DNA from: Promethearchaeota archaeon
GTDB lineage: Archaea; Asgardarchaeota; Odinarchaeia; Odinarchaeales; JBHLKK01
Direction of reading: 5' to 3'
Length of the DNA: 32,000 nt
NCBI GenBank assembly: GCA_048939465.1
Contig: JBHLPL010000001.1
Coordinates: 30,001-62,000 of the forward strand
This document shows positions 1 to 32,000 of the stretch, in pieces; within the stretch, counting starts at the first letter, position 1, and each line of letters starts with the position of its first letter. The notes below the pieces were generated by a model. It ran no database searches and was not told the DNA's origin. It saw nothing but the letters and a program-made list of their open reading frames with translations. The position numbers were made by a program, and so were the translations under genes.

Positions 1-39
1 ATATGCTCAGAACCATTCCTAATGGCTTTTGTTTCATAA

Positions 40-516
40 TTAAAGACTTCTGAGCTTCCTTACAGCTTCTGTAACTGCTTTATCTGGCGTTGGGGCCCTC
101 GAAGCATTATGTATCATTCTTTGATATGATTCAAACCGTTCTTCCGTAATACCGAATTTGCCGCAGATCTCGCTGACCAAGTCCCCTCGTTTTGTTGCTG
201 AGCTTTTGTTTATAGCAAGCGTGATATCCAGAATTGTAGGAAGAAGCTTTGTTTCAGATTTGGGATCCCCAAAGCACGATTTCACGGCGTCATACAATTC
301 TGGGCTGGTAACCGTTGCGGTGGTTAAAAAGGAGCTTCGCGTCTCTGTTAATGTCGGTATTACCGTCAAAACCAGAGATTTGGAGGAATTACTTATTCTA
401 ATACCGCCACCTTCCTCCAATTTTCTAATAGTAATGTCGACTTTACTCTTAAGACAATCCAGGCTTTTTCTCACTACTTCATCCGAACTTATCTCATATT
501 CCAGTCTTCTTTTCAT
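40..516 (-). CDS. Hypothetical protein, 158 aa (MKRRLEYEISS...)
   Basis: The ORF track gives 40..765, but GGGGTGA-ATCTA-ATG puts the start at 516. The longer version would overlap the divergent promoter and the PLD gene. No recognisable family motif. Confidence 0.7.
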   Translation of the reverse strand: MKRRLEYEISSDEVVRKSLDCLKSKVDITIRKLEEGGGIRISNSSKSLVLTVIPTLTETRSSFLTTATVTSPELYDAVKSCFGDPKSETKLLPTILDITLAINKSSATKRGDLVSEICGKFGITEERFESYQRMIHNASRAPTPDKAVTEAVRKLRSL

Positions 517-572
517 TAGATTCACCCCAAGAGGCACTTTCGGCAACAGGTTCCTATTTGATAGATACCTAT

Positions 573-590
573 TTAAGAGAATTCTCTTAA
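573..590. promoter_or_regulatory. Perfect 18-bp palindrome in a divergent promoter (shared TATA region or transcription factor site)
   Basis: TTAAGAGAATTCTCTTAA is its own reverse complement and lies in the 101-bp gap between the divergent starts at 516(-) and 618(+). Confidence 0.55.
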
Positions 591-617
591 CATAGCTAAA
601 AACATACGGTGATATTA

Positions 618-1958
618 ATGAAAAGAAGATTGGTTGTATTAGCGTTGATTGCGGCGTTATGTCTTTCGATGTACACCTTTGCATTCTCACAAGAAGGTTA
701 TGTAGATAATCAAAGACTCTTGGCGGCACCCGCGTTTGCACCAGAGATTTCAAGCTTTCCATCAACTAAATTCACTGGAACAATGAATGTTACAGCTTAC
801 ACATCGCCCGATTCAAGTTATGATCTGACCCTAGAATACCTACGGAGTGCCGAATTCGAGATCGACATCGAGATTTATTCAATAAGTAACGGTTTCCTTG
901 TAAAAGAACTAAATGATGCGCTGGCCAGAAACCATACTATGGAGATGAACGTCATAATCTCTGAGGGACACGCTTCGGGAGCCGAGACTCACTGGAGCCG
1001 AGCGACCATGTACAACCTGTCCCAAGCCAAAATAAGCATTCCAGCACCCAATCTCGATATTTTCGAATCAAATGGAACTGAATTCACCTTTACTCACGCC
1101 AAGTTCATAATCATAGATCGCGAAGTTGTTTTAGTTCAAAGCTGCAACTGGGCCAAGACCGGCGTTCCGCCTGATCCAAGCAGCGGCCATAGAGAATGGG
1201 GTGTTGCCATAAAGGACCAAGATGTAGTTGATTATTTCCTTGATGTGTTTACTAACGATATGCTCATCGCAACACCGTATACACCTAACATAGCTCATCA
1301 AGACAATTTCGGTTCTTCAATTGATACTGGCCCGTATCCCCACCCATTCTCCTCTCAAACATTCGTAGAATCCATGAGTATTCAGCCAGTTGTATCCCCT
1401 GATAATTCGAACGCCACTATCGGACAACTCCTAAGATCCGCTAATTCTACCCTGTACGTTCAACAAATGTATATCAAACGTTATTGGGACAGTGGAGATG
1501 ACTACTTCCTTGAGGAATTAATAGCCGCAGCGGGAAGAGATGTAACTGTCAAGGTAATCATAGATGGTGAAAGCAGTGGAATGACTGAAGTTGCCAACTA
1601 TCTGATTGATAATGGCGTTGCAGTAGCTTTCGATAATGATACCTATTTCGATGAGCCGCTATGGACCCACAATAAGGGCGTAATCGTGGATGGAAAAGTC
1701 GTTCTCGTCTCAAGTATCAATTGGTCCCATGAGTCAGTTAATGAAAACAGAGAGACTGGTGTATTAATATACAGTCAGAACATTGCTAGCTACTTCACTC
1801 AGGTCTTCCAATGGGACTGGGATGCTGCTGAATACCTCGGCGGTGGAAACGGCGGCGATGGTAACGGGTTGCAGATCCCAATTGAGTATTTGGCAATCGG
1901 TGGTGTAGTTGGAGTAATCATAATAGCAGTGCTGGCACTTCTTACCAAGAAGAAATGA
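618..1958 (+). CDS. Secreted, membrane-anchored phospholipase D superfamily protein (two HKD motifs)
   Basis: HAKFIIID and HNKGVIVD are HxKxxxxD motifs with downstream S.NW. N-terminal signal-like segment MKRRLVVLALIAALCL, and C-terminal Gly linker + TM + KKK. SD GGTGA-TATTA-ATG at 618. Confidence 0.9.
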   Translation: MKRRLVVLALIAALCLSMYTFAFSQEGYVDNQRLLAAPAFAPEISSFPSTKFTGTMNVTAYTSPDSSYDLTLEYLRSAEFEIDIEIYSISNGFLVKELNDALARNHTMEMNVIISEGHASGAETHWSRATMYNLSQAKISIPAPNLDIFESNGTEFTFTHAKFIIIDREVVLVQSCNWAKTGVPPDPSSGHREWGVAIKDQDVVDYFLDVFTNDMLIATPYTPNIAHQDNFGSSIDTGPYPHPFSSQTFVESMSIQPVVSPDNSNATIGQLLRSANSTLYVQQMYIKRYWDSGDDYFLEELIAAAGRDVTVKVIIDGESSGMTEVANYLIDNGVAVAFDNDTYFDEPLWTHNKGVIVDGKVVLVSSINWSHESVNENRETGVLIYSQNIASYFTQVFQWDWDAAEYLGGGNGGDGNGLQIPIEYLAIGGVVGVIIIAVLALLTKKK

Positions 1959-2141
1959 AGAACTCACTATAAGACCTTTCACCTTTTTCTATTCTCAACA
2001 CTCCTGGATAAATCCATCACAATAAGGGGGGCCTTTTGCCGATAGAGTTAAAAGAATCTGCTCATCTGTCTTGTTGGGTAATTCACAGGCGTTTCAAATG
2101 ACATATCTTTTTGGAGATATTGCTGTGTAGCGTGATTTCAG

Positions 2142-3725
2142 ATGAGAAAGATTATTGAAATCAACGCCCTCAAGAAAGATTTTAAAAAGGTAGACTTACG
2201 TTTCGCTCTAGTCTATCCGAATCACTATCGTGCAGGGATGAGTAGCCTTGCTGTCCACCTTATTTATGAATTGATAAACGATCGAGAAGACAGTTTGTGT
2301 GAACGTATTTTCATGTCTACTCGTCCGCTATCTGTTGAATCAAGACAACCATTGTCAAGGTTTGATGTCGTGGGTTTTTCTCTTCAATATGAGACTGACT
2401 ATCTAAATGTCCTAAAGATTTTGAAAGCTTCTGACATACCGTTACGCTCAGCCGATCGAACAAGAAGTAACCCTCTGGTAATCGCGGGAGGTCCTTGCGT
2501 ATCTGAGAATCCAGAACCAATTGCTCATTTCGTTGATGTATTTGTGGTTGGAGAGCTTGAGCCGATTTTCAATGACCTAATGACAACACTTGTTCAAACT
2601 GAGCCTAAATCGAATTTGGAGGAACTTGCAGAAATCAAAGGAATATATGTTCCTTCTCTAAATCCAGAATGTGTTGAACGAGTCTGGGCAAAGGACTTGG
2701 ATTCAACCTACCATTCGATACGACAAATAATCCCTCAGGTTGAAAAAGATGATGAGTATTCCCCTGCGTTTGGCAAAGCTCTATTGGTGGAAGCATCGAG
2801 GGGATGCTGCCATCGGTGTCGTTTCTGTCTGATAGGCTACCAGTGCAACCCCTACCGGGAACGCAACTTGAGTCAACTGGCGGCGATTATTGAAGACGGT
2901 ATCAGAAGCACTGGCGTGAGAAAAATCGCATTAATAGGTCCTGCAATATCGGACTATACTCGGCTTGAAGATTTATGTTGGCAGATAGTAAACTCTGGAT
3001 TGGAGCTATCAATTCCGTCTCTAAGGGCAGATCATGTCACCGAAAATATGATACAAGCCCTTGTTAACGGCGGCCAGAAAACAATTGCCCTTGCTCCTGA
3101 GGTAGCTTCTACTGCTCTTGCGGAAAGCATCAATAAGGGAATTACTAAAGATCATGTGCTCGATTCAGCTCAAACAGCACTAGCCAGCGGAATCAAGAAT
3201 CTGAAACTCTACTTCATTATTGGCCTCCCGTCAGAAACCGACGACGATGCTCTCCAGATAGCGTATCTTTCAAAGGAAGTCGCAGATTTAGGATTCACCA
3301 AACATTCTGTACGACTTAGCGTAAATCCATTCATACCGAAGCCCCACACCCCCTTCCAATGGTTTGCGCAGCCACCATTGGATATCCTCAGAAAGAGACT
3401 AAGAATCGTCAAGACTCAACTCAAGCATGATTCGAGAATTGAGGTTGAAAACCTTGATCTTAAATGGGGGAGAATACAGACTGCCCTCTCACTTGGTGAC
3501 CGCCGGCTCGGAAACGTTCTAGAATCTGCAGCCATGCTCAACGGCGGACTGGGTGATTGGAGACGCGCCTTTAGACTACATGGCCTGAGAATAGAAGATT
3601 ACGTCAATAAGCCCAGATCAGTCGATGACAGACTACCATGGAATTTCATCAAAGTTGCGGACTCTAATCTTCTTTTAAGGGAATATCGAAAGGCGCTCAA
3701 TTATGTGGCCCGGTCTCCGAAATGA
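2142..3725 (+). CDS. Radical SAM protein with B12-binding-like N-terminal domain (uncharacterised family)
   Basis: CxxxCxxC in SRGCCHRCRFC. N-terminal YPNHYRAGMSSLA and IAGGPC segments, YFIIGLPSET, FIPKPHTPFQW. Confidence 0.88.
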   Translation: MRKIIEINALKKDFKKVDLRFALVYPNHYRAGMSSLAVHLIYELINDREDSLCERIFMSTRPLSVESRQPLSRFDVVGFSLQYETDYLNVLKILKASDIPLRSADRTRSNPLVIAGGPCVSENPEPIAHFVDVFVVGELEPIFNDLMTTLVQTEPKSNLEELAEIKGIYVPSLNPECVERVWAKDLDSTYHSIRQIIPQVEKDDEYSPAFGKALLVEASRGCCHRCRFCLIGYQCNPYRERNLSQLAAIIEDGIRSTGVRKIALIGPAISDYTRLEDLCWQIVNSGLELSIPSLRADHVTENMIQALVNGGQKTIALAPEVASTALAESINKGITKDHVLDSAQTALASGIKNLKLYFIIGLPSETDDDALQIAYLSKEVADLGFTKHSVRLSVNPFIPKPHTPFQWFAQPPLDILRKRLRIVKTQLKHDSRIEVENLDLKWGRIQTALSLGDRRLGNVLESAAMLNGGLGDWRRAFRLHGLRIEDYVNKPRSVDDRLPWNFIKVADSNLLLREYRKALNYVARSPK

Positions 3726-3826
3726 GAATTCTATCGTTGTCTGTTTTTCTATTTGGTCAGTGATTCCGATGCCTTTATTTATGGCCGTTTCGGTTAGTGA
3801 CATAGGAAACCGAGGTGGGTGAGCGC

Positions 3827-4177
3827 ATGGCTCTCAATCGGAGGGACATGAAAAAACACTTCCCTAAACTTGCGGAAGAGATCGAAAGCAGCAAGACCAG
3901 AAAGGTCGAAGTAGGAGGAGTCCGTTGGTCAGAAACAGATTACTATGAGGAACTTACTAATCCTGATGTTATTAGCTTTTTGAGACGTTGTGATACCGAG
4001 AAACAAGGACAAGAGATAATAGACTACCTGGAGAATAGGGAAGAGATCACCCCCGAGTATGCTGACATCCTTCGACATCAATTGCAGACAAGAGGCGTTC
4101 GTTCCTTTGGCCCAAAAAAAACATGGGGCTACTTCGAGAAGGTGTACAGAAAGAAAGCAAAGCCTAAGAAGAAGTAG
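3827..4177 (+). CDS. DUF2095-like conserved archaeal protein
   Basis: KKHFPKLAEE...PDVISFLRRCDTE...IIDYLENREEIT...GVRSFGPKKTWGY matches my recollection of this family. SD GAGGTG upstream of ATG 3827. Confidence 0.8.
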   Translation: MALNRRDMKKHFPKLAEEIESSKTRKVEVGGVRWSETDYYEELTNPDVISFLRRCDTEKQGQEIIDYLENREEITPEYADILRHQLQTRGVRSFGPKKTWGYFEKVYRKKAKPKKK

Positions 4178-4294
4178 CGAGTTGAGAATCGCCGAAAAAG
4201 ACCAGCAGGCAATGCCTAAAGTATCCTACATTACCTTTTTTTGGTTTGTTACTACATCTAATATCAGGCCATTCAGATTTTCGAGGTGATATTA

Positions 4295-4621
4295 ATGTGT
4301 GAATTCTCCGTTAAACTAGAAAAGAATGGAAATACTATGGTCATTGCAAAGGATATCGTAAGGGTGAGAATTTCTGATACAAAATGCGTTTTTCAGGACA
4401 TCTTGAGGTCGAGCCAAGAGACTTCGCCGTATCTTATTGCGAAAGTTGATGTTCCTAACGAAGAGCTGATAGTTCGTGAGATTCCCATGCTCGGTCTATT
4501 GCTAAAGTTTGCTGATGAGTACGAGAAAGCTGAGTCAAGCGGAGAGCTGGCAAATCTAGAAAGAACGTGGACAAAAATCAAAAAATCGGGAGACGAATTG
4601 GTGAGCCAGCTGGCGAAGTAA
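4295..4621 (+). CDS. CooT-like nickel-binding small protein with C-terminal helical extension
   Basis: Starts MCEF (Cys2 as in CooT), followed by a beta-rich pattern (KDIVRVRI...FQDILR...AKVDVPNEELIV). SD GAGGTGA-TATTA-ATG. Confidence 0.6.
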   Translation: MCEFSVKLEKNGNTMVIAKDIVRVRISDTKCVFQDILRSSQETSPYLIAKVDVPNEELIVREIPMLGLLLKFADEYEKAESSGELANLERTWTKIKKSGDELVSQLAK

Positions 4622-5201
4622 TCCTCTCCTTGAAGCTCAGGGATCGTTCATTCTCGTGCTTCTTCCTAAGAAATCCTTAGATTTGCTTTTTCTTGAGTAA
4701 AATCCATTTTCAATTTTCGATGAGCGAAGAGCAAAAAAAGACATGAGGAGAAGATTGGCTTTAAATCGGGCACTTGAACTCTGGCATTTTCTGGCCAGAC
4801 TGATATTATATGATTCTTGAACCAAGATTTCAAAGGTTTTTGCTATCGATCAGAGCCTTACAATCTTACGGGGTGAATATGATCCACTCAGCTTTTCTGT
4901 GGTTATTGAAGCTCATGATACTCAGAGTGGACAACTTCGGGAATCGTGATTCCATGAGAAGCAATGTGTATGGAGGTCATGTTTTACCCGCGGGCATTAC
5001 TAATAGCGCGTTCGATGCAGACACTGCCCGTTAGTTCACCAACCTACTCCAAATTAGAATAGACGCAAATTGGATTTAAACCTTTCCATACGCTATGAAT
5101 TATCTTCCGTATGACCAGGAGAACTTGTTGCTTACAATGTATCCTTCTGGGTAAAACATTTTAAGTCTTGGAAGTAAATGCAGGATGGGAGGAAATCTGG
5201 A

Positions 5202-6146
5202 ATGAAGTACTCTATTATAGTTCACGGCGGCGCCGGTACCGTTACACCGGAGAGATCGGAAGAAGCAAAAAAAGGCGTGCTTGCGGCCCTCCAGAAAGCA
5301 TCCTCATTACTTGCAGAGGGTAGAGACGCTGTGACCGCAGTAGAAGAATCAGTAAAGATGATGGAAGACAATCCAAACTTCAATGCCGGGAAAGGATCCA
5401 CACTAACGATTGACGGCAGGGTTCAAATGGGAGCCTGTATAATGGATGGAAAAACGTTGGATGTGGGTGCTGTCGCGCTGGTTTCAAATGTACGTTATCC
5501 TATCTCATTGGCCCGGATCGTCATGAGAGAAACCGATCACGTATTGATCACAGGCGACTTTGCTGAGCATTTAGCCAAGAAATTCGAGTTGGAAACTAGC
5601 GATCCTTTGACAAATAAGAGTGTAGAACGATGGAAACAACTACGCGAGAAGTTTATGAAAGGGGAACTCAGCTATCTGAAAAAGAATCCGAAGTTGATGA
5701 AGATGTTCCCGCGTCTGGTACAGCTTGGGACAGTGGGGGCGGTTGCGATAGATAACGATGGTAATCTGGCTGCAGCCACATCAACTGGCGGTATTCCCCT
5801 AAAATTACCCAATCGGATAGGGGACACCCCCCAAGTTGGGTGCGGAACTTACGCTGACAACGCATCAGGAGCGGTTTCAGCCACAGGTGTGGGAGAAGTT
5901 ATAGCCCGAGTATGTTTGGCAAAAACCGTATGCACCTTCATTGAAACTGGCGAATCCGCCCAAATGGCAGCCGGCAAGGCCATAGGGGTATTGACTTCGA
6001 GGCTAGGAGGGGAGACTGCAGGATGCATAGTCGTGGACAAGGACGGGCGCACCGGTATTTATCATAATACCAAGAATCTTGTCTGGGCAAGATTGACACA
6101 TAAAATGAAAAAGCCAGAAGTTGGGACTGAATATTCATCGGTGTGA
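5202..6146 (+). CDS. iaaA: Isoaspartyl peptidase / L-asparaginase (Ntn hydrolase)
   Basis: IIVHGGAG, FNAGKGS, nucleophile GTVGAVA, AATSTGG, RIGDTPQVGCGTYAD, ATGVGE. Confidence 0.93.
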   Translation: MKYSIIVHGGAGTVTPERSEEAKKGVLAALQKASSLLAEGRDAVTAVEESVKMMEDNPNFNAGKGSTLTIDGRVQMGACIMDGKTLDVGAVALVSNVRYPISLARIVMRETDHVLITGDFAEHLAKKFELETSDPLTNKSVERWKQLREKFMKGELSYLKKNPKLMKMFPRLVQLGTVGAVAIDNDGNLAAATSTGGIPLKLPNRIGDTPQVGCGTYADNASGAVSATGVGEVIARVCLAKTVCTFIETGESAQMAAGKAIGVLTSRLGGETAGCIVVDKDGRTGIYHNTKNLVWARLTHKMKKPEVGTEYSSV

Positions 6147-6156
6147 GGGAGAATCT

Positions 6157-7953
6157 GTGCCACGGATAGCAGTAATAAACATAGACAAATGCAAGCCCAA
6201 AGACTGCGGGAAACCATGTATGACCTTCTGCCCCGGAGTAAGGATGGGAGAGGAAACAGTGACCTTCCCCGACCCTGCGAAACATCCAATAATATCCGAG
6301 AGTCTATGCACCGGATGTGGAATCTGTATAAAGAAATGTCCTTACGGCGCTATAAAAATAGTTAATACTCCAGAGCAATTGGAAGGCGAGGCCAGCCATA
6401 GGTACGGAGCTAATGCGTTTGTCTTATACAGACTGCCTGTTCCGAAAATCGGAAAGGTGACCGGAATAGTAGGTCAAAATGGTGCGGGAAAGACTACTAC
6501 CCTAAGAATACTGGCGGGAGAGATAAAACCGAATCTAGGGCACTATGATGATCCCCCCTCTTGGAATGAAATCGTCACTTTCTACAGGGGATCTGAACTC
6601 CAGCTCTATTTCGAAAGAATTGCAAATAATGAAATCAGAGTAAGCTATAAACCTCAGTATATAACCGACCTGCCTCAAGTTACAAAAGGCGTAGTTGGTG
6701 ACCTTCTGGAAAAAACCGACCAGCGAGAAGTTATGGAGGATCTGAAAAGACAGTTAGACTTGGAGAGCGTATGGGATCATGAGCTTCCAAAACTGTCTGG
6801 TGGTGAATTACAGCGGGTGGCGATAGCGGCAGCCTCCGCTAAGGATGCTGATGCATACCTATTTGATGAACCAACAAGCTACCTTGATATATTCCAGAGA
6901 ACCAAGATTGCCAAAGTCATACGCGCGCTTGCAGGAGAAAACAAGACTGTAATAGTAGTGGAGCACGATCTGGCTATTAACGACTATGTTAGTGACTACA
7001 CTAGCGTAATCTTCGGAGAACCTGGTGTCTATGGCATAGTCTCCCATCCTTATGGAGTGCGAGAGGGGATAAATGCTTTCCTTAATGGATACCTAGTGGA
7101 TGAAAACATTCGCTTCAGAGATCGGAGTATCACATTTCCTTTACATCCACCAACACCGAAAACTGCACTTATAGAGACACCGTTAGTATTAGAATTTGGA
7201 GCCATGAAAAAGAAGCTGAATGGCTTTAAGCTTGCAATTGGCGGGGGAGTAATTCATCAAGGAGAAATCATCGGTGTTTTGGGACCAAACGGAATAGGAA
7301 AAACAACATTTGTAAAAATCCTTGCTGGGCTTCTCGAAATTGACAAAGGCGAACCTCCCAAAGTGGAACTAACTGTTTCCTACAAACCTCAGTATATAAG
7401 CGCAGAATATGACGGTACTGTTAGAGAGTATCTAAATGAAGCTTCGGGGAGAAAGATCTCCACGAGTATCTACAAAACCGAGATAATCGGCCCACTTGGA
7501 CTGAAAGAACTGCTTGATAGGCGAGTAGACAGTCTTAGCGGCGGAGAACTTCAAGCGGTTACCATAGCTGGCTCACTGTCTAGAAAAACTGATCTCCTGC
7601 TCATAGACGAACCAAGCGCTTTTCTAGATGTGGAGCAAAGACTTGCTTCTGCAAAGACAATAAAGCGAACAGTTGAGAGATATAAAAACGCCGCATTTGT
7701 TGTTGAGCATGACGTGGTTTACATCGATACCGTGGCTGATCACCTGATGGTTTTCGAGGGTGTGCCAAGCCTAGCAGGTCAAGTTGGTCCGCCGGTTAAT
7801 ATGCGTAGCGGCATGAACAAGTTTCTAAAGACAGTTGGCATTACCCTAAGAAGAGATGCGCGTACGGGGAGACCAAGGGTTAACAAGTCAGGTTCACGCC
7901 TCGACCAGGAGCAGAAGGCATCTGGAGAGTATTACTACGCACCGGCGAAGTAG
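6157..7953 (+). CDS. rli: Ribosome recycling ATPase ABCE1/RLI
   Basis: N-terminal Fe-S cysteines (CKPKDCGKPCMTFCP, CTGCGICIKKCP), two Walker A motifs (GQNGAGKTT, GPNGIGKTT), LSGGELQ signatures, DEP and VEHD motifs. GTG start after GAGGGAGA. Confidence 0.97.
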   Translation: MPRIAVINIDKCKPKDCGKPCMTFCPGVRMGEETVTFPDPAKHPIISESLCTGCGICIKKCPYGAIKIVNTPEQLEGEASHRYGANAFVLYRLPVPKIGKVTGIVGQNGAGKTTTLRILAGEIKPNLGHYDDPPSWNEIVTFYRGSELQLYFERIANNEIRVSYKPQYITDLPQVTKGVVGDLLEKTDQREVMEDLKRQLDLESVWDHELPKLSGGELQRVAIAAASAKDADAYLFDEPTSYLDIFQRTKIAKVIRALAGENKTVIVVEHDLAINDYVSDYTSVIFGEPGVYGIVSHPYGVREGINAFLNGYLVDENIRFRDRSITFPLHPPTPKTALIETPLVLEFGAMKKKLNGFKLAIGGGVIHQGEIIGVLGPNGIGKTTFVKILAGLLEIDKGEPPKVELTVSYKPQYISAEYDGTVREYLNEASGRKISTSIYKTEIIGPLGLKELLDRRVDSLSGGELQAVTIAGSLSRKTDLLLIDEPSAFLDVEQRLASAKTIKRTVERYKNAAFVVEHDVVYIDTVADHLMVFEGVPSLAGQVGPPVNMRSGMNKFLKTVGITLRRDARTGRPRVNKSGSRLDQEQKASGEYYYAPAK

Positions 7954-8075
7954 TTTTGTTCTTGATTTTTTACGCCTTCAGAAAAGCTTTTATACTCTTG
8001 CATTAATCGAGTTTCTGCGAGTTAGAACTGGTTTTGTCATGCTCGCACTGATCATAAGAGGTCAAGAATAGAGGG

Positions 8076-10058
8076 TTGAGAAAGAACATGCCGAGAACTA
8101 AAGCCATTAAGTGGGTTGTTAAGGACCCCAAGAAAGACATGTATTGGCCGAGTGAAGAAAACAAAAAGAAAGCGTGGGTCAACGACGAATCAATCTATGA
8201 TGAGGCAAATAGAGACCCGGTCGCTTTTTGGGAAAAGCTGGCAAGAGAAGGGCTGGATTGGTACAAGGAATGGGACAAAGGGTATGAATGGAACCCGCCG
8301 TTCTATAAGTGGTTTGTGAATGGGAAAATCAATGCATGCTATAATGCTGTTGATCGACATGCAATGACGTGGAGGCGGAACAAAGCCGCAATAATCTGGG
8401 AACCAGAGCCAATTGGGGAAATGCCCCGAATACTCACTTATTATGACCTATATAGAGAAGTCAACAAGTTCGCCAACGTACTAAAGGATTTTGGCGTGAA
8501 GAAAGGAGATAGAGTGGGAATATATTTACCAATGATTCCAGAAGTTCAAATCGCCATGTTAGCGTGCGCTCGAATCGGAGCCGTTCACAGTGTGGTTTTC
8601 TCAGCGTTCAGCGGAGAATCTCTTAAGACAAGAATGATAGACGCTAAAGCCAAGGTTGTAATTACGGCAGATGGCTACTATCGAAGAGGAAAGCTCATCG
8701 ATCTCAAAAAGAGCGCAGATATTGGTGTAGAAGGAGCCGAAGTGAATAAGGTTGTTGTAGTAAAGAGAGCCGGAAATGATGCGAGAATGGTAGCAGGCAG
8801 AGACTTTTGGTGGCATGAACTGATGAAAAACGTGGAAGAGAAATATTGTGAACCCGAAGTGATGGATAGTGAAGACTTGCTCTTTCTACTCTACACAAGC
8901 GGTACTACCGGACGTCCAAAAGGTGTCATGCACACTACGGGAGGCTATTTGACACAAGCATACTGGACATCTAAGTGGGATTTTGACCTTCATGATGAAG
9001 ATGTATATTGGTGTACGGCAGATATCGGCTGGGTAACAGGCCACACTTATGCTTGCTACGGACCGCTGCTGTGTGGTGCAACCATCCTGATCTTTGAAGG
9101 GTCGCCAGATTATCCACAATATGATCGATGGTGGGAGATAGTTGAAAAATACGGTGTGAATAGCTTTTACACCGCTCCAACTGCAATAAGGATGTTCATG
9201 AAGCAGGGCAAAGAATGGCCTCTGAAACACGATTTAAGCAGTCTTCATGTTTTGGGCACGGTAGGTGAACCCATCAATCGAGAGGCGTGGATGTGGTACT
9301 TCGAGAATATCGGCGGCGGAAGATGCCCAATAATCGACACGTGGTGGCAGACTGAGACTGGAGGGAATCTGATTACTGCGCTACCTGGCGTCGGGCCGTT
9401 CATTCCGACAGTTGCGGGAAGGGGATTTCCGGGGACTGTCATGGAAGTGCTAGATGAAGAAGGAAAACCAGTAGGAATCGGCGAAGGTGGTTACCTGGTT
9501 CAGAAAAGTCCATTTGCCCCCGGAATGCTACGAGGGGTCTACGGCAACCCCCAAAGGTACAAGGATACCTACTGGAGTGAATATGGTGAGAAGATATACT
9601 ATACAAGTGATGGTGCGCGATGGTACGATGAGAAGAATATACGTATCACGGGTAGGGTTGACGACGTACTGAAAGTTGCCGGCCATAGAATGGCTACAGC
9701 AGAAGTTGAAAATGCGCTGACTGAACATGAAGCTGTTGCAGAGGCAGCAGTCGTCGGAGCGCCTCACGACATCAAAGGTGAAGTTCCAATTGCGTTCGTT
9801 TGCCTAAAGGGAGTTAAACCGTCTGATGAGTTACGAAAGCAATTGATGGACAAAGTACGGGAAATGATAGGACCAACTGCAAGACCTGAAAAGATTTACT
9901 TCACACCGGATTTGCCCAAAACAAGGAGTGGGAAAATCATGCGGAGAGTCCTGAAGAAACTTCTGATCAACGAATCGCTAGGAGATATAACAACTCTAAG
10001 CAATCCTGAGAGTGTAGAACTGCTCAAAAAAGAGGTAGGGTATTCAGGACCTAGCTAG
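8076..10058 (+). CDS. acs: Acetyl-CoA synthetase (AMP-forming)
   Basis: YTSGTTGRPKG, ADIGWVTGH, DTWWQTETGG, GRVDDVLKVAGHR, PKTRSGKIMRR. Start may be TTG 8076 or ATG 8088. Confidence 0.97.
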   Translation: MRKNMPRTKAIKWVVKDPKKDMYWPSEENKKKAWVNDESIYDEANRDPVAFWEKLAREGLDWYKEWDKGYEWNPPFYKWFVNGKINACYNAVDRHAMTWRRNKAAIIWEPEPIGEMPRILTYYDLYREVNKFANVLKDFGVKKGDRVGIYLPMIPEVQIAMLACARIGAVHSVVFSAFSGESLKTRMIDAKAKVVITADGYYRRGKLIDLKKSADIGVEGAEVNKVVVVKRAGNDARMVAGRDFWWHELMKNVEEKYCEPEVMDSEDLLFLLYTSGTTGRPKGVMHTTGGYLTQAYWTSKWDFDLHDEDVYWCTADIGWVTGHTYACYGPLLCGATILIFEGSPDYPQYDRWWEIVEKYGVNSFYTAPTAIRMFMKQGKEWPLKHDLSSLHVLGTVGEPINREAWMWYFENIGGGRCPIIDTWWQTETGGNLITALPGVGPFIPTVAGRGFPGTVMEVLDEEGKPVGIGEGGYLVQKSPFAPGMLRGVYGNPQRYKDTYWSEYGEKIYYTSDGARWYDEKNIRITGRVDDVLKVAGHRMATAEVENALTEHEAVAEAAVVGAPHDIKGEVPIAFVCLKGVKPSDELRKQLMDKVREMIGPTARPEKIYFTPDLPKTRSGKIMRRVLKKLLINESLGDITTLSNPESVELLKKEVGYSGPS

Positions 10059-10145
10059 ACACACCATTTCTCCGTTCATTTATTCCAAATAAGGTCCTCT
10101 CTTTTTTCATCGAAAAACCTCATTTTCTTGATCCATTGCGTAAGA

Positions 10146-10152
10146 TTTATAA
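10146..10152 (+). promoter_or_regulatory. TATA box of the carAB transcript
   Basis: TTTATAA about 90 nt upstream of carA and downstream of a T-rich tract after acs. Confidence 0.5.
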
Positions 10153-10193
10153 CTTATCTGTATTTAGGAATTGGAAAAAGTCTTCATCCAATA

Positions 10194-10232
10194 ATGGCCC
10201 GCAACTTCGGCCGCAAAGGCGGGGCAAGATAA
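10194..10232 (+). CDS. Putative leader peptide (uORF) MARNFGRKGGAR upstream of carA
   Basis: ATG GCC CGC AAC TTC GGC CGC AAA GGC GGG GCA AGA TAA. Three Arg codons, 24/39 GC, and the stop codon overlaps the carA SD (AAGGTG). Not in the ORF track. Confidence 0.4.
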   Translation: MARNFGRKGGAR

Positions 10233-10243
10233 GGTGTCTGCCG

Positions 10244-11398
10244 TTGAAAGCCCGAAAATCATGGAATGATGCGGCACTTATACTTGAAGACGGGACTGCT
10301 TTTGTAGGGCAGGGATTTGGCTCCCAAAAAAAGGTAACAGGTGAGGTTGTTTTCAATACCGGGATGGTTGGGTATCCTGAGTCAATTACCGATCCGTCTT
10401 ACTATGGACAAATCCTCACTTTGACATATCCCCTGATTGGAAATTATGGAGTACCTTCTTTTGGTGAAACGGAGCACGGAATACCCAGATTCTTCGAATC
10501 AGATTCTGTGAAGGTTAGAGGGCTTGTCGTCCACGAGCACTGTTATCTGCCGAGCCACTGGTCTTCCACTAGAACCTTAGATCAATGGTTGAAAAACGAG
10601 GGTGTGCCGGCCATCATGAATGTTGATACCCGCAAACTCACAAAAAGACTGCGTGAACACGGCGTAATGCTGGGTATTCTACAGGTGTGTAGCGAAGAAG
10701 AAAAAATCGATATATCTGGGCTTCGTGAAGAGGCAAGAAATATCGAAAATCCCAACAAGAGGAATCTTGCCGGAGAAGTTGCAACAGACAAACCAATTAC
10801 TTATGATTGTCACGGTAAAGGAACAGTTCTAATTCTGGATTGTGGCGTAAAGTACAACATCCTGAGAAGTTTTTTGAAAAGAAATCTGAATGTTGTTCGG
10901 GTTCCTTATAATACCTCAATCTCAGAGATACTTGATTATCAACCGAATGGCGTTGTAATCAGCAATGGACCCGGCGACCCCAAGAGGATTCCGAGTATTA
11001 CTCAGACTGTTACTGAAATAATTGGAGAAGCTCTTCCTCTTCTTGGAATCTGTCTTGGAACTCAGATTCTGTCACTTGCCTGCGGTGGGGATACCTACAA
11101 ACTGAAGTATGGCCACCGCTCTCAGAATCAGCCAAGTATGAACCTAGAAACTGGTCGCTGTTTTATTACAAGCCAAAATCACGGCTATGCTGTTGATCCG
11201 ACTTCTTTGAAAGAGACAGATCTGGAAATCTGGTTTGTTAATGCAAATGATAAGACCATAGAAGGGATTAAACACAAAAGGGTCAATGCATTCGCAGTTC
11301 AGTTTCATCCTGAACATGCACCCGGACCTGTTGATACTGAATATATATTCTGGCAATTTATCAAAGCCATGGGGGGTCAAAAGTCTGCCCAGATTTGA
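10244..11398 (+). CDS. carA: Carbamoyl-phosphate synthase small subunit
   Basis: AALILEDG, GEVVFNTGMVGYPESITDPSYYGQIL, SNGPGDP, catalytic LGICLG, SQNHGYAV, QFHPE. TTG start at 10244 after AAGGTG. Confidence 0.97.
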   Translation: MKARKSWNDAALILEDGTAFVGQGFGSQKKVTGEVVFNTGMVGYPESITDPSYYGQILTLTYPLIGNYGVPSFGETEHGIPRFFESDSVKVRGLVVHEHCYLPSHWSSTRTLDQWLKNEGVPAIMNVDTRKLTKRLREHGVMLGILQVCSEEEKIDISGLREEARNIENPNKRNLAGEVATDKPITYDCHGKGTVLILDCGVKYNILRSFLKRNLNVVRVPYNTSISEILDYQPNGVVISNGPGDPKRIPSITQTVTEIIGEALPLLGICLGTQILSLACGGDTYKLKYGHRSQNQPSMNLETGRCFITSQNHGYAVDPTSLKETDLEIWFVNANDKTIEGIKHKRVNAFAVQFHPEHAPGPVDTEYIFWQFIKAMGGQKSAQI

Positions 11399-14300
11399 AT
11401 GGATACGTAAAACCCTAGTACTGGGAAGCGGGGCCATCCAAATAGGCCAGGCTGGAGAATTTGACTATTCTGGAAGCCAAGCGCTCAAAGCCCTTCGCGA
11501 AGAAGGAATAAAGTCCGTTCTAATAAACTCAAACATCGCTACAATTCAGACAGACCCCAGGTTGGCGGGGGATGTATATTTGCTGCCCGTAACTCCAGAA
11601 TTCGTCGAGAAGGTAATTCAGAAGGAAAAGCCTGATAGTATTCTCCTCAGTTTTGGTGGTCAAACCGCTCTAAACTGCGGTGTCGAACTTGCAGCACAGG
11701 GTATCTTGGAGAAATACGATGTAAAGGTGTTGGGAACGCCGATTGAGGCTATTGAGAAAACTGAAGATCGAGAATTGTTCAAAAAATCCATGCGGCAAGC
11801 CGGTGTTGACGTTCTAAGGAGCAAGATTGCGAAGACGGTCAAACATGCCGTTTCCATAGGCGATGAGCTTGATTATCCCGTAATCATTCGTGCGGCCTAT
11901 ACTCTGGGTGGCAGAGGATCAGGAGTAGCCAGGACCAAAAGCGAATTGAAGGAAATAGCCGCGCGAGGTCTGGCTCAGAGTATGATACACCAAATCTTGG
12001 TTGAAGAGTATGCCAAACATTGGAAAGAAATTGAATATGAGGTTGTTCGCGACCACGAAGACAATTGTATTACCGTATGCAACATGGAGAATTTGGATCC
12101 TATGGGTGTACATACTGGGGAGTCCATTGTTGTTTCCCCCTCACAAACCTTGACTAACCGTGAGTATCATCTGCTGAGGGGTGCCTCGATAAGGGCTGTT
12201 CGATCAATAGGGGTAGTGGGGGAATGCAATATCCAATATGCCCTTCATCCCTATTCAGAAGCCTTTAGGGCAATAGAGATTAACGCCCGCTTATCACGTT
12301 CATCTGCGCTCGCATCTAAAGCAACTGGCTATCCTCTGGCATATGTCGCAGCTAAGCTAGCACTTGGCCATACCCTTCCAGAGCTCGTAAACAATGTTAC
12401 TCATGTTACCACAGCTTGCTTCGAACCCGCCTTGGACTACATAGTTGTGAAAATACCTAGATGGGATCTCCAAAAGTTCAAAAGTGTTAGCAGACGGATT
12501 GGGACCCAGATGAAGAGCGTTGGCGAAGTTATGGGCATTGGAAGGTGCTTTGAAGAGGCTCTGCAAAAGGCAGTTCGAATGCTTAACATCGGAAGAATCG
12601 GGATCGTTGGGAACGGGGAAGAAAGCATCCCAAATGAAGAACTGGCTGAATTATTGAAGGAACCAACTGACAAGAGATTGTTTGACATAGTTAGAGCCAT
12701 GAAAGCCGGCATATCTGTTGACAGAATCTATGAGTTAACCGGCATTGACAAATGGTTTCTCTTCAAAATCCACAATATTATTCGTACTGAAAATGCACTG
12801 ATGGAGATAGGCAAGCAAACCGTTATCGAAAGAACTGGTGATGATTATCTGAGTCACGTCGTAAGAGAAGCAAAGAGATTGGGCTTTTCTGATGATCAAA
12901 TTGCCAGGTGTTTGGGAATCTCAGCCCCAGAAGCGCGTGAGTACAGGAGGAAAAGGGGCATAGTTCCTGTAGTGAAGCAGATTGATACTCTAAGTGCAGA
13001 ATGGCCTGCCCAAACGAACTATTTGTACGTAACCTATGGAGGAGAAGAAAACGATGTATCGTCTGATGTGAGATCTTTAAAGAAAGTAATAGTGTTGGGT
13101 TCAGGATCCTATAGGATCGGGAGTAGCGTCGAATTCGATTGGTGCGGTGTAAACATGGTATGGGCCCTAAAAGAAGCAGGAATAGAAGAAGTCATAATGG
13201 TAAATTGTAATCCTGAAACTGTTTCAACCGATTTCGATATTGGCGACAAATTGTATTTTGAGGAACTGTCCGTCGAAAGAGTCCTAGATATTTGTGAGAT
13301 GGAATATCCCTATGGAGTAGTTGTGTCTGTTGGAGGACAAATACCCAACAATCTGGCACTGGAGCTCGCAGGAGCTGGAGTCAGAATATTAGGAACATCG
13401 GCAGATGATATTGATCGTGCCGAAGATCGGTCGAAATTTAGCCAGCTTCTTGATGAGCTCAAGATCCCTCAGCCTCAATGGAGGGAGATAACTTCAATGG
13501 CGTCTGCAGAAACGTTTTCAAAGAGAGTGGGTTTTCCGGTACTCATACGCCCATCTTATGTGCTTTCTGGAGCAGCCATGAGGGTTGCTTATAATGAAAA
13601 GCAGCTTAGGGAGTTCCTAGGACTAGCGGAAAGAGTATCTAAAGAACATCCCGTAGTTTTAAGCAAGTTCATGCGAGACGCTAAGGAGGTTGAAGTTGAC
13701 GGGGTCTCAGACGGTGAGTCCGTATTGATTGGGGCGATCATCGAGCACGTTGAACACGCAGGAACTCATAGCGGGGACGCTACTATGGTTATTCCGCCGC
13801 AAACATTAGCCAGCAAAATCTTGGAGAAAATAAGAGACCATACAAAGAATATAGCTACTGCCCTAAACATAAAGGGGCCTTTCAATATTCAGTTTCTCGT
13901 CAAGAATGGGTCTGTATACGTCATAGAATGCAATCTCAGAGCTTCCAGATCAATGCCCTTTGTTTCCAAAATTAGAGGCTTAAATCTAATGACCATGGCG
14001 GCTCCTGCAATACTGGGTCATAGGCTCACCAACATTCCTGAAGAGGTTTATTCAGAGTTTGCTGGAGTGAAGGTTCCCCGATTCTCTTTTATGAGACTAG
14101 AGGGAGCCGACCCCGTTCTGGGCGTTGAAATGATGTCTACAGGTGAAGTAGCATGTATCGGAAGAAACTTCGAGGAAGCTTTCATTAAAGCACTCCTGTC
14201 TGCGGAAATGAAGATTCCGCTTAGTAGGGGGAGAGTATTGATAACAGTTGGCGGGATTGAGCTGAAAAAGAGAATACTCCCTGTCGCCAAAATGTTCTCA

Positions 14301-14666
14301 GACCTCGGATACGAAATATTCGCAACCGAACATACAGCCGAACCTCTGGAAAAAGAAGGAATTAAGACAAAGATTCTTTATAAGCTCATGGAAGATCGTG
14401 AACCTAACCTTCGCAACTTCATTATCAGGAGGAAACTCGATTTAATCATTAACATCCCTGCGACGACGACTCTCGAAAAGTATGTTCAGATGCTTGAGGA
14501 TGAATACAATATGCGAAGAAATGCAGTTGAGTATAATATACCCCTTATAACCAGCTTAGAGCTTGCTAATGCTCTGGCAGCTGCTCTCAAGAGAATCAAG
14601 AAAGAGAAATTGACGATAATCTCTCTTAATGAGTACATTGATATGTTGACCCAAAAAAAATGGTAG
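11385..14666 (+). CDS. carB: Carbamoyl-phosphate synthase large subunit
   Basis: LGSGAIQIGQAGEFDYSG, NSNIATIQTD, two ATP-grasp halves, LGSGSYRIGSSVEFDW, MGS-like C-terminus. Probable CTG start (MPRFEWIRK) after GGGGGT, overlapping the carA end. Confidence 0.97.
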   Translation: MPRFEWIRKTLVLGSGAIQIGQAGEFDYSGSQALKALREEGIKSVLINSNIATIQTDPRLAGDVYLLPVTPEFVEKVIQKEKPDSILLSFGGQTALNCGVELAAQGILEKYDVKVLGTPIEAIEKTEDRELFKKSMRQAGVDVLRSKIAKTVKHAVSIGDELDYPVIIRAAYTLGGRGSGVARTKSELKEIAARGLAQSMIHQILVEEYAKHWKEIEYEVVRDHEDNCITVCNMENLDPMGVHTGESIVVSPSQTLTNREYHLLRGASIRAVRSIGVVGECNIQYALHPYSEAFRAIEINARLSRSSALASKATGYPLAYVAAKLALGHTLPELVNNVTHVTTACFEPALDYIVVKIPRWDLQKFKSVSRRIGTQMKSVGEVMGIGRCFEEALQKAVRMLNIGRIGIVGNGEESIPNEELAELLKEPTDKRLFDIVRAMKAGISVDRIYELTGIDKWFLFKIHNIIRTENALMEIGKQTVIERTGDDYLSHVVREAKRLGFSDDQIARCLGISAPEAREYRRKRGIVPVVKQIDTLSAEWPAQTNYLYVTYGGEENDVSSDVRSLKKVIVLGSGSYRIGSSVEFDWCGVNMVWALKEAGIEEVIMVNCNPETVSTDFDIGDKLYFEELSVERVLDICEMEYPYGVVVSVGGQIPNNLALELAGAGVRILGTSADDIDRAEDRSKFSQLLDELKIPQPQWREITSMASAETFSKRVGFPVLIRPSYVLSGAAMRVAYNEKQLREFLGLAERVSKEHPVVLSKFMRDAKEVEVDGVSDGESVLIGAIIEHVEHAGTHSGDATMVIPPQTLASKILEKIRDHTKNIATALNIKGPFNIQFLVKNGSVYVIECNLRASRSMPFVSKIRGLNLMTMAAPAILGHRLTNIPEEVYSEFAGVKVPRFSFMRLEGADPVLGVEMMSTGEVACIGRNFEEAFIKALLSAEMKIPLSRGRVLITVGGIELKKRILPVAKMFSDLGYEIFATEHTAEPLEKEGIKTKILYKLMEDREPNLRNFIIRRKLDLIINIPATTTLEKYVQMLEDEYNMRRNAVEYNIPLITSLELANALAAALKRIKKEKLTIISLNEYIDMLTQKKW

Positions 14667-14700
14667 GTTGATGATTGGAGCAATTTATCCCGTAGTCACC

Positions 14701-15189
14701 TTATAGGTGTTGAAAACCATCGAGTAACTCTCTGGATTGCTCCTTGAAATCCTCCAAATCTCTATCGACGATTTCGTGGGATTCCAGCTCTTTTGCCTTC
14801 TCTATCTCTTTTCCTATGGCTTCATTGAGCGTAGGAGCGGCCATGGGTGCTTCTTCTTTGGCAAATGCTTTGGCAAACACAAGCGATTTGAGCCTGCCAT
14901 AAGCATACTTCCTAAACTCATCTTCCTTCCTCTTTGATAGCCAGGCCCGTCCCAGATACGCGACGGTGTTTGCCGCTCCCGATATCCCCTCAAATTTCTC
15001 AGCTTGTATCAAAGCAAGGCCGGATAATCCCTTATCTTCAATACCAATAAGCACTGGTCGTTCCGAGGTCCTCAATATGGCAATTGATGACGCGAAACCA
15101 AATAGATCTATGTACTCAATTTCGTAACCTACGCCTCTCCGGCGCAACATGCGTATAGCATCTTCGAAGTTTTCGGGCTTTTCAGACAT
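14701..15189 (-). CDS. Hypothetical protein, 162 aa, acidic C-terminal helix
   Basis: Open frame with GAGAGGAAG-ATG start, co-oriented downstream of the gelsolin-like gene. No recognisable motif. Confidence 0.7.
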   Translation of the reverse strand: MSEKPENFEDAIRMLRRRGVGYEIEYIDLFGFASSIAILRTSERPVLIGIEDKGLSGLALIQAEKFEGISGAANTVAYLGRAWLSKRKEDEFRKYAYGRLKSLVFAKAFAKEEAPMAAPTLNEAIGKEIEKAKELESHEIVDRDLEDFKEQSRELLDGFQHL

Positions 15190-15247
15190 CTTCCTCTCAA
15201 CTAGCAATTCAAAATTCTGTTAATTGATACTCCAAATCTCGTTTGAA

Positions 15248-16102
15248 TTAGTTCGTGGGTAAGTTCTTGGCCACTTCGACGAATATCTTTTGAATTCTTA
15301 TCTTCTTTTCCTCGCCGCCAAAAGTTGATTCGGGAGATATGATCAACTTTGAACCATCTACCCTAAACTTGCATACTGTACCATCGGGCGCTTCCAGTTC
15401 ATATTCTTCGCTTTCTTTTGCTGATCGACAATTCACATATAGCTCGGGGTATTCTTTCATCACGCTTGTGATTAGGATACCTGTTTTGATACTGCCCAAA
15501 ACGTCGCTTAAACTCTCCTTGGGGGCCGAAGGAGTCTCGCTCGCATTACTCACTTGGCTCATTATCTCTTGGGGAGTTATTTTCAAGACCGCTGGTGTTG
15601 ATGGTTCAGGCTGTACGTTCACATCAACTTCCGGGGAAGCTTGCGGTTCAGGAGGTTGAGGAGCAGGCTGAATTATTGTTTCAACTTCAGGCAAGCCCAC
15701 AGGTTTGGCAGCAATAGCCTTATCTCCAAAAGAGACAAGGAATTTGCCAACAGGTGAAAAATCCGACTGTACCAATCTCTTCAGTTTTTCGTATTTCTCC
15801 TTCATATCGGATTCTCCCAAGAGACTTTCCTCGATAACCTCTAGTGTCTTAATGCCTTTGCCTACAAGGATATTCTGAACCTCGTATCCGAATCGTTTGA
15901 TAGAATTAGCAATCCGACTTGCTGCTCTTTTCCGGACAAAACTGATCTGCTGGCCGATCCAAAGCCAGACCACCTCATTCGGCTCATCAATTACAACTAC
16001 CACATTTTCTCCCTTTAGACTTTCCTCGGAAAATGGTATCAGTACACTTTCTCCACTCTCATCTAAGCTGAGCATCAGACTGTATCTTGATATCTTTGAC
16101 AT
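15248..16102 (-). CDS. Asgard gelsolin-domain protein (single gelsolin repeat + Pro-rich linker + C-terminal domain; 1DGelX-like)
   Basis: SLKGENVVVVIDEPNEVVWLWIGQQISFVRKRAASRIANSI fits the gelsolin repeat pattern (L.S...xxD....yvW.G......k..A...A..l). Linker QPAPQPPEPQASPE. SD GGTGA-ATTAAT-ATG. Confidence 0.75.
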   Translation of the reverse strand: MSKISRYSLMLSLDESGESVLIPFSEESLKGENVVVVIDEPNEVVWLWIGQQISFVRKRAASRIANSIKRFGYEVQNILVGKGIKTLEVIEESLLGESDMKEKYEKLKRLVQSDFSPVGKFLVSFGDKAIAAKPVGLPEVETIIQPAPQPPEPQASPEVDVNVQPEPSTPAVLKITPQEIMSQVSNASETPSAPKESLSDVLGSIKTGILITSVMKEYPELYVNCRSAKESEEYELEAPDGTVCKFRVDGSKLIISPESTFGGEEKKIRIQKIFVEVAKNLPTN

Positions 16103-16193
16103 ATTAATTCACCAATCCATCCGCAAGGAAGCCCACAATTTCAGTCGTGATTTCTTGACTAATTAACTTTTTCTACATTTTCGCTATAAAATG

Positions 16194-17960
16194 TTAAGAT
16201 TGTTTTTTCTTTCTTAGCTTCATTTTATACATTTGTGTTATCTCCTCTTCGGTTGTAGCATCTTCAGGGGCCTTATCTTGACGCCAATTGCCGGTAAACC
16301 TTGGAAATCTTATGGCAAGCCCGCTTCCTTTTGCTACTTTATCAAAACCGCATGTGTGAGTTGGACTCAATGTGATCTCAGCCCCTTTCACTTCTAACAC
16401 TGAGTTGGGCACGAACCAAACATCTGCATCCTGCTGCGAATTAACTCGGGAATGTATATGATCTATCTTGTATTTTCTTAACTTTGATGGTAATGCCTCG
16501 AGTTCCTCGTCACTGAATCCGCTTCCAACTCTTGCTACAGTCTTAAAAACATCGTTCTCCGGGTCGTAACATGCAAGCAGTAATGCTCCATAGGTTCCAG
16601 CCCTTCTTCCACGACCCATGAAAGCACCAACAACCACTAAATCAACAGTATCTGCCAGTTCACTTATGGCTTCTCTTTTGAACTTTATCCAAAGCCAGCC
16701 TCTGGCACCCGCTTGATATATGGAATCGGGATTAATTGATTTTGCCATTAGACCTTCACAGCCTGCTTCAACAGCCTCATCAAAGAAATCTTCCAGATCT
16801 TTCGGAGATTCCACGGTCCTCTGGTTCGCGATTCTGATCCTCTTATTGCCTTTCACAATTCTTATTAGCTCCTCTCTTCTCCTGGGGTATGGCTCCTTAA
16901 TTAAATCCTTTCCATTGATCAGAAGGCTATCAAAAAGGAATAAGCTTACGGGATACTCTTCCATAGCCCTTTTTACTTCGTATTTTCTTCTCCTATGCAT
17001 GAGTTCTTGAAATGGTCTGAACTCATCCGTATCCAAATCAATTGCAACAACCTCACCCTCAATGATTGCCTCCCTAGCCTTTATGTTACTACGGATTAAG
17101 GCGACTATATCGGGGTATTGTTGAGTAATATTCTCAAGTCTCCTTGAAAAAATCCTTATAATATTCTCCTTCTTATGTATTTGAAGCCTTTCGCCGTCGT
17201 ATTTGTATTCTGCTGCAAGCCTTCCTCCCAACTTCTCCAATATCCCCTCAGGATCTGTAAGTCTCTGAGCAGCCATCATACGGATTGGTTTACCTACCTC
17301 TATTGAGAACTTCTTTATGGCTTTGATTCCTTCCTTTGCCAATGCTTTTGCCACATATCCCAGGTCAGAACTCAGGTTATATGCTTCTTCGATTGGAGGA
17401 CGATTCTCTTTGCCTCCGGCAAAGGCTTGAGCCAAAGTGTCTAGTATGGTCATATCGGCTATTCCAAGTCTGAGCGTCCCTGTTACGGTCCTTGCCAAGA
17501 ATTTTGCCTCAATGGGCCTGGCGCTAAGCAGCAATCCTGAGAAGAGTCTCTTCTTCAACCCGACAGAACCTGCCCCGCTCGCGGCAGCAATCTTATCTAG
17601 TCTATTATAGACCTCATCAATAGTCAAGGGTTTAGCAAGAAGAGATCTCTGTTTTTTCTCTCTCGTTTCATATTCGGCAGTTAACCCTATGTCACCCATT
17701 TTCAATAGGGTCTTTTCTATGTGGCTATTCCTAACTCCGACTGCGATTGATATGGCATCAACGACCATTTTTTCGGCCATGCCTATTTCGGGCAGCCCCA
17801 TCCAGTCTGGATGCAGTTTTCCTTGCGTAAGATAAATAACCTTGTCTATGATTTGTATGGGAGTCTTCTCAAACAAGTCCGTTAGCAAATCAATCATTTC
17901 TAGTCTTTTTGATGTGTCCTCAATCTTTGAGTAGTATTCACACAAAGTCTCATATCTCAT
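16194..17960 (-). CDS. lig: ATP-dependent DNA ligase (archaeal/eukaryotic type)
   Basis: EYKYDGERLQIH (motif I), IIEGEVV, LFDSL, EGLMAK, WIKFK, DLVVVGAFMGRGRR, LAIRFPRF. Confidence 0.97.
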   Translation of the reverse strand: MRYETLCEYYSKIEDTSKRLEMIDLLTDLFEKTPIQIIDKVIYLTQGKLHPDWMGLPEIGMAEKMVVDAISIAVGVRNSHIEKTLLKMGDIGLTAEYETREKKQRSLLAKPLTIDEVYNRLDKIAAASGAGSVGLKKRLFSGLLLSARPIEAKFLARTVTGTLRLGIADMTILDTLAQAFAGGKENRPPIEEAYNLSSDLGYVAKALAKEGIKAIKKFSIEVGKPIRMMAAQRLTDPEGILEKLGGRLAAEYKYDGERLQIHKKENIIRIFSRRLENITQQYPDIVALIRSNIKAREAIIEGEVVAIDLDTDEFRPFQELMHRRRKYEVKRAMEEYPVSLFLFDSLLINGKDLIKEPYPRRREELIRIVKGNKRIRIANQRTVESPKDLEDFFDEAVEAGCEGLMAKSINPDSIYQAGARGWLWIKFKREAISELADTVDLVVVGAFMGRGRRAGTYGALLLACYDPENDVFKTVARVGSGFSDEELEALPSKLRKYKIDHIHSRVNSQQDADVWFVPNSVLEVKGAEITLSPTHTCGFDKVAKGSGLAIRFPRFTGNWRQDKAPEDATTEEEITQMYKMKLRKKKQS

Positions 17961-18091
17961 ATTCAGTTCCCTACAACAGATTAATCATTAACTCCTTGTG
18001 AGTTTCTCTTTATTTTACTTTCCCCCGCCCTCCGGCATTTGACGTTAAAGATAAATACGGTTTGTTTGTAATAGATATGCGTGGTGATACT

Positions 18092-19324
18092 TTGGCCAAT
18101 GAACCACCATCTTCACTTTCTGAATCGCAGAATTCTAGAATGCACGAACATGGCGAGGTCAAAATTGGTAAGGGCGAGATAGCCATAATTATGTGCGTGG
18201 CAGCGATATACGTTTATCTTCGTTTCTTCTATGCAGCGGATACCCTTTTTGGTTTCCCTATGGATTACTTACTACTGCCTATAGGATTCACTATAGGTGT
18301 TTGGCTTGCACTTAGAATGAGTGATCTGGCTATCAAGGGACTGGCTGCAACAGCTATATACTTCGGCCTAAGCCTATATGTAGTAGGAGTCCTATCCAGC
18401 ATTGCATCTAACACACCGGAACTCGTAGTCGGGCTTTTGATGTCATGGAGGGGTTACACACACCCAGATCCGGTTCTAGGTTTGACTCTAACTGAGACTT
18501 CTATCTTGACGGTTCTTACAGCCTCTGGTTTCAACACCCTTCTTCTAAGCCTAATAATCCTTTTGGGCTCAAGGAAGAGTGGATATGTTAAAGTGCCTCG
18601 AGAACTAATTCTTAGCGAATCTGAGCTCATAAGGAGCACGTTTATTGCAATAATGATGATTTTTACGTTTGGTCTTATACTCCATGTTTTTCCGATAGGC
18701 GGGGGTGAAGGCGGAATCGGATATATCCCCCCCTTAGTTGCATTCTGCTTATTGCTGATATACCTTTTCTACGTCGTTCAGCTGTTGAGAAGAAAAGAAC
18801 ATGATTTGATGGTTTCGCCAGCAAGAACTGAATCTCCAAAACCTTCAGAAAACGAACGCCGTGAACGCACCGCCGGTATTTCTATGAAAATGGCGGTCGT
18901 TTTCATGATTGTGTCTTTTCTTGGGATTTTTGCTGCTGGAGAGGTGATCACAAGCACAGTGGAACTTACTATTGAACACTTCGAGCTTGAGGTTCCCGTT
19001 GTCGCTCTCATAGTGGGTGCCTGTGGTTCGATACCTGAGCATGGCATCGCACTGGTTGCTGCGAGGAGAGGGCAACTTAATGTAGCTCTGGGCAATATCA
19101 TTGGCGGATTGGCGCAGATAGTGTTGATGGTCTTGGGTGTTGTGGGTATTGTTGTTCCGATACCACTCGACGCCTTTGTTTTGTTTCAACTGATAGTAAC
19201 CGGCTGGGTCCTATACTATGTCAAACGTGCAATACTTGATGACGAACGTCTCGACTTCATGGAGGGATTCATAATCCTGATCTTCCAAATAATTGCGTTC
19301 TCACTACTACTGGGACTTCTATGA
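18092..19324 (+). CDS. Ca2+/cation antiporter (CaCA superfamily, CAX-like)
   Basis: About 10 TM segments with alpha-1 repeat ASNTPELVVG and alpha-2 repeat GSIPEHGIA...GNIIGGLAQI, plus a central hydrophilic loop. Start uncertain (ATG 18077 or TTG 18092). Confidence 0.85.
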   Translation: MANEPPSSLSESQNSRMHEHGEVKIGKGEIAIIMCVAAIYVYLRFFYAADTLFGFPMDYLLLPIGFTIGVWLALRMSDLAIKGLAATAIYFGLSLYVVGVLSSIASNTPELVVGLLMSWRGYTHPDPVLGLTLTETSILTVLTASGFNTLLLSLIILLGSRKSGYVKVPRELILSESELIRSTFIAIMMIFTFGLILHVFPIGGGEGGIGYIPPLVAFCLLLIYLFYVVQLLRRKEHDLMVSPARTESPKPSENERRERTAGISMKMAVVFMIVSFLGIFAAGEVITSTVELTIEHFELEVPVVALIVGACGSIPEHGIALVAARRGQLNVALGNIIGGLAQIVLMVLGVVGIVVPIPLDAFVLFQLIVTGWVLYYVKRAILDDERLDFMEGFIILIFQIIAFSLLLGLL

Positions 19325-19347
19325 TCCTAGATCGCTTAAAAAAACTC

Positions 19348-20064
19348 TCACTTCTTCATCATGATTGCAATCGGCACGCTTGCCTCGCGCCATTTGGCAT
19401 ACTTCCCCTCGTATTCGATCTGAATCTCGTGCCGTCCATGATCCCCGAGTACAATCAATAGAGTTCCAGGTATGGCTTGCTTAAAGAGAGACAGAATCCA
19501 GTTATCCGTACGTGTAATTAATTTCTGGGCTATTTCTTCTGGTGGCTGAGTGCTGTATTTTTGATACATGGCCTCAAAATCCAGAAAGTGGAGCCAAATG
19601 AAGTCCACCCTGTTAATCACTTTTATCGCTTCAATATACGTTCTCATGTCATCCTCGGCTGCTTTTGCTTTGGTTTTTCCCATGAACATTACTAAATCCT
19701 CTGCCCTCCCGATCATGGTAACGTTTTTCCTGCTCTTAGCCAAGAAATCCAACAAATGGAACTTCTTCTTTGAGGCACTTCCGTAGACTATCTCGTTTAA
19801 GACATTGAACGTATGAGGGTCTTCTGTATTTAATACCAGTATCGCCTCTGAGGTTTTTATCAAAAACTTGGGCTTATAATATGTACATTCGAAAAGTCCA
19901 AAGTTGTCGAAGATGGCCAATATTACATGGTCTGATCTGAATTCATCTATTCCCGTAATGGGTGGAGGGATTTTCTTTGGAGGTTGCAGTCCTAGCAAAT
20001 GGGATAGAGTAGCGGGAATTTGTGTCATGTTCCCTTCAAACGTAGGTAATTCCTCTTTGGCCAT
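19348..20064 (-). CDS. Compact alkaline-phosphatase-superfamily protein (NPP/PglZ-like core, one degenerate metal site)
   Basis: IPATLSHLLG, VILAIFDNFG, PHTFNVLNEIVYG (register of NPP P.KTFPN..SIVTG), LIVLGDHG. Confidence 0.7.
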   Translation of the reverse strand: MAKEELPTFEGNMTQIPATLSHLLGLQPPKKIPPPITGIDEFRSDHVILAIFDNFGLFECTYYKPKFLIKTSEAILVLNTEDPHTFNVLNEIVYGSASKKKFHLLDFLAKSRKNVTMIGRAEDLVMFMGKTKAKAAEDDMRTYIEAIKVINRVDFIWLHFLDFEAMYQKYSTQPPEEIAQKLITRTDNWILSLFKQAIPGTLLIVLGDHGRHEIQIEYEGKYAKWREASVPIAIMMKK

Positions 20065-20156
20065 TGGACTTCATCTACCGATACCTGAACGATAAGTAAG
20101 TATTAGCTTTAAATAACTTCTTTCATATATTAAATTACACACTGCGAGGGACACAC

Positions 20157-20252
20157 ATGTCCAGGAGATGGAGAAGAATATTAGGTGGGCTCTTCTTTGT
20201 TATCCTCATGTTGGCTGGGCTTTTTACATACCTAGTACTCTACTTCTTGTAA
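20157..20252 (+). CDS. Single-pass membrane microprotein, 31 aa (MSRRWRRILGGLFFVILMLAGLFTYLVLYFL)
   Basis: GAGGG-ACACAC-ATG, upstream TATA-like TTTAAATA and TATTAAA, basic N-terminus followed by a 24-residue hydrophobic run to the stop. Fills an otherwise empty gap; below the ORF-track cutoff. Confidence 0.7.
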   Translation: MSRRWRRILGGLFFVILMLAGLFTYLVLYFL

Positions 20253-20323
20253 TGATTAATTATTAATCGTGCTTGCAGGATTTTGTTTGTAAAACCTGCG
20301 AACGAAAGCAGATAATTGAGGGA

Positions 20324-21658
20324 TTGAAATTGCCGGGACTTGAAATTACTTTGCTTGGTGGTGCCCGTGAAGTTGGCCGATCTTGCATCTTGATATCTGG
20401 GGGGAGTTCACATTTGCTATTAGATGCAGGCATAAAACTGGGTGTAGATCCTCCAGAGAAATACCCGCTAATTCCGCCTGAAACACCTGATGCCATAATA
20501 AACTCTCATGCGCATCTCGATCACACAGGTTTTGTGCCCGCTTTTGTGAAGAGGTATGATTGCCCGGTGTATGCTACACCGCCCACGCAAGATATATCTG
20601 AGCTGCTGTTTATGGACTCAATCAAAATCTCTAAGGAGGCTGATGAAGAACCACCTTATGACGTAGAGGATGTTATGGCCGTAAGAAGACGCGCCATTGA
20701 TTTGTATTATAACGTTCCTATTGAAATGCAGGATGCAAGAATCGTGCTGTACAGAGCCGGACATATCTTAGGCTCAGCCATGATAAAGCTTGAACTTGCA
20801 GGGATCTCCATTCTCTACACTGGAGATTTCAGTATGAGAAATACGCGTACGCTTCAAATGGCGGATTTCAACGTAGGAAAAATCGATGTTCTTGTAATAG
20901 AATCCACCTATGGGTCACCCTCAGATAAGCATCCGAGCCATAAAAGAATTGGTCGTGAATTTGCCAATGCCGTAGACAGGACAACAAAACGCGGGGGAAA
21001 AGTAATCATTCCAGTTTTTGCCGTCGGACGAGCTCAGCAGGTAATGCTAATGCTGGAAGATTATATGCGGAGCAACTATATCGATCAAGTGAATATCTTT
21101 GTTGATGGGCTTGTCAGAAGAGTAAATAGAGTCTATGAACTCTATTGGGAGTGGTTGAAACCGGAGATTCAGAAAAGGATACGATATACTCATAGTAGTC
21201 CATTAGAATCTGAGATCTTTCATGTTGTGGGAGACCGCGATGAACCGATAGAATATGATGGACCATGCATAATCATCACTACTTCAGGAATGGTTGAGGG
21301 AGGACCGGTCTTACATTACCTTAAGGAGTTAGGTAACGATCCCAGTAACTTGATATGCTTAACTGGCTATCAGGCCCCAAAGACTCGTGGAAGAGCTCTT
21401 CTTGATGGTTCGAGAGAACTAACGGTTCACAATAACACAAAAATCGACATTTCTGCAGAGGTTTTAACCTTTGAATTTAGCGCTCATGCTGATCGGTCAA
21501 ACATTCATAGGTTTGTCTCCATGCTTAACGGGGTGAGGCATGTTCTATGCGTCCACGGTGAAGAAGCGAAAACGATAGCGTTGGCAAATAGCATAAAGAA
21601 ATTGAAAAAAGTAGATGCATACGCTCCAAAAATTGGAGAGACTATTGATTTAGTATGA
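20324..21658 (+). CDS. Metallo-beta-lactamase/beta-CASP ribonuclease (CPSF73/YSH1-like, no N-terminal KH domains)
   Basis: GGAREVGRSC, LLDAG, SHAHLDHTG, AGHILGS, YTGDF, IESTYG, FSAHAD, VHGE. TTG start (20324 or 20330) after GAGGGA. Confidence 0.93.
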   Translation: MKLPGLEITLLGGAREVGRSCILISGGSSHLLLDAGIKLGVDPPEKYPLIPPETPDAIINSHAHLDHTGFVPAFVKRYDCPVYATPPTQDISELLFMDSIKISKEADEEPPYDVEDVMAVRRRAIDLYYNVPIEMQDARIVLYRAGHILGSAMIKLELAGISILYTGDFSMRNTRTLQMADFNVGKIDVLVIESTYGSPSDKHPSHKRIGREFANAVDRTTKRGGKVIIPVFAVGRAQQVMLMLEDYMRSNYIDQVNIFVDGLVRRVNRVYELYWEWLKPEIQKRIRYTHSSPLESEIFHVVGDRDEPIEYDGPCIIITTSGMVEGGPVLHYLKELGNDPSNLICLTGYQAPKTRGRALLDGSRELTVHNNTKIDISAEVLTFEFSAHADRSNIHRFVSMLNGVRHVLCVHGEEAKTIALANSIKKLKKVDAYAPKIGETIDLV

Positions 21659-21913
21659 TTCTACCGGTTTTCTAACTGTTGCAATAGTCCTGTCTGAATG
21701 ACCATTGCTTTTCATCTCATCTATGTTTAGCCACACTTCATTCTCCGGGATGTCCGGATTGGCAAGAGCACTAAAAGAAAACCGTCTCTTGTTAACGACG
21801 ATCTCAATAGTATTGCCGACATTCACTCCTATGCTTCTGAGGATCTTTGCGTTCAAAACAGCTTCACCGGTCTTAACCTCTGTTTTCTGCATTAGTCTCA
21901 TTCTCTTTTCCAT
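21650..21913 (-). CDS. Stand-alone double-psi beta-barrel protein (CDC48 N-domain-like)
   Basis: AVLNAKILRSIGVNVGNTIEIV...NEVWLNIDEMKSNGHSDRTIATVRK fits the two-fold DPBB repeat. GAGGT-TTGGAT-ATG, directly downstream of glyS. Confidence 0.6.
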   Translation of the reverse strand: MEKRMRLMQKTEVKTGEAVLNAKILRSIGVNVGNTIEIVVNKRRFSFSALANPDIPENEVWLNIDEMKSNGHSDRTIATVRKPVESY

Positions 21914-21961
21914 ATCCAAACCTCAGTTAAGCAGTACTATAGGGAACCTCCAGGCTTAAAT

Positions 21962-23689
21962 CTATATGGTTTTTCCGAGCTCTTCAAACCCGATTCTTTC
22001 CTTGAAAAACTCGCCAAAAAGCTTGCCTAGATCTTCTATTTTGTTTCGCAACTGCTGCCAGCTATCTCGATTTCTTATCGTTACCGTATCATCCTCCAGA
22101 GTTTGATAGTCTACCGTTACTGCTACTGGAGTCCCGATTTCATCCGACCTGGCATATCTACGTCCGATGCTTCCAGACACATCCAATTCTGCCCTAAATC
22201 CTTCTTCAAGTAACATGTTATAGATGTCTTGTGCGACTTCGGGGAGTTTGTCTCTTTCCAATAGAGGAAATACTGCAATCTGTATTGGCGTAATGGCCGG
22301 AGGAAGCCTCAATATGATCCTCTTCTCTCTCTCAGAGTAAGCACATTCCAAAGCCGAATATACGAGTCTATCCGCCCCAAATGAGGGTTCTATGACGTGT
22401 GGAATGAATCTGGAACCAGATGCCTTCTCCGTTCTCTCATCAAAAGTTAAGAGTTCAGAACCTACGCGGTTTTCTCCTATTAAATAAAAACCGTCCTCTC
22501 TTACAGATTTCTGGACAATCTCGGGATCACTTCCTTTCAGAGAAGAAAGAATCTCTCCTGTTGCGTTACCGAACTTCTCTCTTATCGCCTTTACGTGTGG
22601 CTTAATTATGGTTCTCTTTACAATCTTAGGCTGTTCGTATTGTTTGAAAGCACGAAGATCGGTTCCACTAAATTTCATATGTCTGCCTAGGTCCCAGTCA
22701 GTCCTGTAAGCGTGTCCCGCTACCTCTGACCAACCAAATCTCTCCAAAAGAACTTGATGGTCTATAGTCTGTTTGGAATAATGCGCTCTTTCCCATGGAA
22801 GTTGCTCCCTAAATCGCTGTTTCTCTGGAGGGACACCAAGACTTGAAACGAAAGACTTTGATATAACTAGAAAATAAGCTATCCACTCACTGACAACTAC
22901 TCCCCTTTTAACAGCTTCTCTTGCTGTAATGACTTCTGTATCGCCTTCCTTTTGCTGGGCATCCGACGTCAGAATAGCCAGTTCCTCATTCTCTACATCA
23001 ACTAACCTAGCACATGAAGCCAACTCGCTCGGATCAATGAAGACTTCAACTTCCATAATGGTGAACTCACGAAGGCGGATTACCCCCTTTCTGGGTGAAA
23101 TTTCGTTTCTAAACGTACGACCAATCTGAGCAATACCTAGAGGCAGTTGTTCACGCTTTGCACTAAATATGCGCTTGAAGTCTACGAACATTCCCTGAGC
23201 TGCTTCCGGTCTAGCGTAACCAACATTCCCTCCGTACGGGCCAATTGTCGTTCTAAACATCAGATTGAATAGTTCAACTTTGCCCAGAGATCCACCGCAA
23301 TCCGGGCAGGTAATGTTATTCTCTTTTATCAAACTATCGAGTTCTTCTGTGGTAAGCCCTTCAACGATCTTACCTATAGCGTTCTCGACCAAATGATCTG
23401 CTCTATACTGTTTCTTGCAATCCAGGCAGCCAACCATTGGGTCCGTGAAGTGATCTGAATGTCCGCTTGCCTTGAAAACCACTTGAGGCATAATTATGGG
23501 AGAATCTATCTCCACAAACTCTTGTTTAGTTATAAACCACTCACGCCACTTATCTTCCACATTCCTTTTGAGTATGGCTCCGATCGGTCCATATGTTACG
23601 AATCCACTCAATCCGCCATATATCTCGAAACTTGGCCAAAGTATACCGCGTCTTCTACAAAGCTCCATGACTTTCTCGTATTTATCCAA
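21962..23689 (-). CDS. glyS: Glycyl-tRNA synthetase (homodimeric, archaeal/eukaryotic type)
   Basis: LCRRRG..PSFEIYGG, ASGHSDHFTDP, FNLMF, RPEAAQGMF, FRNEISPRKGVIRLREF, AHYS, HVIEPSFGADR, IGRRYARSDEIGTP. Start TTG 23689 or GTG 23698. Confidence 0.97.
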   Translation of the reverse strand: MDKYEKVMELCRRRGILWPSFEIYGGLSGFVTYGPIGAILKRNVEDKWREWFITKQEFVEIDSPIIMPQVVFKASGHSDHFTDPMVGCLDCKKQYRADHLVENAIGKIVEGLTTEELDSLIKENNITCPDCGGSLGKVELFNLMFRTTIGPYGGNVGYARPEAAQGMFVDFKRIFSAKREQLPLGIAQIGRTFRNEISPRKGVIRLREFTIMEVEVFIDPSELASCARLVDVENEELAILTSDAQQKEGDTEVITAREAVKRGVVVSEWIAYFLVISKSFVSSLGVPPEKQRFREQLPWERAHYSKQTIDHQVLLERFGWSEVAGHAYRTDWDLGRHMKFSGTDLRAFKQYEQPKIVKRTIIKPHVKAIREKFGNATGEILSSLKGSDPEIVQKSVREDGFYLIGENRVGSELLTFDERTEKASGSRFIPHVIEPSFGADRLVYSALECAYSEREKRIILRLPPAITPIQIAVFPLLERDKLPEVAQDIYNMLLEEGFRAELDVSGSIGRRYARSDEIGTPVAVTVDYQTLEDDTVTIRNRDSWQQLRNKIEDLGKLFGEFFKERIGFEELGKTI

Positions 23690-23991
23690 CGTCTTCACAT
23701 TCCTGGCCGTCTTTATCCTGCAAAGAAATTCAGCCAGCAGGGATGGCGACAGACTACACTGAGTTAAATATGATTCTGGATATTAAATTTTGGGTAAAGA
23801 GACAAGAATCGAACTCCGTTAGTTTTTTCGACGGAAAACCCCTCCGCGGAAGCACGTGGGCAGAATCATCCATTTTCTGTCTCATATTCTAAACGTTAGC
23901 TAAACCTTATTCATAGTAACAATTGAGACAAATCAAGAAAGATTTTTGAATGTCCGGTAATTTAAATATTAGAGCCACTGAGGTGTTATGG

Positions 23992-25116
23992 ATGCAAGTC
24001 TCGGCACAAAGGTTAGAGAGCATCAGGAGAATAATGACCAGAGAAGGAATAGATGTCTTGTTTTCTACAAAAACAGAAAACATATTCTACCTAGCTGGAT
24101 TTGCCCCCTCAATAGTACCCTCTCTCGCGATCATCGTACCCGTGGATAATGAGGCAACTCTAATAGCCCCCTCTAATGTGCTGGCCCTAGCAGATGAGCC
24201 CTCAAAAATCAAAAGCATAAGACCCTACTTTCTGCATCCGACAGAAGGTGAAAGTGAAAGAAAGAGACCGGGCTTTCTTGATACTATTAAAACTGTACTG
24301 GGTGAAAACGGTCTGGAAAAAGGAATCATCGGGTTAGAATATGACGATATCTCGCTTTCTGTTTTTAATAGATTGAAGGATACACTGCCCGATGCTGGTT
24401 TCAAAGACTCATCCCCTCTAATTTGGGAAATGAGAATGATCAAAGAAGAATCTGAGCTCGAAACGATGTCTAAGACTATAGAGGTCGCTGAAATCGGATT
24501 AAGGACTGCCATCGAGATCATACAACCGGGTATTACAGAACTTGAAGTTGCTCTGGAGCTCCGGAATACAATGATCAGAGCCGGTGCCTCAAGAGACTTG
24601 TGCCTAGGCAGCGTGACATCTGGTCCACGCGCAGGTTCTCCCCGTGCGGCCACAGAGTCTAGAAAGATCGAGAAAGATGAGTTTGTGGTTATTAATGTCT
24701 GCATAATGTTTGACAATTACTGTGGACATGTAGCACGCACGATTTTCACAGGTACACCCAGAAAGGAGTGTAGAACACTCTTCAACGCAGCAAAGAACGT
24801 ACTAAACGTCGCTTTGAAAGAAGCCAGACCTGGAACTACTGCCGGCGATCTTACTGTCGCAGTCTGCAAGAGGATAAGTAAACTGGGGTATATTGACTAT
24901 CACAATTATCCGATAGGCTATGGTGTTGGCTTGAATCCACGTGAACCTCCGATCCTCGAGACTGGTGATAATACACTTCTTCGCCCGGGAATGGTCTTGC
25001 ACGTATATTCTAATATTTACATTCCTGAAGTATGGGGAATCAAGATTGGAGGACAGATACTTGTTGCTGAAGGAGAGTCGAAGATTATGGAGAAACTGCC
25101 CTTGGAGATGATTTGA
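23992..25116 (+). CDS. M24/Xaa-Pro peptidase-fold protein lacking metal ligands (probable pseudo-enzyme)
   Basis: Creatinase-N domain plus pita-bread domain (MRMIKEESE, PGITELEVA, PGMVL..., IYIP), but the active-site D/D/H/E/E positions read N/H/Y/Y/G. SD GAGGTG-TTATGG-ATG. Confidence 0.85.
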   Translation: MQVSAQRLESIRRIMTREGIDVLFSTKTENIFYLAGFAPSIVPSLAIIVPVDNEATLIAPSNVLALADEPSKIKSIRPYFLHPTEGESERKRPGFLDTIKTVLGENGLEKGIIGLEYDDISLSVFNRLKDTLPDAGFKDSSPLIWEMRMIKEESELETMSKTIEVAEIGLRTAIEIIQPGITELEVALELRNTMIRAGASRDLCLGSVTSGPRAGSPRAATESRKIEKDEFVVINVCIMFDNYCGHVARTIFTGTPRKECRTLFNAAKNVLNVALKEARPGTTAGDLTVAVCKRISKLGYIDYHNYPIGYGVGLNPREPPILETGDNTLLRPGMVLHVYSNIYIPEVWGIKIGGQILVAEGESKIMEKLPLEMI

Positions 25117-25131
25117 TTTGGAGGTTTGAGA

Positions 25132-32000: not shown

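What the first reader, a model, noticed from the sequence alone, without database searches (positions are those of the whole stretch)
23992..25116. Catalytically dead M24 peptidase fold: a possible archaeal counterpart of Spt16-N/Ebp1-type pseudo-peptidases
Aligned by eye with archaeal prolidase, all five metal ligands are replaced: D to N (VVINV), D to H (CGHVART), H to Y (IGYGVG), E to Y (HVYSN), E to G (KIGGQ). Both substrate His residues are Arg (SPRAA, NPREP), which also removes the creatinase catalytic His. The full two-domain scaffold is intact with a good SD, so it looks selected rather than decaying. Eukaryotes use dead M24 folds as the histone-binding FACT Spt16 N-domain and ribosome-binding Ebp1/Arx1. 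A binding or scaffold role here is inference, and homology to these would need a tree.
Basis: partly seen in the sequence, partly recalled or inferred. Interest (0 to 1): 0.65.

Follow-up and report, generated by a model that had tools for sequence, protein, structure and literature searches.

The report
Asgard-wide dead prolidase paralogue
This gene encodes a well-preserved protein shaped like a proline-cutting peptidase but lacking every residue needed to hold its metals; it belongs to an old gene family, unnamed in the literature I could search, that many Asgard archaea keep beside a working copy, and no test run here links it specifically to the eukaryotic histone chaperone Spt16.

Summary
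ORF 23992-25116(+) encodes a 374-aa, two-domain PepQ-type M24B protein. All five metal ligands (N235, H246, Y310, Y339, G353) and both substrate histidines (R218, R317) are replaced.

It is neither private nor decaying.
- It sits in a single, well-supported clade of about 105 of 400 Asgard genomes (9-10 of 33 GTDB families; source names Thor, Freyr/Sigyn, Baldr, Odin, "Hod").
- Every member checked lacks at least one ligand, in lineage-specific ways.
- The members of this clade in three other families (f6, f15, f16) sit beside an intact paralogue, and this genome has an intact but divergent one.
- dN/dS is 0.03-0.12.
- The old pocket varies freely, while a new conserved stripe (residues 125-141 and 167-175) has appeared.

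Best reading: a non-catalytic binding protein (pseudo-peptidase) with an unknown partner.

Elsewhere the gene sits in a conserved block with tRNA-Arg genes or ArgRS, an RHH-wHTH regulator, a DUF89 phosphatase and TIM. Here it lies between GlyRS and phosphoglycolate phosphatase.

No special affinity to Spt16-N appeared in sequence profiles, Pfam or structure. Ebp1 kinship is excluded. A tree including Spt16-N could not be built.

The scan had already found this clade on other DNA (e1-5552164) and read it the same way.

The parts
23992..25116 (+). Dead PepQ-type M24B gene (374 aa, P0001)
   Evidence: ORF and translation; Pfam Creatinase_N plus Peptidase_M24; best solved relative is Pfu prolidase 1pv9; AF2 pLDDT 95; dN/dS 0.10-0.12 against G001.
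23980..23985 (+). Shine-Dalgarno-like GAGGTG, 6 nt before the ATG; a TTTAAATA TATA-like box lies at 23961-23968
   Evidence: Read directly from the sequence; function not tested. The two signals are hard to reconcile: a TATA box about 28 nt before the ATG would give a leaderless mRNA.
24010..24441 (+). N-terminal Creatinase_N domain (res 7-150)
   Evidence: Pfam PF01321, E 9.6e-20; no match to PF14826 (FACT-Spt16_Nlob) even at E<=10.
24229..24273 (+). Clade-specific loop insertion (about res 80-94; res 84-89 are absent in 86-98% of canonical relatives)
   Evidence: Comparison of 53 clade and 81 canonical sequences; lowest-confidence block of the model (pLDDT 75).
24364..24414 (+). New conserved stripe, part 1 (F125, K129, P133, G136, F137, D139, S141)
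   Evidence: Entropy 0.3-0.7 bits in the dead clade against 2.1-3.2 bits in canonical PepQs.
24490..24516 (+). New conserved stripe, part 2 on the first helix of the C-domain (E167, G169, R171, A173, E175)
   Evidence: Entropy 0-0.14 bits in the clade against 1.9-3.35 bits in canonical relatives; R171 is in 100% of clade members and 15% of canonical ones.
24463..25068 (+). Pita-bread Peptidase_M24 domain (res 158-359) with the dead site. Codons: R218 24643-24645, N235 24694-24696, H246 24727-24729, Y310 24919-24921, R317 24940-24942, Y339 25006-25008, G353 25048-25050
   Evidence: Alignment to 1pv9; alignments A1/A2; column extraction.
25126..25827 (+). Archaeal phosphoglycolate phosphatase (HAD-IIB), 9-15 nt downstream, probably co-transcribed. 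The likelier start is GTG 25132, after GGAGG at 25120-25124
   Evidence: NCBIfam PRK01158, 246 bits against a cut-off of 198; Pfam Hydrolase_3; sequence; same order in G001.
21962..23698 (-). Glycine-tRNA ligase, divergent upstream neighbour (293-nt spacer)
   Evidence: TIGR00389, 634 bits; same arrangement in G001.
28277..29512 (-). HDAC-family deacetylase, the only neighbour here that also recurs near the dead M24 in other Asgard families
   Evidence: Pfam Hist_deacetyl, E 1e-89; cluster c11 within 8 kb in window, L058, L050, L045, L048, L049 and L044.

Best explanation
The gene encodes a non-catalytic descendant of an archaeal Xaa-Pro dipeptidase (PepQ, M24B). An old duplication inside Asgard archaea gave a second copy. 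That copy lost the two-metal centre and the substrate histidines. It kept the two-domain pita-bread fold and gained a new conserved surface stripe at the junction of the two domains (res 125-141 and 167-175). It most likely works by binding something rather than cutting it. Candidates are a peptide or small ligand in the remodelled cleft, or a protein partner on the new stripe; one option is its active PepQ paralogue, since prolidases are dimers. Shown: loss of all catalytic residues, intact fold, purifying selection, a single origin of the clade, coexistence with intact paralogues, a free-varying pocket, and the new conserved stripe. Inferred: that the role is binding, and what the partner is. 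In this genus it is probably co-transcribed with phosphoglycolate phosphatase.
For: All seven catalytic or substrate residues are replaced. The fold is intact (pLDDT 95.3; Z 40-42 to prolidases). dN/dS is 0.095-0.12 against G001, and 0.03-0.12 for unsaturated pairs in other families. Identity to G001 is 76%, at the low end of the 71-92% range of its neighbours. The 14 to 24 sampled members form one clade: FastTree 99, IQ-TREE C20 97, and still 98 after removing 48 trait columns. High-scoring members occur in about 105 of 400 Asgard genomes and 9-10 of 33 families. Source names are Thor, Freyr/Sigyn, Baldr, Odin and 'Hod'. The 18 pocket positions have mean entropy 2.17 bits in the clade against 0.22 in canonical PepQs. 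In the clade this is higher than the rest of the C-domain (1.76 bits, P=0.035). New clade-only conserved positions lie outside the pocket. Families f6, f15 and f16 also keep an intact DDHEE/HH copy. G000 has an intact 402-aa M24 and a MetAP2.
Against: No binding partner is shown. Thor members keep a fairly constant D-E-N-H-A set across many genera, which could still hold one metal, so parts of the clade may be enzymes. Members in f6 and f16 lack only one or two ligands. The gene was cleanly deleted in some Thor genera with the surrounding gene order kept, so it is dispensable. Within this genus the seven sites are not significantly more variable than the rest of the protein (4 of 7 against 34% overall, P=0.18). 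I could not get model coordinates, so the stripe's surface exposure is inferred from secondary structure only.
Confidence: 0.55

Rival explanations
1. It is still an enzyme, with new chemistry on a non-peptide small molecule, as happened in creatinase, ectoine hydrolase DoeA and DMSP lyase DddP. It might be tied to the metabolite damage-control phosphatase that follows it: phosphoglycolate phosphatase here, DUF89/ARMT1 plus TIM elsewhere.
For: A phosphatase gene follows within 9-15 nt here. In f15 and f16 a DUF89 damage-control phosphatase and TIM follow on the same strand. Creatinase and DoeA superpose as well as prolidases do (Z 41-42). Thor members conserve D-E-N-H-A.
Against: Pocket residues vary freely across the clade, and even within this genus: H/Q/K at 246, Y/C at 310, R/Y at 218, R/H/C at 317. 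No alternative set of conserved polar pocket residues appears. The His kept by creatinase-like rows is Y/F/L/R here. DoeA and creatinase models score far below their cut-offs. The clade is separate from the creatinase-like rows.
Confidence: 0.2
2. It is a regulatory or scaffolding subunit that forms a heterodimer with the active PepQ paralogue. This is a specific version of the binding reading.
For: Genomes checked in f6, f15 and f16 carry both a dead and an intact copy. Prolidases are homodimers (established knowledge). Pseudopeptidases often regulate their active cousins (PMC11266112).
Against: In G000 the only intact two-domain M24 is a divergent 402-aa protein on a long branch. No co-localisation of the two paralogues was seen. 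No interface could be modelled with these tools.
Confidence: 0.15
3. It is the archaeal stock of the Spt16 N-terminal domain and acts on histones or chromatin.
For: The clade profile matches human SPT16 NTD at E 2e-22 (83 bits), above human prolidase and Icp55. Spt16-N is likewise a two-lobe dead M24B. An HDAC-family gene recurs nearby.
Against: Spt16-N ranks 38th, far below prolidases (288 bits). Its higher rank compared with the canonical profile is what any target lacking active-site motifs would show; creatinase behaves the same way. No PF14826 match. Structure Z of 34-35 equals aminopeptidase P. No fused longer forms were found (weak evidence). No member was found (at E<=1e-104) in 23 of 33 families, including the largest, f22. 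Synteny points to tRNA-Arg, ArgRS and sugar-phosphate genes rather than histones.
Confidence: 0.04
4. It is a decaying gene with no function.
For: All catalytic residues are gone. The gene was lost in some Thor genera.
Against: It is full-length with no stops in about 100 genomes (one TAG case). dN/dS is 0.03-0.12. New conserved positions have appeared. The fold is predicted with confidence.
Confidence: 0.02

Closest known systems
Archaeal Xaa-Pro dipeptidase PepQ / prolidase (M24B; P. furiosus 1pv9, P. horikoshii 1wy2; NCBIfam NF040821)
   Same: Same two-domain architecture and length. Best sequence match (E 2e-41; clade profile 288 bits) and best structural match (Z 40-42, rmsd 1.7-1.9). The same glycine, proline and core residues are conserved.
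   Different: All five Co/Mn ligands and both substrate histidines are replaced. It scores 169 bits against the 630-bit cut-off. It has a 6-residue loop insert and a new conserved stripe. It is a separate paralogous clade.
Spt16 N-terminal domain of FACT (PDB 5e5b, 5ce6, 5umt)
   Same: A two-lobe M24B-type fold with a dead metal site, used for binding. Detectable by the clade profile (E 2e-22) and by structure (Z 34-35 over about 356 residues).
   Different: Spt16-N is 50-60 residues larger, shares 12-16% identity, and is fused to the rest of Spt16. Its N-lobe is Pfam PF14826, which is not matched here. It is no closer than aminopeptidase P.
Ebp1/PA2G4 and Arx1 (MetAP2-type M24A pseudo-peptidases at the ribosomal tunnel exit)
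   Same: A pita-bread fold with lost ligands, used as a binding platform (PMC11266112).
   Different: They are single-domain MetAP2 relatives. The EBP1 model TIGR00495 scores 15.5 bits against a cut-off of 430. This protein has the Creatinase_N lobe and groups with PepQ. The genome has its own intact MetAP2.
Creatinase and ectoine hydrolase DoeA (metal-free or altered M24B enzymes)
   Same: Same two-domain fold, equally good superposition (Z 41-42), and loss of the classic ligand set.
   Different: Creatinase-like rows keep the His at the position of R218 and carry an insert after GxxIG. Their models score 95-111 bits against cut-offs of 575-613. They form a separate clade.

Membership tests
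M24B Xaa-Pro dipeptidase (PepQ/prolidase) | Two-domain fold: Creatinase_N lobe plus pita-bread Peptidase_M24 domain | tested here: met
   Pfam; AF2 pLDDT 95; Z 40-42 to prolidases.
M24B Xaa-Pro dipeptidase (PepQ/prolidase) | Five metal ligands D, D, H, E, E | tested here: not met
   N235, H246, Y310, Y339, G353; these columns are invariant in 81 canonical relatives.
M24B Xaa-Pro dipeptidase (PepQ/prolidase) | Two conserved substrate/proton-shuttle histidines | tested here: not met
   R218 and R317.
M24B Xaa-Pro dipeptidase (PepQ/prolidase) | Score over the curated equivalog cut-off (NF040821) | tested here: not met
   169 bits against a cut-off of 630.
Creatinase / ectoine hydrolase DoeA | Catalytic His at the PH motif, and a family model score over the cut-off | tested here: not met
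   R218 here and Y/F/L/R across the clade, while creatinase-like rows keep H. DoeA models score 111 and 95 bits against cut-offs of 575 and 613.
Creatinase / ectoine hydrolase DoeA | Branching inside that family | tested here: not met
   The dead clade is its own branch with 97-98% support; the creatinase-like rows form a separate branch with 98% support.
Spt16 N-terminal domain (FACT) | N-lobe of Pfam family FACT-Spt16_Nlob (PF14826) | tested here: not met
   No match at E<=10 in P0001, P0002, P0004 or any of 14 clade members; all match Creatinase_N.
Spt16 N-terminal domain (FACT) | Fusion to the Spt16 dimerisation, middle and C-terminal domains | tested here: not met
   It is a stand-alone 374-aa ORF. 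A search of longer proteins found none, which the tool itself calls weak evidence.
Spt16 N-terminal domain (FACT) | Closer in structure or sequence to Spt16-N than to active M24B enzymes | tested here: not met
   Z 34-35 against 40-42 for prolidases; 83 bits against 288 bits.
Spt16 N-terminal domain (FACT) | Sister placement in a tree with eukaryotic Spt16 | not testable with these tools
   No tool gave eukaryotic Spt16 sequences as usable ids.
Ebp1/Arx1 (MetAP2-like pseudo-peptidases) | MetAP2-type single pita-bread domain and family model | tested here: not met
   TIGR00495 scores 15.5 bits against a cut-off of 430. The protein has a Creatinase_N lobe.
Pseudoenzyme (generic) | Catalytic residues lost, but fold and purifying selection kept across species | tested here: met
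Pseudoenzyme (generic) | Demonstrated lack of activity and a demonstrated binding role | not testable with these tools
   Needs biochemistry.

The most novel reading that the evidence does not exclude
The Asgard dead-prolidase clade is the prokaryotic lineage from which the FACT Spt16 N-terminal histone-binding domain was recruited. That would make it a previously unrecognised eukaryotic signature protein precursor.
Probability: 0.04. Interest if true: 0.85.

Novelty: new variant of a known kind. Interest (0 to 1): 0.5.

Why it matters
Dead peptidases reused as binding modules are known in eukaryotes (Spt16-N, Ebp1, Arx1). I found no paper describing a conserved one in archaea.

This work shows an old, selected, Asgard-specific family of them, kept beside the working enzyme. 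It has a new conserved surface and an unusually stable gene neighbourhood: tRNA-Arg or ArgRS, an RHH-wHTH regulator, a damage-control phosphatase and TIM.

That gives a concrete target for expression, binding and structure work. It also gives a defined set of sequences for testing the origin of the Spt16 N-domain.

All database names seen for clade members call them active enzymes ('M24 family metallopeptidase', 'Xaa-Pro peptidase family protein', 'aminopeptidase P family protein', or simply 'hypothetical protein'). That would mislead metabolic reconstructions of peptide use in Asgard archaea.

Tried and rejected
DNA for orthologues came from the genome search and the fetch from genomes instead.
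- A search for fused or longer forms found nothing. This is weak evidence.
- A tree with Spt16-N, Ebp1 and eukaryotic prolidases could not be built, because no usable sequence ids were available.
- The canonical-profile control (A4) did not list Spt16 in its top 60. Its exact score is unknown (below 93 bits), so the comparison with 83 bits under the clade profile is only a bound.
- Within-genus excess variability at the seven sites was not significant (P=0.18; 18-site pocket P=0.24).
- The idea that the RHH-wHTH neighbour is an obligate partner was rejected. It was not found with the single f16 query or the A5 profile in this genus, nor with the profile in f5, f6, f14 and f29. It persists in Thor genera that deleted the M24 gene.
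- The idea that this is the decayed sole PepQ orthologue was rejected. The sister genus g2 has a canonical PepQ at a different locus, and the clade is a separate paralogue.
- The ESM Atlas gave only generic M24 clusters.
- Model coordinates are not exposed to scripts, so neither pocket electrostatics nor the stripe's exposure could be computed.

Full report
**Observation.** The ORF at 23992-25116(+) encodes 374 residues. A GAGGTG lies 6 nt before the ATG. Orthologues start at the same M-Q-V/I. Pfam finds Creatinase_N (res 7-150) and Peptidase_M24 (res 158-359).

The closest solved proteins by sequence are the Pyrococcus prolidases 1pv9 and 1wy2 (E 2e-41 and 1e-40). No NCBIfam equivalog cut-off is reached; PepQ_Arch scores 169 bits against 630. 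AlphaFold2 with a 124-row alignment gives pLDDT 95.3. The model superposes on prolidases, creatinases and DoeA at Z 40-42.

**Organism and paralogues.** The window lies on contig C138 of a 1.96-Mb Asgard assembly that is 91% complete. Close homologues are labelled 'Candidatus Hodarchaeota archaeon' by NCBI. A profilin gene lies 0.8 kb downstream. In the GTDB grouping the genome shares class and order with only one other genus, which has 1.3-1.4-Mb genomes.

The genome has four M24 genes:
- an intact 402-aa two-domain protein with the D, D, H, E, E ligand set;
- an intact MetAP2;
- a contig-truncated copy of an 'x-E-H-E-S' subtype;
- the dead copy studied here.

**Not private, and not the decayed sole orthologue.** Four to five close orthologues (73-78% identity) share the loss but not the replacement residues. 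Their pattern is N, then H/Q/K, then Y/C, then Y, then G/V, with substrate positions R/Y and R/H/C.

An exhaustive HMMER search of 1.84 billion representatives found that every hit scoring above the first canonical protein also has a degenerate ligand set. These are the full-length top hits P0019, P0020, P0021, P0022, P0024 and P0025; P0023 is a 147-aa fragment without these columns. Below that first canonical hit (P0026), further degenerate relatives (P0027, P0028, P0031, P0048) are interleaved with canonical ones.

Trees place them with the window's protein in one clade:
- FastTree, 14 rows, support 99;
- IQ-TREE LG+C20, 24 rows, SH-aLRT 97;
- SH-aLRT 98 after deleting 48 columns that carry the trait itself, namely the pocket, the insert and the new motif.

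A profile of the clade searched in 400 Asgard genomes gives a bimodal score distribution. About 105 genomes score 348-553 bits, in families f1, f4, f5, f6, f14, f15, f16, f29 and f31, plus a divergent f30 member. Almost all remaining matches score at most 292 bits; the one higher score (306 bits, G326) is a contig-truncated copy in f31.

The lower-scoring matches that I fetched are canonical DDHEE/HH enzymes, apart from three 'T-E-H-E-S' proteins, one DDHEE/VH row (L072) and the f30 member. They include second copies in f6, f15 and f16 genomes that also hold the dead copy. The sister genus g2 has only a canonical PepQ, at another locus.

**Selection.**
- dN/dS against the same-genus orthologue is 0.095 (NG86) to 0.12 (ML), with dS of 1.2-1.4.
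- Unsaturated pairs in other families give 0.03-0.12.
- Identity to G001 is 76%. This is at the low end of the 71-92% seen for 15 neighbouring genes, but within that range.

**What is conserved and what is not.** In 53 clade members, the 18 pocket and second-shell positions that are nearly invariant in 81 canonical enzymes (mean entropy 0.22 bits) have a mean entropy of 2.17 bits. The rest of the C-domain in the clade has 1.76 bits (P=0.035).

Ligand sets differ by lineage:

| Lineage | Ligand set |
|---|---|
| This genus | N-H/Q-Y-Y-G |
| f16 | N-D/N-H-E-E |
| f4 | D/N-D-H-K-E |
| f14 | S-N-N/S-E-G |
| f15 | V-R-S/H-R/K-E |
| Most Thor | D-E-N-H-A |

In contrast, some positions that vary freely in canonical enzymes (1.9-3.5 bits) are nearly fixed in the clade (0-0.7 bits). 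These are F125, K129, P133, G136, F137, D139 and S141; E167, G169, R171, A173 and E175; and E189 and A197. A 6-residue loop insert at res 84-89 is also shared. By the model's secondary structure, these positions lie on the last helix and strand of the N-lobe and on the first helix of the C-lobe. This is the pattern expected when a fold is kept, its old site is released from constraint, and a new surface comes under constraint. Whether the stripe is exposed could not be computed.

**Context.** In this genus the gene is divergent from GlyRS. It is followed 9-15 nt later by an archaeal phosphoglycolate phosphatase. The same order holds in G001.

I examined 20 loci from nine families plus the window. 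Recurring neighbours are:
- a 160-220-aa protein with an N-terminal ribbon-helix-helix domain and a C-terminal winged-helix domain (c4);
- a DUF89/ARMT1 damage-control phosphatase;
- triosephosphate isomerase;
- NIF3;
- FBP aldolase/phosphatase;
- ArgRS;
- an HDAC-family gene.

The c4 gene lies within 0.17-2.8 kb of the dead M24 in about 60 genomes of families f4, f15, f16, f30 and f31. It is divergent in f4, f15 and f16, and co-directional in f30 and Thor (coordinates). It was not found in any family lacking the clade, except one weaker hit in f3.

Every tRNA that ARAGORN finds within about 2.5 kb of the gene, outside f4, is a tRNA-Arg (anticodon CCG or GCG); a tRNA-Arg(TCG) also lies 2.2 kb from the gene in the Baldr-type locus (f5). 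This holds in f5, f14, f15, f29, f30 and f31. In the Thor loci sampled with 1.5-kb flanks, 19 of 22 have at least one tRNA-Arg; in most of them a tRNA-Arg(CCG)/tRNA-Arg(GCG) pair sits on the same strand just upstream of the gene, 106 bp away in L024. ArgRS lies nearby in f4, f15, f16 and f29. Loci of canonical copies, sampled with shorter flanks, have no tRNA.

Thor genera g72 and g83 kept the whole gene order, including c4 and both tRNA-Arg genes, but deleted the M24 gene. The window's genus lacks c4 with both queries, and its DUF89 gene lies on another contig. So the neighbourhood marks a common ancestral locus, and possibly a shared regulon. It does not mark an obligate complex. Its meaning for function, whether arginine/tRNA-linked or sugar-phosphate damage control, is unexplained.

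**Spt16 and Ebp1.**
- The clade profile hits human SPT16 NTD at 83 bits (E 2e-22), ranked 38th. Prolidases score 288 bits, creatinase 130 and E. coli APP 100.
- Under a matched canonical profile, SPT16 is not in the top 60 (below 93 bits). Active enzymes score 60-140 bits higher than under the clade profile, while creatinase changes by only 17 bits. The improved rank of SPT16 is therefore what any target lacking active-site motifs would show.
- No clade member matches PF14826.
- Spt16-N superposes at Z 34-35 (rmsd 3.0-3.5, 12-16% identity), level with aminopeptidase P.
- Ebp1 is MetAP2-type and is excluded.
- I could not place eukaryotic sequences in a tree, so direct ancestry is unlikely but not formally excluded.

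**Literature and earlier scan notes.** Six full-text searches found no description of an archaeal M24 pseudo-peptidase. Reading the 2024 pseudopeptidase review found none either; for M24 it lists only EBP1. An earlier follow-up in this scan (e1-5552164), on other DNA, reached the same reading: an ancient dead peptidase in at least ten Asgard families, with a convergent likeness to Spt16. My tests were run independently of that note and agree with it.

**Verdict.** This is a real, selected pseudo-peptidase and a member of an Asgard-specific paralogue clade of PepQ. A binding role is the most likely function (0.55). A new enzymatic role is the main rival (0.2). Spt16 ancestry is improbable (about 0.04).

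Noticed in passing
L024:879-1394 and equivalents in L021-L041, L052-L060; also L044, L046, L047, L049, L051, L067: tRNA-Arg(CCG) and tRNA-Arg(GCG) genes flank or directly precede the dead-M24 gene in six Asgard families. ArgRS lies nearby in four families. Apart from a tRNA-Gly(TCC) beside c4 in f4, no other tRNA type lies within about 2.5 kb of the gene. This is an unexplained, very stable linkage.
   Followed up: partly
L050:9383-9886 (+), L043:9301-9792 (+), L054:9815-10360 (-); alignment A5: An unannotated protein of about 165 aa with an N-terminal ribbon-helix-helix, a coiled coil, a winged helix and a conserved GKRxAWW tail. It is adjacent to the dead M24 in about 60 genomes and was found in only 6 of 33 Asgard families: five that carry the clade, plus f3.
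   Followed up: partly
L002:3-743 (G000:C75), L012, L013, L063, L066, L075; P0011, P0033, P0036, P0052, P0074, P0103, P0108: A second non-canonical M24B subtype with the ligand pattern (S/T/V/I/A)-E-H-E-S and both substrate histidines kept. It forms its own clade and is present in this genome, truncated at a contig end. It may be a different, possibly single-metal, enzyme.
   Followed up: no
L085:6113-7262 and L086:5337-7230: Thor genera g72 and g83 keep the whole syntenic block (TIM, DUF89, NIF3, RHH-wHTH, two tRNA-Arg, LbH, thioredoxins, helicase) but have precisely lost the dead-M24 gene.
   Followed up: yes
P0029, P0094, P0100, P0153 (one named Geothermarchaeales): A small group of archaeal PepQ-like proteins near the Asgard clade in the FastTree. 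Three lack only the fourth ligand (D-D-H-V/N/A-E); the fourth, P0029, reads D-D-R-G-D. This looks like another independent partial loss outside Asgard.
   Followed up: no
window 25120-25135: The phosphoglycolate phosphatase gene probably starts at GTG 25132, 7 nt after GGAGG at 25120-25124, rather than at the TTG 25126 given by the mechanical ORF list.
   Followed up: partly
L042 and L043, between the M24 and DUF89 genes: In family f4 a gene of 1,213-1,312 aa with unknown function is inserted between the dead M24 and the DUF89-TIM pair.
   Followed up: no
window 19348-20064 (-): A 238-aa ORF with no Pfam match and only a weak likeness to the C-terminal part of phosphopentomutase (NCBIfam E 4e-6, far below cut-off). 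It is 89% identical in G001.
   Followed up: no
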